A stretch of 64,000 bases of DNA, taken from assembly GCA_045863235.1 (NCBI GenBank), contig BTUM01000002.1, forward strand, positions 160,001-224,000. Direction: 5' to 3'. The notes under the pieces were generated by a model. The model ran no database searches. It was not told where the DNA came from and saw only the letters and a program-made list of their open reading frames with translations. The translations under genes and the position numbers were made by a program. Source of the DNA: Candidatus Xenobia bacterium. GTDB lineage: Bacteria; Vulcanimicrobiota; Xenobia; Xenobiales; QWHO01. Positions 1 through 64,000 of the stretch are shown one piece after another (position 1 is the stretch's first letter; every line of letters begins with the position of its first letter).

Positions 1-66
<66 letters not shown>

Positions 67-85
67 CCAGGGGTCGGGGTCGAGG

Positions 86-562
86 TCACTCTTTGAGGGC
101 GTAACGCATGGCCTTCTCGACCTCCCGTTGTGCGTCCCTGGCAGCCTCGCTCTCGCGCTTGTCGTATAGCTTCTTGCCCTTGCCAAGGGCCAGCTCCACC
201 TTCACCTTGCCGTTCAGGAAGTAAAGGCGCAGGGGAATCAGGGTCAGACCCTTCTCCTGGGTCTTGCCGATGAGCCGCCGAATCTCCATGCGATGCAAGA
301 GCAGCTTGCGGGGCCGCAAAGGGTCGTGGTTGAAGCGATTGCCTTTGTCGAAGGGGCTGATGTGCAGGTTGTAGAGCCACACCTCGTTTTGCTGCACCAC
401 CGCATAGGCGTCGGTCAGGTTGGCTTTGCCCTGGCGCAGCGACTTCACCTCGGTCCCCACCAGGACCAGACCGCACTCGATCGTCTCGAGAATGTGATAC
501 TCATGACGAGCCTTGCGGTTGAGCGCGATGTTGCGCTCGCGCGGGGCGGGCTTATCGGTCAA
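86..562 (-). CDS. smpB: SsrA-binding protein
   Basis: [27 protein letters not shown] and [11 protein letters not shown] motifs; TTG start at 562 inferred from the usual ~155 aa length. Confidence 0.97.
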
Positions 563-2060
563 GGGCGTAGAGCTCGCCAAACTTGGTCTCCAGGTAGCGC
601 AGGAACGGCCCGCACTGGATTCCCTCACCGGTCACCTTCTGCACGAGCTCCTTGGGCAGATACTTCTTGGCTCGCGAGTGCACGTGCTCGATCAGCCAGC
701 CCAGCACGGGCTTGAACTGTCCGTTCTCCATCAGCTCGTCCACGTTGGGCAGGTCTTCCAGCATGCGCTCCCACAACTGAGAGGCCACCACGTTGCCGAT
801 CGAGTAGGTGGGGAAATAGCCCAGGATACCGTGGGCCCAATGGATGTCTTGCAGGCAGCCCGCCCCGTCGTTGGGCACGCTCACCCCCAGATACTCCGAA
901 TAGCGGTCGTTCCAGGCATCGGGCACGTCCTTGATGGCCAGTTTGCCCTCCATGATCTGAAGCTCGAGCTCGAAGCGAATCATAATGTGCAGGTTGTAGG
1001 TCACTTCGTCGGCTTCCACGCGAATGAGCGATGGCTCCACGCGGTTGATGGCCCGATAGAACTGATCCACGGTATAACCGTGGAGCTGCTCGGGGAAGAA
1101 GCCCGCCAGCTTCGGGAAATAGCGCTTCCAGAAGGGCCGGCTACGGCCCACCAGATTCTCCCACCAGCGCGACTGGCTCTCGTGGATGCCCAGCGAGGCC
1201 CCGCCCCGCAGGGGGGTGTGGTTGAACTGGGGCGGAGAGCCCTGCTCATAGAGAGCGTGACCGGCCTCGTGCAGAGTGCCGAACAGCGAGGGCGCCAGGA
1301 AGCGCTCGAAGTAGCGCACCGTGATGCGCACGTCGTGGGCCGAGAAGGAAGTGCAGAAGGGGTGAGCCGAGATGTCCTGGCGACCCCGGTTGAAGTCGTA
1401 CCCGATCTCCTCGGCCATGAACTTGGCGAACGCAATCTGCCGCTCGACGTCGAACCTCTGGTGCAGCGCCGAGGAGTCAAGGTTGACCCCCGACTCACGG
1501 ATCCGCCTGACCAGCGCCACCAGCCGGGGCCGCATCTCGTCGAACATGGCTCGCACCTCGGCCGCCGTGGTGCCCGGCTCCCACTCGTCGAGCAGGGCGT
1601 CGTAGGGATGCTCTTGATAGCCGCGAGCCTCGGCGATCTGGCGAGCCAGCCCCCAGATCTTCTCCAGGTGGGGCGCGAACAGCGGGAAGTCGGAGGAGCG
1701 CTTGGCCTCCACCCAGTTCTCGTGAGCCAGGCTGCAGGTACGGCTGAACTCCTCCACCAGGCTGCCGGGGACGTTGGCCCCCCGGTTGTAGTGGCGGCGG
1801 GCCACCCGGATCAGGCAGGCCTCGTCGGAGTCTTCGGCGGCGCCATTGAGCTCGCTGGCTGCCTCGTCGAGCAACCGGGCCGTCTCGTCCGCAGTCAGGA
1901 TCTCGTGGGCCAGGCGGTCGATGGTGGCCATCTGCTGAGCCCTTGGACCACTGCCCTGTGGAGGCATGTAGGTCTGCTGATCCCAGCTCAACAGGCTGGA
2001 GGTGCTGCGCAGGTCCCAAACAGTGGAGAGACGTTTCTTCAACTCGGCTAGCTTGCTCAT
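552..2060 (-). CDS. M32 family carboxypeptidase (Taq-like)
   Basis: [28 protein letters not shown] and GYFPTY motifs; 502 aa. Confidence 0.95.
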
Positions 2061-2102
2061 GGGCAGGGGCTTTTCTACGAGCGAGCGCGCGTCCCTGCGC
2101 GA

Positions 2103-2130
2103 TTTGCACGCGATTTACAGCAAATTTACC
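2103..2130. promoter_or_regulatory. Three 11-bp-phased TTT(A/G)C(A/C) direct repeats; possible OmpR/PhoB-family binding site
   Basis: TTTGCA (2103), TTTACA (2114) and TTTACC (2125) in the divergent intergenic region. Confidence 0.4.
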
Positions 2131-2173
2131 GAGCAGCAGGCTTCGCCCCCGGATCAGAGAAACCGCCCCGGCT

Positions 2174-3331
2174 ATGATCATCGAGATGGAAAAGGGCCAC
2201 CCGACCACGGTCGAGGCCATTCGCAAAGTTGCCGCTCGGCACGGCAACACCCTGGAAGTCATCGAAGGCAGCGAGGTTTACGACACGCTGCACGTCATCG
2301 GAGACGTGCGCTCGCTGGCCGCCCAGGCAGATTACCTGGCCAACCTGGCCGGTGTCGAGCGAGTCTGGCGCATCAGCTCGAGCTACAAGAACATCGCCCG
2401 GGTGGTGGGCGACGGCAAGCGCCAGGCCGTGCACCGCCAGCGGCGGGTGGTGGAGGTGAGCGGGCCCGACGGCTTGGTGCGCCGCATCGGCGGGGGCAAG
2501 CACGTCTTTCTAGCCGGTCCCGACTCGGTACAGACCGAGGAGCAGACCCTGACCCAGGCTCGCATGCTGGCGGACATGGCCGATCGGCTCAAGATCCGCG
2601 ATCGACTGATCTTCCGGGCCGGGGCCTTCAAGCCGCGCACCCGTCCCACCGATTTTCGAGGGCTGGGACTGGAGGGCATCGCCATCCTGGACCGGGTCCG
2701 CCAGGAAACGGGCATCCCCTACATCACCGAGGTGATGGACCACACCCTGGTGGAGCAACTTGCCGGCCATGTGGACATGTTCCAGATCGGCACCCGCAAC
2801 GCTCAGGACTTTGCCCTGCTCGAGAAAGTGGGCAACTCGGGCAAGCCGGTCATGCTCAAGCGCGGCTTCGGCAACGATGCCGAGGAGTGGTTCAACGCCG
2901 CCGAGTACATCGCCAACCAGGGAAACCTGGATATCGTGCTGTGCGAGCGGGGGGTGAAGACCATGTTTGCCAAGAACGGCTATAATCGCTTCACGCCCGA
3001 CTTCAACGTGTTGCGCCACGCCAAAGAGAAGACCATCTTGCCGGTGGCCTTCGACCCCAGTCACGCTGCCGGCGACGACCGCCTGGTGGCCGAGAACCTG
3101 CTGGCCAGCCTGGCCTTCCTGCCCGACGCCAGCATCACCGAGGTGCTCCACGCCGAATCATTCCGCGTCGAGCAGATGTGCGACGCCCGCCAGGCCCTGC
3201 TGATCGAGCTTTACGAAAAGGCCGTGGAGGCCGTGCTGGCCTTCGAAGCCGGGGTAGCGCCCCTGCTCCAGCAGGTGGAGGACCACTTCGAGTTGCGCCG
3301 GGGGGCCACCCAGGAGGCGGGGGCGCGATGA
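2174..3331 (+). CDS. DAHP synthase type I-beta-like protein with N-terminal ACT-like domain (divergent)
   Basis: GAFKPRT, QIGTRN, KPVMLKRG, CERG and DPSHAAG motifs; ATG at 2174 chosen from the MIIEM N-terminus. Confidence 0.8.
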   Translation: MIIEMEKGHPTTVEAIRKVAARHGNTLEVIEGSEVYDTLHVIGDVRSLAAQADYLANLAGVERVWRISSSYKNIARVVGDGKRQAVHRQRRVVEVSGPDGLVRRIGGGKHVFLAGPDSVQTEEQTLTQARMLADMADRLKIRDRLIFRAGAFKPRTRPTDFRGLGLEGIAILDRVRQETGIPYITEVMDHTLVEQLAGHVDMFQIGTRNAQDFALLEKVGNSGKPVMLKRGFGNDAEEWFNAAEYIANQGNLDIVLCERGVKTMFAKNGYNRFTPDFNVLRHAKEKTILPVAFDPSHAAGDDRLVAENLLASLAFLPDASITEVLHAESFRVEQMCDARQALLIELYEKAVEAVLAFEAGVAPLLQQVEDHFELRRGATQEAGAR

Positions 3332-4155
3332 TGCTGCTGCTCCTGCTGATCGTGCTGGCCGCCCCCGGTTTGGCCCAGAGCCTCTCGGTCATGGGCAATC
3401 CCCGCCAGGGAGATCCGCTCTTCGTCTCGGTTCAGGGGGTGCCGTCGGGCACCACGGGCACCCTGCGCTGGGCCAACTTGCGCTTCGAGCTTTCTCCCGG
3501 CGACGAGCAGGGAGTGATGCGCACGGTGGCTCCCGTTCCCGTCGATCTGGCCCCGGGCTCGCATCTGATGGTGGCCGAGCTCTCCGATCAGACCCGTCTC
3601 GAGCGCAAGGTGCCGATCAAGAAGCGCCCCTTTCCGTCCCAGGAGATCTGGCTCAGCGAGGCGACCCTGGCCTCCTACTCCACTCCCCAGAACAAGGCCG
3701 ATGACGAGGCCATCCTGGAGGCTCTCAAGCCCTTCGAGCCCCAACGCCTCTGGTCGGGAAGCTTCCTGTTGCCCTGCCAGGCCCCCCAGACCACCGGCTT
3801 TGGCGCCAAACGCCTCTACAACGGCTGGAAGCGCAGCTACCACAAAGGCCTCGACCTGGCCGGCTGGGAGGGCCAGGAGGTGCTGGCTCCGGCCGATGGA
3901 GTGGTGCTGCACACCGCCCAGGGCATCGTCAACGGCAACACCGTGGTGCTGGGCCATGGACTGGGGCTGGGCACGAGCTATTTCCACCTCTCCAGCATCG
4001 AGGTGGAGGAAGGCCAGACCGTCAAGCGAGGCCAGGTGATCGGCCGGGTGGGCGGCACAGGCGGCTTTGCCCCCCACCTGCACTGGGAGCTGCGGGCTCA
4101 CGGAGTGCCGGTCGAGCCCCATGGCGTGCTGGAGCTGCCCGCCTCCTGGCGCTGA
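3328..4155 (+). CDS. M23 family metalloendopeptidase, secreted
   Basis: Signal peptide; HKGLDL and HLH motifs; ATGA overlap with the upstream gene. Confidence 0.9.
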   Translation: MMLLLLLIVLAAPGLAQSLSVMGNPRQGDPLFVSVQGVPSGTTGTLRWANLRFELSPGDEQGVMRTVAPVPVDLAPGSHLMVAELSDQTRLERKVPIKKRPFPSQEIWLSEATLASYSTPQNKADDEAILEALKPFEPQRLWSGSFLLPCQAPQTTGFGAKRLYNGWKRSYHKGLDLAGWEGQEVLAPADGVVLHTAQGIVNGNTVVLGHGLGLGTSYFHLSSIEVEEGQTVKRGQVIGRVGGTGGFAPHLHWELRAHGVPVEPHGVLELPASWR

Positions 4156-4157
4156 GC

Positions 4158-5468
4158 CTACTGACCTCGCTGCTGCAGCTTCCGGGCGATAGCGTCGGCC
4201 AGGGCCTGGTTGCCGGTACGGGCTCCCCCACCGGCAGGCTTCGGGGTATCCGGGGCCCCAAATTTCGGCGTGGGTGCGGGCGCCCCCCCCGTGGAGCCAG
4301 CTTCACGGCCGGCAAACAGCCCGGCCAATCCCCCGGTGACGGTGGACTGGGAAGAGAAGGCCGAACGCACAGGGCCTGACAGGTCAGAGGAACTGACAGC
4401 CGCCTGCTTCTTTTTCTCCATGTCATCGACGACCCGGGCGGCAGCCTCGGCATCCACCTTGGGGAGCGGATTCCAGGGCAGCTTCTTGGGGTCGGGCGGA
4501 CCCGCGATCTGTTGGCGAACTTGCGTCACGACCTCGGGCCGGACAAAGAGCAACGGCGGCGGCATGTGGAGACTGCCGGGTGGAGGCGCGGGTGGTAACG
4601 GCGCGGGACCGCGCCCGGGAGGACCCACGGGCGGAGCGGCGGCCATCACCGGCGGCGGACCCACGGCAGGGCGGGCGCCAGTCGGGGGGGCAGCCGCCAT
4701 GACGGGTGGCGGACCCACGGGTGGAGCCGCCGACATGACCGGGGGCGCTCCTACCGGAGGCGGCCCTGGGGGACGCGGAGGCTGGCCGGGCGGTCCCGGA
4801 GCAGCGGGCATTCCGGCTGGAGGAGCCGGCCGAGGAGGCAGCCCGGGAGGGGCCGCCTGCATTCCCGGGGGACCGACCGGAGGCGGCGGCATTCCGGGTG
4901 GACCGGGGGGACGAGGGGGCATTCCTGGCGGGCCCATAGCCGCTGGTGGGGCTTGAGGTGCTCCGGAAGGCTGAGGCACTCCCGGAGGGCCCATGGCCGG
5001 TGGCGGGGCTTGAGGAGGCTGGGGAACTCCCGGAGGGCCCGCTGGACGAGCCTGAGGCGGAGCGCCCGGAGGCTGGGGCATTCCCGGAGCTCCCGGCATT
5101 CCGGGCGGCATCGGACGCGGCGGCATGGGAGGCAAGCCTGCCTGAGCCGGGGGCGCTGCCTGGGCCTGCGAGGCCGGTGGGGCGGGTGGGGCTGGTGGGG
5201 CCGGGACCGGGGCACCATGAGGAGGAGGAGGAGCAGAGGTCCCTCCACCGGCGAGCCGGGCCAGCCCGGCCTGAGCCTCGCCATTGCCCGGGTCGAGCTC
5301 GAGGGCGATCTTGTAGATCTCGGCCGCCTTGGCGTGGTTTCCTCGCCGATGGTACAGCTCGCCAGCGCCGACGTAATACTTGGCCGCCTTCGGACCCTGA
5401 CCCATGTCACGGTAGAGTTCGGCTACCTCGAGTCGGTGCTGTGCCTCTTCCTCGGTCGGGACGTCCAT
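4158..5468 (-). CDS. TPR-containing, very proline-rich protein
   Basis: N-terminal TPRs (AAEIYKIALELDPGN) followed by ~230 aa of Pro/Gly/Ala/Met low-complexity sequence. Confidence 0.75.
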   Translation of the reverse strand: MDVPTEEEAQHRLEVAELYRDMGQGPKAAKYYVGAGELYHRRGNHAKAAEIYKIALELDPGNGEAQAGLARLAGGGTSAPPPPHGAPVPAPPAPPAPPASQAQAAPPAQAGLPPMPPRPMPPGMPGAPGMPQPPGAPPQARPAGPPGVPQPPQAPPPAMGPPGVPQPSGAPQAPPAAMGPPGMPPRPPGPPGMPPPPVGPPGMQAAPPGLPPRPAPPAGMPAAPGPPGQPPRPPGPPPVGAPPVMSAAPPVGPPPVMAAAPPTGARPAVGPPPVMAAAPPVGPPGRGPAPLPPAPPPGSLHMPPPLLFVRPEVVTQVRQQIAGPPDPKKLPWNPLPKVDAEAAARVVDDMEKKKQAAVSSSDLSGPVRSAFSSQSTVTGGLAGLFAGREAGSTGGAPAPTPKFGAPDTPKPAGGGARTGNQALADAIARKLQQRGQ

Positions 5469-5584
5469 CTGCCGGCCTTTCTGCGGTGTTGTGCGGCTGA
5501 TATTCGCGGATTCGCCATGATCTCCCTTCGCGGTAACAATCCGTTTACACGGCGCTCGACTGATGCAGCTATGCTGTGGTCGAA

Positions 5585-6892
5585 ATGATCTCCGGCTTGA
5601 GCCCTAGCGATCGACACAGCTGGCAGTTGCGCCGCCAGAGCCCGGCCGATCTATCTCCGGATGGTGGCTATGAGAGCCAGCCAACCGGTGACCGTGTCAT
5701 CTTGCGCGAGCGAGAGTCGGGCCGCACCCGGAGCCTGGCCGCGCCGTCCGAGCTGACCCTGGAGCGCACCAGCGTTGCCAACGGCGGGCAGACGGCCGCT
5801 TTCAGCGGCAAGGACTCCAAAGGCGCCATCCATCTCTTCAGGGTCGGTCTCGATGAGGCACCCCAGCTCGTCGAGAACCGCTTTGCACTCTACGGTATCG
5901 ACCTGTCCCCCGACGGTCGACAGCTTGCCTACATCTCGCTCGACCAGGTACAGGTGCACGACGGCCAGCAGAGCCGGACCCTGGCGAAGCTCCCCAGCCA
6001 GCTCGACGAAGTGCACTACCTTCAGGACGGGCGGATGCTGGTGCAGGGCCACACCACCTGCTGGTCCAACGGGCGCGTGGACACCTTCTGGGTGCTGAAC
6101 GAGCATGGACAGAGCCAGTTTCTCGACGATCCCAATCTTGCCGAGGAGCTCTCCCCGGGAACTCTCAGCGCTCTCGATGAGGGTTACCAGAACGCCTTCC
6201 CGATGGCCGACCCGGCCCAGCGTAAGGCCTTGATGGGACAATTCGGTTACCACACTCCGACCTACCGGATCCCCTCACCCACGAAGGACCGCATGGTCTT
6301 CTCGGTCAAATCCCGATTCGCGCCCATGGACCCTCGCCAGGGCATCTACCTGGTGCAACGCGGGCAGGGCCAGGCGGAGCGCATCCGCCAGGGGGAAGGA
6401 GTCGACCTGATCGCCGGAAGGGAGCTCTCCTCCGTGACCTGGAGCGCCGATGGGTCTGAAGCAGCCCTGGTCCTGGCTCGAGGCTCGGGGGATGCCTACG
6501 CCTGCGTGGTGGGAGCCGAGGCAGACAAAGCGGTGGTTCTCCCCTACCGCATGGATCAGGGCAAACCCGAATGGTCCGAGAGCGGCCGCTATCTCGCCGT
6601 GCAGGTGGTGGTGGACGATCTGACCAGCATCTTCTGCTTCGATACCGAGAAGCGAGCCTTCTTTCCCGTGGTGACGGGCTATCGTCTGGAAGGCTGGAAA
6701 CAGGACCGACTGCTGGTCCGTCGAGGCGAGGAAGCGCCGCTCGAGCTCGAGCCCAACACGATGGACCCCCGATTCGCGCCAGGCCAGCTGTTCGGAAGTC
6801 CCCTGCCCGAGCCGGGACTCGACCCGGGAGTGCGCGTCGAGCCTGACCACGTGGTTGTGGGTGGAGTGCGCGTGCCCCGCAAAACCTCTTAA
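5585..6892 (+). CDS. TolB/PD40-like beta-propeller protein
   Basis: LSPDGRQLAY, WSADGSEAAL and WSESGRYLAV repeats; start 5585 (ATG) or 5576 (GTG). Confidence 0.65.
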   Translation: MISGLSPSDRHSWQLRRQSPADLSPDGGYESQPTGDRVILRERESGRTRSLAAPSELTLERTSVANGGQTAAFSGKDSKGAIHLFRVGLDEAPQLVENRFALYGIDLSPDGRQLAYISLDQVQVHDGQQSRTLAKLPSQLDEVHYLQDGRMLVQGHTTCWSNGRVDTFWVLNEHGQSQFLDDPNLAEELSPGTLSALDEGYQNAFPMADPAQRKALMGQFGYHTPTYRIPSPTKDRMVFSVKSRFAPMDPRQGIYLVQRGQGQAERIRQGEGVDLIAGRELSSVTWSADGSEAALVLARGSGDAYACVVGAEADKAVVLPYRMDQGKPEWSESGRYLAVQVVVDDLTSIFCFDTEKRAFFPVVTGYRLEGWKQDRLLVRRGEEAPLELEPNTMDPRFAPGQLFGSPLPEPGLDPGVRVEPDHVVVGGVRVPRKTS

Positions 6893-6922
6893 GGCGGCGC
6901 GTCGAACGCTTCAGCGCCCCAC

Positions 6923-7336
6923 CTAAACCTCGAGCCCGGTTCCCTTCACGAACGTGCGAGCCTTCTGCTCCAGGCTCTGACGCTGGAAAGCCTCCCACTC
7001 GCGCTTCTCCTTGACCTTGGTCTCGAGCACGTCGCGGAATTCGCGGAAGGGCCGATGACTCGTCATGGCCCGCTTGAGGTTCTCCTTGAGCTTGGGATCG
7101 TGCACCTGGGCGATGAAGCGCTCCATATCGGCGTGATTTTCGCGCGGGCTCGACTTGGGCACCTGAATGTACTTGCCTTTGTCGGTGGCCAGGGCCTTTT
7201 TGATCTGCTCGAGTTGAGCCCGGTTCTCCAGGTCGATCTTGATGATCTTGCCGGTGGCTCGCTCGATGAGATACTGGTTAGCCGGCTCGTGGTCACCCAG
7301 GATCTGAATCAGCGCTTTGAGATCGACTTTTGCCAT
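6923..7336 (-). CDS. UPF0158 family protein
   Basis: 137 aa; YLIERATGKI, MERFI and RPFREFRDVL...EWEAF pattern. Confidence 0.75.
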   Translation of the reverse strand: MAKVDLKALIQILGDHEPANQYLIERATGKIIKIDLENRAQLEQIKKALATDKGKYIQVPKSSPRENHADMERFIAQVHDPKLKENLKRAMTSHRPFREFRDVLETKVKEKREWEAFQRQSLEQKARTFVKGTGLEV

Positions 7337-7344
7337 GCTTCACC

Positions 7345-9330
7345 TCACCATGGGAACAACATCAGAGCCACGGCTCGGGTCCAGTAGGCGATGGCCTGGT
7401 CGACCTTGCCGCGCTGATAGAACAGCGTGCCCAGATTGTGGTATACGTGCCAGAACTTGGGATTGAGCTGCACCACCTTGTCCCACTCCAGGATGCACAG
7501 CTCGATCTTCCCCTGCTCGAGATATGCCTCGCCCAGATTGTAGTAGGACTGCCAGTGATGCGGGTTGATCTGGGTCACCCGCTGCCACTCCATCACGGCC
7601 GCGTCCACCTGGCTGCGATGAAAGAAGTACGTGTTGGCCAGGTTCCAGTGGGCCGGCCAGTGCTCGTCTTTGAACTGGATGGTCTTTTGCCACTGGCTGA
7701 TGGCCTCGTCGAACATCGACTGGGCGTAGTAAGCGTTGCCCAGGTTGTTGTGAGCCTGCCAGAAGCCGTACTTGGCCCGCGTAGCCTTCTCCCACTCACG
7801 CACGGCCAGATCGACGTTGCCCTTCTCATAATGCATGTTGCCCATATTGTAGTGGGCCTGGGCGAACTCGGGGTTGACCTCGACCGACTTCTTCCAGCAC
7901 TCGATGGCTCCGTCGGTATCTCCCTGCTCCATCTTGAGAGAGCCCAGATTGTAGAGGGCCACCGCGAACTGGGGGTCCAGCTCGAGAGCCCGCGACCAGT
8001 GGTCCTTGGCCTCGTTCTTGAGGCCTTTCTTGTAATAAGCGTTGCCAAGGTTATAGAGCACCTCGGCGAACTGGGGGTTCAAAATGAGGGCTTTCTGCCA
8101 CTCCTCGATAGCTGAGTCGAGCTTGCCCTTCTTGTAGAAGCCGTTGCCCAGGTTGTAGTAAGCGGGGGCAAACTTGGGGTTGAGCACGGTGACCTTGCGG
8201 TACTCCTCGATGGAGTTGTCCAGCGCGCCCTGACGATAGAAAGCCGAGCCCAGGTTGTAATGGGCCACGAAATTGTTGGGGTTCAGGTCGACCGCCTTGC
8301 CATACTCGACGATGGCGTCGGGAAGCCGGCCCAGGCCGTCCAGGGCGGTACCCAGGTTGTTGTGAGTGAGGGCGTTGTAGGGGTCGAGGTTGGTGGCCTT
8401 CTGCCATTCCATGATGGCCAGGTCGAGCTTGCCCTGCTTGTAGTAGTTGTTGCCCAGAATGTTGTGCAGAGCCGCCTGCGAGGGGCTGATCTGGGTCTTG
8501 TAGAGGTCTTCTTGCACCTCCTCCACCTTGAGCCCCTCGATCAGGTCACCCACGTTTTGGAAGCGCTCGGAAGGATCCTTGCGCATGCACTTGAGGATGG
8601 CTTCCTCGATCTTCTCTGGGATGAGGCGATTGATGCCGATGGGTCGCGGGGGGTCGGCGGTGAGGTGGAGCTGGATCACGGCCGGCAGGTTGTCGGCCCG
8701 GAAAGGCACCTGGCCGGTCAACATCTCGAAGAGGAGCACCCCGAGCGAGTAGATGTCGGCCCGCCGATCCACCTTCTCGCCGCGAGCCTGCTCGGGCGAG
8801 AAGTAAAAGCAGGATCCGAGCACCTGACCGGGTTGGGTCAGGGTCTGGGACGCTCCCACCCAGGCGATGCCGAAGTCGGCCACCTTCACCTTGCGGTCCT
8901 CGGTGACCATGATGTTGCCCGGCTTGACGTCGCGGTGCACGATCCCGTGCTGGTGGGCGTAGTCGAGGGCCTGGGCCATGGGCACGAAAATCTCCAGGGC
9001 CTCCTGCACCCCCATGGGGCCGCGCCGCTCGCGCAAGATGACATCGAGGGAGGAGCCGTTGATGAACTCCATCACCAGGTAGTAAATCCCGTCCTGCTCG
9101 TTGATGTCATAGATGCCGATAATGTTGGGGTGGTTGAGACGAGCCGCAGCCTGAGCCTCGCGGATGAAGCGCTCCTTGGAATCCGGGTTCCCCACCAGTT
9201 GTTGAGAGAGGATCTTGATGGCCACATGCCGGTTCAAGAGGGGGTCATGACCCTTGTAGACCACGCCCATGCCGCCGCGTCCGAGCTCTTGCATGATGTG
9301 GTAGCGGCCAATGGTTGCGGAAACGCTCAT
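7345..9330 (-). CDS. Hanks-type Ser/Thr protein kinase with C-terminal TPR array
   Basis: GRGGMGVVY, VAIK, HRDVKPGN, DFG and SPEQ motifs; about 11 34-aa repeats (AxYNLG...A...W.KA). Confidence 0.95.
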   Translation of the reverse strand: MSVSATIGRYHIMQELGRGGMGVVYKGHDPLLNRHVAIKILSQQLVGNPDSKERFIREAQAAARLNHPNIIGIYDINEQDGIYYLVMEFINGSSLDVILRERRGPMGVQEALEIFVPMAQALDYAHQHGIVHRDVKPGNIMVTEDRKVKVADFGIAWVGASQTLTQPGQVLGSCFYFSPEQARGEKVDRRADIYSLGVLLFEMLTGQVPFRADNLPAVIQLHLTADPPRPIGINRLIPEKIEEAILKCMRKDPSERFQNVGDLIEGLKVEEVQEDLYKTQISPSQAALHNILGNNYYKQGKLDLAIMEWQKATNLDPYNALTHNNLGTALDGLGRLPDAIVEYGKAVDLNPNNFVAHYNLGSAFYRQGALDNSIEEYRKVTVLNPKFAPAYYNLGNGFYKKGKLDSAIEEWQKALILNPQFAEVLYNLGNAYYKKGLKNEAKDHWSRALELDPQFAVALYNLGSLKMEQGDTDGAIECWKKSVEVNPEFAQAHYNMGNMHYEKGNVDLAVREWEKATRAKYGFWQAHNNLGNAYYAQSMFDEAISQWQKTIQFKDEHWPAHWNLANTYFFHRSQVDAAVMEWQRVTQINPHHWQSYYNLGEAYLEQGKIELCILEWDKVVQLNPKFWHVYHNLGTLFYQRGKVDQAIAYWTRAVALMLFPW

Positions 9331-9376
9331 CGAGCGTGAAGCCTTCTACGGAAGCTCAGGCTCGCCCTGTCGGCGG

Positions 9377-10114
9377 TCAACGACCGAAAGGGTTGCTGTT
9401 GCGGGGGGGGTCGACGGGCAGGGTGGCGGCCGCCAGGACGCCACCGGCCATTCCGAACAGATGGCTCTCCCAGGAAATTCCCTCCTTACCCGGGACCACG
9501 CCTGCCAGGCTCCCGGCAAAGAGGGCGGTGCTCAAAACGCTGAGAACGATGGGAAGAGGCCGGCGGTCGAACAGGCCCCGGGCCATCAAGAAACCCATAT
9601 AGCCATACACCACGCCACTTGCGCCCAGATGGATGGCAGTGCGACCGGCGGCCCAGGTTCCCAGCCCTGCAGCCAGGCCCGACATGATGGTCACGTCGCG
9701 GAACTTCTTGGGCCCGTGCAGCGCGACCAGCGAGCCGGCCGTCAAGACTCCGAGCGAGTTCGAGATCAGATGCTCCCAGTTGCCGTGCAGGAAGGGGGCC
9801 AGCGGAACGCCCACCAGCCCGGGGACCGACCTGGGCACGATGCCCAAATTGTCAAGTGCGCCGCCAAGCACCGTGTCCAGTGCCTCGGTGCCCCAGCAGG
9901 CCGCCAGGAAGCCAATGGGGCTCCCCACCGCGGCCGCGGCCAGGCCCAGCCCTGTCTTCTCGCCCTGTTGCCTGATACCGGATAGCGAGACGACCTCGCG
10001 GGCCCTGGTCAGATCGGCGACCGAGTCCTGAGCGGCGTTCTCCTCGGTCGACTTCTCGACGCGATGCGCTTTCGTCGGGCGGGAGGTTGTTGCGATGACG
10101 GGGGCGACGACCAT
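9377..10114 (-). CDS. Rhomboid family intramembrane serine protease
   Basis: APFLHGNWEHLISN, GASG and SHLFG motifs; AAGGAG RBS. Confidence 0.9.
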   Translation of the reverse strand: MVVAPVIATTSRPTKAHRVEKSTEENAAQDSVADLTRAREVVSLSGIRQQGEKTGLGLAAAAVGSPIGFLAACWGTEALDTVLGGALDNLGIVPRSVPGLVGVPLAPFLHGNWEHLISNSLGVLTAGSLVALHGPKKFRDVTIMSGLAAGLGTWAAGRTAIHLGASGVVYGYMGFLMARGLFDRRPLPIVLSVLSTALFAGSLAGVVPGKEGISWESHLFGMAGGVLAAATLPVDPPRNSNPFGR

Positions 10115-10172
10115 TGAGCAATCTCCTTCTTAAGACCTCTATACGGCCCGACCCGGAAATTTTCCTGAACCG

Positions 10173-11405
10173 TCAGCGCTGAAAGAAAGGGGTGTGATTG
10201 CCCAGTCGCAGGGCGGGACACTCGCTCTTGAGGCGCGCGAGCATCGCCGGCACTCCCAGCACTCGCCCGCCCGGGCGACGCACCCACTCGGCGTAGAGGT
10301 CCGGATCGATGTTGAGATTGCGAAGCTGGATCATGGTCACGCCTTGCTCGTGCACGAAGCGCACCAGGGCCTCCACTTCCTCCTCGGCATCGTTCCAGCC
10401 CGGCATGACCAGGTAGTTCAGGCACACCTGCAGGCCGTTGTCGGCGGCCATGCGCACCCCGGCAGCGACGTCGGCGAACGAGTAGTTGCGCGGCTGGTAA
10501 TAGGTTGTGTATTGCTCGTCGAGCACGCTGTTGAGCGAGACCCGGATGGAATCGAGCCCGGCCGCGATGACCATCTTGAGACCAGCCGGGCGCGAGCCGT
10601 TGGTGTTGAGATGGATGCAGCCCTGGTCGGTCTGCTCTCGCATGGCCCGGATGGAGCGGGCGATCAGCTCGGCCCGGAGCAGAGGCTCGCCCTCGCAGCC
10701 CTGCCCGAACGAGTAGATGGCCTCGGGAGCCTTCAGGTGCTCGAGCCCGACCTCGACGATCTCCTCGAGCGTGGGCACGAAGTCAAAGCGTTGCTGGGGG
10801 GAGGCCGGCATATCGTCGGGCTGGAGCGAGATGCAGCCGCGACAGACAGCGTTGCAGGCCGGGGACACCGGCACCGCGCCCTCCCAGCGGTTATGAAAGA
10901 CATTCTGGGCGTTATAGCAGCCGTACTCGACGGCGCAGACGGCCAGCTGGCGTAAAACCCGGTTCTCGGGTGAGGCTTTGAGTCGCCGCGCGATGCGCGC
11001 TTTCAGGTCTTTCCCGTGGTAACGAGAGGGGTCCCACCGAGGGTTGGCTTCGGTCTGCACGGCAGCGGCGTACAGCTTGCCACGCCGGAACACGACCGCG
11101 GCATAGCCGAACAGAGGTAGATGGGGAGCACCTTCCTCTCTCCTGTAGGCGGGCAGCAGAGTGCGAATGTAGCCCGAAGGTAACGAGCAGGCCAGCACCA
11201 GGGCGCCCTCGACCGGACGGGGCTCACCCGAGGCCCCGCGGGGCCAACCCACCGCCTGGCGGCCTGGCAGGTACATGACCGAGCTGTGAGCAGGAAGTGC
11301 GGTCAGCTCATCCGGGTGGGGGGCCCGAATCTCGACTCCGGTTCGGGCCGCGGCGACCCAGGCCCGCTCTTCCCAGAAGGAGCCGTCCGGGGCCGAGGCA
11401 GCCAG
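10173..11405 (-). CDS. Radical SAM protein (start uncertain: CTG at 11405 or ATG at 11276)
   Basis: CNAVCRGC motif and SFGQGCEGEP; the frame stays open and protein-like upstream of 11276. Confidence 0.85.
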   Translation of the reverse strand: MAASAPDGSFWEERAWVAAARTGVEIRAPHPDELTALPAHSSVMYLPGRQAVGWPRGASGEPRPVEGALVLACSLPSGYIRTLLPAYRREEGAPHLPLFGYAAVVFRRGKLYAAAVQTEANPRWDPSRYHGKDLKARIARRLKASPENRVLRQLAVCAVEYGCYNAQNVFHNRWEGAVPVSPACNAVCRGCISLQPDDMPASPQQRFDFVPTLEEIVEVGLEHLKAPEAIYSFGQGCEGEPLLRAELIARSIRAMREQTDQGCIHLNTNGSRPAGLKMVIAAGLDSIRVSLNSVLDEQYTTYYQPRNYSFADVAAGVRMAADNGLQVCLNYLVMPGWNDAEEEVEALVRFVHEQGVTMIQLRNLNIDPDLYAEWVRRPGGRVLGVPAMLARLKSECPALRLGNHTPFFQR

Positions 11406-11411
11406 GACGAA

Positions 11412-11432
11412 GCCCGAGGAATCTCCTCGGGC
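11412..11432 (-). terminator. Hairpin downstream of rho (terminator or RBS-sequestering stem)
   Basis: GCCCGAGGA-ATC-TCCTCGGGC, 9-bp stem; weak U tract. Confidence 0.4.
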
Positions 11433-11463
11433 CCGTCCCGGATTGGCAGCACGCCGCCGGAGC

Positions 11464-13731
11464 TTACTGCCCGCGGGCGTGGGAGACCTCGCGGCCCAGC
11501 GTGTTCAGGAAGTCCTCGTTGGTCTTGGTACGGCGCATGCGCTCGATCACCGCCTCGGTCGGATCCTGGCCGTCGCCGAGCAGGTCGAGAGCCCGGCGCA
11601 TCAGCCAGATCTTCTTCAGCTCCTCCTCGCCGAGCAAGAGCTCCTCGTGGCGGGTTCCCGACTTCTTGATGTCGATGGCCGGGAAGATGCGACGCTCGGC
11701 CAGTCGCCGACTGAGGTCGAGCTCCATGTTGCCGGTGCCTTTGAACTCCTCGAAGATCACCTCATCCATCTTCGAGCCGGTGTCGATCAGCGCGGTGGCA
11801 ATGATGGTCAGGCTGCCGCCGTTCTCGATATTTCGAGCGGCCCCGAAGAAGCGCTTGGGCATCCGCAGGGCGGCGGTGTCCAGGCCGCCGGTGAGGGTGC
11901 GTCCCGAAGGAGGGGTGATGTTGTTGTAGGCGCGACCCATACGGGTCAGCGAGTCCAGCAAGATGACCACGTCCTTGCCCATCTCGACCATGCGCATGGC
12001 TTTGGCCAGCACCAGCTCGGAAACGTGGGCGTGCTGCTCGGGCGGCTCATCGAAGGTAGACGAGATCACCTCGCCGGTGATCGAGCGCTCGAAGTCGGTA
12101 ACCTCTTCGGGACGCTCGTCCACAAGCAGGGCCATCAGCACGGTCTCGGGATAGTTGTTGATGATGCCGTTGGCGATCTTCTTGAGCAAGATTGTCTTAC
12201 CGGCTTTGGGGGGGGCGACGATCATGCCGCGCTGGCCCTTGCCGATGGGACAGAACAGGTCGATCAAGCGCGGCGAGAGGTCGCCGTCAGGCGACTCCAT
12301 CGTGTAGCGCTCGTTGGGGAAGATGGGGGTGAGCTGGTCGAAGTGCGGCCGGCGCCGCGCCTGCTCCGGATCCATGCCATTGACAGTGGAGACCTTCAGC
12401 AAGCCGTAATACTTCTCGCCATTCTTGGGAGGTCGCACCTGACCGAGGACCATGTCGCCCATGCGGAGGCTGAACCGCCGCACCTGGGAGATGGAGACAT
12501 AGATGTCCGATGGTCCGGGCAGGTAGCTGCGGCCACGCAGGAAGCCATAGCCCTCGGGCAAGATCTCCAGCACCCCGCTGGCAAACAGGTTGCCCATCCG
12601 CTCGCGCGGCTCTCCGCGACCCTCGAACTCGCCCGAAACCTCGCCGCGATCCCACTCGCGCTCCTGGCCCCATTCGCCTTCCTCGAGCTCCCAGTCTTCC
12701 CCGCTCTGCTCCGGAGCGCGGTGACGAGGCTCTTCGTCGCGAGGGCGATTGTCCCGGTCGCGACCCCTGCCCCGGTCACGGCCACGGCCGCCTCGCTCGC
12801 GCTCTTCCGGTTCGCGGGCCTGGAGCTCGCGGGTTTCCTCGCGCATCTCATCGCGCACCTCGAATTGATCTCGCTCGCGTCCGCGACCGGCCTGATGACG
12901 TCCGCCTCGGCCCTCATGCTCTCGACCGGCGCGCTCGCGGCCTTCTGGCTCGCGTCCCGCCCGCTCGTGTTCGCGGACCTCGTGCTCACGGCCAGCTCCG
13001 CGGCCCTCGTGCCCACGGCCACCGCGGTCACGGCCCTCGTGGCCACGGCCCTCTTGCTCTCGGGCGCCACGGTCACGGCCCTCTTGCTCTCGGGCGCCAC
13101 GGTCACGGCCCTCTTGCTCTCGGCCGCCACGGTCACGGCCCTCATGCTCGCGGCCACGGCCCTCTTGCTCTCGGGCGCCACGGTCACGGCCCTCATGCTC
13201 GCGGCCACGGCCCTCTTGCTCTCGGGCACCACGGTCACGGCCTTCGTGCTCGCGGCCACGGCCCTCGTGCTCGCGCCCGCCCCGCTGACGGCCTTCAGGC
13301 TCGCGTCCTGCTCGCGGCTCGCGAGCTTCGCCCTCTCGAGCTTCCCCCTCGACCTGATACTCATCTCGACGGAAGCGGTCTCGGGGGTGTCGGCGGGGCT
13401 CGCGCTGGCCACCCTCCTCCGGCCGGGCTGGAGCCGGCTCGACCTCGGCCTGGCCCTCGTCGCGGCGATAACGGCCGGGCCTCGGACGCGGGACGTACAC
13501 GTCATCCTCCGATTCAGCCACCATTCCGGGCGGCTCCTCGGCCACCGCCACGGCCACCGACGCCTCGGCCATCTCCTGGCCGCCCTCCGGGGCACCGAGC
13601 TTCTCGAGGATCTTGTCCACGAGCTCGTCCTTTTTCAGTTTCTGGTGCCCCGACAGCCCAATCTCCTTGGACAGGTCGAGCAACTCGGTGCGGGTTTTGC
13701 GCCGAAGCTCGGCGCCGGTGAATCGATCCAT
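11464..13731 (-). CDS. rho: Transcription termination factor Rho with long R/E/G-rich N-terminal insertion
   Basis: [34 protein letters not shown] and FKGTGNME motifs; 755 aa. Confidence 0.97.
13010..13275 (-). repeat. In-frame tandem repeats in rho (30-bp and 21-bp units, [10 protein letters not shown] / REHEGRG)
   Basis: GGTCACGGCCCTCTTGCTCTCGGGCGCCAC and variants repeated head to tail. Confidence 0.9.
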
Positions 13732-13799
13732 TGTACACCCCTTCTTGGGTAGCTTGTCTTTTGGCCCTCGCGGGCCGAGTTTCTATCCTGCGCTGGCCG

Positions 13800-14852
13800 T
13801 CAATCGGCCAGACGATAACGTTTGAGCTGCCAGAGACTGGCTCCGAACGCAAGCAGCGTTGAGACAGCCAGTATCAAGAGAGGCCTGCTCACCTCGCTGA
13901 AGCCCGCTCCCCCCAGAATGGACTGGCTGAGAGCCGACTGCAGGTAGTAAGTGGGCATCCAGCGGGCTGCCTGGAACATCACCTGGCTCACGTCGGCCAG
14001 TGCGACCGGCACGAACAAAACCAGATAGAGGCCCGACAACACCGCATTAGCCGTGGCCTGGCTCTGGACGCTCAAACCGACCAGAGTACCGAGCCCGGCA
14101 AAAGCCAGGCAGCCCAGTGCGATGAGAGCCAGCTCGGACAACCAGGAGCGAGTAAAGCCCTGATTGAGAGCCAGCACCAGGACCGAGGCCAGAGCTGCCA
14201 GGAAGAAGCCGGACAGGAGCTTTCCCGCCAGCACTTCCCACAGCTCCACTGGAGCCGCAAGTATCGCCGAAAGTGTCTTTTTCTCCTTCTCCTCCACCAG
14301 GGTTGAGGCGGTCACCATCAACGCTCCCAGCGTCGTGAAGACCACCCAGATGGGCAGAAGCGTTTTCCGGGGCGCCCCGGTAAACTCACGCACCTTGTCC
14401 ACTCGGATGTCCGCGGGGATCTCCTGGCCAACCTGCTCGCGCAGAGCGGACCGAATGGCCTCGCGGATCACCGCAACCTGACCGCGGTAGCTTTCGTCTA
14501 CCGCAAGATCGAGGCGAGGGAACAGATCCTGTTCGAGGGAACCATCGAAACCAGCGGGCACTCCCAGCGAGGCCGGAGCCCGACCCCGCTCGACCAGCTC
14601 GCGCCCCTGGCTCCAGCTGGAAACCCTCTCAATTCTTATCAACTCGGAGGCTTCAAGAACCCTCACCAGGCCACTCGACCCGGGGTCGTAGACCGCCAGG
14701 AGAGGCCGGCGGATGTCGGCCGCTCCCAGTGACCGGGCCATCAAGACCGACAGCACAACCGGACCGAGCAGCATCACCAGAAGAGTCTGGCTGCGAGCAG
14801 CATCCTCCAGGTCTTTACCGAACAGGGCGATTATCGCGCGTAGACTGGCCAA
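13800..14852 (-). CDS. ABC-2 type exporter permease
   Basis: N-terminal TM, extracytoplasmic loop, EEKEKKTL...LAAPV motif, C-terminal TMs. Confidence 0.9.
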   Translation of the reverse strand: MASLRAIIALFGKDLEDAARSQTLLVMLLGPVVLSVLMARSLGAADIRRPLLAVYDPGSSGLVRVLEASELIRIERVSSWSQGRELVERGRAPASLGVPAGFDGSLEQDLFPRLDLAVDESYRGQVAVIREAIRSALREQVGQEIPADIRVDKVREFTGAPRKTLLPIWVVFTTLGALMVTASTLVEEKEKKTLSAILAAPVELWEVLAGKLLSGFFLAALASVLVLALNQGFTRSWLSELALIALGCLAFAGLGTLVGLSVQSQATANAVLSGLYLVLFVPVALADVSQVMFQAARWMPTYYLQSALSQSILGGAGFSEVSRPLLILAVSTLLAFGASLWQLKRYRLAD

Positions 14853-14858
14853 AACGGC

Positions 14859-15497
14859 TCAGGGCTTCGGCTCGCTCGCCTCGTCGGGGGACGGTGCGAC
14901 CTCCTTTTCGCTCGCCGGGCCGGAGCCCGAGGTGACCTCGGTTTCGATCACCTCGACACCCGCCGGGTTGAGTATCTCCCGAGCACTCGCTTTCTGGTCC
15001 TCACTCAGACCCTTCAAGTCGAGTCGCTCATAGCTCATAATCTGAGTCTTGAAATTCTCCCGCACCAAAAACTGAATCCCATCAGAAGAAAGCAGCTTGG
15101 CTGCGGCCTTCTCTGCCTGAGCCTTCTTGGGATAGATGGCCCCGTAGGTCAAAACCGTGCCCCCCGGCTTGTAATCAAACTTGTGCTTCTGCAGCTTGAG
15201 GGTCTTGGCCAGAGGCTCGAGACTGGACGGGTCGTCCGACTCCAAGACCAGCTTGTAGCCTTTGAGAACCCGCTTCTCGCCCTTCTCGCGCTGAATGGGA
15301 ACCTCGCCCAGTCCGGCCTCCTCGAGAGCCTTCTTAAGCTTGGTGGCCTGGTCGCGCTTCTCAACCTTGACGACAAGGTCGAACTTCTTTGGCTCGGGAG
15401 CTTTGGAGAAGATGCCCTTGGCATACGCGATCAGGGCTCCGTCCACGACGAGGCCAACAAGAACAAGTGCAATCAGGGCTCTGCGGATGGTAGACAC
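14859..15497 (-). CDS. Hypothetical membrane-anchored Lys-rich protein (possibly SPOR-like)
   Basis: Single N-terminal TM, 212 aa, own promoter, abuts the permease gene. Confidence 0.6.
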   Translation of the reverse strand: MSTIRRALIALVLVGLVVDGALIAYAKGIFSKAPEPKKFDLVVKVEKRDQATKLKKALEEAGLGEVPIQREKGEKRVLKGYKLVLESDDPSSLEPLAKTLKLQKHKFDYKPGGTVLTYGAIYPKKAQAEKAAAKLLSSDGIQFLVRENFKTQIMSYERLDLKGLSEDQKASAREILNPAGVEVIETEVTSGSGPASEKEVAPSPDEASEPKP

Positions 15498-15523
15498 GGC
15501 GATCCTCGCTGGAAAGCGCCTTC

Positions 15524-15552
15524 AGTTTAGGCGATGATACGGGGGCTGTCAA
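15524..15552 (-). promoter_or_regulatory. Sigma70-type promoter
   Basis: TTGACA-17 bp-TAAACT on the minus strand, 26 nt upstream of the GTG at 15497. Confidence 0.7.
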
Positions 15553-15596
15553 TCGGAACCAGTCTGGCTGGTTGACCGTGATTCAACGCCGAAGCG

Positions 15597-16349
15597 TCAG
15601 ATCCTCGACGAGGCGGGCTCTTCGACGGTTTCATGCAGTCTCCTTCCAGTCAGCCGAAGGAACACTTCTTCCAGTGTCCCTCCCTGGCGAAGCGCGTCTG
15701 GATGGTCGCAAACCAGCAGGTGACCTCGATCCAGGATAGCCACCCGGGCGCAAAGCTCCTGGGCCTCCTCCATGGAATGGGTGGTAAGGAAGATGGTCTT
15801 GCCCGAGGCACTGAGGTCACGCACCCGCTCGCGCACATCCCGGGCAGCCCGCGGGTCGAGCCCGGCGGTGGGCTCGTCCAGAAAGAGCAGCTCCGGGTCT
15901 CCGACCAGAGCTCGGGCGAGAGCCAATCTCTGCCGCATTCCTCGCGAGAGACGGGAGACCACGTCCCGTCTTCTCTCCCAGAGATCGAAGGAGCGCAAGA
16001 GCTCCTCGCAGCGGCCGGGGCCGACCCCGTGAAGGCGGGCAAAAAAGGCCAGGTTACTGGCCACGCTGAGCCGATCGTAGTGACCCGCATCCTCAGACGA
16101 CAGGCCGATGCGGCGTCGAAGCTCGCGCCCCCGCGAGGCCGGATCCAGACCCAGAACGCTGACGCTGCCAGCCGAAGCCTTCAGCTGGCCGGTCAGAATC
16201 CGAATGGTCGTGGTCTTGCCGGCTCCGTTGGGGCCCAGAAATCCGAAGACTTCGCCCTTGCTCACCTCGAAGGTGACGTCCAGCAGCGCCTCCCGGGCTC
16301 CGAAGCGGCGAGACAGACCCTGGACCGAGATCGCTACATGTAGCCCCAT
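15597..16349 (-). CDS. ABC transporter ATP-binding protein
   Basis: GPNGAGKTT, LSRGMRQR, LFLDEPT and H-loop. Confidence 0.95.
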   Translation of the reverse strand: MGLHVAISVQGLSRRFGAREALLDVTFEVSKGEVFGFLGPNGAGKTTTIRILTGQLKASAGSVSVLGLDPASRGRELRRRIGLSSEDAGHYDRLSVASNLAFFARLHGVGPGRCEELLRSFDLWERRRDVVSRLSRGMRQRLALARALVGDPELLFLDEPTAGLDPRAARDVRERVRDLSASGKTIFLTTHSMEEAQELCARVAILDRGHLLVCDHPDALRQGGTLEEVFLRLTGRRLHETVEEPASSRI

Positions 16350-16825
16350 TCTTCTTCAAGTCGGCGACGGGCGGCGCGATTCTCACGCATCGCCTCGTTG
16401 ATCATCTCATTGCCTTCCCAGATCACGCTCAATCCCTGATCGATCAGGTGGGCGTCTCCTGACTCGGAGAAGTGGTAGAGCGCTTCCAGGCCCTCCTCGA
16501 ATTTCTCCACCCCGGTCATGCCCAGGTTGACTTCCTCATTGCCGTAATCGTAATAGCCCGTCTCGCGGACGTAGCTAACGATGCCCTCTTTGTGCTTCTC
16601 CAGAAACTCGAACAAATTCTTGATGAACTCGCCGAATTCGGAGGCCGACCACTGACCGGAGCGGGCCTTCTCGGCTGCGTCTCGGATCTGCTCGTAGCGG
16701 CCGGTGATGTGGCCCGTGCCACTGGAGACAGAAGTGGCGTCGATCTTGGGCAAACGGGCATTGCACTGGACGCAAAATCCAGTGCCAGTCTCATTGGCGT
16801 GACCACAACTCAGACAGACGATCAT
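16334..16825 (-). CDS. Zinc-ribbon domain protein
   Basis: N-terminal CLSC...N...FCVQC followed by a helical region. Confidence 0.75.
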   Translation of the reverse strand: MIVCLSCGHANETGTGFCVQCNARLPKIDATSVSSGTGHITGRYEQIRDAAEKARSGQWSASEFGEFIKNLFEFLEKHKEGIVSYVRETGYYDYGNEEVNLGMTGVEKFEEGLEALYHFSESGDAHLIDQGLSVIWEGNEMINEAMRENRAARRRLEEEWGYM

Positions 16826-16884
16826 CGACTAGACAACTTCGAGCGATTGCCTTTCAACAAGTCCCCCTAAGTCTCCCTTCCCCC

Positions 16885-17556
16885 TCATCCGGTTGCCAGA
16901 CGCCCCCCTTCCAGGTAGTACACCTGTTCGGCGTAGGCAGCCACGGCCGGGTCGTGCGTCACCAGCACGACGGTGACCTTCTGGGTATCGTTAATCGACT
17001 TGAGGACCTGCATCACCTCTTTGGTGGCGCGCCCATCCAGGTTGCCGGAGGGCTCGTCTGCCAGGATCAGGCGGGGGAGATTGGCCAGTGCCCGGGCGAT
17101 GGCTACCCTCTGCTGCTGGCCTCCGGACAGGCTGTTCACGGGCTGGTTGGCCCTCTGATCCAGACCCACCGCCTTGAGCAGCATGACGGCCCTTTCGTCG
17201 CGCTCGCTGCGCCGCAAGGAAGCCAGTTGCATGGGCAGGATCACGTTCTCGAAGACGGTCAGGGTGGGCAACAGGTTGTAGTTCTGAAAGACGAATCCGA
17301 TGTGGCGCAGGCGGATGCGCTCGCGGGTCGTCTCGTTGGCATTGGCGACATCGCGGTCCTCCAGGATCACCTGCCCGAAGGTGGGGCTGTCCAGACAGCC
17401 GATCAGATTCAGCAAGGTGGTCTTGCCCGAGCCCGAGGGGCCCATCAGCGACACGAAGGCCCCCGAGGGAATGTGCAGCGTCACGTTTTCGAGCACCTTC
17501 ACCGGACCGGCCGGAGACTCGTAGTACTTGTGGACGGCGTTGAGGCGAACGTGCAT
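16885..17556 (-). CDS. ABC ATP-binding protein, LolD/MacB type
   Basis: [30 protein letters not shown] and ADEPSGNLD. Confidence 0.95.
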
Positions 17557-18705
17557 TCAGTCCCAGCGCAATCCATCCACGATCTTCAACCGCCAGACCA
17601 GCACCGCCGGGATGGCGGCCCCGACCAGCCCGACAAAGCAAGACAGGAGGAGAGCCTCCCCTACCAGGACCAGAGTGACCTGAGCCAGGGGAAAGGTCAG
17701 CTTGAACAGCACGAGCACGGCCCGATCGAGCAGATAGGATGCCAACCAGCCGAAAAAGATCCCCAGCATCCCGCCGGCCAGGCTCAAGAGTACCGACTCT
17801 GCCATGATCATGAGCACGACCACCGTGCGACTGGCCCCGATGGCGCGCAGGGTGGCGAACTCCCGCAAACGCTCATAGGTGGACATCAGCATGGTGTTCA
17901 TGGCGGCGGTGATGGCGATCAGAACACCGATGGCGGCGATGCAGAATTGCAGCAACCAGACGTATTTGATGTAGTCGCTCGCCACCCCCATGTACTGGGC
18001 CTTGGTGAGAGCGTGAGCCCCGGGGATCCCGAGCTGGTTGATTCGTCGGGCCACCTCGGGAGCCGAGTAGGGATCGCGCAGCTTGATCCAGACCTCCTGC
18101 ACACCCCTGGCATTGGTCTCCTGAATGGCTGTCTCCAGGGGCATATAGACGAAGTAGTCCTGAAAGCTGCCCAGCCCCGAGCGCACCAGACCGGAGACAA
18201 CGTAGCGGTTCTGGCCGTTTTGCAGGGAGGAGCCCTGAGCCAACGCCTCGTTGACCGCCAGCCCTTCTCCCAGCATCACACGCCCGGGTCCCAGGGGATC
18301 GCCCACAAAGGTGAGACCGGGAAAGAAGACACCCATCTGGCCCGGATCCAGCGCGATGACCGGCATGACCGCCGTGCGGCCGGTCCAGGCCTGGCGGATC
18401 ACTCCACCTGCCGTGTCCACCTGCTCGAACTTCCTGATCTCGTCCAGCCAGGTCAGGGCGATGGTGTCGCTGGAAAGGCCCAGCGTTCCCACCGGCCCGG
18501 TCGGCAGCGGCACAGCCGAGTGAGGCAGCACGTAGACTTGCACGTCTCGCCCGTCCAATTCGTTGACCACGCGGCGATACAACCCCTCGGCCAGGGAAAG
18601 CAGGGCCACGAACGAGCCCACCGCAAGCAACACTCCGATCAGAGTGAGCAGGCTGCGCTCGCGGTTGCGAACCACGTTCCGAAAGGCCAGGCTGAGAACG
18701 ATCAT
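17557..18705 (-). CDS. ABC permease, MacB/FtsX type
   Basis: RSLLTLIGV at the N-terminus and ERLREFATLRAIGA motif; start at MIVLSLAFRN. Confidence 0.92.
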   Translation of the reverse strand: MIVLSLAFRNVVRNRERSLLTLIGVLLAVGSFVALLSLAEGLYRRVVNELDGRDVQVYVLPHSAVPLPTGPVGTLGLSSDTIALTWLDEIRKFEQVDTAGGVIRQAWTGRTAVMPVIALDPGQMGVFFPGLTFVGDPLGPGRVMLGEGLAVNEALAQGSSLQNGQNRYVVSGLVRSGLGSFQDYFVYMPLETAIQETNARGVQEVWIKLRDPYSAPEVARRINQLGIPGAHALTKAQYMGVASDYIKYVWLLQFCIAAIGVLIAITAAMNTMLMSTYERLREFATLRAIGASRTVVVLMIMAESVLLSLAGGMLGIFFGWLASYLLDRAVLVLFKLTFPLAQVTLVLVGEALLLSCFVGLVGAAIPAVLVWRLKIVDGLRWD

Positions 18706-19280
18706 GCCGGCCTCCGGCTCACCCAGGGACTGCCCGAGTGAAAGAACCGCCAGGGCCGTTCGACCGCCTGGCGGATGCCGATGCGGGGCCCGCTGCTGAT
18801 GCTGGTCGTAGCCTGGCTTGCGCCCAACCAATCGAGCATGCAGGTGCCGTTGTGCGTGAGATCGACCGCCAGCGCCTGGCATAGCCGGCCCGGCCCACTG
18901 GCCAGCAGACGAAGCTGGGCGCGGCCCCGCCGAGTGACCATGGACTCCAGCCCCAGGCGGGGCTCCAGGGCTCGCAGAAGCACCGCCCCGGCTCGCCCGG
19001 GGGGATGGGCCACCACGTTCAAGCAGAAGTGATTCCCGTAGATGAAGTAGACGTAGGCCCGGCCCGGCTCTTCGAACATGGCCCGGTTGCGGCGAGTGGG
19101 GCCTCGAAAGGCATGCGAGGCCGGATCGTCGCTGTCAGTATAGGCCTCGGTCTCGACCAGCGGGCCACCGACACCCTGGTGGAGCAACCAGACTCCTACC
19201 AGGTCACGGGCCACTTCCACCGTTTCGCGCTCAAAGAAAGAACGGCTCAGGGCGGTCAGCGGAGGAGGCTCAGGCTCCAC
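18702..19280 (-). CDS. mpg: DNA-3-methyladenine glycosylase (MPG/AAG family)
   Basis: VETEAY, DPASH, YVYFIYG, AVLLRALEP, GPGRLCQAL and GPRIGI motifs. Confidence 0.93.
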   Translation of the reverse strand: MEPEPPPLTALSRSFFERETVEVARDLVGVWLLHQGVGGPLVETEAYTDSDDPASHAFRGPTRRNRAMFEEPGRAYVYFIYGNHFCLNVVAHPPGRAGAVLLRALEPRLGLESMVTRRGRAQLRLLASGPGRLCQALAVDLTHNGTCMLDWLGASQATTSISSGPRIGIRQAVERPWRFFHSGSPWVSRRPA

Positions 19281-21015
19281 GCCAGGCGCCTTCCTTCTGG
19301 GCCAGATAGCGCTTGAGGTCAGCCAGGCCAAGGCTATTGAGCACGTTCTCGGGTGTAGCCCAGGCCCGCCGGGCCACACCAACGCCCAGAGCCAGGTAGT
19401 CGAGATGCTCCGAGGAGTGAGCGTCGGCCCCGATGGCCAGCATGGCGCCGAGCTCGCGGGCACGCCGAGCCTGGATGTCGCGCAGGTCAAGCCGGTTGGG
19501 GTAGCCGTTGATCTCCAGGGCGGTGCGGCAGCGAGCCGCCGTCTTGTAGATCTCCTCCCAATCCATGTCGTAGCCGGGTCGGCGGCCGAGCAGGCGCCCA
19601 CTGGGGTGGCCCAGGACGTCGACGTGAGGGTTCTGGATCGCCTTGAGCACCCGAGCGGTCATCTCGTCCTTCCCCATCTGCAGGTGGGAATGCACCGACG
19701 CGACGACCACGTCGAGCTGAGCCAGGATTTCGTCGGAGTAGTCGAGCTGACCATCCGGCCTGATGTCCACCTCGCTCCCCCAGAGCAGCGTCACTCCCAG
19801 GTTGAGGGCGTTGACCCGATCGATCTCGACTTTCAGCTGACGCAGCCGATCCACATCCAATCCATTGGCCACTCCCACCCAGGGCGAGTGATCGGTGATG
19901 GCCAGGTACTCCAGTCCGAAGCGCACGGCGGCCCGAGCCATCTCCTCGACGGAGTGTTGCCCGTCCGACCAGGTCGTATGGGCGTGCAGGTTGCCCTTGA
20001 GGTCTGCCACCGTCACCAGGCGAGGGAGCTGGTGTTTTTCAGCCAGGTCGATCTCGTTGAAGCCCTCCCGGAGCTCAGGTGGGATCAGATCCAGCCCCAG
20101 CATCCGATAGATCTCCTCCTCGGTGCGCGAGGCGAGGTTCTGACCTGACTCGTCAAAAAGGCCATACTCGTTGAGCTTCCACTTGTTCTTCTCGGCTCGC
20201 ACTCTCAGGCTCACGTTGTGGTCCTTGGAGCCGGTAAAGTACTGCATGGCCGCCCCGAAGGACTCGGCCGGAACCACGCGCAGGTCGACCTGCAGGTTCT
20301 TGGAGTAAAGGAGAGACGATTTGGTTTCGCCCCGAGCCAGAATGCGGTCGGGCGACACCAGCGAGCAGAAGGTCTCCATGATCGGACCAGAGTCAGCGGC
20401 CACGCAGACCAGGTCGAGATCCCCCACGGTCTCCTTGCCTCGTCGGGCCGATCCGGCCACCTCCAGGCGCTCCACGCCGGGCACCTGGCTCAGACTCTCG
20501 ATCAGGGTCGCCACGATAGCCCGGGCGCGTGGCAAAGGCATGCGCTCCTCGCCCTGACTTGCCCGCAGACGCTTGAGCCCTTCGGCCAGGTTGGCCTCGG
20601 TCTTGGCTCCGAAGCCCTTCAGGTCGCGCAGGGCTCCCTCCTGAATGGCACGCTCCAGGTCGGCCAGGCTACCCACCCCCAGCTCGTGATAGAGCACGGC
20701 GGCCTTCTTTGGTCCCAGGCCGGGGACGGTGATCAACTCGAGAATCTGACCCGGGAACTCGGCCCGCAACTCCTCGTGCAGGGTCATCTTGCCATTTTGC
20801 AGCATTTCGCCGATCTTCTCGGCGATGGCCTTGCCGATGCCGGGAATCTCCGTCAGACCACCTTCCTCGGCCAGGGTGGCCAGGGGACGGTCCAGGCTCT
20901 GGATCGTACGCGCCGCCCTCTGGTAGGCTTTGATCTTGAAGGGGTTCTCCCCCTTGAGCTCGAGGAAGTCGGCGATCTCTTCGAAAGTGCGGGCCACCGC
21001 CTGATTGTCGACCAT
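19270..21015 (-). CDS. polX: DNA polymerase X with PHP domain
   Basis: GENPFK, AGSARR...GDLD, FTGSK, HAHTTWSDG, TDHS and DAH motifs. Confidence 0.95.
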   Translation of the reverse strand: MVDNQAVARTFEEIADFLELKGENPFKIKAYQRAARTIQSLDRPLATLAEEGGLTEIPGIGKAIAEKIGEMLQNGKMTLHEELRAEFPGQILELITVPGLGPKKAAVLYHELGVGSLADLERAIQEGALRDLKGFGAKTEANLAEGLKRLRASQGEERMPLPRARAIVATLIESLSQVPGVERLEVAGSARRGKETVGDLDLVCVAADSGPIMETFCSLVSPDRILARGETKSSLLYSKNLQVDLRVVPAESFGAAMQYFTGSKDHNVSLRVRAEKNKWKLNEYGLFDESGQNLASRTEEEIYRMLGLDLIPPELREGFNEIDLAEKHQLPRLVTVADLKGNLHAHTTWSDGQHSVEEMARAAVRFGLEYLAITDHSPWVGVANGLDVDRLRQLKVEIDRVNALNLGVTLLWGSEVDIRPDGQLDYSDEILAQLDVVVASVHSHLQMGKDEMTARVLKAIQNPHVDVLGHPSGRLLGRRPGYDMDWEEIYKTAARCRTALEINGYPNRLDLRDIQARRARELGAMLAIGADAHSSEHLDYLALGVGVARRAWATPENVLNSLGLADLKRYLAQKEGAWRGA

Positions 21016-21062
21016 AGGGGGTGAAGGTTCGCAGACGAGGAGGGGGATCCTTTACACGCCCG

Positions 21063-22193
21063 TCAACAGGCTACCTGATTCCGCCCGTTCCTCTTGGCTT
21101 TGTAGAGAGCCTTGTCGGCCGCCTTCACCACGCGCTCGGGGGTGGGCAGTTTGTCGTTCTTCTGGGCCACCCCGATGCTGATGGTGACGCTGACCTTCTG
21201 ACCTGAGCCTCGGCGAGGCTTCAGATTGCGAGGCTTCTTTTTGGGCCGGTCAGCCCCTCGCAAGACCATGGGAGTGCCCTCGATCATCTGACGCAGATCC
21301 TCGAGCGGCTCCCAGGCCTCGTCCAGGGTGCGACCTGGAAAGACCATGGTAAACTCCTCGCCACCGTAGCGAAAGGCGCGAGCGCCGCCGGAAGCCCGAC
21401 GCATGCGCGACGCCACAAGCCGCAGCACCTGGTCGCCCACGTCATGGCCGTAGCGGTCATTGAAAGACTTGAAATGATCCACGTCCAGCATGGCGATGGC
21501 ATAGGTACCGCGCAGGCGAGAGAGCTCCTCCTGGAGGGCCCGACGGCCAGGCAGCTCGGTCAGCTCGTCCAGATAGGCCAGTCGGTAGCTGTGCTGAACC
21601 AGGGCCAGCAGGACGGACAGGGCGCTGGACGCGATCAAGAGCTCCGGACTGGTCGGCGACTGGAGTGCCAGCAGGGCACCGGCGGCCACCACAAGCTGGG
21701 AAGCCTCCAGCGCCCCCCCGGTGCGAATGGCCATCCACAGCAGGCTGCCCAGGGCCAACAGGGCCAGCGCCACCGGCACGGGCTCGACCACCAGAACTTC
21801 CCAACGTCTCAGAATTCCGTCCTGAAGAGGACCCGAAAGCCAGTGCAGGGTGGTGGCCTGCAAGGCCAGGGCCAGCACCCAGGTCAACTCGGCCTGAGCC
21901 CATAAGGTCAACAGGAAGAGGTTGAGTGGCACCAGCACGGCCAGCAGCGACTGGGGTAGGTCCCAGCGCGGCAGCACGGCCAGACTGACCAGCAAGGAGA
22001 GTGCCAGACCCGGACGGTGGAAGCGCAGGGCCAGCAGGCCCGCGCAGGCGACCAGCACGAGGGGGGCACGCTCGAGCCAGGAACGCTGAGCGGAAAACAG
22101 CTGATCGAGCCATGGGGAGGTGGCCAGAGCCACCAGCAAGGGGGCCGCTGCCAGGCTCAGGGCACGAAAAAACTTCTGCAGCTTCGGGCGCAT
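21063..22193 (-). CDS. Membrane diguanylate cyclase (GGDEF domain)
   Basis: Multi-TM N-terminus, DELTELP, DVDHFKSFNDRYGH and RYGGEEF. Confidence 0.92.
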   Translation of the reverse strand: MRPKLQKFFRALSLAAAPLLVALATSPWLDQLFSAQRSWLERAPLVLVACAGLLALRFHRPGLALSLLVSLAVLPRWDLPQSLLAVLVPLNLFLLTLWAQAELTWVLALALQATTLHWLSGPLQDGILRRWEVLVVEPVPVALALLALGSLLWMAIRTGGALEASQLVVAAGALLALQSPTSPELLIASSALSVLLALVQHSYRLAYLDELTELPGRRALQEELSRLRGTYAIAMLDVDHFKSFNDRYGHDVGDQVLRLVASRMRRASGGARAFRYGGEEFTMVFPGRTLDEAWEPLEDLRQMIEGTPMVLRGADRPKKKPRNLKPRRGSGQKVSVTISIGVAQKNDKLPTPERVVKAADKALYKAKRNGRNQVAC

Positions 22194-22285
22194 GCTTGAT
22201 CAGGATTCAACGCGAGCTGCGGGGCACCCTCTGTACAAAGACTCAGCCGGCCTGATCGGCCGGCTGATTCTTGGCGAGTGTAGAG

Positions 22286-22741
22286 TTAGCGGCCTGCAGC
22301 CGGGTTCTTGTCGCGCATGTGGTAAGGATCGATCTTCAGGGTCACCGAGTGGCCGTCCGAGAAGACGGTATAATTTGGCCAGGCGACGACATCCACAAAG
22401 ACCCGCACCGTGCCACCGAGAGGGCGAACCCGAACGTTGGCGACCAGACCCTCGTCCACCGAGAGCTTGGACATCGGCTCTTTGCCGGCGACCAGATGGG
22501 CCGGAGACACGTCCACCACGATGTTGCGGTAGTCGTCAGCACCAGGAGGTCGATGGTACACCCGATAGCTGATGGGGCCGTTGGCCTGCACCTTGACGTA
22601 GACGTGCTTGGCGCCCTTGGCCACGGTCACGTTGGTCACGGCCGCAGCATGCGCGACCCGAAGGCCGACCCAGCTCGCCAGCCCGATTGCCAGGAGCAGG
22701 GTCAGGAATGCCCGGCTCCGGCCTTGAAAGATTCGCGTCAT
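22286..22741 (-). CDS. Secreted AMIN-domain-like protein
   Basis: Signal peptide (AHA cleavage); RNIVVDV and VRVFVDV beta pattern; AAGGAG RBS. Confidence 0.7.
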   Translation of the reverse strand: MTRIFQGRSRAFLTLLLAIGLASWVGLRVAHAAAVTNVTVAKGAKHVYVKVQANGPISYRVYHRPPGADDYRNIVVDVSPAHLVAGKEPMSKLSVDEGLVANVRVRPLGGTVRVFVDVVAWPNYTVFSDGHSVTLKIDPYHMRDKNPAAGR

Positions 22742-22928
22742 GAACTTCTCCTTTCGTTTCCGGCGACATTGGGATGGCCTTCAAGCTTCTCCCAAAACAC
22801 CGTGGCATTCGCAGGCCTTTCGAGCGATTCCTCCAGAGGATGAGAGGCTGACGAAGTGGAACTCCGGGGCCGAATCTTGCCGCCGGTAGCGCAAGAAATT
22901 CTTTCCAACTCGGGGGAGGCCCCTCAAA

Positions 22929-23930
22929 ATGCAGCGAGAAGCCGAAGTTTTGCGGGCACTGCTGGATGTGAGCCGGATCATCGCATCCAACTATCCCATG
23001 CCGGACGTGATCAAGCGCATCACCACCAAGTTGCGCGGCATTCTCAAAGCCGATGAGTGCTCCATCATGATCCTCGACGAGAGCCAGCAACATCTGGCTT
23101 TTGTCGAGTCCTCCGGGTTGACGCGCTGGGAGCTCGACAACATTCGCTTCCGGGTGGGCGAAGGGGTGGCCGGCTGGGTGGCCAGGCACAAGAAACCCGT
23201 CGTGATCCCTCGGTTGAGCGAAGATCCCCGTTTCATGCCGGTCAAAGAGCAGAAACGACCAATGATCAGCATGATCTGCGTGCCGCTGATCATCAAGCAA
23301 CGCTTGATCGGGGTCGTGACCCTGACCACCCGCCACGAAGACCACATCTTCTCGCAGGAAGACCTGGAGCTGACCGTACTGCTCTCAGCCCATGTCTCCT
23401 TGATGCTCGAGAACAACCGGCTCTATGAGATCTCGGTACTCGACGGTCTGACCAATCTCTACAACCGTCGCTACATGGAGCAGCGGCTCGACAAGGAGCT
23501 GTCCTACGCCCGACGCTTTCACCATCCCCTCAGCTTTTTCATGGTCGACATCGACTGGTTCAAGAAGCTCAACGACACTTACGGACACCAGGCAGGGGAC
23601 GCAGTGCTGCGCATCGTCAGCGAGCTCTTCACCAAAGCCCTGCGCGAGTACGACATCGTCGCGCGCTATGGGGGCGAGGAGTTTGCCGTGATCTTGCCCT
23701 CGACACCCCGCTCCAAGGCGGCCAGCATCGCCGAGCGGCTGCGGGCCTCGGTGGCCGAAGAGGACGTCTCCCACCAGCACCAGCTGATCCCGGTCTCGGT
23801 CAGCGTGGGGGTGGCCACCTACCCTGAAGACGGTCAGTCCAGCGAGGCTCTCATCGCCAAGGCCGACCGGGCCCTCTACCGGGCCAAGCGCAGCGGTCGC
23901 AACCGGGTCGTGCTCGCGGACGACGATTGA
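22929..23930 (+). CDS. GAF-GGDEF diguanylate cyclase
   Basis: GEGVAGWVA (GAF), DGLTNLYNRRY, REYD I-site and RYGGEEF. Confidence 0.95.
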   Translation: MQREAEVLRALLDVSRIIASNYPMPDVIKRITTKLRGILKADECSIMILDESQQHLAFVESSGLTRWELDNIRFRVGEGVAGWVARHKKPVVIPRLSEDPRFMPVKEQKRPMISMICVPLIIKQRLIGVVTLTTRHEDHIFSQEDLELTVLLSAHVSLMLENNRLYEISVLDGLTNLYNRRYMEQRLDKELSYARRFHHPLSFFMVDIDWFKKLNDTYGHQAGDAVLRIVSELFTKALREYDIVARYGGEEFAVILPSTPRSKAASIAERLRASVAEEDVSHQHQLIPVSVSVGVATYPEDGQSSEALIAKADRALYRAKRSGRNRVVLADDD

Positions 23931-24484
23931 GCGATAGCTCGCTCAGGCGTTGCCACGGCCACCATGGTGCCATTGGAAAGCTCGAACCACTGGCTGACGC
24001 CACGCCCCGTGCGCCGGTCGATCTCGAGTCGGCGGTAACCGTGGGATGCACCCTGGTACTGGACGGCAAAGAGACGGTCCTCCGCCAGGCTAATCTCGCG
24101 CAGGCCAGGCACGAAGCGGTGTTGCCACAGGCGGCCCCCCGTGAGGGCGCTCAGAGCGGTCAGGTGGCCTGAGGTGCCGCGGGGACCCACGGCCATGGTG
24201 GAGTGGTCGCCCAGCGCGAAGGCGTAGACTGCCTCGCGGTCGGCCAGCAGCGTTTCCGCCCCGAAGGGCCCCGCCATGGTCTTCCACAGCGGCCTGCCGG
24301 TTTCTTCATCCAGAGCCACCACCCGATTGCCTTCGGCCACGAAGACCCGCCCACCGGCCTGGGTCATGGCCCGAGGCTGAGCCAGCCGAAACGACCACAG
24401 CTCTCGTCCAGTCTCGTCGAAGCAGCGCAGGAAATGACGGGCCCGCAGGCCGCCCTCACAGGTCAAAACGACACGGTGCATCAT
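23876..24484 (-). CDS. PQQ-type beta-propeller repeat protein
   Basis: CFDETGRELW, ALDEETGRPLW and ALSALTGGRLW repeats; GGAGG RBS before the ATG at 24484. Confidence 0.65.
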   Translation of the reverse strand: MMHRVVLTCEGGLRARHFLRCFDETGRELWSFRLAQPRAMTQAGGRVFVAEGNRVVALDEETGRPLWKTMAGPFGAETLLADREAVYAFALGDHSTMAVGPRGTSGHLTALSALTGGRLWQHRFVPGLREISLAEDRLFAVQYQGASHGYRRLEIDRRTGRGVSQWFELSNGTMVAVATPERAIAQSSSASTTRLRPLRLAR

Positions 24485-24566
24485 GGTTGCTCGCCTCCCT
24501 TTCGAAAGGAGAAACAAGCTGTCGCAGGGCCGGGTTCCAGGTCATGTTACAGGAGTGTAAAAAGCG

Positions 24567-25277
24567 TCAGGTGAGATCGGCCACCACGCGCACCCCATTG
24601 AGCTGAAGGTGGTAGAGGAACACCAGGTGGAGCAACTCCCCGTCGTGAGGCATGGCGCCCAGACCGCGAGCCATCTCGACCGGCAAGTCGTAGGTCTGCA
24701 CGGCGCTGGCCGGCACCACGACCTCCCAGGGAAGATGCTTGACGTTGGCCCACAGGCGGAGCTCGAGAGCCAGCAGGTAAAGACACAGGTCGCTGCAGTC
24801 GCCCATGGCGATCATCCGGGTACGATGGCGCGCAATCAGATGCTCGTGCAATCCCGTGCCGTGGTGAGAGCTCAGGGAGCGCTTGGGAAAGTGCTTGAAG
24901 TGCTGGGCGAAGGGCAGGCCGGATAGCTCGGGGACGGTTTGAGCCTGAGAGCTGCCTTCCACGCAATGGGGCGGAAAGGCATGGAACTCGGGGCTATCGG
25001 GGGGATGGCTGTCCTGTGGGAAGAGAAAGTCGCGCACACCCAGCTCATGGGCACGGGCCAGGATGCGGGCCACGGCCGGCACCACGCCCTGGATGCGAGG
25101 ACTGGCCAGGGGACCCTCCGAGCAGAATCCCCGAACCATGTCCACCGTAATGCAGGCCACATGCTCGGGACCGCCCGCCTCCCCTACCAGCTTTTCCAGC
25201 TCCAGCACGGGCCAGCTGGCCTGTAACTCGATCAGGTAGTTGAGAAAGGGGGTGAAACGCTGGATCACTTCCGCCAT
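24567..25277 (-). CDS. Isochorismatase/nicotinamidase-like cysteine hydrolase
   Basis: VDMVRGF, QDSH, FPPHCVEG and GDCSDLC motifs. Confidence 0.88.
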   Translation of the reverse strand: MAEVIQRFTPFLNYLIELQASWPVLELEKLVGEAGGPEHVACITVDMVRGFCSEGPLASPRIQGVVPAVARILARAHELGVRDFLFPQDSHPPDSPEFHAFPPHCVEGSSQAQTVPELSGLPFAQHFKHFPKRSLSSHHGTGLHEHLIARHRTRMIAMGDCSDLCLYLLALELRLWANVKHLPWEVVVPASAVQTYDLPVEMARGLGAMPHDGELLHLVFLYHLQLNGVRVVADLT

Positions 25278-25321
25278 CCCGCCAACGATTTTTTCTCGCT
25301 TTCGAAATCCCTGCGACGGCA

Positions 25322-25349
25322 AGAGACCCGGCCTTACGGCCGGGTCTCT
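25322..25349. terminator. Intrinsic terminator-like hairpin
   Basis: AGAGACCCGGCC-TTAC-GGCCGGGTCTCT, 12-bp perfect stem. Confidence 0.65.
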
Positions 25350-25378
25350 CAGCCATCCTGGGTCACCCTTCAGGGGGG

Positions 25379-25696
25379 TTACTGACCGGAAGCCACCGCT
25401 TCCGGCAAGGCGTAGTCACTCAGCGCCTCTTCAGCGATGACGCGTGAGGCGCAACGTGGAACCGCACGGCCTCCAGAGGTTACGCAGCGGGTCACAACTT
25501 GACGGAAGGCGCCCTGACCTCTGCGCCAGACCGTGAGCTTCTCTGTAATCGTCCAACCTTTGCAGACGGGGCACAGGTCCTTGCTGCGAAGGTGGTCCAT
25601 TTCACCGGGAAGAACCTCTCCCAGCCGCCAGGTCGGGTTCGGTCGAACCCGAAGACTGGAAGGAATGGTGATGTAGTTGGGGTTGATAGGACTCAA
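25379..25696 (-). CDS. Small hypothetical Cys-containing (possibly zinc-binding) protein
   Basis: GGGGGTGA RBS and TTG at 25696; CPVC plus two distal Cys; followed by a hairpin. Confidence 0.45.
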   Translation of the reverse strand: MSPINPNYITIPSSLRVRPNPTWRLGEVLPGEMDHLRSKDLCPVCKGWTITEKLTVWRRGQGAFRQVVTRCVTSGGRAVPRCASRVIAEEALSDYALPEAVASGQ

Positions 25697-25858
25697 TGGA
25701 TCACCCCCGGTGACCTCAGTTCGTGGCGACCGATCTGAGCGAACCGGACGTGATGGCTGCGTGCTAATGTCAGCACCTCCGTGGTCTTGATGCCCGTCCA
25801 CATCGTGAATGGGCCTCCCCAATCAGATAAGACGCAGAAGGTAGGCAAAAAGTTTCCC

Positions 25859-26647
25859 ATGAGCGAGAACTTTTTCTTGGACGGCATGAAACTCAACGTG
25901 GAGCGATCCGGTCCACCTGATGGACATCCAGTGCTTTTGTTGCACGGAAACGGGGCCTCCTGGAATGCCTGGGCCCTGAACCTCAATCACCTCGGACCCG
26001 ACTGGCTTGCCCTCGCGCCCGATCTCCCAGGCTTCGGCGAGAGTGATGCGCCCGATCGCTTCTATTCCATTCCCGATTTTGCCCGATTGCTCTGGAAACT
26101 GGTGGAGGGAAAGCGGCCGGTGCTGGTGGGAAACTCGCTGGGCTCATTGATCGCTTTCGAAATGGCAGCCCAGGGGGAGGCAGCCGGCCTGATGCTGGTG
26201 GCCGCCCCGGCCTGTGTTCCCGACGAGATGGATCCTCAGTTAGCCCGACTGATCACCTGGTTCGATCCGGCTGGCGTTCCCCAGATTCCCAACCTGGATG
26301 AGTTGAGCCGGGTCACGATCAACGCCGATGAGCGGGTCCTGGCCCTGGCCAACGCCAACATGACCAGGGCGCGCGGCTTCCTGCCAGCGCTGCCGGCCAT
26401 CTGGAACTATCGCTGGGAGAGCCGAGCCAGCCAGATCCGCTGCCCGGTCTGCCTGGTCTGGGGCGAGCAGGACGGTCTGGTCTCTCGAAGTCACCTGGAG
26501 CGCTGGCAAAAGGCGATCCCGCAGGCTCAGACGGTAACCCTGGCCAGGGCGGCCCATGGCCCCCAGTTCGATGACCCCGAGGGGTTCAATCAGGCCCTGC
26601 TGGCTTTCCTCAGCGAGGTGCGCCTTGCAGGTCGCGCAGGTGGTTGA
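25859..26647 (+). CDS. Alpha/beta hydrolase
   Basis: LLLHG, PDLPGFGES, GNSLG, WGEQD and AAH motifs. Confidence 0.92.
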   Translation: MSENFFLDGMKLNVERSGPPDGHPVLLLHGNGASWNAWALNLNHLGPDWLALAPDLPGFGESDAPDRFYSIPDFARLLWKLVEGKRPVLVGNSLGSLIAFEMAAQGEAAGLMLVAAPACVPDEMDPQLARLITWFDPAGVPQIPNLDELSRVTINADERVLALANANMTRARGFLPALPAIWNYRWESRASQIRCPVCLVWGEQDGLVSRSHLERWQKAIPQAQTVTLARAAHGPQFDDPEGFNQALLAFLSEVRLAGRAGG

Positions 26648-27872
26648 CGATGTCCCAGATGTCCCGAGCCGTCAGCTTGGTCACAAAGGGTGGCATGGCA
26701 TTCTTGCCCAGCGCGATGTAGAGATAGAGATAGCCGTCGGTGAACTGGGGCTGGGAGTAGATCTGGCCGTTGCCGATGGCCGGCGGAGGAACCTGGGTCA
26801 GCTCGCCCACCGGACCCGGGCTCGTTCCGTTGGCCCCGTGACAGAATGAGCAATTGTTCTGATAGAGAACCTTGCCACGCTCGCCAGACTCGGGAGAGCG
26901 GGGAACCGGCCCGGTCCTGGTGCCCATGAGCTCGTTGAGCTCGACGCGATAGCGACGATCCACGACATCCTCAGAATCCTTGCCGGCGGTCAAGAACTCC
27001 GGCTTGCCCAGGGAGGCGCTGCTCATCACCAGGGCCTTGATCTGCAGCCAGGCCGGCATCTGGGTGCGAAAGTCGCTCAACTTCTGGGCGTAGTCTGCAG
27101 CGGTGGGATCGAGCCCACGGAGAGCCGTCAGGGCGTCCGTCATCGTGTTGCGGGGGTCGCCCGGGGTCAGGTTCTGGAAGACGGCCGGAGCAAGAGTTGC
27201 ATCTCCCACCGGCATGACCAGACTCAGGTCGGCTGGAGCCACTTCGCCCAGCTCGGCATTGGGATTGGTGTAAGGCTTGAGCGTCTCACCCGGCTTGTTG
27301 ACGACTTGCGCACGCATGTTGTAGGGCCAGGTGCCGCAACCGGTGCTGACGAGGCCCAGACCGACCAGCAACAGGTAGGTGACCACCGAACGTGCGCCAC
27401 GGTTCTGGAGCAGGGTGTGGGCCCGGTCGGCCGACTTGCCGTCAACCACGACCACGACATGCCCGTGGGCTACCGGCAGGTCCTCCTCGAGCGGCGGCAC
27501 CAGCTTGCGGAAGTGGCGCGTTTCCCATAAGAACATGAAGGTGGTGGTCAAAATCGCCGTGATCATGCCCATCTCATACATCAAGAGGGCGTTGATCGGC
27601 ACCGCCACGATAGGGTGACCGTCGGTGCGCAATTTCCAGTCGAGCTGGGTGTACGCGATGAACGAGAAACCGAGGATGATGGCGGTACCCCACATGATGC
27701 GCACCGCGGTGCGCATGTGGAAGGGTCGCTCGCGATGCGGCGGGATGGGAGCCTCAGGCAGCGGGTAGGGCGAGCGGATCTCGATGTCCTCAGGGTCGAG
27801 GTTCTCGTCGATCAGCAGGCGGTGGGCCGCCAGGGCATCTTCACAGTGTTCGAACTCAGCTGCAACTCGCAT
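26610..27872 (-). CDS. ACIII ActD-ActE fusion (DUF3341-like plus monoheme cytochrome c)
   Basis: AEF...SPYP and MYEMG (ActD-like), internal LVSTGC lipobox, CSFCHG and C-terminal MP. Confidence 0.8.
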   Translation of the reverse strand: MRVAAEFEHCEDALAAHRLLIDENLDPEDIEIRSPYPLPEAPIPPHRERPFHMRTAVRIMWGTAIILGFSFIAYTQLDWKLRTDGHPIVAVPINALLMYEMGMITAILTTTFMFLWETRHFRKLVPPLEEDLPVAHGHVVVVVDGKSADRAHTLLQNRGARSVVTYLLLVGLGLVSTGCGTWPYNMRAQVVNKPGETLKPYTNPNAELGEVAPADLSLVMPVGDATLAPAVFQNLTPGDPRNTMTDALTALRGLDPTAADYAQKLSDFRTQMPAWLQIKALVMSSASLGKPEFLTAGKDSEDVVDRRYRVELNELMGTRTGPVPRSPESGERGKVLYQNNCSFCHGANGTSPGPVGELTQVPPPAIGNGQIYSQPQFTDGYLYLYIALGKNAMPPFVTKLTARDIWDIVNHLRDLQGAPR

Positions 27873-27885
27873 ACTCTGTCACCCG

Positions 27886-29310
27886 TCACTCACCGGATTG
27901 GAAGTAGTTGACTTTGACGCCCGCCACCTCGCGCTCGATCTGGCGGACCCTGGTTTCGGCGACCTCCCAGAACGGGAGAATCGGGAAGATGCGGCAGAAC
28001 ACGCACAGTCCGCCGATCACCCAGCCAAACGAGCCCACCACGATGCTCAGCTCAGTCAAGCTGGGCGAGTAGTGAGTCGTGGCTCCGTTGAGGTGGTTGT
28101 AGATCTCCTGGCCGGGGATGAAGATCACGACGCGCTCGATATACATGCAGATGTTGACCACGATGGACAGCACGAACATCGGCAGGCGGCTGCGCCGGAA
28201 GGACTTGGAGGCCAGGCAGAAGAGCGGCATCACGAAGTTGCCCACGATGAGGAACCACCAGGCCGGAGCATAGGCTCCGAAGGCGTTGTACCACATGTAG
28301 TCCATCTTCTCGGGCTCGTGGGTGTAGTAGGCCGGCAAAAAGTCGTTCCAGAACAGATAGGCCCAGGCCAGCCCCAGCACCAGCCAGACGCGCCCGAGCA
28401 TGTCGTAGTGCACCGAGGTGATCAGCTTCTGGTAGGGTTTATAGGTCCAGTAGAGGATGGTCAGCATCGTAATCACCGCGGCCACCCCCGAGTAGAGGGC
28501 GCCCACGAAGAAGAGCGGACCGAAGACCTCCGAGTGCCAGCCCGGCACGACCTCCATCGCGAAGTCCCAGCTCACGATGGTGTGCACCGAGATCACGACC
28601 GGCAAGATGACGACGCTGTAGAGAGCGGCGGCCTCCTTGACGCGCTTCCACTCCTCGGCGGTGCCGCGCCAACCCCAGCTCAGCAGCGTGTAGAGCGTGC
28701 GCATCCATCCCTTCATGCGCGGCCGGGCGATGCCCAGGTCGGGAATCATGGTCACGTAGAGGAAGAGAACCGACCCCGTCAGGTAGGTGGAGATGGCGAA
28801 CACGTCCCACATCAGCATACTCTTGAAGTTAGGCCACAAGAGACGCGAGTTGGGGTAGGGCAGCATGTAGTAGAAGACTTCGAAGCGACCCAGGTGGATG
28901 AGCGGGAACGAGCCAGCCGCCGGCAGGGTGAAGAGGGTAATCACCTCGGCCACCCGGGTCACGACGCCCTTCCATTCCGCTCCGCAAAGTCTCAAGAGGG
29001 CCGAGATGAGCGCGCCGGCGTGGGCCACGCCGATCCAGAAGACGAACGTAATGATGTAATAGCCCCAGAAGACGGGCAGGTGCAGGCCGGTCTTCCCAAA
29101 ACCCACGAAGTTCTGCTCGAGCCACTTGAAGAAGGCCCAGCCGATCAGGCAGAGGCTGATGGCGATGACGACGTTCGACTTCCAGCCCTGTTTGCCAACC
29201 GGTTCGAAACAGGCATCGTAGATGTCGGGCACCGACATGTCGGGTGCCACGAAATTATAGTTGATGTGATGCGAATGGGCTTTCTGGTGCCCACCAACTG
29301 CCTCGGTCAT
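27886..29310 (-). CDS. actC: ACIII ActC / NrfD-PsrC family quinol-binding membrane subunit
   Basis: FVFWIGVAHAG, RVAE, IHLGR, WDVFAISTY and SVHTIVSWDFA motifs. Confidence 0.92.
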   Translation of the reverse strand: MTEAVGGHQKAHSHHINYNFVAPDMSVPDIYDACFEPVGKQGWKSNVVIAISLCLIGWAFFKWLEQNFVGFGKTGLHLPVFWGYYIITFVFWIGVAHAGALISALLRLCGAEWKGVVTRVAEVITLFTLPAAGSFPLIHLGRFEVFYYMLPYPNSRLLWPNFKSMLMWDVFAISTYLTGSVLFLYVTMIPDLGIARPRMKGWMRTLYTLLSWGWRGTAEEWKRVKEAAALYSVVILPVVISVHTIVSWDFAMEVVPGWHSEVFGPLFFVGALYSGVAAVITMLTILYWTYKPYQKLITSVHYDMLGRVWLVLGLAWAYLFWNDFLPAYYTHEPEKMDYMWYNAFGAYAPAWWFLIVGNFVMPLFCLASKSFRRSRLPMFVLSIVVNICMYIERVVIFIPGQEIYNHLNGATTHYSPSLTELSIVVGSFGWVIGGLCVFCRIFPILPFWEVAETRVRQIEREVAGVKVNYFQSGE

Positions 29311-29337
29311 GCGGCCTCCACGGTGTTACAGGCGGTT

Positions 29338-30186
29338 CTACAGAGCATCGGGCACCCTCTGAGGTCGAAGATAGATGACGTGCGGTTTGGTATCAAACAA
29401 CTCGTCGAGCACCTTGTAGGAACGGGATGCGTTCTCGTGCAGCACGACGTTCACCGCCGAGTGCGGGTCGTTCATGTCGCCAAAGGTGATGGCTGAGGTG
29501 GGGCAGGCCTGCGCGCAGGCCGAACGCAGCTCGCCGTCCTGCACCGGATTCCCGGCCACCTTGGCGTCGAGAAAACTGCGCCGGATGCGCTGCACGCAGA
29601 AGGTGCACTTCTCCATCACGCCCTCGCTGCGCACGCTCACGTCCGGGTTGAGCATCTGCTCCATGGGGGCGTCCCACTTGGGCGTGAAAAAGTTGAAGAT
29701 TCGCACGCGATAAGGGCAGTTGTTGGCGCACACGCGGGTTCCCACGCAACGGTTGTAGACCTGCGCGTTCAGGCCGTCATTGGTGTGCACGGCCGCAAAC
29801 ACCGGGCAAACCGATTCGCAGGGGGCGGTGCCGCACTGCTGGCACAACATCGGCACGAAGGTCGCTACCACGTTGGGGTAACCGTCGCCCGAGTAAGCGT
29901 CCTGCTGGATGTGCTTCTCGGTCTCTTCCTGATCGCTGGCCAAGCGGCCCGTGCTGGTCTTGTGGTGGAACTCATCTTGCCAGAAGCGGTCCACCCGCAT
30001 CCAGTCCATCAGACGACCCATGGCGATCTGGTCGGCCCCGATGGTTTGAATGTTGTTCTCGGCCCGGCAGGCGATCACGCAGGCTTTGCAGCCTGTGCAT
30101 CGGTCGGTGTCGATCACCATGCCCCACTGGTAGGTGCCGACGGTCTGGATGCTCGTTTGCAGGGTATTTTTGGGTTCCTCGGCCAT
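29338..30186 (-). CDS. ACIII ActB2 / QrcC-like Fe-S subunit
   Basis: CTGCKACVIAC, CQQC...CESVCP, RCVGTRVCANNCPY and EKCTFCVQR. Confidence 0.92.
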   Translation of the reverse strand: MAEEPKNTLQTSIQTVGTYQWGMVIDTDRCTGCKACVIACRAENNIQTIGADQIAMGRLMDWMRVDRFWQDEFHHKTSTGRLASDQEETEKHIQQDAYSGDGYPNVVATFVPMLCQQCGTAPCESVCPVFAAVHTNDGLNAQVYNRCVGTRVCANNCPYRVRIFNFFTPKWDAPMEQMLNPDVSVRSEGVMEKCTFCVQRIRRSFLDAKVAGNPVQDGELRSACAQACPTSAITFGDMNDPHSAVNVVLHENASRSYKVLDELFDTKPHVIYLRPQRVPDAL

Positions 30187-30195
30187 CGATTCTCC

Positions 30196-32334
30196 TCAGT
30201 GCGGCAGAGTAGCCTTCTCGAGACCCATGATCCGGCGGTCAAAGGTCGCGATGAACTGGCTCTTCTTGGTATTGGTCACGGTCACCTGAGTGGAAGCCCA
30301 GGGATTGGCGGGAGTGCCGAGCAAAGCCGACATCGGGTTCATCGGCTTCACGACGTCGTCGGTATAGCGGCCATAGGCGCCCTCGGCGTGGCCGTTGCCG
30401 GCCGGAATCGCGATAGCGTCGACATGCACAGCCTGAGTGGGGAAAGCCGGACCGACCAGCTTGGCGCCCCCCTCACCGGTGATCTCGAGCAGGTCGCCTC
30501 GCTTCACCTTCAGGCTCTGGCCCAGCTCCCCGAAGGGGTTGATCTCGATCCAGCTGGCCCAGGCCACCGTGGTGAGAGGGTCAGGCAACTCCTGCATCCA
30601 GGGGACGTTTGCCCGCTGGCCATCGCCGAAGTTCACGGAGGAGCTGGCGATCAGCGTGGCTTTGCCCTGGGCCCGCGGATTGGGCTCGCTGAGGGCGCCC
30701 GCGGCGGCCGCCTCCAGACGACCCCAGGCGCTGACGCCAGAGGGCACCTCGCCGCCCGGGCTCTTCGCCGGAGACGGAGGCATGGCCACCTCGTGGTGGT
30801 AGCGGTCAAAGCTGGTATTGGCTTTGGACCACAGCCCTCCCCGGGCCACGGCGGCGTCAAAACGCGTGCCCAGAACCTGGGCCAGGACGTCACGGAAGGT
30901 CAGGGCGCGAGCGGGAATGGGTAGCTTGATTCCGGCCGCCCGAGCCGAGGTGATGAGCGCATCGCAGACCGAGCGCGTGTCCGAACGCGGCTTCACGACC
31001 GGCTGGCTGAGGTTGTAGACCTGACCGAAGGGAGCGTCCACCAGGCAGTCGCCCCACTCCTCCATCCAGTTGCGGCTGGGAAGGGTCACGTCGCACAGCG
31101 CGGTGGTCTCGTTGGCAAAGCACGAGAAGGCGATCTTGGTCTTGACGTTCTTGAGCTTTTCGGCAAACTTCAGGCTCGCGGGCAGCATGTAGACAGGGTT
31201 GCAGTCGAACACCCAGACGCTGCTCCAGCTCCCCTGGTCGAAGCCCTCCAGAGCCTCGCGGGTGGACAACACCACGCCCGGATCGGGCTGCATCTCTCCC
31301 AGCGTGGGCAAGAGATCGGTCTCGCAGGTGGCGATGGTGCCCGAAACCAGCTTGCTCAATGAGTGCATGGCGGCCAGGCTGGCTGCATCGAAGGAGTTGT
31401 CGGGACCCGCGATGACCAGGGGCTTGCGCGCCCCGGCCAGACGCTTGGCCAGCCGCTCGATCAGGTCCTTGGGGCAACCGCTCAGCTCACTGGCCTTCTC
31501 AGCGGTGGCATTGGCGTAAATCGATGGCCAACCGGAGCGGCTGGCCCCGATCAGATTGCCCAAGGCGGCCGCCACCCAGCCTTCGCTCCCCGGTCGCACC
31601 GGGAGCCACCGGTCGGCGTTGGAGCAGCTGAGGTTCATGCGCGAGGAGACGGAAACCATCACCCCGCGGTTGCGATTCAGCCCCTGCCGGAACTGACCGT
31701 AGAGGTGGCTGTAGTGGATGGCCAGCGGGCCCTCGACCAGGAAGTCGCGGCCAAAGTTGACCACGTAGTCGGCCTGGTCGAGCGGGTAGTAAGGCAGCTC
31801 GGCCTTACCGGTCAGCGTCTTGATGACGCCCCGCTCGGTCTCGCTGGAGGGGAATTGAAGCACCCAGACCCGGGCACCGATGGCCTTGGCCACGGCCAGA
31901 ATCAGCGTGCCGCGCGAGCCCTGGAGACGATCCACGATGAACAACCCGCCGTTGCCGCCGGTCAGAGCGGCCTTGAGCGGGTCCTGGGCCACATCCCAGG
32001 TGATCGACTTGCCGGCCTGTTGGGGCTGCAACAGGCGGTCCGGGTGATAGTGCACGGGGATCGCTGTCTGGACCTCGGCCGAGAGCTTGCCCAGGTTGAC
32101 GGGATGACCCGGCAGGCCTTCCATCTTGATGGCCCGGCCCTCGACGCACTTGACCGCGATGCCGTCAGGCCCGCGCGAGGTGGCGAAGTAGACCGGCTGG
32201 CCCGGGAGCAGATACTCCGGCATCGGGTACTGCGACAGGAGGCCGTGCTCAACCGGCCGCCCGCACCCCGAGAGGGCCACGCAGGCGCCGGTTACGAAAC
32301 TGTAGCGGAGAAAATCGCGTCGGGTGAAGTTCAA
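30196..32334 (-). CDS. ACIII ActB1 / QrcB-like molybdopterin-oxidoreductase-fold subunit (Tat lipoprotein)
   Basis: TRRDFL Tat motif, LSGC lipobox, EGRAIKMEG, YHPDRL and QELPDPLT. Confidence 0.88.
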   Translation of the reverse strand: MNFTRRDFLRYSFVTGACVALSGCGRPVEHGLLSQYPMPEYLLPGQPVYFATSRGPDGIAVKCVEGRAIKMEGLPGHPVNLGKLSAEVQTAIPVHYHPDRLLQPQQAGKSITWDVAQDPLKAALTGGNGGLFIVDRLQGSRGTLILAVAKAIGARVWVLQFPSSETERGVIKTLTGKAELPYYPLDQADYVVNFGRDFLVEGPLAIHYSHLYGQFRQGLNRNRGVMVSVSSRMNLSCSNADRWLPVRPGSEGWVAAALGNLIGASRSGWPSIYANATAEKASELSGCPKDLIERLAKRLAGARKPLVIAGPDNSFDAASLAAMHSLSKLVSGTIATCETDLLPTLGEMQPDPGVVLSTREALEGFDQGSWSSVWVFDCNPVYMLPASLKFAEKLKNVKTKIAFSCFANETTALCDVTLPSRNWMEEWGDCLVDAPFGQVYNLSQPVVKPRSDTRSVCDALITSARAAGIKLPIPARALTFRDVLAQVLGTRFDAAVARGGLWSKANTSFDRYHHEVAMPPSPAKSPGGEVPSGVSAWGRLEAAAAGALSEPNPRAQGKATLIASSSVNFGDGQRANVPWMQELPDPLTTVAWASWIEINPFGELGQSLKVKRGDLLEITGEGGAKLVGPAFPTQAVHVDAIAIPAGNGHAEGAYGRYTDDVVKPMNPMSALLGTPANPWASTQVTVTNTKKSQFIATFDRRIMGLEKATLPH

Positions 32335-32346
32335 GTCGGCCTCCAG

Positions 32347-32934
32347 TTACCGATGGCAGGTGGTGCAGTCGGTGGGAGCGTTGTTCTGGCGATGGCAGGT
32401 CACGCACCAACCCATGGTCATCTTGTATTCAAGCTGAATGGTGGCCTGGTTCTCCACGTTGCCGTGGCACTGGGCGCACTCGATCTTCTGGCCGTTGGCC
32501 AGCTTGGCGTTCATGTGAGCCTTGTGGGCAAACTTCACGTGCTCGGGCATATCGTAGTACTTGAACCACGGAATGGCCTGTTTGCCGTTGATGTACTTCT
32601 TCAGCACCTCGACTTCGCTGCGCCACCTGGCGTCCACGTCGGGCTGACCCTCCGCGGGCTTTTTGTAGGGGTTGTAGTCGGCAAAGTTCTGGTGACAGTT
32701 GGCACAGTCTTGCACCGAGGGAACACCGGCCGAATAGCCGTCCTGGGTGCCACGATGGCAGTAGACGCAAGCGATCTGGCGCTTGCCCGCGTGCAACTGG
32801 TGGTTGAAGGCGATGGGCTGAGGCTTGGAGCGCCAGTTGTATTCGTTGACGCCAAGCATTAAAAGCGGGATCACGATTATCGCAATCAGTCCGCCGTACT
32901 GCAGGCGTTTGACGAGAAGTTCCTCAGGCGCCAT
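32347..32934 (-). CDS. actA: ACIII ActA pentaheme cytochrome c
   Basis: QPIAFNH; five CxxCH motifs (CVYCH, CANCH, CAQCH, CVTCH, CTTCH); TMGWC. Confidence 0.92.
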   Translation of the reverse strand: MAPEELLVKRLQYGGLIAIIVIPLLMLGVNEYNWRSKPQPIAFNHQLHAGKRQIACVYCHRGTQDGYSAGVPSVQDCANCHQNFADYNPYKKPAEGQPDVDARWRSEVEVLKKYINGKQAIPWFKYYDMPEHVKFAHKAHMNAKLANGQKIECAQCHGNVENQATIQLEYKMTMGWCVTCHRQNNAPTDCTTCHR

Positions 32935-33187
32935 CTGCTCTCACCCATCTCCGGAAGGCTGCAATCCCCCGTACAGTCCCGGTTTTTCCACTTCGTGAAA
33001 TTTTTCTCTAAGTCGAGCGTTTCCGAAGGTTGAAAGAAAAATCCTGCCGATGGAATGTTAAAAGAGCGTGAATCAGGGATTTCCCCGACCCGAAAGAGAC
33101 TTGCGGGGCCAGGCTCTGCTTGAGAATTCTTCTTGCTTCAGGCTCGGCTCAGGATCAGCGGCCGCGCAAAGTCTGAAGGTGGGTGCC

Positions 33188-34555
33188 TCAGAGGTTGAGA
33201 GTTCTTCCCTCGACCGCCAGCGCCGCTTCCTTCACGACCTCGGCCAGGGTGGGATGGGCGTGACAGACCCGGGCCAGGTCTTCCGAGGTAGCCCCGAACT
33301 CCATGGCGGCGGTGACCTCGGCGATCAGCTCGCCGGCCCGCGGGCCCAGGATGTGGGCCCCCAGCAGGCGATCGGTCAGGCTGTGGGCCAGCAGCTTGGC
33401 TTCTCCCTCCGTAGTACCCAGAGCGCGGGCTCTGCCATTGGCCATGAATGGGAAGCGACCGACCTTGAAGGGGACCCCCTCGGCCTCCAGCTCCTCCTGC
33501 GTCTTGCCCACCCAGGCCAGCTCGGGCTCGATGTAGACCACCCCTGGAATGGCGTTATAGCTCACGTGTCCGTAGCCGGTGACGAGCCGCTCGACGCAGG
33601 CCACGGCCTCCTCCTCGGCTTTGTGGGCCAGCATGGGGCCGCCAATCACATCACCGACCGCGTAGATGCCGGGGGCGGTCGTCTGCCAGTTGGAATCGAC
33701 CGTGATGAAGCCGCGCCGGTCGGTGGACACTCCGGCGGCCTCCAGCCCCAACCCTTCGGTGTTGGGGCGACGGCCCACGGCCAGCAAGACCCGGTCGCAG
33801 CGGATCGGCATGGTCCCCTCGGCCTCCACGACCGCTCCCTTGCCCTCGGCCCGAGCCCCCGTCACGCGCACGCCGAGGTGGAACTCGAGGCCCTGCTTCT
33901 CGAGCAGGCGCTGGGCTTTGACAGCCAGGTCGGCGTCGGCCCCCGGCAGGATGCGTTCGAGATACTCCAGCACCGTCACGCGCGAGCCCAGCCGGGCCCA
34001 AACCGAGCCAAGCTCCAGGCCGATCACGCCGGCTCCGATCACCACCAGGTGACCGGGCGGCTCGGGATACTCCAGAGCCTCGGTGCTGGTGCCGATCGGG
34101 CCGCCCAGCTCGACGCCTTTGAGCGGCGAGGAGAGGCTGCCGGTGGCCAGCAGCACGGTGTCGGCGGCCAGCTCCTCCTCCCCCACCCGCACGCGGCCGG
34201 GACCGGCCAGGCTGCCGCGACCGAGCTTGCGCTCGATCTTGTGCTTCTTGAAGAGGGCTTCCACGCCTCCAGCCAGCGTGTCCACGATTTTGCGCTTGCG
34301 GGCCATCATCGTCTCGAGGTCGAGCTCCACCCCGGAGAGCCTGAGACCGTGCAGGGCCATCTCGCCCTGAGCCCGGGCAAAGAGCTCGCTCGACTCGAGC
34401 AAAGCCTTGCTGGGAATGCAGCCGACCCGAAGGCAGGTTCCGCCCAGCTTCTTCTCCTGCTCGACGACGGCCACCTTGAGCCCGAGCTGAGCGGCGCGGA
34501 TGGCGCCGATGTATCCGCCGGGGCCCGCCCCGATAACGACCAGGTCGTAGCTCAT
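33188..34555 (-). CDS. lpdA: Dihydrolipoamide dehydrogenase (E3)
   Basis: [19 protein letters not shown] and HAHPTLAE. Confidence 0.97.
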
Positions 34556-35712
34556 ACCTCGATCAAGAGGCGCGCCGGCTCTTCCAGGCAGTCCTTGATG
34601 CGGATCAGGAACGAGACCGCTTCGCGCCCATCCACCAGCCGGTGGTCATAGGTCAGCGCCAGATACATCATGGGGCGCACCACCACCTGACCCTGGAGGG
34701 CGATGGGACGCTCCTGGATCTTGTGCATACCCAGCACGCCGCTCTGGGGCGGGTTGACGATGGGAGTGGAAAGGAGCGAGCCGTAGACCCCGCCGTTGGA
34801 AATGGTGAACGTCCCGCCCTGCAGCTCCTCGAGCTTGAGCTTGCCCTCCCTGGCGCGAACTGCAAAATCGGCGATGCTCTGCTCGACCTGAGCAAAGCTG
34901 AGTTGCTCGGCGTTGCGCAGCACCGGCACCACCAGCCCCTTGCCCCCGCCCACGGCCACGCCGATGTCGTAATAGTTGCGATAGACGATATCCGTCCCGC
35001 GGATCTCGGCGTTGATGGCCGGGAAGGCCTTGAGAGCCTCGATGCTGGCTTTGACGAAGAAGGACATGAAGCCAAGCTTGATGCCGTACTTGCGGGTAAA
35101 GGCCTCCTGGTGGCGCGAGCGCAGATCCATCACGGCGCTCATATCCACCTCGTTGAACGTGGTCAGCAGGGCGGCCGTCTGCTGGGCCTCTACCAGTCGG
35201 GCCGCCACGGTCTTGCGCAGCGGGGTCATGGGGACGGACTCTTCCTGGCGCGGGCCAGTCGCAAGAGCCGGGGGTGCGGCCTGAGCTTTCGAAGGCGGAG
35301 GTGTTGCGGGAGTCGCCGCGGCGCGCTGGACATCTTCCTTCAAGACGCGCCCGCCCGGGCCGGTGGCCTGCACCTGCTCTGCCCTCAAGCCGCTCTCGGC
35401 CAGGGCTCGCTGGGCGGCCGGCATGACCCGAGGCTCCTCCACCGTCTTCTCGGCCTTCTGGGCCGGCTTGTGGGCGCTCTCGTCCACCAGGCCGAGCACC
35501 TCGCCGATGCTGGCCGTGTCACCTGGCTTCTTCAACACCTGCACCACGCGCCCGGCTACCGGGGCAAAGACCTCCATGTTGGCCTTGTCGGTCTCGAGCA
35601 CCACGATGGCCTCGTCGCGCTCGACCCAGGCCCCCTCGCTCTTGAGCCACTGGCCCACGACCACGTGGCTGACCGACTCGCCCACCGCCGGAACAATCAA
35701 TTCGACGCTCAT
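34552..35712 (-). CDS. sucB: 2-oxoglutarate dehydrogenase E2 succinyltransferase
   Basis: ETDKA lipoyl motif, LTTFNEVDM and YDHRLVDG. Confidence 0.97.
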
Positions 35713-35752
35713 GAATCGTCCTGTGCGAGGCGCGCCGCCCGGTTCCTTCCGG

Positions 35753-38518
35753 TCAGGTGAGCGCCATGGTGAAGGCCTGCTCGATCAGCCATTCCTGCTC
35801 GATGCGGTGGCTTTCGTGCGAGCCCGTGGCCGGGCTGGCCGACTCGGGCCGCGACAGGGTGTGGAACGAGTGTCCCACGACTTTGTCGGCGGCGCGCACC
35901 TTCAAGAAAGTAGCCGCGCCCATGTTCTCGGGCTCTTCCTGGACCCACAACACCGGGGCGGTGCGGGGATAGCCGGCCAGAGCCTGGCGCAGCGGGCCCT
36001 CAGGGAACGGATAGTACTGCTCGAGGCGCAGGATGGCGACGTCATTCGCCCCCCGGGCCTTGCGAGCGTGCTCGAGCTCATAGTAGAGCTTGCCCGAGCA
36101 GAGCAAGATGCGATTAACGGTCTCCGGGTCCACTTTGCTGCGGTCGGGCATCACCCTCTGGAAGGTGCCCGAAGTCAGCTCTTCCAGGCTCGAGCTACAT
36201 TCGCTATGGCGCAGCAGGCTCTTGGGTGACATGACGACCAGAGGCTTGCGCCAGGGTCGCAGCACCTGGCGGCGCAGGCAGTGGAAGTACTGAGCCGGTG
36301 TGGTCAGGTTGACGACCTGGATGTTGTCCTCGGCCGCCAGGGTCAAGAAGCGCTCGAGCCGGGCGCTGGAGTGCTCGGGCCCCTGGCCTTCGAAGCCGTG
36401 AGGAAGCAGCATGACCAGACCGTTGAGACGATGCCACTTGTCCTCGGAGCTGACCAGGAACTGGTCGATGATGACCTGGGCCACATTGCAGAAATCCCCG
36501 AACTGAGCCTCCCACAGCACGAGCGCTTCAGGATCGTCGAGGCAAACGCCGTACTCGAAGGCCAGCACCGCCGTCTCGGTGAGGGGGCTGTCCCAGACCT
36601 GAAAGCGGGCCTGATCAGGCGCCAGGTGCTGCAGGGGAACGTAAGGCTCGCCTGTGCGGGCGTCATAGAGGATGGCGTGGCGATGACTGAAGGTGCCCCG
36701 CCCCACGTCCTGGCCGCTGAGGCGCACGGGAGCCCCTTCGGTGAGCAGGGTGGCGAAAGCCAGGGCCTCAGCCGTCCCCCAGTCCAGAGGCCTCTTGCCC
36801 TCGGCCATCTCCAGGCGGCTGTGCACCAGTAGCTTGGGGATCTTCTCGTGGGGCGTGAAGCTCGCAGGCAGCTCCACCATCTTGCCAAGCAGCGCTTGCA
36901 GGCGCTCTCTGGGAACGGATGTGGGCACCTCGGGCACTGCCGCGTCGGGCCCGCCGCGATAGTGCGACCAGGCCCCCCGGGCCAGGTGGAACTGGTAGTC
37001 GAAGTTCGGGTCGCGCGACTTGTTGAGCTCGGCCTCCAGGTGCTCGAGCCGGCGCACCGCGATCTCGTCAGCTTCTTCGCGGGTGACCTCGCCGAGCTTG
37101 AGCAAGCTCTCGAGATAGCCCTCGCGCACCGACTTTCGCTGGCGCACGTTCTGGTAGAGCAGGGGCTGGGTGAAGGTTGGATCGTCTCCTTCGTTGTGGC
37201 CGTGTCGCCGATAACAGTACATGTCGATGACCACGTCCTTGTGGAAGCGCTCGCGGAAGTCCATGGCCAGGTGGATGGCCTGAGCCACTGCCTCGGGATG
37301 CTCGCCGTTCACGTGCAGAATCGGGATCTGCAGCATCTTGGCCACGTCGGAAGGGTAGGTCGAGCTGCGCGACTGGCCGGGCGAGGTGGTGAAGCCGATC
37401 TGGTTGTTGACGATGACGTGCAGCGTGCCCCCGACCCGGTAGCCAGGTATCTCGCTCATGTTGAGCTGCTCCTGCACCACCCCCTGGCCGGCAAAAGCGG
37501 CATCGCCGTGAATGACCAGCCCCATCACCTTGAAGCGATCCGAGCGGCGATCCTGACGAGCGCGCACGCGACCGAGCACGACCGGACCGACGAACTCGAG
37601 GTGGCTGGGGTTGAAGCACAGCTCCAGGCGGAGCTTCTTGCCCTCTGAGGTGGTCCAGGTGCTGGCGTAGCCCTGGTGATACTTGACATCGCCCCGTCCG
37701 AAGTGGATGCCCGGATCCTTGTCCACGAACTCGCGGAAGATCTGGCCGGCGTCCTTTTGCATGATGTTGGCCAGCACGTTGATGCGACCTCGGTGGGCCA
37801 TCCCGATGACCACCTCGTCGACTCCATGGTTGCCGGCGTCCTCGAGCATCAGGTCGAGCAGGGGGATGAGCGACTCGCCGCCCTCCAGGCTGAAGCGCTT
37901 GGCCCCCACGAACTTCTTTTGCAGAAAGCTTTCAAAGAGCTCTGCGTCGGTGAGGCGGGTGAGAATGCGCAGCTGCTCCTCGCGCGGGATGACCCGCCGA
38001 TTCTCGCTCGACTCCATGCGCTCTTGCAGCCAGAACTTCACGGTCGGGTCGTCGATGTGCATGAACTGCACCCCGATCGAGCGACAATAGGTGTTGTGCA
38101 GGCGCGAGAGGATCTCGTGGAGCGGGTGCAGTCCCTCGAAGCCCAGCGCCTTGCAGGCAAAACGCACGTTCAGGTCGGCCTCGGAAAGGCCGTAGTGCTC
38201 GAGCTGCAGCTCCGGGAAGGGCTCTGGCTCGCCGCCCAGAGGATCGAGCTGGGCGATGCGATGGCCGCGCACTCGGAAAGCGCGAATCAGCTGGTCCACC
38301 ATCTCCTGCTTGACGCAGTCTGCAACTCCGCCGGCAGCCCCGTTGGAGGGAGGAGCGTGAAAGATGCTGGCGGGCCGGAAGCTGGGGCCCACTCGAGCTC
38401 CGTTCACGGTGCGCGCGAAGTACTCGCGCCACTCGGGCTCGACGGTACCCGGGTCGGCCAGGTAGCGCTCGAGTTGCTCTTCCACGAAGGCCAGATTGGA
38501 GGGATTCAGCTCGCTCAT
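35753..38518 (-). CDS. sucA: 2-oxoglutarate dehydrogenase E1
   Basis: [30 protein letters not shown] and GPEHSSAR. Confidence 0.97.
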
Positions 38519-38625
38519 CCTCAGGACTTATCGGCGAAGGCCCGTTCTCCTCCGGGACAAACGTCCTGCTGCCTGGTGTCCGAGAGGGGGAGCAAGGAAG
38601 ATCGCGAACAGCCTGGCCGTCCACG

Positions 38626-39318
38626 ATGCCCAGTCTGCCAGTGCCCATCCCTCGTCCAACACGCCAGTGGCCCTACGCTACGCTTCTCTTCGCTTTGTTG
38701 TTCCTGACCCTGGGAAGAGCCCTGATGCCAGCCGAGCTCGCTTACGACTCGACCCTGCGCCGGGTTGCGCTGATCGTGACCCTGGCTGCTTGCGTCTGGG
38801 CGATCAGTCCCGACCGCCGCCATCTCCTCATGGCTGGTCTGCTCTCCCTGGCCCCCATCTCGGCGCAGTTTTTCCCCAGCAACTGGAGTCAGGGACAACT
38901 CTGGATCAGCGGAGCTTTCTTTCTCTATGTCACGCTCTTGATCTTGAGCAACGTCTTCTCGGCTTCTGAGATCAATGCCGACAAGATCTTTGGGGCAACC
39001 TGCGCCTATCTGCTGGTGGGCCTGGTCTTCGCCCACATCTATCTGCTCATCGAGCTGACGCATCCGGGAACGTTCAAGCTCGACCCACAGATCAAAGACC
39101 CCCTCACGATTTTTGACGACCTGCTCTACTTCAGCATGGTCACCATGACCACGGTGGGTTATGGGGACATCGTCCCTTTGACCCGACCCGCCCGCTCGCT
39201 GGCCACCATGGAAGCTGTCTTCGGCCAGTTTTATATCGCCGTGCTGGTGGGTCGACTTCTGGGCCTGTACATGGAGTTCCACGGCATCACCTCCGGTCGC
39301 TCGGACCGGTCCAACTGA
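38626..39318 (+). CDS. Potassium channel family protein (Ion_trans_2)
   Basis: YFSMVTMTTVGYGDIVP selectivity filter; several TMs. Confidence 0.92.
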   Translation: MPSLPVPIPRPTRQWPYATLLFALLFLTLGRALMPAELAYDSTLRRVALIVTLAACVWAISPDRRHLLMAGLLSLAPISAQFFPSNWSQGQLWISGAFFLYVTLLILSNVFSASEINADKIFGATCAYLLVGLVFAHIYLLIELTHPGTFKLDPQIKDPLTIFDDLLYFSMVTMTTVGYGDIVPLTRPARSLATMEAVFGQFYIAVLVGRLLGLYMEFHGITSGRSDRSN

Positions 39319-39331
39319 AGGGAGCTACAAA

Positions 39332-40855
39332 GTGCGTCACCTCCTGGTCCTCTTCGGCATTCTGGTCTGCGCTGCAGCGGCCCAGAACTTCCACGACCCG
39401 AGGGTCTATCCCGAGTGGCCCACCACGCCCCCGCCCACCATAGCGCCGGGCGCGACGGCGCCCGACCCGGCCCGGATGGAAGGCCTGAAGAAGAGCTTCC
39501 CTTCCTACCAGGGCTGGAGCGTGGTGGTCTTCCCCTTCGCCCGGCTCAAGGCGGCCCGTGGCTATCCTCGCATGCTGCTCTCGCTCGGGCCGGCCGGGTT
39601 CACCCAGGTCGACCCGGTCAACCATCCCGAGCAGGTGGATACCTCTCAGGCCTACATCACCTTCTTCGACCAGGCCGGCCAGGTCTCGCTGGTGGGACAG
39701 GCCCAGGCAGGCAAGCGCATCACCGACCTGCATCCCGGTTGGAACCTGCTGGCGGTGCCCTCCAGCACACCCGTGGCGGTAGAGCACATCACCGTGACCG
39801 CTCCCGGTGGTCTCACCCGCACTCCGGGCGAGGCCGCCAGCGATTCCTGTCAGCCCGGCAACGCCTGGCTCTATGCCCTGGGGCTGGCCCGAGGAGCCGA
39901 AGGTCGGGTCAACATCGACCTTCGCCAGCCCCGCAGCCCGCTGGTGAAGCCCGGCACGGCCGCCCTCATCTACAGCTGGGGCGAGCTCGAGCTCAACTGG
40001 AACCTGGTGCCCCCCGCCACTGTGCCCAGGATCGCAGGCCTGTCCTCCAGCTCGCTGACCCCGGGACAGGTTCTCCAGGTCAAAGGAAGCGGTTTTGGCC
40101 AGCCGGGGCACGGAACGCTGACGCTGGGAGGACTGCCCGTGCCCCCCGACTCGGTGGTGGAGTGGAAGAGCGACCAGATTCGCTTCAAGGTTCCAGAGGG
40201 CGCCCGCAGCGGCAATCTGATGGTCATGGTCGATCGCTATCCCAGCAATCGAGTCGCCGTGACGGTCGCCCCGGGAGCCGGCCAGGCCACCAGCACGCTC
40301 ACCGGACGGGTGGAGAGCTCCGATCGACAGCCTCTTGGCGGCGCCCAGGTCCAGCTCGACAGCGGCTATCAGGCGACCACCTCGGCAGACGGCAGCTTTC
40401 AGGTCCAGGGCCTGCCTCCCGGCCCTCACGACGTCTTTGTCTCCAAAGTAGGCTACCGCTCCGGTAAGGGCAGCGTGCGGATGGCTCCGGGAGAGAGCCG
40501 CAACCTGCTCGTGTCGCTCTCGCCAGCCGGCGGCCAGGCGGTGCGCGCCGAGAAGAAGGCCAACTTCACGGTGCGGGGCTATCCCTACGACCTCGAGGGC
40601 GAGGGCGTGGACGGCCGCCACTACTGGGTCTACAAGATGGAGGTCTGGGAATACGGCACCAATGGCCGCAACTGGTCCCGCACCTGGGATACCGACGTGG
40701 GGAACTCTTACAACGAGCTGACCTGCGACGGGGCGCTGGTGGGCCGCTACTACTGCATGCGACTTTACTGGAAGAGCGGGCGTCGGGACCGGACCGCCCT
40801 GTGGACTCCCCAGTTGGACAATCCCGACCAGGTCTTCTACTACTACCATCCCTGA
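39332..40855 (+). CDS. Secreted protein with IPT/TIG and carboxypeptidase-regulatory-like Ig folds
   Basis: Signal peptide; GWNLL motif; PRI..LS...PGQVLQVKGSGFG (IPT/TIG); LTGRV...PLGGAQV...DGSF...LPPG. Confidence 0.75.
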   Translation: MRHLLVLFGILVCAAAAQNFHDPRVYPEWPTTPPPTIAPGATAPDPARMEGLKKSFPSYQGWSVVVFPFARLKAARGYPRMLLSLGPAGFTQVDPVNHPEQVDTSQAYITFFDQAGQVSLVGQAQAGKRITDLHPGWNLLAVPSSTPVAVEHITVTAPGGLTRTPGEAASDSCQPGNAWLYALGLARGAEGRVNIDLRQPRSPLVKPGTAALIYSWGELELNWNLVPPATVPRIAGLSSSSLTPGQVLQVKGSGFGQPGHGTLTLGGLPVPPDSVVEWKSDQIRFKVPEGARSGNLMVMVDRYPSNRVAVTVAPGAGQATSTLTGRVESSDRQPLGGAQVQLDSGYQATTSADGSFQVQGLPPGPHDVFVSKVGYRSGKGSVRMAPGESRNLLVSLSPAGGQAVRAEKKANFTVRGYPYDLEGEGVDGRHYWVYKMEVWEYGTNGRNWSRTWDTDVGNSYNELTCDGALVGRYYCMRLYWKSGRRDRTALWTPQLDNPDQVFYYYHP

Positions 40856-40906
40856 GGGCTCCCGGGAGGAACCCGGGCCAGGCAGGCAGTAAATCCGGCT
40901 CCAGCA

Positions 40907-42034
40907 ATGTCCCGACGCCCCCTTCTTTCGGTGATCCTGGGAACCCTGGCCCTCTTCGGATTGAGCTTTGCCTTCTGTTGGATGCAGATGGCCAGCCTTT
41001 CCGAACGCCTGGTCCAGGAGCAAGAGACCGACCAGTTGAACATCCTGCGCTCCATTCTCGAGGAGAGCCGCTGGCGGGCCCTGGCTCAGGCCGAGTTCGT
41101 GGCCTCCATTCCGGAGGTCCAGAAGGCTGTCAGAGAACGCGATCGGGGTGCCCTGATCCGGCTGGTGGGCCCCATCATCGACACCCAGCGCCGCAAGTAC
41201 GGAGTCTCGGCGGCCAGCTTCTTCACCCGCGACAACACCGCACTGCTGCGCCTGGAGGCACCCGAGACCTTCGGCGATTCGGTGGCCGGCTACGCCCGCC
41301 GGGTGGTCGAGACCAACCGTTCCGGCGAGCCTCGGGCCGGGCCAGGCATCGATCGCCAGGGAGCAGAGATCTTCGGGGATGCCCCGGTGATGTCGGATGG
41401 CAAGCTTTACGGAACGTTCGAGCTGGGGATCTCGTGCTCGGAGCTGGTCAACCGACTGCACACCAGCTACGGCCTGGAGGCCGGCGTTCTCTTCGACCGC
41501 CAGTTGCTCGAGCAGGTGGCCACCCTGGAACGCTGGGACAGCTCGGCGGAGAACCTGGCCGGTCCCTACCTGCGCGTCTCGGCCACCGACTGGCCCTTGC
41601 TCCGCGATCTGCTCTCGCAGTGGCAGGGCGACTTTCTGCGCGAGCCCCAGACCTTCTCGGCCACCAGCCAGGGTCAAGAGTGCATCGTGACCGTGCTGCC
41701 CCTGGTGGACGGGGCAGGCGTGGCCATCGGCCAGCTCGTGGGCGTCAAGAAGCTTCCGCCTTTTCGGGTCCAGACCCGCAACGCCGCCATTCTGGCCGCC
41801 TCAGCCTGTCTGCTGGCCTTTGTTCTCAACTGCCTGCTGCTTCAGGTCGTTCTTCGGGGCATGCTCCTCTGGCCGGCGCGAGTGGTCGCAGAGCGGCTCC
41901 AGAACCTGGCCGATGGGGCTGATGCGCCCCCGGCCGGGGATCTGCGCCGCGATGCCCCGGCCCTGACCGAGCTCTACGCCGCCTATGAGAACATTCGCGA
42001 ACGCTGGCCCCGGCGGGAGAAACCCGAGCCGTGA
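40907..42034 (+). CDS. Membrane Cache (dCache_3-like) sensor with HAMP-like tail and no output domain
   Basis: TM, then DRGAL...LLRLEAPETFGD...GTFELG Cache pattern, second TM and about 55 aa HAMP-like end. Confidence 0.75.
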   Translation: MSRRPLLSVILGTLALFGLSFAFCWMQMASLSERLVQEQETDQLNILRSILEESRWRALAQAEFVASIPEVQKAVRERDRGALIRLVGPIIDTQRRKYGVSAASFFTRDNTALLRLEAPETFGDSVAGYARRVVETNRSGEPRAGPGIDRQGAEIFGDAPVMSDGKLYGTFELGISCSELVNRLHTSYGLEAGVLFDRQLLEQVATLERWDSSAENLAGPYLRVSATDWPLLRDLLSQWQGDFLREPQTFSATSQGQECIVTVLPLVDGAGVAIGQLVGVKKLPPFRVQTRNAAILAASACLLAFVLNCLLLQVVLRGMLLWPARVVAERLQNLADGADAPPAGDLRRDAPALTELYAAYENIRERWPRREKPEP

Positions 42035-43095
42035 GGGGATGGCTGCTCCTGGCATTCTTCGCGGCAATGCTCTGCGGTAAGGTCCCAGCCGAGCAGTTGC
42101 TCGACTTCCCACCCGACGTTCCGGTCCCGATTCCGGTTTCGGTGGGCGTGCGCCTGATCAAGCTGGAGGAGATCCGCGAATCCGAAGGGACCTTCTCGGC
42201 AACCCTGGATGTGCGCCTGGCCTGGACCGACCCCCGGTTGAGTACGGGAAGGAGAGGCCCTCGGCAGCTTGGCTCGCGGGCGGCCCGCGCCTCTCTGGAG
42301 GCTATCTGGGACCCGGGCGTCCAGATGCAAAACGAGCGAAGTGAGCAGTCCGACAGCGTGGTGGACGAGGCCCTGTGGATCTCCGAGAAGGGGGAAGTGG
42401 AGTGGATCCGCCGCATTCGCGGCAGCTTCGAGGCCGATTTTGACACCCGCAACTTCCCCTTTGACCGGCAGGACCTCTCGCTGAGCTTCCTGGGAGCTGA
42501 GTATGATCGCAACCAGATCACATTGGTGGCTGATGAGGCAGCCCAACAGTTTGCTCAAGGTCGTCTTCCCGAGATCTCAGGCTGGGAAATGCGTCGTGGA
42601 GCAGTGACTTCCTCGCTCGAATCCCACTGGAACGGCAACACCCACTCCCGAATCGCTTACGAATTCAGTGTGCGCCGCGACCCCTGGCGATACGTTGCGC
42701 CCATCTTCACACCCGTGCTGGCCACCTTGCTGGTTCCGGTCATCGCCATCTGGCTCAATCGCTGGGGCGAGAACACCCTCCAGATCGAGGCCTACGAGTT
42801 CATGAATCTGGCCGTGGGCGGGTTGTTCGCCACCATCGCCCTGACCCTGGCGGTCTATTCGTCGTATCCCTTCCTGTCCAGCGGACGCAACGTGGTGGGC
42901 TACCTCTTCACTCTCAATTACTTGCTTCTAGCGGTCGCCGGCCTGGTGATCCTGTTCCTCTTCCGGTCCCAGCGCGAGGAGATCCCCCGGTTCAGTCCGG
43001 GGGTAGCCTACGAGCTCTACCAGGGCGTGTGCTGGGCCATTCCGACGGCGGCGGTGATTGCGGCCGGAGCCATCTTCTTCACTGCTCTCCCCTGA
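42031..43095 (+). CDS. Pentameric ligand-gated ion channel (Pro-loop/Cys-loop superfamily) subunit
   Basis: Signal peptide, WTDPRL, IWDP (loop A), NFPFDRQ (Pro-loop), GW, pre-M1 VRR and four hydrophobic helices; 354 aa. Confidence 0.88.
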   Translation: MRGWLLLAFFAAMLCGKVPAEQLLDFPPDVPVPIPVSVGVRLIKLEEIRESEGTFSATLDVRLAWTDPRLSTGRRGPRQLGSRAARASLEAIWDPGVQMQNERSEQSDSVVDEALWISEKGEVEWIRRIRGSFEADFDTRNFPFDRQDLSLSFLGAEYDRNQITLVADEAAQQFAQGRLPEISGWEMRRGAVTSSLESHWNGNTHSRIAYEFSVRRDPWRYVAPIFTPVLATLLVPVIAIWLNRWGENTLQIEAYEFMNLAVGGLFATIALTLAVYSSYPFLSSGRNVVGYLFTLNYLLLAVAGLVILFLFRSQREEIPRFSPGVAYELYQGVCWAIPTAAVIAAGAIFFTALP

Positions 43096-43103
43096 AGCGA
43101 GCC

Positions 43104-44195
43104 TCAATGCGAATGGTCGTCCTTGAACCTGCTCGCGATCTCGCGAAACTCGTCAGCGCAGGCTACGAAAGCATCCACCAGGTCCGGATCGAAGTGCTTG
43201 CCGCGCCCCTCGCAGATGATCTCCACCGCCTTCTCATGCGAAAAGGCAGGCTTGTAGCAACGCTTGGAGATCAGGGCGTCATACACGTCGGCGATGGCCA
43301 TGATGCGCCCTGGGAGGGGGATCGCGTCCCCCTGCACTCCATCCGGATACCCGGTGCCATCCCATTTCTCGTGGTGCGAATAGGCGATCTCTCGGGCCAG
43401 TTGCAGGAAAGAGCTGGTGGAGCCGAGCATCTGCTCGGCCCGCAGCAGGGCGTCGCGGCCCAGAGTGGGGTGCTTCTTCATCTCAGCGAACTCTTCGTCG
43501 GTCAGCTTGTCGGGCTTGAGCAGAATCCGGTCGGCCACTCCCACCTTGCCGATGTCATGCAGCGGAGCTGATTTGGTCATCAGGTCGACGGTGCGCTCAT
43601 CAAACTGCTCGTAGCCCGGCTGGGTGCTGAGGTAGCGGGCCAGGGCCCCCACGTACATCTGAGTGCGCCGGATGTGCCCCCCGGTCTCGTTGTCCCGGGT
43701 TTCGGCCAGCGAGGCCAGGCTCTGGATCGTCACGTCCTGGGTGAGCTTGAGCTCGGCCGTCCGCTCGGCCACCAGCCGCTCCAGAATCTCGTTCTGGTTC
43801 TTCATGTAGTCGCGGGCCAGCTTCAGCTCCAGGTGGTTCTTGACCCGGGCTTTGACGATCGGCGGTGAGATCGGTTTGGTGATGTAGTCCACCGCGCCCA
43901 ACTCCAGGCCCCTGGTCTCGTCTTGCACCTCGCCCATGGCGGTGACGAAAATCACCGGAATGTCGTGCGTTTTCTCGTCCGCCTTGAGACGTCGACAGAC
44001 CTCGTAGCCGTCCATTCCGGGCATCATGATATCCAGCAGAATCAAGTCCGGCGCCGGGGTGTCAGCCACCCGCTGCAGGGCCTGATCGCCGTTCTTGGCC
44101 ACGGCCAATTTGAACTCGGCTTTGAAGAGCTCGACAAGAACGTTGAGATTGAGAGGCTCGTCGTCCACGATGAGCAGCTTGGAGTTCTGGGTCAA
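43104..44195 (-). CDS. REC-HD-GYP response regulator (RpfG-like c-di-GMP phosphodiesterase)
   Basis: IVDD, LLDIMMP, HDIGK, HHEKWDGTGYP and ADVYDAL. Confidence 0.95.
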   Translation of the reverse strand: MTQNSKLLIVDDEPLNLNVLVELFKAEFKLAVAKNGDQALQRVADTPAPDLILLDIMMPGMDGYEVCRRLKADEKTHDIPVIFVTAMGEVQDETRGLELGAVDYITKPISPPIVKARVKNHLELKLARDYMKNQNEILERLVAERTAELKLTQDVTIQSLASLAETRDNETGGHIRRTQMYVGALARYLSTQPGYEQFDERTVDLMTKSAPLHDIGKVGVADRILLKPDKLTDEEFAEMKKHPTLGRDALLRAEQMLGSTSSFLQLAREIAYSHHEKWDGTGYPDGVQGDAIPLPGRIMAIADVYDALISKRCYKPAFSHEKAVEIICEGRGKHFDPDLVDAFVACADEFREIASRFKDDHSH

Positions 44196-47100
44196 GGTCC
44201 TACCTCCACACCGAGTTTCAATTTGCGGGCGATGTCTTCCAGCGTCCGGGCGGCTTCGTCAAAGTCCAAGTCGTCCACCTGCCGATGGAGCAAGGCCACC
44301 TCGGCGCCGCCGACGCCGGACAGAAAAGGCTGAAGCTCCTCCAGGCGAGGGCCGGCGCCCGGGTCGCCCTGACGCAACAGCTTGAGCAGAGCCTCAACCT
44401 TCTCGGTCGGATCTCCGGGGAGGCCGGCGGGCCGGGCCTCCGGGCCGGGCTGCAGGGCGCCCAGAGCCGGCAGAACGGCAGCCAGACCGGACTCCACCGC
44501 CTGCACGAGAGCCGACTCCACCTGAGAAGCGCGAGCCGCCTTCTCCAACTCGCGAGCGGCCTTCTCGACCCCGCCGATGCCCAGGTTCGCCGACACGCCC
44601 GCCAGCGAGTGGGCCTGCTGGGAGATCGACTCGAAGTCTTGCTTCTCCAGGCTGGCGCGTAACCTCTCTCCGGCCTGCGAGAAGCGCGAGCGATAGTCCC
44701 CGAGCAGCTTGCGATAGAGCTTGAGATTGCCGCCCAGACGGGCCAGACCGCTACTGGTGTCCACCCCGGGCAGGGGCGGTAACCCTTCCGACGCGCTGGT
44801 CAACCAGCGGGCCAGGGCCGCCCTCAGGGCCCGAGGATCGATGGGCTTGGCCAGGTGGTCGTTCATCCCGGCCTCCAGGCAACGCTCCCGGTCGCCGACC
44901 ATGGCGTGGGCGGTCATGGCGACGATGGGCAAGCCGGTCAGCGAGCTGTCCGAGCGGATGCGCCGGGTCGCCTCCCAGCCGTCCATCACCGGCATCTGAA
45001 GGTCCATCAGGACGAGGTCGAACCCCTCGCGGGCCAGAGCGTCCAGCACCTCCTGGCCGTTGGCGGCGATGCTGACCCGCATGCCCATCTGCTGCAACAT
45101 TTCACCGGCCACTTGCTGGTTGATCTCGTCATCCTCAGCCAGCAAGATGTGCGCCGCTCGAAGCTTCACCGGCTCTTCGGATGCGCTCGAGGCGGCTGCT
45201 CGCGCCTCCCCCCCGATGACCCGGGCAATGGCCTCGAACAAGAGCGTGGGAGTCACCGGCTTGAGCACGAAGCCGTCCAGGTTCTCCAGGCCGGCCTTGC
45301 CGTCACGCATCTCGTCGCGGCCGTAGTTGGTGACCATCAGAATATAGGGTCGGCGTGTCCCGGAGAACCGTTTGTGGATCTCTCGCGAGGTTTCCAGGCC
45401 GCTCATGCCCGACATCCGCCAGTCCATCAAGACCACCTCGTAGCGGCTCTGCTCGAGCAAGGAGAGAGCCTCGCCTCCCGAGCCCGCGGTGGCCACCTCA
45501 AAGGCCATCGAGGCCAGCATCTCGGCCAGGATCTTGCGGGCGGTGGGTCGATCGTCCACCACCAGCACCCGGGTCCCCTTGAGATCGAGCTGCACGCTCG
45601 GGCCGCCGGTCGGCTTGCGGTCCTGAAGGCGGCAGCGGATGGTAAAGCTGAACGTGCTTCCCTGGCCGGGCCGACTGCTCACCTCGATGTTTCCCCCCAT
45701 CATCTCGACGAGCCGTTTGCAGATGATCAGGCCCAGACCCCCTCCTCGGGTGTGGGCCTCGGTAAAGGGTTGAAAGAGCTGCTCGAGCTGCTTCTGGGTC
45801 ATGCCCTGGCCCGTATCCTGGACGGTGAAGCGCAAAGTGGCTGAATCCTGGTCGCGCTCGAGCAGGCTGCTGCGCACCACGATGTCTCCGTTCTGGGTAA
45901 ACTTGACCGCGTTGGAGACCAGGTTGGTCAGCACTTGAGCCAGCCGCAAAGGAGCTCCGATGAGGTGCTCGGGCACGTCGGCCTCGCGCAGGAAAAACAT
46001 CTCCAGGCCCTTCTCCGCGGCCTTGACCGTGAACAGACCGAGCACGTCGTCGAGCACTGTGCTCAGGTTGAAGTCCACCTGCTCGAGCTTGCGCTCGCCC
46101 GCATCCAGCTTGGAGAAATCCAGCACGTCGTTGATGGTTCCCAGGTCGCTCATGATGCCCAGCAGCGATTGAGCCGAGCCCTGGATCTTCATCAGGTAGT
46201 CGCGCTGGTTGGCGGTCAGCTCGGTCTGCAGAGCCAGGTGACAAAGGCCGATCACGGCATTCATGGGTGTTCGAATCTCGTGGCTCATCCGGGCCAGGAA
46301 CTCGGACTTGGCCAGGTTGGCGGCATCGGCTTCCAACCGGGCGCTGAGCAGCTTGTTCTCCATGGCCTTTCGCTCGGTGATCTCGGTAGCAAACGAGCTG
46401 ACGGCATAGGGCTGACCCTGGGCATCGAGCAGGGGCACCTCGCTGACCAGGTAGGTCCGGGTGACGCCCTCCGGGGTCACCTGCTGCTCCTCGAACTGCA
46501 GCGGCTGGCGCGACTCGAGCACCTGGCGATCGCGCTCACGCCTCTCGGCGGCTAGCTCGGGGGAAAACAGCTCCTGATCGGTCTGGCCCACCACTTGCTC
46601 GAGCGTGCGGCCCACCCGGGTGGCGAAGGTCCTGTTGACCATCAGGTAACGCCCTGTCGGGTCCTTGAGATAGATGGGGTCGGTGGCGTTGTCGATGATG
46701 GCCTGCAGGCGCCGCTCGCTCTCTTCGATCACCTCGCGCGCCAGCTTCTGCTCGGTAATGTCGAGCAGGATGCCATCGAGCCACTCGGGGGTGCCGTCCG
46801 GCCGACAGATCGCCTGACCGGTGTCCTCCACCCAGAGCGAGCGCCCATCGCGATGCTGAAAACGGTATTGAGTCTTCCAGGGGCGCCCGGCCAGCACGGC
46901 TTCGTCCACGGCCGCCCGGGCCTGCTCCAGGTCGGCGGGCACGATCAAGCTGTCCAGCCGACGCCGGTCCCCTTCCAGGAACTCGCCGGCAGGATAACCG
47001 CACAGCTCCTCGATCCGGTCGCTGACGAACTCGACGCGTCGCTGCGCGTCGGCCTGGCAGCGATAGACGGCTCCAGGCAGATTCGCGACCAGCACGTTGA

Positions 47101-48238
47101 AGCGCTGGCTCTCCAGGTCTTGAATCTGCTCCTCGCGGTCGAGCAGCACCTCGCTCATGGTGTGAAAGGAGTAGAACAGGTCACCCAGCTCGTCTTCCCG
47201 GGTGGGAGGAAGCTCCTGGAGCGGCTGACCCTTGGCAAAAAGGTCCATCTGATCGCGCAGCTTGAGAACCGGTGAGGTGATCCAACCCATCACCAACCAC
47301 ATGGCCACGGCTGCGCCCAGCAGCGTGAGGAGCTCGGTGGCGGCCCGCCGGCCCAGCTGGCGCGTCTCGCTGGCCAGCAGCGACGACTCGGAAACCTGCC
47401 AGCCCAGGCTCCAACCAGTCCGCTGGAGGGGCACATAGACCGCCACGGCCGGACCCTGCGTCCCCTGCACCACCACCGTACCGGGCCCCTCGTGACGGGT
47501 CAGCTTCAAGGCATAGCTCAGCTGGTCATCCTGACGACTGCGCCGGGCCTGCTCGAGCAGGTTGGCATTGCCTGCCCCCCCCACCACGAACCTGCCGGTG
47601 CTGGTGACGATCATCGGGCTCTTGCCGCCCGCTCGCAGATCGGCCAGGCTCTTGAGCGTGGAAAGTGCGATGTCCACGGTGACCACGCCGGCGAACTGGT
47701 CTCCGCGGTAGAACGGCGCCGAGAAGGTGGTGACGAAGACTCCCTGGCCGCCAGGAGCGGTGGAAGGCTCCGACCAGTGGGGCCTGCGATCACGGCTGGT
47801 GACACGATACCACTCATAACGCTCTTCGGTGTAATCGAGTCGGCCAGCCAGATCGGTGCGCACCATCCGGTCGCCCTGCCGCATGACGCTGGGGCAAAAA
47901 AGCTGCCGGTCCGAGCCCGGCGCGAAGGCCACCGTGGCGCCGAACAGGGCCGGATTTCCCTCCAGCGTCGACTCGAGCAGGGCATAGATGCGCTCGGGAG
48001 ACTCCCTGCTCTCGCGGGCCAGGCCGCTTGCCAGCACGCCCACGGCCCGCTCGGCGCTCTCAAAGAACGCATCCAGACGGCTGGCCTCGAAGACCGCCTC
48101 GGACTCGACCTCGCGCCGCTTGAGGTCACGAACATCGTGGTGGAGGTTGAGCAGGTCGCGGGCCAGCGATACCAGCGTGATGGCCACGATGGGGATCAGC
48201 ACCAGCAACGTGTATTTGACTCGGATGGAACGAAACAC
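44192..48238 (-). CDS. Hybrid sensor histidine kinase (Cache-HAMP-2xPAS-HisKA-HATPase-2xREC-HPt)
   Basis: [21 protein letters not shown], two REC domains and AHSLAG HPt; GTG start at 48238 inferred. Confidence 0.92.
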   Translation of the reverse strand: MFRSIRVKYTLLVLIPIVAITLVSLARDLLNLHHDVRDLKRREVESEAVFEASRLDAFFESAERAVGVLASGLARESRESPERIYALLESTLEGNPALFGATVAFAPGSDRQLFCPSVMRQGDRMVRTDLAGRLDYTEERYEWYRVTSRDRRPHWSEPSTAPGGQGVFVTTFSAPFYRGDQFAGVVTVDIALSTLKSLADLRAGGKSPMIVTSTGRFVVGGAGNANLLEQARRSRQDDQLSYALKLTRHEGPGTVVVQGTQGPAVAVYVPLQRTGWSLGWQVSESSLLASETRQLGRRAATELLTLLGAAVAMWLVMGWITSPVLKLRDQMDLFAKGQPLQELPPTREDELGDLFYSFHTMSEVLLDREEQIQDLESQRFNVLVANLPGAVYRCQADAQRRVEFVSDRIEELCGYPAGEFLEGDRRRLDSLIVPADLEQARAAVDEAVLAGRPWKTQYRFQHRDGRSLWVEDTGQAICRPDGTPEWLDGILLDITEQKLAREVIEESERRLQAIIDNATDPIYLKDPTGRYLMVNRTFATRVGRTLEQVVGQTDQELFSPELAAERRERDRQVLESRQPLQFEEQQVTPEGVTRTYLVSEVPLLDAQGQPYAVSSFATEITERKAMENKLLSARLEADAANLAKSEFLARMSHEIRTPMNAVIGLCHLALQTELTANQRDYLMKIQGSAQSLLGIMSDLGTINDVLDFSKLDAGERKLEQVDFNLSTVLDDVLGLFTVKAAEKGLEMFFLREADVPEHLIGAPLRLAQVLTNLVSNAVKFTQNGDIVVRSSLLERDQDSATLRFTVQDTGQGMTQKQLEQLFQPFTEAHTRGGGLGLIICKRLVEMMGGNIEVSSRPGQGSTFSFTIRCRLQDRKPTGGPSVQLDLKGTRVLVVDDRPTARKILAEMLASMAFEVATAGSGGEALSLLEQSRYEVVLMDWRMSGMSGLETSREIHKRFSGTRRPYILMVTNYGRDEMRDGKAGLENLDGFVLKPVTPTLLFEAIARVIGGEARAAASSASEEPVKLRAAHILLAEDDEINQQVAGEMLQQMGMRVSIAANGQEVLDALAREGFDLVLMDLQMPVMDGWEATRRIRSDSSLTGLPIVAMTAHAMVGDRERCLEAGMNDHLAKPIDPRALRAALARWLTSASEGLPPLPGVDTSSGLARLGGNLKLYRKLLGDYRSRFSQAGERLRASLEKQDFESISQQAHSLAGVSANLGIGGVEKAARELEKAARASQVESALVQAVESGLAAVLPALGALQPGPEARPAGLPGDPTEKVEALLKLLRQGDPGAGPRLEELQPFLSGVGGAEVALLHRQVDDLDFDEAARTLEDIARKLKLGVEVGP

Positions 48239-48393
48239 GAGCTCTCCGTCTTGCCGGGCACGGCCCCGGCGACGAAGTGTAGTTGCACATCGGCTCGAAC
48301 GTCCCTGTTTGAGACAACCCTTCACTTCTCTAACCGGACAAAAGATGCCCCGCCCACAGAAGATTCCCAACCGGGCTGGACGAAGGGACCGCC

Positions 48394-51300
48394 ATGACGA
48401 TCGCCCGCCGCCTGACCCTGCAAGCAATCCTCCCCCTGTTACTGCTCGCGGGTCTGGGGTTTCTGGTGCGCAGCAAGCTGGCCCAGATCGAGGAGAGAAC
48501 AAGATTCCTGGCTCTTCAAGCGGAGAGTCTGAGGGCGGTGGCGGGAATCTCGGCGGCAAACTTCAGCATGCGCATCTCGATGCGCAACATGCTCCTGGGT
48601 CGAAACCCTGAAGAGCGGTCCGAGGCCCGAGCCGATTTTGAGGCAGCCTCGCTCCGATCCCAGCAGCTCCTGAGCGACTATGAAGCCAGGATGATCAGCA
48701 GCGAGGCCGATGGGAGGATGCTTTCGAGTTTTCGTGCCGGCCAGCAAGAGTGGGAAGTCACGGCTCGCAGCTTCCTTTCGAAGGCCGAGGCCGACCCCGA
48801 GGGAACTCTTCGTGTGCTCCCCCCCCAGCGGGTGCTCCAGCAGTCTGGGCTGGCCGTGAGCCGGTCGCTGGAGGCCTGGATCAAGCTCAATGAAGAGCTG
48901 GCCGCGGGGGCGGAGCAGGATGCTCTGCGGGCAATTCAGAGCGCACGACGAGACATCAGCCTGGCCCTGCTGCTGTCCCTGATGCTGTCTGCCTGGCTGA
49001 GCTTCTGGACCTACCGGAGGATCGTCCACCCCATCAGGACGCTGCGCAACTCGGTTGAGACCATCGCGGCCGGAGACTATACTCAGGTCGTCCCGCTGGC
49101 CAGAGTCCCGGGCGAGATCGGCAAGCTCTCCCGGGCGATCCAGGTGCTCAAGCAGGGAGCCGCGGCGGCCGACGAGATGCGCTGGGTTGAAAGCAATGCC
49201 TCCAACCTTTCGGCCGGGTTAAAAGGGGCTGCCACTTTGCAGGAGTTCGGGCAGCGATTGCTCTCGGGCCTGGTGCCCGTGCTCGGGGGCGGGGTGGCCG
49301 GATTGTTCCATCTCGATGAGAACGATGGAATTCTGCGCCGCATAGCCGGGTACGGCCTGGCCGAGGACGAGGGGGCCGGCCTGGCGTTCCGACCGGGGGA
49401 AGGACTGGTAGGCGAGTGTGCGCGGGAACGAGCGCCTATCACGCTGAGCGGCCTGCCGGCTGACTATCTGCGCATCTCGTCCGGGGTGGGCCAGGCTCCT
49501 CCGGCCCAGGTTTCGGTGTGGCCGGTCCTGTCCCGGGATGCGGTGCTGGGCGTGCTCGAGCTGGCCAGTCTCCGGCCCCTGACTCCGCTCCAGAAGGAGC
49601 TGCTGGACGCGTTGCTGCCCGACGTGGGCATGAGCCTGGAGATCCTGCAGCGCAACCTTCACACGCAGGAGCTGCTGGGGGAAACCCGTGAGCAGGCCCG
49701 CGAGCTGGAGGAGCGCGCCATCGAGCTGACCCGCTCGCAGCGCGAGCTGCTGACTCAGAGAGAGAAGCTGGTGGCCCAGGGTCAGGAGCTGGCCCAGGCC
49801 AAACAGGCCGCCGAAGCTGCCACAGCCATGAAATCGATGTTCCTGGCCAACATGAGCCATGAGATCAGGACCCCGATGAACGCCATCATCGGTCTGTCGC
49901 ACCTGGCCCTCAAAACCCCGCTCAACCCCAAGCAGAAAGACTACGTCAGCAAGATCCACAATGCCGGCACATCGCTCCTGGGCATCATCAACGACATCCT
50001 GGACGTGTCCAAGATCGAAGCCGGCAAGCTCGATCTCGAGACCACCGACTTTCTCCTCGACGAAGTCATCAGCTCGGTCACCACCCTGACCGCCCAGAAA
50101 GCCCACGAGAAGGGGCTGGAGTTCTTGTTCGACGTCTCCCGCTCGATCCCCGAGGAGCTTCGAGGCGACCCGCTCCGGCTCGGTCAGGTGCTCACCAACC
50201 TGGTCAACAATGCCATCAAGTTCACCGAGAAAGGCGAGATCCGCGTCAAAATCGAGCTGGGCGAGCGCACCGGGGACAAGGTGCAGATCAAGTGCCTGAT
50301 CCGCGATACCGGGATTGGCATGTCTAAAGAGCAAGCGGCCAGGCTCTTCCAGCCCTTCACCCAGGCCGACATGTCCACCACCCGCAAGCATGGGGGCACC
50401 GGCCTGGGGCTGACCATCGCCCGCCGACTGGTGGAGATGATGGGCGGCCAGATCTGGCTCGAGAGCGAGCCCGGGGTGGGCACCACCTTCCACTTCACCG
50501 TCTGGCTGGGAGTTGGCTCGGAGAAACGCTCCGGGAGGGTGGTGCCGGCCAGCCTGCCCAGCCTGCGGGCCCTGGTGGTGGACGACAACCCTTCGGCCCG
50601 GGAGATTCTGCAGGACCTGCTGACCTCGGTCACCGGTCAGGTCGACCTGGTGGGCTCGGGAATCGAAGCGCTGGAAGCCATTCAGCGTCACGACGCCGAC
50701 CAGCCCTACGACATCGTCTTCATGGACTGGCGCATGCCCGGGATGGACGGTCTCACGGCCAGTCGCCAGATTCGCAGCCTGGAATCACTCAAGCGCCAGC
50801 CGGCCATCGTGATGGTGACCGCCTTCGGCCGTGACGAAGTGCGCGAGGAGGCCGAGCGGGTGGGCCTGGATGGCTTCCTGGTCAAGCCGGTCACCAAGTC
50901 GATGATCGTGGACACGCTGGTGAGCGTGTTTGCCGAGCCAGGCGAGGTGCAGGCCCACGAGTTGGCAGAGAGCAGGCTCCTGAACGGAGTCCGCATTCTG
51001 CTGGCGGAAGACAACGAGATCAACCAGCAGATCGCCGTCGAGCTGCTGGAAGGCTCGGGAGCCGTCGTGCGAGTGGCCAACAACGGTCAGGAGGCGGTGG
51101 ACGCAGTCTTTGGCGAGCCTCAGCCTCCCCCGTTCGACGTGGTGCTGATGGACCTTCAGATGCCCGTGCTCGACGGCTACCAGGCTACCGCCAGGATCCG
51201 CTCCGATGCACGCTTTGCCGAGCTTCCCATCCTGGCCATGACCGCTCACGCCACCATCGAGGAACGCCAGAAGTGCCTCGAGTCGGGCATGAACGACCAC

Positions 51301-52008
51301 ATCTCCAAGCCTATCGATCCGGGCAAGCTGTTCGACACGGTGGGGCGTTTCTGCAAGCTCCTGCCCGTCGCCGCCGAGCCCGCGCCCGCGCCGAGCCCGG
51401 CCGCAAGCGAGGTCGAGCTGCCGCGCCTGGAGGGCCTCGAGACTCGGGACGGTCTGCGCCGGGTGGGAGGAAACCGCAAGTTCTACCGTAAGCTGCTCGG
51501 CCAGTTCGCCGAGCAACAGGGCCGGGCAGCCGAATCGATCGGCGCGGCGCTGGCCAGTGGAGACGCCGCCACCGCCGAGCGACTGGCTCACACGCTCAAG
51601 GGGGTGGCCGGGAGCATCGGCGCCCCGATCATTCAGAAGCTGGCCGCAGATCTCGAGAAAGCCATCCGAAACGGCGAGAGCGACATCGAGTCGCGGCGCC
51701 AGCAGCTGAGCGAGACGCTGGAGCCATTTGCGGCTCAGCTTCGCAGCGCCCTGGGGGCGATGGCCGTGGAGGCCCCGCCGTCCTCATCCGCGGTCGACCC
51801 GGAGGCCTCGCGCGCGGCCGCCGGCAAACTGCTCGCGATGCTCGAGCAGTTTGACCCGAGCGCGGTCGGGTTCCTGGAGGAGAGCCAGGCTCTGCTGCGT
51901 CCGCTTGTGGGCCAGCATTGGCCCGAGCTCGACAAGCGAGTGCAAGACTATGCCTTCGCCGAAGCGGAGGCGCTGGTCAAAGCGGCCCTGGAGTCAGGCT
52001 CTTCTTGA
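48394..52008 (+). CDS. Hybrid sensor histidine kinase (4HB-HAMP-GAF-HisKA-HATPase-2xREC-HPt)
   Basis: [28 protein letters not shown], two REC domains and AHTLKG HPt. Confidence 0.95.
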
Positions 52009-52038
52009 ACGGGATCTGCGCTCGCCTTCGCGACGTGG

Positions 52039-52389
52039 TCAGCTCTGGGTGCCGAAGGGGACGCGCAGCAACTGGTTTCGCAGGTCGCCCGGCTCGCTGG
52101 CCCTGGCGATGAGCTCGAGATCCTCGATGACGGGACCCACCGGGCTGTTCTGGGAGGCATACACCACGTCATAATGGCCGGTCTCGAGGGCTTCGTAGGC
52201 CAGACTCAGGAAGTCCTTGTCCTCGGTGAAGAGCACCCGCTCGAGCTCGGTGGCCCGGCGCAGAACCACCGGATCCACCAGCTGGGCTGCCTGGTCTTCC
52301 TCGGCGGTCAGGACGTCGAGGCCGCGAATCCGCAGGCCGCGTACGATCGAGCCCTTGACATTGTGATCGAGATAGAGCCGATGAGCCAC
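52039..52389 (-). CDS. DUF5615 PIN-like protein (putative toxin)
   Basis: LYLDHNV, GLDV and LFTEDKDF motifs; 116 aa. Confidence 0.82.
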   Translation of the reverse strand: MAHRLYLDHNVKGSIVRGLRIRGLDVLTAEEDQAAQLVDPVVLRRATELERVLFTEDKDFLSLAYEALETGHYDVVYASQNSPVGPVIEDLELIARASEPGDLRNQLLRVPFGTQS

Positions 52390-52706
52390 TAACGACGGCG
52401 CTGGGCCAGCAGCTTCTGGACCAGGGGGTTGGTCCTGGCTTGCTCTTGGCGGGCCTGCTCATCCTCGGCGATGTGGCTTCGAATCTCAGCATCCATCTCG
52501 GCCTGGTGATCGTAGTAGTAACTCAGCGCTCCGTGCACCTGGGCCAGTGTCAGCGCCTGGAACTGCCAGGCGATCTCCTCAGCAGACCAACCATGAGCCT
52601 GCTGGGCCATCACGAGATCGAGCACCTTCATCCGCGTGCCCTCAATGATCGCTCGGCCCCGGTCGTCCAGGACAATATGCTTGTATTCACTCGCTCTCAG
52701 GCTCAT
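52389..52706 (-). CDS. DUF433 protein (putative antitoxin)
   Basis: GRAIIEGTRMKV...LTLAQVHGALSYYYDH; TGnTAGAAT and GGAGG just upstream. Confidence 0.85.
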   Translation of the reverse strand: MSLRASEYKHIVLDDRGRAIIEGTRMKVLDLVMAQQAHGWSAEEIAWQFQALTLAQVHGALSYYYDHQAEMDAEIRSHIAEDEQARQEQARTNPLVQKLLAQRRR

Positions 52707-52919
52707 CGCCCTCCATTCTAGCACGCCCGCCGCCTTCCGCGCGAGGGTTAAACTGGATCCGATTTCCCGGGTACCCATCATTCGGCTAACAGTTGAACAC
52801 CAGGGGGTGAACCCAGGCCTGTCCTCGGACGGGACCCAGGAGGCCGTCAGACGTCGCGCAGGGTGGACACAGCCTCTATTTCCGCTTGCCCGAGCCAGCC
52901 AGCATGCGACTTCCCTTCT

Positions 52920-53692
52920 TCAACACAGTCTCGGGCGTGGCCAGCGAGAAGTAACTTTGCAGGCCCCGCTCCCCTCCACCAACAACTGCATCTCCCCGAG
53001 CTCGGGGTGGGTGGCCACAATCGCTCCCCTGGGACCCAGGCTGAGACTGCCTTCGGGCGGCGAGGTGGCGTCGACCTGAGGATTGCGCAACCAGAGCGTC
53101 GGCAAGAGGTGCAGGGGCGCATCCTCTGCACCCCGGTTGTGGACCGTGATCTCGATCAGAATGTCGTGCGGCGAAGCTTTGGCATACTCCACGAAGACAT
53201 CGAAGTAGGCATCGCGGTCAAAGACCCCGGTGTCGAGCAACTCATACTCGAAATCGTGCCGGGTCCGCCTGGCGTTGACCTCGTAGAGCTCGCGATAGGG
53301 AAAGGCCGACTGAGGATACTTGTAGAGGAACTTCTGGTAGGAGTGAGTGGGCGTGTTGTCGAGGTAGAAGTAGTATTCATTGACGTCCTCCCCGTGGTTT
53401 CCCTGTCCGTTGCTCAGGCCGAAAAGTCGCTCCTTGAGGTAGGGGTCTTTCAGAACGCCAGCGCAAAGCAGAGTCGCTGCTTCTCGTCGCTCAGGCCGGC
53501 CAGGCCGTCCTCGCCCCAACGATAGGCGCGAAAGTGCGACTCCTCGAAGGTGAAGTCGTTCCAGGAATTGCCGTCCTGACTGGCGTCCTCTCGCACCGTC
53601 CCCCACTGGCGCTCGCTCAGGTAAGGTCCCCAGAACTTCCAGGACTGCTCTCCTGTGCTATCCTCGAGCAGCCGACGCTCCTCAGCAGTCAT
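52920..53692 (-). pseudogene. GH63/MGH1-like glucosidase, frameshifted and truncated
   Basis: [16 protein letters not shown]...LCFALAF* continues in another frame as [12 protein letters not shown]...GNHGEDV; coding similarity ends near 52950. Confidence 0.85.
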
Positions 53693-53729
53693 CCTTGCGA
53701 GCCTCCTCAGTGATGTCTGCGAGCTTTCT

Positions 53730-55034
53730 TCAGGTGGTGGAATAAACCTCGCTGCGCGCCTGTCCGGTCATGGTCAGGACCGACTGCCACATCTCGTCCT
53801 CGAGGTCGACCTGCTTGCGGGTCTCGGTCACGACCGAGATCGGCAGATGCACGAAGTGCTGATGCCACAGACCCACGGTCATGTCGGTCATGCCCGCCAG
53901 ACCGGCGTGGGCAGCAAAGTGCCCGAGCAACAGACAGTACTCGCTGTCGACGGTGTTGGCCGGAGCACTGCGAATGGAGTAGCTGGGATCGAGGTACTTC
54001 AGGGTGAACTCCATCCCCCGCCCGGCCAGATGAGCGCTGATCCGCTCCTTGAGCCACAGCCCGACATCCTGCAGACGAACATTCCCGGACGCGTCCTTGG
54101 CGCCCGCGCTCTCCATCAGCTCTTGCCCGGCCCCTTCGGCCACCACGATGACGGCGTGGCCGTGACCGCGCAGGCGTTGCTCCAGGCTGGCCAGAAATCG
54201 ATCCAACTGGAGCGGATGCTCGGGGATGAGGCAGAAGTTGGCCACTCCGCTGGCCACGGTGGCGTGAGCCGCGATGAAACCGGAGTGACGGCCCATCAAC
54301 TTGACCAGTCCGATGCCGTTCTCGGCGCTGCGAGCCTCGGCGTGGGCGGCCAGCACCACCTTGCGGGCCTCCTCGACGGAGGTGTGAAAGCCGAAGCTCA
54401 TACTCGTCCAGGCGATGTCGTTGTCGATGGTCTTGGGCACGCCGATAATGGCGATCGGCTCACCCCGACGGGCCACCTCGGCGGCCAGGGCGGAAGCGCC
54501 TCGCAGCGTGCCGTCCCCGCCGATCACGAAGAGCACATCCACCCCCCGGCGAACCAGAGTATCCACCATCTCGCCCACGTCCTGCGGACCGCGCGACGAC
54601 CCCAGAAAGCTTCCCGCCGTGCCGGCCAATCGATCCACATGGTCGCGGTCGAGCACCACCGGCTCGGGGCCCTGGCGAGACAGGCCCTTGTAGCCGTAGC
54701 GGAACCCCAGCACCCGCTTGACGCCATACATTTCCAGCAGGTTGAGAGCCAGCGAGCGAATGACGTCGTTGAGCCCCGGGCACAGGCCCCCGCAGGTCAC
54801 GATTCCGCAAACCGTCTGGCTCGGCTCGAAAAAGAGATTGGCCCGAGGACCGGCCCGCTCCAGTGAGGGCAGAGGACGGCCGTCGGCCTGCCAGGCTTGC
54901 ACCTGGGCCGAATCCGAGAGCAGCAGCACCCTGCTCGACTCGTCCACGAACCTTCCGGCGCGGGAAATCGAGGACGAGTAGGGCGCCGGCCCCAGGGTTT
55001 TGATCTGCAGCTCGGCCAGCTCTGGAACGCGCAC
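53730..55034 (-). CDS. pfkA: 6-phosphofructokinase (long group-X type, probably ATP-dependent)
   Basis: TCGGLCPG, GGDG, PKTIDND, MGR and YLDPSYSIRS. Confidence 0.9.
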   Translation of the reverse strand: MRVPELAELQIKTLGPAPYSSSISRAGRFVDESSRVLLLSDSAQVQAWQADGRPLPSLERAGPRANLFFEPSQTVCGIVTCGGLCPGLNDVIRSLALNLLEMYGVKRVLGFRYGYKGLSRQGPEPVVLDRDHVDRLAGTAGSFLGSSRGPQDVGEMVDTLVRRGVDVLFVIGGDGTLRGASALAAEVARRGEPIAIIGVPKTIDNDIAWTSMSFGFHTSVEEARKVVLAAHAEARSAENGIGLVKLMGRHSGFIAAHATVASGVANFCLIPEHPLQLDRFLASLEQRLRGHGHAVIVVAEGAGQELMESAGAKDASGNVRLQDVGLWLKERISAHLAGRGMEFTLKYLDPSYSIRSAPANTVDSEYCLLLGHFAAHAGLAGMTDMTVGLWHQHFVHLPISVVTETRKQVDLEDEMWQSVLTMTGQARSEVYSTT

Positions 55035-55093
55035 GGGTCACCTCCTCTACCGAAATCGCTGGCCGGGTCTGAGTGACCCGGCCCGCTCATGGG

Positions 55094-56686
<1,593 letters not shown>

Positions 56687-56753
56687 AGATGAGAGACCTC
56701 TCTTTCGTAGCTTACCTTGGCGTTGCCACCCGCAGGCGGCATGAGATAGAGAG

Positions 56754-56885
56754 TCAGGGCCACATCGGAGTGGACGGCCCGCTGGCCAGCGTCCTGGCCT
56801 CGGGCCGGGCATGCTCGGCGAACAGCACGGCTGAAACGAAGAGCAGCATCCAGTAAAGAGGCGTTCGGAGGATCTCGGAGAGCAT
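56754..56885 (-). CDS. Putative 43-aa single-TM small protein
   Basis: [49 protein letters not shown] 7 nt upstream of the ATG. Confidence 0.45.
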
Positions 56886-57016
56886 GATGACGATTCTAGG
56901 ATTTCCCGTCTTCAGCGGCTATGATCTGAATCAGCGTCGGGCTTCCTGGAACCAAACCGCGTCTCCTGCCTCGAAACGGAGGACCCCCTGCCCGAGCGCA
57001 GAAGCGACGGAGCGCT

Positions 57017-58236
57017 TTGCCAAGGTCTACTCTCCTGGAACGGCCCGCCATGACTTCCATCCTGGAAATCAGTCTTCGGGCAGGCAAGATCATGCTGGAG
57101 AACGGGGGCAACACGTCGCTGGTCGAGGAATCGATCCAGCGCCTGGGAACCGGCCTGGGAGCCGACTCGGTAGAAGTCAGCGTGAATCCCGGGAGCATCG
57201 TCGCCTCGCTGGTCTCAGGGCAAGAGCAAGAGACGCGCCTTCGACGCGTCAGCCAGAGCGGGGTGGAGCTCTCCAAACTGGCCCGGGTGCTGCACCTGGT
57301 ATCCGGGGTGGAGAGCGGAAAGATGTCGGCGTCAGAGGCCGAGAGCGAGCTGCAGAGGATTGAGGGATTGTCACGCCAGTATCCCCCTGGCTGGTGGCCC
57401 TGGCAGTCGGGCTCGGATGCGGCGCGTTCGCCGTGAACCTGGGTGGAACGGCCCGAGATTTCTACGTCGTGCTGGTAACCTCTTCGCTGGCCCAGCTGCT
57501 GCGGCACCATCTCGCCCACACCCGGCTGGGAAGGCTGCTCACCACGGTGGTGGTGGCCGCCTTTGCCAGCGCCACCGCGCTGGCTCTGGCCGGGCCAGGT
57601 GTGAGCGTAGCCGCCTCGATCCTGCTGCTGGTTCCCGGGGTTCCGCTGGTGAGCAGCACGGCCGACCTCTTCCGCGGAGACGTCACCGCGGGTCTGACCC
57701 GAGCGACCAGTGCGCTCCTGACCATCATCGCAGCAAGCGTGGGGGTCTGGGGGGTCATCCTGGCCTGGGGACGTCCGGCAGAAAGCGGTGTCCTGCCCGG
57801 CCAGGATCAGGTGCTGCTGGCCGCCTTGATGGGAGGGGTGGCAGCGGTTGGTTTCGCGGTCCTCTTCGATGTGCCCCGGCGGTATCTGCTCGGCTCGGGC
57901 CTGGTCGGCCTGGTGGCCATCCTGACGCGCGCCTCGGTCGCTGCCCACGCATGGCCAGCGGAGGTGGCCAATCTTCTGGCTGGTTTCTCCATCGGTCTCT
58001 CGTCCGAATTGCTGGCCCGTCGAGCAGGTTGCCCCTACTCGTTCATGGCCATGCCAGGCTACATTCCGCTGGTGCCTGGAGCTGTCTTCTTCAGCGGAAT
58101 CCTGCACCTGGTGGCGGGAGATTACCTGCAAGGTCTTGCCTCGCTGATCCAGGCCCAGATCATTTTGCTGGCCATCGCTCTGGGGATGGGCAGCATCCCG
58201 GCCTTATTCTCGACCAGTCGCAAGGCGATCGCATGA
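57017..58236 (+). pseudogene. ThrE family threonine/serine exporter split by a 1-nt frameshift (or a sequencing error)
   Basis: AGKIMLENGGNTSLVEE in one frame; LLLVPGVPL and IPLVPG in the next; the frame changes at a C5 run (57383-57387). Confidence 0.8.
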
Positions 58237-59984
58237 CAGGAGGCGTTGTGGAGAATTCAAACAAGTCGGGGCTGGCGCGGTTCATGCCGGCTCTGGGTTG
58301 GCTGCCCACCTACCAGAAGACCTATCTTGTCGCCGACCTGATCGCCGGTCTGACGCTGGCCGCCTACATGGTTCCGGCGGCCATCGGAGACGCCTCGCTG
58401 GCCAACCTGCCTCCGGAAGCCGGGCTCTACGCCTGCCTGTTCCCGGGACTGATCTTCTGGCTCTTTTGCAGCTCACGGCACACGACCATCTCGGTCACAT
58501 CGGCCATTTCGCTCTTGATCGGCTCCTCGCTGGGGGCCATGGCCGGAGGCAACAACGAACGCTTCTACGCTCTGGCCACGACCACCGCACTGCTGGTGGG
58601 GATCATCGGGGTGGTGGCCTGGGCCGTGCGGGGGGGCGCGGTCGTGCACTTCGTCTCCGAGACGGTCATGCTGGGGTTCAAGTGCGGGGTGGCCCTCTTC
58701 CTGGCCAGCACCCAGTTGCCCAAGCTGTTTGGCGTGCACGGCAGCCACGGCGACTTCTGGGAGCGCTCGGCAACCTTCCTGGGCGAGCTGGGTCACACCA
58801 ACCCGGCCTCGCTGGCGGTAGGCGCGGTGGCCCTGGCCATCCTGGTACTGGGCAAGATGTACGCGAAAGACAAGCCAGTGGCCCTCTTCGTGGTGGTGGG
58901 AGGCATCGTGGCCTCTTCAGTGGCTCGACTGGGCGAGCGCGGGGTCAAACTGCTCGGCGACGTTCCCGAGGGCCTCCCCATGCCGGGCCTGCCGATGGTT
59001 TCGTTGGCCGACCTCCAGGAGCTGATGCCGTTGGCGCTGGCCTGCTTCATGCTGGGGGCGGTGGAAACGGCCGCCATCGGGCGAATGTTCGCCGCCAAGC
59101 ACCGGGGCCGCTTTGACTGCAACCAGGAGTTTCTGGCCATCGGAGCCGTCAACCTGGCCACGGGGCTCACCCGGGGATTCCCGGTCAGCGGCGGGATGTC
59201 CCAATCGCTGGTCAACGAAAGCAGCGGAGCCCGCACTCCCCTGTCGGGCCTGTTTGCCAGCCTGATGGTACTGATCGTCACCGTCTTCCTGGCCTCCTTA
59301 CTGCACAACCTGCCCCAGCCGGTGCTGGCGGCCGTGGTGCTGGTGGCCATTCTGGGGCTGATCAACGTGCCCGCCCTGAAGCGCCTCTACGCCCTGGCCC
59401 GCACCGAGTTCTTCATCGCCATGGCGGCCACGGCCGGGGTTCTGAGCTCGGGCATGCTACGCGGGGTCATGATCGGGGCGGTCATCTCGCTCTTGCTCTT
59501 GATTCGCCGGGCCTCGTCCCCCTACGTGGCGTTTCTGGGTCGCATTCCAGGCACGCAAAGATTCTCGGACATGGCCCGCCACCCCGATAACGAGCCCGTC
59601 GAGGGAATCTTGATCTTCCGGGCCGAGTCGAGCCTGCTCTACTTCAACGCCGAGCATGTGCGAGACGTGGTCCTGGAGGAGTTCCACCGCACTCATCCCC
59701 GGCTGGTCCTCTGCGACCTGTCCAGCTCCCCATTCGTCGACCTGCACGCCTGTGAGACCCTGGCCGAGCTGGCCAGGGAAGTGGCCGGCGAAGGAGCCCG
59801 CTTGCGCCTCGTGGAGCCTCGCTCCTCGGTGCGGGACTCTTTGCGCCTGGCGGGGCTGGAGGAGCTGGTGGGGTCCATCAACCGATTCACCACCGTCGCC
59901 GAGGCCGTGGAGGAGTTCCATCAGGCGCCAGGGGCTCAGCAGGAACCAGGATCAGAGCCAGCGGCCCAGGAGCCGGCCTCCTGA
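58233..59984 (+). CDS. SulP/SLC26 anion transporter with STAS domain
   Basis: DLIAGLT, NQEFLAIGAVN, GGMSQS and C-terminal STAS (LLYFNA); start 58233 or 58248. Confidence 0.95.
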   Translation: MTGGVVENSNKSGLARFMPALGWLPTYQKTYLVADLIAGLTLAAYMVPAAIGDASLANLPPEAGLYACLFPGLIFWLFCSSRHTTISVTSAISLLIGSSLGAMAGGNNERFYALATTTALLVGIIGVVAWAVRGGAVVHFVSETVMLGFKCGVALFLASTQLPKLFGVHGSHGDFWERSATFLGELGHTNPASLAVGAVALAILVLGKMYAKDKPVALFVVVGGIVASSVARLGERGVKLLGDVPEGLPMPGLPMVSLADLQELMPLALACFMLGAVETAAIGRMFAAKHRGRFDCNQEFLAIGAVNLATGLTRGFPVSGGMSQSLVNESSGARTPLSGLFASLMVLIVTVFLASLLHNLPQPVLAAVVLVAILGLINVPALKRLYALARTEFFIAMAATAGVLSSGMLRGVMIGAVISLLLLIRRASSPYVAFLGRIPGTQRFSDMARHPDNEPVEGILIFRAESSLLYFNAEHVRDVVLEEFHRTHPRLVLCDLSSSPFVDLHACETLAELAREVAGEGARLRLVEPRSSVRDSLRLAGLEELVGSINRFTTVAEAVEEFHQAPGAQQEPGSEPAAQEPAS

Positions 59985-60001
59985 TGGCCAACCAGCCACC
60001 A

Positions 60002-60137
60002 GGCTCTCGTGATGAAGAGAGCCGAGCCACCGGTATATAAATAACTAAAGTCCCGCGCGTTGCCCCTGTTCAGAGTGAAAACGCGCGGGACTGTGCCGAT
60101 TCTACAGCTGCGCGCGCTGGTCAGACCAGTGCGCGCA
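60002..60137. terminator. Cluster of three inverted repeats between convergent genes
   Basis: GGCTCTC/GAGAGCC (60002-60023), AGTCCCGCGCGTT/AACGCGCGGGACT (60049-60092), TGCGCGCGCTGGT/ACCAGTGCGCGCA (60109-60137). Confidence 0.55.
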
Positions 60138-60159
60138 ACTGCAGGCCGTGGTCAGGGGG

Positions 60160-61113
60160 CTACTTCAGAACGTCGAGACGGTTCTTGACATAGGCATCCA
60201 TCAAGAACAGGTTCTTGTTCTCTCCCAGAGCTTTGGTCACGTAGGCTTTGCCTTTGTCCGTCTGTCCGTTCATGATGAAGTACTGACCGACGAAGAAGTC
60301 GGCCTGGTGCTGCATCATCTCGCGATAGCGCTCGTCGCTGAGGTTGACGGCGGCTTTCAGGCACTCATCGGGACCGATCTGGCCGAGGTACATCTGCACC
60401 ACCGGATACGGCCAGCTCTCCTTCTCGGTGGCGCGCTGGGCGTAGCTCTGGAGGTAGGTCTTGTCCTGGGTGCCGAGGCGAGCCTTGGCCACGTAGTTGA
60501 GCAGGATCAGCATGGTGTTGTCGGGCTCGAGATTGGCGGCGGCTTCGAAATCATCCAGAGCGGCCTGGTTGCGCTCCATGCGAACGTAGGCCATCCCTCG
60601 CAGGGCGTAGACCACGGAACGCTTGGCCAGACCAAAAGAGATGGCCTTGCTGGTATCCGACACGCACAGGTCGAGCTGGTTCAGACGGTAGTGAGCCAGA
60701 CCACGATAGAAGTAGCCGGCTCCGCTCTCGGTCTGAATCTTCAAGAAGCGGTCATAGTCCTTGATGGCCTCCTTCGAGTCGCCTTTGAAGAGGTAGGCGC
60801 AGCCGCGATAATAGAGGGCCTCGGGGTTCTCGGGATCGAGCTGAAGAGCCTTATCGAGATCGCCGATGGCCTTCTGGTGCTGGTCCAGCAGAAAGTAGCT
60901 GGCGCCGCGGAAAACGAAGGCTTTGACGAAGCCCGGGTTGGCCTTGATGCACTTGTCGAAGCCCTTGATGGCTTCGGCATAATCTCCCTCTCGGAAAACC
61001 TTGTAACTCTCATCGTAGAGCTTCCGGGTATCGACCGCGTTGGCCTGGGCGAATGCTGGCGTGACCACCAGCAGCATCCAGAGCAAACAGGTAGTGAGTT
61101 GGGATCGTTTCAC
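60160..61113 (-). CDS. Secreted TPR protein (NlpI-like)
   Basis: Signal peptide, about five TPRs and WPYPVVQMYLG NlpI-like C-terminus. Confidence 0.8.
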   Translation of the reverse strand: MKRSQLTTCLLWMLLVVTPAFAQANAVDTRKLYDESYKVFREGDYAEAIKGFDKCIKANPGFVKAFVFRGASYFLLDQHQKAIGDLDKALQLDPENPEALYYRGCAYLFKGDSKEAIKDYDRFLKIQTESGAGYFYRGLAHYRLNQLDLCVSDTSKAISFGLAKRSVVYALRGMAYVRMERNQAALDDFEAAANLEPDNTMLILLNYVAKARLGTQDKTYLQSYAQRATEKESWPYPVVQMYLGQIGPDECLKAAVNLSDERYREMMQHQADFFVGQYFIMNGQTDKGKAYVTKALGENKNLFLMDAYVKNRLDVLK

Positions 61114-61146
61114 AATGGACTCCTTCTGTATTGAGTTCGTTCGGGC

Positions 61147-62052
61147 TCAGTCCTTGGAGACCAGAACCCAGTCCTTGCCAGGATTGTAGACGGTCATCTT
61201 CTCGGCCAGCAGGGCCGTGTCGGGACCGAGGTCGGCCTGGCGAATCTGCCCGTAGTGGTTGAGCAGAAAGCTCATGATACCGCTCTTGCGATAGTCCACC
61301 GGGTAGGCCAGCACGGCGTAACCCAGGATCATGTTGCCGTTGATGATGTAGTTGAACTTGCCTCCCGGAGCGGCGGGGCCCTGGGCGGTCAGAAGCTTCA
61401 GCCGATAGCCCATCCAGGTTCGGTCGTGGGTCTTACGCTGCAGGTACTCCTTGACGGTCTCGGCGAACGACTCCATCGGACTCGGTTCGCCTTCTTTGGC
61501 ATCCCAGTAGAGACCGTCGCGCTTGCCCGGCGAGCACTTCAACTTCTGGGCGAACTCGAAGACGCCATCCTCATCCCAGTCTTTGGAAGCGTACTGCATC
61601 TGGGCCTCGGCCATGGCTCGAAGCAGCTTGATGACGGCCAGCTCGTTGCGACCGACGCGTCGGCGCAACACCTCGTCGTAGCCGGCCTCGGTGTCGAACT
61701 TCCAGCCCTTCTTGGTATGAACGAGCGGGACGGGAAAAGGCCAGACTTCCTCTCCTACTACCCAGGTCAGGGTTCCGTTCTTCTCCTTCTGGAGAGCGGA
61801 GCGCTTCTCAGAGGCCCGGGCGATGCGCTCGCGCAGAATGCCGGACTCGGCCTGGTCGGCTGTCTCGAGCAACTCCCGCGCCTCGGGCCCGAAGATGGCC
61901 AGAATCTGTTGCTCGTTGTCGCTATCGAAGGCCCTGACGACGGCTTTGACAGCCTCCTCAGGCGTGGGGAAGGTCTTTTGATCGGCCAGTCCCGTTCCCA
62001 TCAGGGAAAAGGCCAGGACGGCGGTGGTGAGAATACGCTTGAACATTTTCAT
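61147..62052 (-). CDS. DUF2950 family protein
   Basis: FPTPEEAV, WPFPVPLV, RRVGRNEL, DGLYW and YRKSGIMSF motifs. Confidence 0.88.
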   Translation of the reverse strand: MKMFKRILTTAVLAFSLMGTGLADQKTFPTPEEAVKAVVRAFDSDNEQQILAIFGPEARELLETADQAESGILRERIARASEKRSALQKEKNGTLTWVVGEEVWPFPVPLVHTKKGWKFDTEAGYDEVLRRRVGRNELAVIKLLRAMAEAQMQYASKDWDEDGVFEFAQKLKCSPGKRDGLYWDAKEGEPSPMESFAETVKEYLQRKTHDRTWMGYRLKLLTAQGPAAPGGKFNYIINGNMILGYAVLAYPVDYRKSGIMSFLLNHYGQIRQADLGPDTALLAEKMTVYNPGKDWVLVSKD

Positions 62053-62057
62053 CCTCC

Positions 62058-63395
62058 TCAACGTCTGCGACCTCCGCCGCCCCCGCGCCGGGCGCCACCT
62101 CCTCCGCTGTAGCCACCCGATCGTCCGCTGGAACGGTAGCCGCTGCTGCGTCCGGTCGAGCGATTGAAGCTGGCGTTACCGCGGCTGCTGCTGGCGCGGG
62201 CCGAAGAACCACGCTCCATCTGCAGGCCGCCACCCCGGCCGCCCATGTCGCGGTAACCGCCGCTCCCGCCGCTGCGGAAGCTCGGAGAGGAAACGGAGGG
62301 CCGAGTGGAGGCGGTGGGCCGAGTGCGGCCCACACTGGTGTAATCCGGCCGCATCCGGGAGGTATTGAAACTGGGACTGCTCGGCAGGGCAGGCCGGCTC
62401 CCCACGCCACCGGGTCTTCCGACTCCGCCGGGGCTCCCGACGCCGCCAGGGCTCCCGATGCCACCGGGTCTTCCGACTCCGCCCGGGCTCCCGACTCCGC
62501 CGGGTCTCCCGACCCCGCCAGGGCTCCCGATGCGTCCCGGACTGCCGACGTTGGGTCGGTTCCCGATGCGGTTGCCCCCCCCAACGTTGATCGAGTTGCC
62601 GATGTTGACGTTGCCGTTGTTCCAACGCACATTGTTACCGTTCCCGGCCACGGGGCGGCGGTTGAAGGCCTGATTGGCGCGATACGGGGTTGCCACCGGG
62701 CAGCCCGGGCGATACCATCCATTGGCACCGCAGGGCCAGTAACCCGAGGTCATTCCGTAGCCCCACCAGTTGCAGTGGTTGTAGTACATCAAGCTGCTGG
62801 CAGCGATGCCCGCTCCGAACCCGAGGATTCCCGAGGCCCAGTAGTCGTCGTCATTGTCGTAGCTCGACTCGACCACCACCACCTCGGGATCGTAGCTGGG
62901 TACGTAGACCACCTCGGGATTGGTGGGCTGAATGCAGATCTGCTCCTCCTCGCGGGTGACCTCCATCTGCTCGCCGCTGCGGAGATTGCCGGCTTGATAA
63001 GCCTTCTCGCGATACTGCTGAACCGCTTTCATGACATCGGGCTGCTGGTTGGCGACCGCGTAAGCCAGAGCAGCGGTCCAGTCGGAAGCCGACACCATGG
63101 TGTCCAGAATGTCCGGGTAGTCGACCAGCGAGCGCACGGCAGGCTCCCACTCCTCCGGCGATTCTTCGGAGGTCTTTCCCGCCTTGGCCAGCTCGTCGGC
63201 CTGGCGAACCTGGGCCTGCTCGGTCGAGGCGACCAGCACGTTGGACAGCACCGGGTCGGGGTAAAGAGCGATCGGCCCCACGATCTGCTCGAGCTCTTCG
63301 GGCGAGTAGAGCCCGTCAGCCGCCTCCTCCTGGGCCAGCGCCAGCGAGCCCAGCAGAACGGTCAACAAAGTGATCAGGAATATCAATCTTCGCAT
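62058..63395 (-). CDS. DUF3300 family protein with Gly/Arg-rich tail
   Basis: ELEQIVGPIALYPDPVL, AGNLRS and VVYVPSYDP motifs. Confidence 0.88.
   Translation of the reverse strand: MRRLIFLITLLTVLLGSLALAQEEAADGLYSPEELEQIVGPIALYPDPVLSNVLVASTEQAQVRQADELAKAGKTSEESPEEWEPAVRSLVDYPDILDTMVSASDWTAALAYAVANQQPDVMKAVQQYREKAYQAGNLRSGEQMEVTREEEQICIQPTNPEVVYVPSYDPEVVVVESSYDNDDDYWASGILGFGAGIAASSLMYYNHCNWWGYGMTSGYWPCGANGWYRPGCPVATPYRANQAFNRRPVAGNGNNVRWNNGNVNIGNSINVGGGNRIGNRPNVGSPGRIGSPGGVGRPGGVGSPGGVGRPGGIGSPGGVGSPGGVGRPGGVGSRPALPSSPSFNTSRMRPDYTSVGRTRPTASTRPSVSSPSFRSGGSGGYRDMGGRGGGLQMERGSSARASSSRGNASFNRSTGRSSGYRSSGRSGGYSGGGGARRGGGGGRRR
62395..62550 (-). repeat. 18-bp in-frame tandem repeat (GGVGSP/GGVGRP), about 8 copies
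   Basis: CCGACTCCGCCGGGnCTC-like units in the DUF3300 tail. Confidence 0.85.
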
Positions 63396-63403
63396 CGCGC
63401 CTC

Positions 63404-64000
63404 CTACTTGACCGGCCGCTTGAGCGGCCCGACGGGATTGCCGGCCGAGTTCACCTCGGTCCAGCCCTTGCCGGGATCGAATTTGGTGATCTCGCGGACC
63501 AGGCTCTCGGTCTCCGGTCCCAGATCTCTTTGATAGATCTTGCCGTTGTGGTTCATGATGAAGGTCGTGATACCGGAGTTCCCATAGGCCATGGGCCAGG
63601 CGATGAACGCGTAGCCACCGATCAGGTTGCCATTGATGAGGTAGTCATACTTCCCCCCGGCGGCGTTCTCGCTCTGACCGTTGAGGAGCTTGCAGTGATA
63701 GCCGAACCAGCCCGAATTGGCCATCTTCCCGGCCAGGTAGTCCTTGAACTCTTCGGCGGTCGACTGCAATGGGCTGGGAAGCTCTTCGCTGACCCAGTAG
63801 AGGCCGTCGCGCGTCCCTTCGGTGGCCCGAATGCGCTGAGCGAACTCGAGCACCTGGTCGCCGTCATAGTCCACCGCGGCATAATCTTCCTGGGCCTGGG
63901 CCAGGCGCGAGAGCATCTTCAGGGCCTGCAGCTCATCCAGGCCGATGCGCCGGGCCAGAATCTCCTCTTTGCCTGCAGCCGTATCCCAGCGCCAGTAAGT
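63404..64000 (-). CDS. Second DUF2950 family protein (5' part outside the window)
   Basis: Frame open to the window end: WRWDTAAGKEEILARRIGLDEL...DGLYW...YGNSGITTF. Confidence 0.85.
   Translation of the reverse strand, partial: TYWRWDTAAGKEEILARRIGLDELQALKMLSRLAQAQEDYAAVDYDGDQVLEFAQRIRATEGTRDGLYWVSEELPSPLQSTAEEFKDYLAGKMANSGWFGYHCKLLNGQSENAAGGKYDYLINGNLIGGYAFIAWPMAYGNSGITTFIMNHNGKIYQRDLGPETESLVREITKFDPGKGWTEVNSAGNPVGPLKRPVK

Follow-up and report, generated by a model that had tools for sequence, protein, structure and literature searches.

An output-less dCache_3-HAMP receptor gene paired with a bacterial pentameric ligand-gated ion channel gene

In the window, a 64,000-nucleotide stretch of a “Candidatus Xenobia” genome, two overlapping genes on the forward strand encode a membrane receptor without an output domain (ORF1) and a subunit belonging to the pentameric ligand-gated ion channels, or pLGICs (ORF2). 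Judged by sequence comparison, the subfamily of ORF1 is co-inherited with the pLGIC clade of the window, and a dedicated partnership between receptor and channel is well supported. Ligand sensing by ORF1 is less sure, because the Q/H/H/R set of its distal Cache pocket has been replaced while loop C of the channel is conserved. Our preferred reading, held tentatively at a probability of roughly 45%, is that ORF1 acts as an auxiliary subunit in the membrane: it would bind a periplasmic ligand and pass the signal to the channel, modulating its opening. We are less inclined to the more far-reaching proposal that a widespread dCache_3-HAMP subfamily traded away its enzymatic output to serve a bacterial pLGIC clade as ligand-sensing subunit, giving a two-protein ionotropic receptor whose nicotinic-type pore is gated sideways, inside the membrane, by a TM2/HAMP movement of the two-component style.

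ORF1 (positions 40907..42034, + strand; 375 aa, ATG start) reads as TM1, dCache_3, TM2, and a degenerate HAMP, as assigned from Pfam, AF2, hydropathy, and a family profile. TM1 (aa 6-24; 40922..40978) was placed by hydropathy, and TM2 (aa ~294-322; 41786..41872) by the AF2 model, hydropathy, and an alignment in which G318 is kept across the output-less group. The intervening dCache_3 domain (aa 36-278; 41012..41740), identified by Pfam and Foldseek, is predicted to be periplasmic; it scored E 7e-23 (81.9 bits against a cut-off of 25.7) and was the only Pfam match of ORF1 at E<=0.1. In the AF2 model (pLDDT 94.3), a double Cache fold between the two TM helices drew Foldseek matches to DctB, McpH, and Tlp3, its distal module was CitA-like (target-normalised TM of 0.81 to CitA 1p0z by Foldseek), and the C-terminal part formed a helix-loop-helix. 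This last part, the sole predicted cytoplasmic portion, is the degenerate HAMP (aa 323-366; 41873..42004). Pfam HAMP found no match on ORF1 of the window itself, in which the HAMP motif ‘DEIG’ has become ‘DAPA’, and matched 15 of 47 short relatives at E<=0.01. The best PDB match of the ORF1 family profile was nonetheless the HAMP of Af1503 (E 7.5e-7, profile 321-370), so that, despite the Pfam miss, we read the tail as a degenerate HAMP with nothing beyond it. ORF1 stops 9 residues past the last helix, and the cytoplasmic output domain that follows HAMP in two-component, MCP, and cyclase proteins is absent. An earlier note on this DNA had described a TM-Cache-TM-HAMP-like ORF lacking output, and the Pfam dCache_3 domain, the two hydrophobic segments, and the degenerate HAMP followed by the end of the protein bear this out; of the profiles it had proposed, dCache_3 matched ORF1 and Neur_chan_LBD matched ORF2, and that for HAMP missed ORF1.

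On the evidence of the similarity ranking and the tree, ORF1 belongs to a dedicated output-less dCache_3-HAMP subfamily and is not a stray truncation. A profile search over 1.84 billion representatives returned 43 matches at E<=1e-30, 41 of them no longer than 413 aa; the two long ones were a tandem copy and a 4HB-plus-Cache protein, both without output. The earlier note had allowed that relatives might carry a C-terminal output domain, yet none was seen in the 40 of these top 43 that were scanned with Pfam (the other three being 310-338 aa), and no MCP appeared before rank 57. A tree built from the periplasmic part only (141 rows, after omission of 14 fragments and of 2 rows closely related to paired ones; quick search, no mixture model) contained a branch with SH-aLRT 95 that set all 48 long forms and 5 short ones apart from 88 output-less rows. 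That ORF1 represents a kinase or chemoreceptor gene cut short or in decay, placed before the channel by chance, is highly improbable. Long dCache_3 relatives do bear MCP, kinase, or GAF modules (26 of the 31 scanned, and the 26 that were Pfam-scanned among the 48 long forms in the tree), and both HAMP and pocket are degenerate, as such decay would predict. A whole output-less subfamily emerging from an unselected ranking and from the tree argues otherwise, as do a dN/dS of 0.10 against L005 (one pair), which indicates purifying selection, an end point 38-96 residues past the HAMP proline (in 53 rows selected by length), and an overlap with the channel gene that is still kept at ~32% identity.

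Members of the subfamily vary in their sensor parts. P0029 is a tandem duplication of the whole TM-Cache-TM-HAMP unit, and in P0056 and P0075 one or two 4HB sensor modules precede it, all still without output. Among ESM Atlas clusters that match in size and domain, which we treat as leads only, the commonest phylum was Pseudomonadota, Myxococcota, or Cyanobacteriota. The source genome has many HAMP receptors, and no output-bearing member of the ORF1 subfamily was found in it. A plasmid search with two channel proteins gave no match, and one with the Cache protein P0031 gave three records, the two inspected being receptors of 655-665 aa, one of which was read as an MCP; viral contigs gave no match.

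ORF2 (42031..43095, + strand; 354 aa, GTG start, signal-peptide-like N terminus) is a Cys-less (Pro-loop) pLGIC subunit according to Pfam, alignment with GLIC, AF2, and Foldseek. It matched Pfam Neur_chan_LBD at E 3e-20, and GLIC was its closest solved relative by sequence (E 3e-18; profile E 2e-26). The AF2 model (pLDDT 75.7) showed the extracellular beta-sandwich domain and, after it, the four TM helices expected of a pLGIC, and Foldseek matched it to GABA-A, glycine, sTeLIC, and GLIC structures at E ~1e-18, with TM 0.72/0.81 to GLIC. The hallmarks WTDPRL, WDP, FPFDRQ, and pre-M1 R216 were all found. The earlier note's call of a four-TM pLGIC therefore agrees with motifs, Pfam domain, GLIC match, and fold, the last resting on both the GLIC alignment and Foldseek. 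The seven most conserved pLGIC residues, including the [F/Y]PxD Pro-loop, as given in Table 1 of PMC4795631, are all present in ORF2 (F142, P143, D145, W185, R216, P228, and P280). Within the Pro-loop motif F142-P143-F144-D145 (42454..42465; GLIC alignment and homologues), F142, P143, and D145 are invariant among 14 ORF2 homologues, in keeping with [F/Y]PxD, and W185 (beta9), R216 (pre-M1), P228 (M1), and P280 (M2-M3) match GLIC positions and are invariant in 35 rows. By a prime numbering of M2 that we take to apply to ORF2, position 0' is occupied by F257 and not by a basic residue; since GLIC itself has Asn there in the same alignment, this does not bar ORF2 from the family. A basic residue at 0' is common, not universal, and occurs in 79% of the family.

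The extracellular domain of the channel (aa 33-218; 42127..42684), delimited by Pfam, alignment, and hydropathy, carries a loop C of the form W200-N-G-x-x-H205, of which W200, N, G, and H205 are invariant in 14 homologues. Because loop C, with a conservation of 0.67, is among the best conserved parts of the channel, ORF2 may bind an agonist or other ligand of its own there. The four-helix TM domain (42685..43086; GLIC alignment, AF2, and hydropathy) has a longer M1-M2 loop with E253/E256, F266 in M2, and P280 in the M2-M3 stretch, and both the lengthened cytoplasmic M1-M2 loop and the M3-M4 segment are conserved in the channel clade of the window. Residues E253/E256 at the M2 entrance hint weakly at cation selectivity, although PMC4795631 warns that this site is no predictor of selectivity in prokaryotes. 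Like its partner, ORF2 appears to be under purifying selection (dN/dS 0.125, one pair). Since it is the sole pLGIC in the source genome (97.6% complete), the channel is likely a homopentamer.

The stop of ORF1 and the start of ORF2 share the 4 nt GTGA at 42031..42034 (+ strand), the overlap that the earlier note had reported, and the arrangement suggests translational coupling of the two genes. Four-nucleotide overlaps alone are common among bacteria, so the weight lies on the persistence of this one in five lineages. Scans with the channel alignment gave three genome loci and five metagenome loci, and a search for relatives added one more distant locus; once near-identical copies were collapsed, these formed six lineages, in one of which (L011) the contig begins at the channel and has no upstream DNA. 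In all five lineages with upstream DNA (the window group, L005, L006, L010, and L015), a Cache gene precedes the channel, answering the earlier note's question of whether the pair is conserved elsewhere. ORF1 identity across these five is 90-100, 90, 50, 47, and 32%, and in every one of them the Cache gene terminates after HAMP, with the same 4-nt overlap onto the start of the channel gene. Because the flanking genes change in L006/L054, only the pair itself is kept, and no third conserved gene was found beside it among the loci compared.

Surveys of the phylum in both directions lead to the same genomes. A pLGIC was present in 29 of 401 phylum genomes and the window's clade in five, all with the Cache gene upstream. 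Beside the other 25 pLGIC loci (24 genomes), which are distant from the window's channel clade, no Cache-family match was found within 1.5-kb flanks, nor in the three loci that were re-read across 11-12 kb; this control partly rests on two unpublished genomes (G245 and G328) of the 24. In the reverse search with the Cache family, in which no more than four candidates were scored for each genome, 10 of 401 genomes had a match; full-length short forms were confined to the five genomes with the window's channel clade, the remaining matches being frames of 491-2039 aa and one broken copy. The second pLGIC set (L016-L040, in 24 phylum genomes) mostly has an ‘EFKTKDQL’ M1-M2 motif and is without a Cache partner. 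As to labels, L005 is listed under Burkholderiales, probably a mislabel (its proteins are 57-91% identical to those of the window and in the same order), and two related loci are listed under Eremiobacterota/Vulcanimicrobiota.

Outside the phylum, pairing rests on equal-sized contigs and on a fusion. The fusion protein P0109 (790 aa) joins TM-dCache_3-TM-HAMP to a full pLGIC, falls inside the output-less tree group, and, on a family HMM from which it had been left out, reached 369 bits where no long form exceeded 268; its linker helix lies below the hydropathy threshold. As one protein on one contig whose nearest channel relatives are unfused, P0109 could possibly be an assembly read-through. 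An identical contig size was found for 6 of 22 channel records when compared with 66 Cache records, where 0.15 were expected; one such match (L005) was confirmed on DNA, and another pairs Cache P0064 with channel P0207, which are ~22% identical to the proteins of the window. P0070 and P0109 share a longest contig size of 5862, and the free Cache P0070 is 32.5% identical to the fused Cache; a free Cache paralogue seems to lie on the fusion contig as well, which, if true, would let one fused and one free sensor pair.

Receptor and channel have diverged together. Over ten pairs (five on DNA, three or four by equal-sized contigs, and one fusion), pairwise identities of sensor and channel were correlated (rho 0.90; Mantel p 0.0003), and sensor and channel trees of ten rows each agreed in topology. 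Such co-divergence, read from sequence identities, shows long co-inheritance and not contact, since linkage alone yields it.

The distal pocket of the Cache domain is remodelled relative to output-bearing proteins. Five residues that are 96-100% conserved in 48 long forms (Q102, H106, H117, E147, and R156, window numbering) are A, F, E, G, and F in ORF1, and these positions vary even among its close relatives. We place them in the pocket by the CitA alignment and by CitA pocket residues that we take to map onto these positions of ORF1. Distal-module identity was 0.33 among output-less rows versus 0.54 among long forms, the latter value being inflated, since that module had served to retrieve the long forms. 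We found no ligand for dCache_3 in the portions of the literature on this domain that were available. Loss of the Q/H/H/E/R set with retention of structural glycines and prolines, subfamily-enriched residues that lie mostly outside the pocket (Q94, D197, A205-T206, G219, D228-W229, and G318), and the conserved loop C of the channel would all suit a non-sensing auxiliary or assembly subunit with a decayed pocket, one that folds, traffics, or stabilises the channel or sets its resting state while the channel's own site binds the agonist. We think this unlikely: R115, D124, and E172 near the pocket are retained, the sensor modules added in P0056 and P0075 (4HB) and P0029 (tandem), again without output, are what would be expected if sensing matters, and new ligand specificities would look like pocket diversification too. 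The auxiliary ligand-sensing subunit envisaged in the earlier note is thereby upheld as regards a dedicated partnership, but its sensing half is weakened by a distal pocket without the long-form residues and by the conserved loop C of the channel.

Under the preferred reading, that of an auxiliary subunit acting on the channel, ORF1 would be a homodimer, as HAMP domains act as dimers (PMC3585426, in the part available). Its Cache pocket would bind a small molecule in the periplasm, and the resulting change would be passed sideways, in the direction from sensor to channel, via TM2 and HAMP. ORF1 and channel would be in physical contact, with the long M1-M2 loop and the M3-M4 segment of the channel possibly meeting HAMP, and the outcome would be a modulation of channel opening. 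A TM-sensor-TM-HAMP protein without an effector must act on another protein, and the channel is the candidate target because it is the sole conserved candidate and because the P0109 fusion points to proximity. Besides the remodelled pocket and the conserved loop C, what counts against this reading is the symmetry mismatch between a dimeric sensor and a five-fold channel, the single contig behind the fusion, and the fact that the neighboring gene is known for a minority of ~80 other subfamily members. A complex prediction with two channel subunits (aa 26-354) and ORF1 (aa 1-340) scored 0.07 against a mark of 0.32 with controls that did not fold, and so counts neither for nor against contact. 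Cover from four RNA-labelled runs was flat, at a depth of mostly 2-10 both within and between genes, as DNA carry-over would give, and a scan for promoters and terminators returned 0 promoter-like sites and 4 terminator-like ones versus 2.6 expected.

ORF1 and the channel might also serve one task without touching, with ORF1 buffering or concentrating ligand at the membrane or signalling via a kinase or MCP partner, and with the operon providing only co-regulation. ‘Preliminary concentration or sensing’ by such partners was proposed by Tasneem et al. (PMC549065, as far as its text was available), the retained HAMP suits docking to a cytoplasmic partner, and HAMP receptors are many in this genome. 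We are doubtful of this alternative in view of the physical proximity to which the P0109 fusion points, the lack of a third gene conserved beside the pair, and the failure to find an output-bearing subfamily member in the genome.

The two-gene unit is real and conserved across the loci compared, and it belongs to a kind predicted in 2005. In the available text of that study, Tasneem et al. (PMC549065) described for Rhodopseudomonas a predicted operon in which a Cache gene that stands alone accompanies an ART-LGIC (pLGIC), and for which cooperation was proposed, as well as MCP-N/Cache-fused pLGICs. Compared by published description, both cases have a separate Cache gene and a pLGIC gene in one operon, a proposed cooperation, and parallel fused forms; the 2005 pair was predicted in one genome, its membrane topology going unstated in the available text, whereas the partner here is a two-TM dCache_3-HAMP protein with its own subfamily that co-diverges with the channel. 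Chemotaxis, as proposed in 2005, fits poorly here, and flagellar chemotaxis was rejected as an output: no flagellin was found in the 97.6% complete genome, in which one MCP exceeded the cut-off. New here are the dedicated subfamily of dCache_3-HAMP receptors, the way it co-diverges with the channel, the fused form, and the remodelled pocket. No experimental test of a Cache-pLGIC pair was found in the literature, in a search that surfaced only the 2005 study and whose coverage mostly excluded subscription journals; according to the available part of PMC4795631, association of pLGICs with other domains had previously been seen only at the genome level.

Known systems resemble parts of the pair. 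Like GLIC (and ELIC, sTeLIC, and DeCLIC), ORF2 is a Cys-less Pro-loop channel with all seven superfamily residues; unlike GLIC, it has ~9 extra M1-M2 residues, Phe at the position of the M2 Ile gate of GLIC, the W-N-G-x-x-H loop C, and a dedicated partner gene. Few natural openers of bacterial pLGICs are known. The accessible text of PMC12664993, which describes a fused N-terminal domain in DeCLIC, makes no mention of a separately encoded membrane partner for GLIC, ELIC, sTeLIC, or DeCLIC. Should ORF1 be a ligand-sensing subunit of the channel, it would be the first membrane subunit of a prokaryotic pLGIC known to have a gene of its own. The Af1503 family of archaeal receptors, described in the available part of PMC4834066 as output-less HAMP receptors near membrane transport genes, shares with ORF1 the TM-sensor-TM-HAMP layout without an effector and with HAMP as the sole cytosolic part; ORF1 differs in being bacterial, in its dCache_3 sensor, and in having a channel gene in place of the short STAC gene and MgtE transporter, the overlapping downstream gene being the channel and not a STAC. 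Output-bearing dCache_3 receptors (MCPs, kinases, and cyclases; PMC4822843, as far as available) have the same Pfam domain and TM-Cache-TM-HAMP layout, whereas ORF1 lacks the output, has a remodelled distal pocket, and sits on a separate tree branch. Table 1 of Upadhyay et al. 2016 (PMC4822843), in the part available, gives no ion-channel association for dCache_3, its ion-channel column holding alpha2-delta domains only.

If ORF1 does gate or modulate the channel, the auxiliary subunits of nicotinic and GABA-A-type receptors would gain a simple model in this pair, which would also parallel the alpha2-delta subunit of calcium channels, itself a Cache protein, and might yield a modular biosensor. 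A practical corollary is that a channel of this clade expressed without ORF1 may stay silent or misbehave.

Several neighbors of the pair were considered and set aside. Upstream lie a two-TM-pore-type potassium channel gene (38626-39318, +; Pfam Ion_trans_2 E 1e-13; two genome paralogues), co-directional with the pair here and in L005 and absent beside it in L006, and, 51 bp before ORF1, a gene (39332-40855, +) for a secreted-looking 507-aa protein with IPT/TIG and CarboxypepD_reg (dN/dS 0.09; two genome paralogues), likewise not beside the pair in L006. As both are absent beside the pair in L006/L054, they were rejected as core parts. Downstream, genes for a receiver-HD-GYP-type protein and a Cache-HAMP-PAS hybrid kinase (43104-48559, -) converge on the 3' end of the channel gene, 8 bp away; they are absent beside the pair in L006, and a link to them was rejected on their absence there and in L054. 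A second copy of the locus (L050, positions 1501-1964; G001:C109), 82-86% identical, occurs in a genome that also has an intact pair. It has lost ~1.76 kb, including most of the Cache and channel genes, and continues into ~0.9 kb of different DNA; a related organism within the bin may be the source of this contig, and the copy suggests that Cache and channel genes can be lost together.
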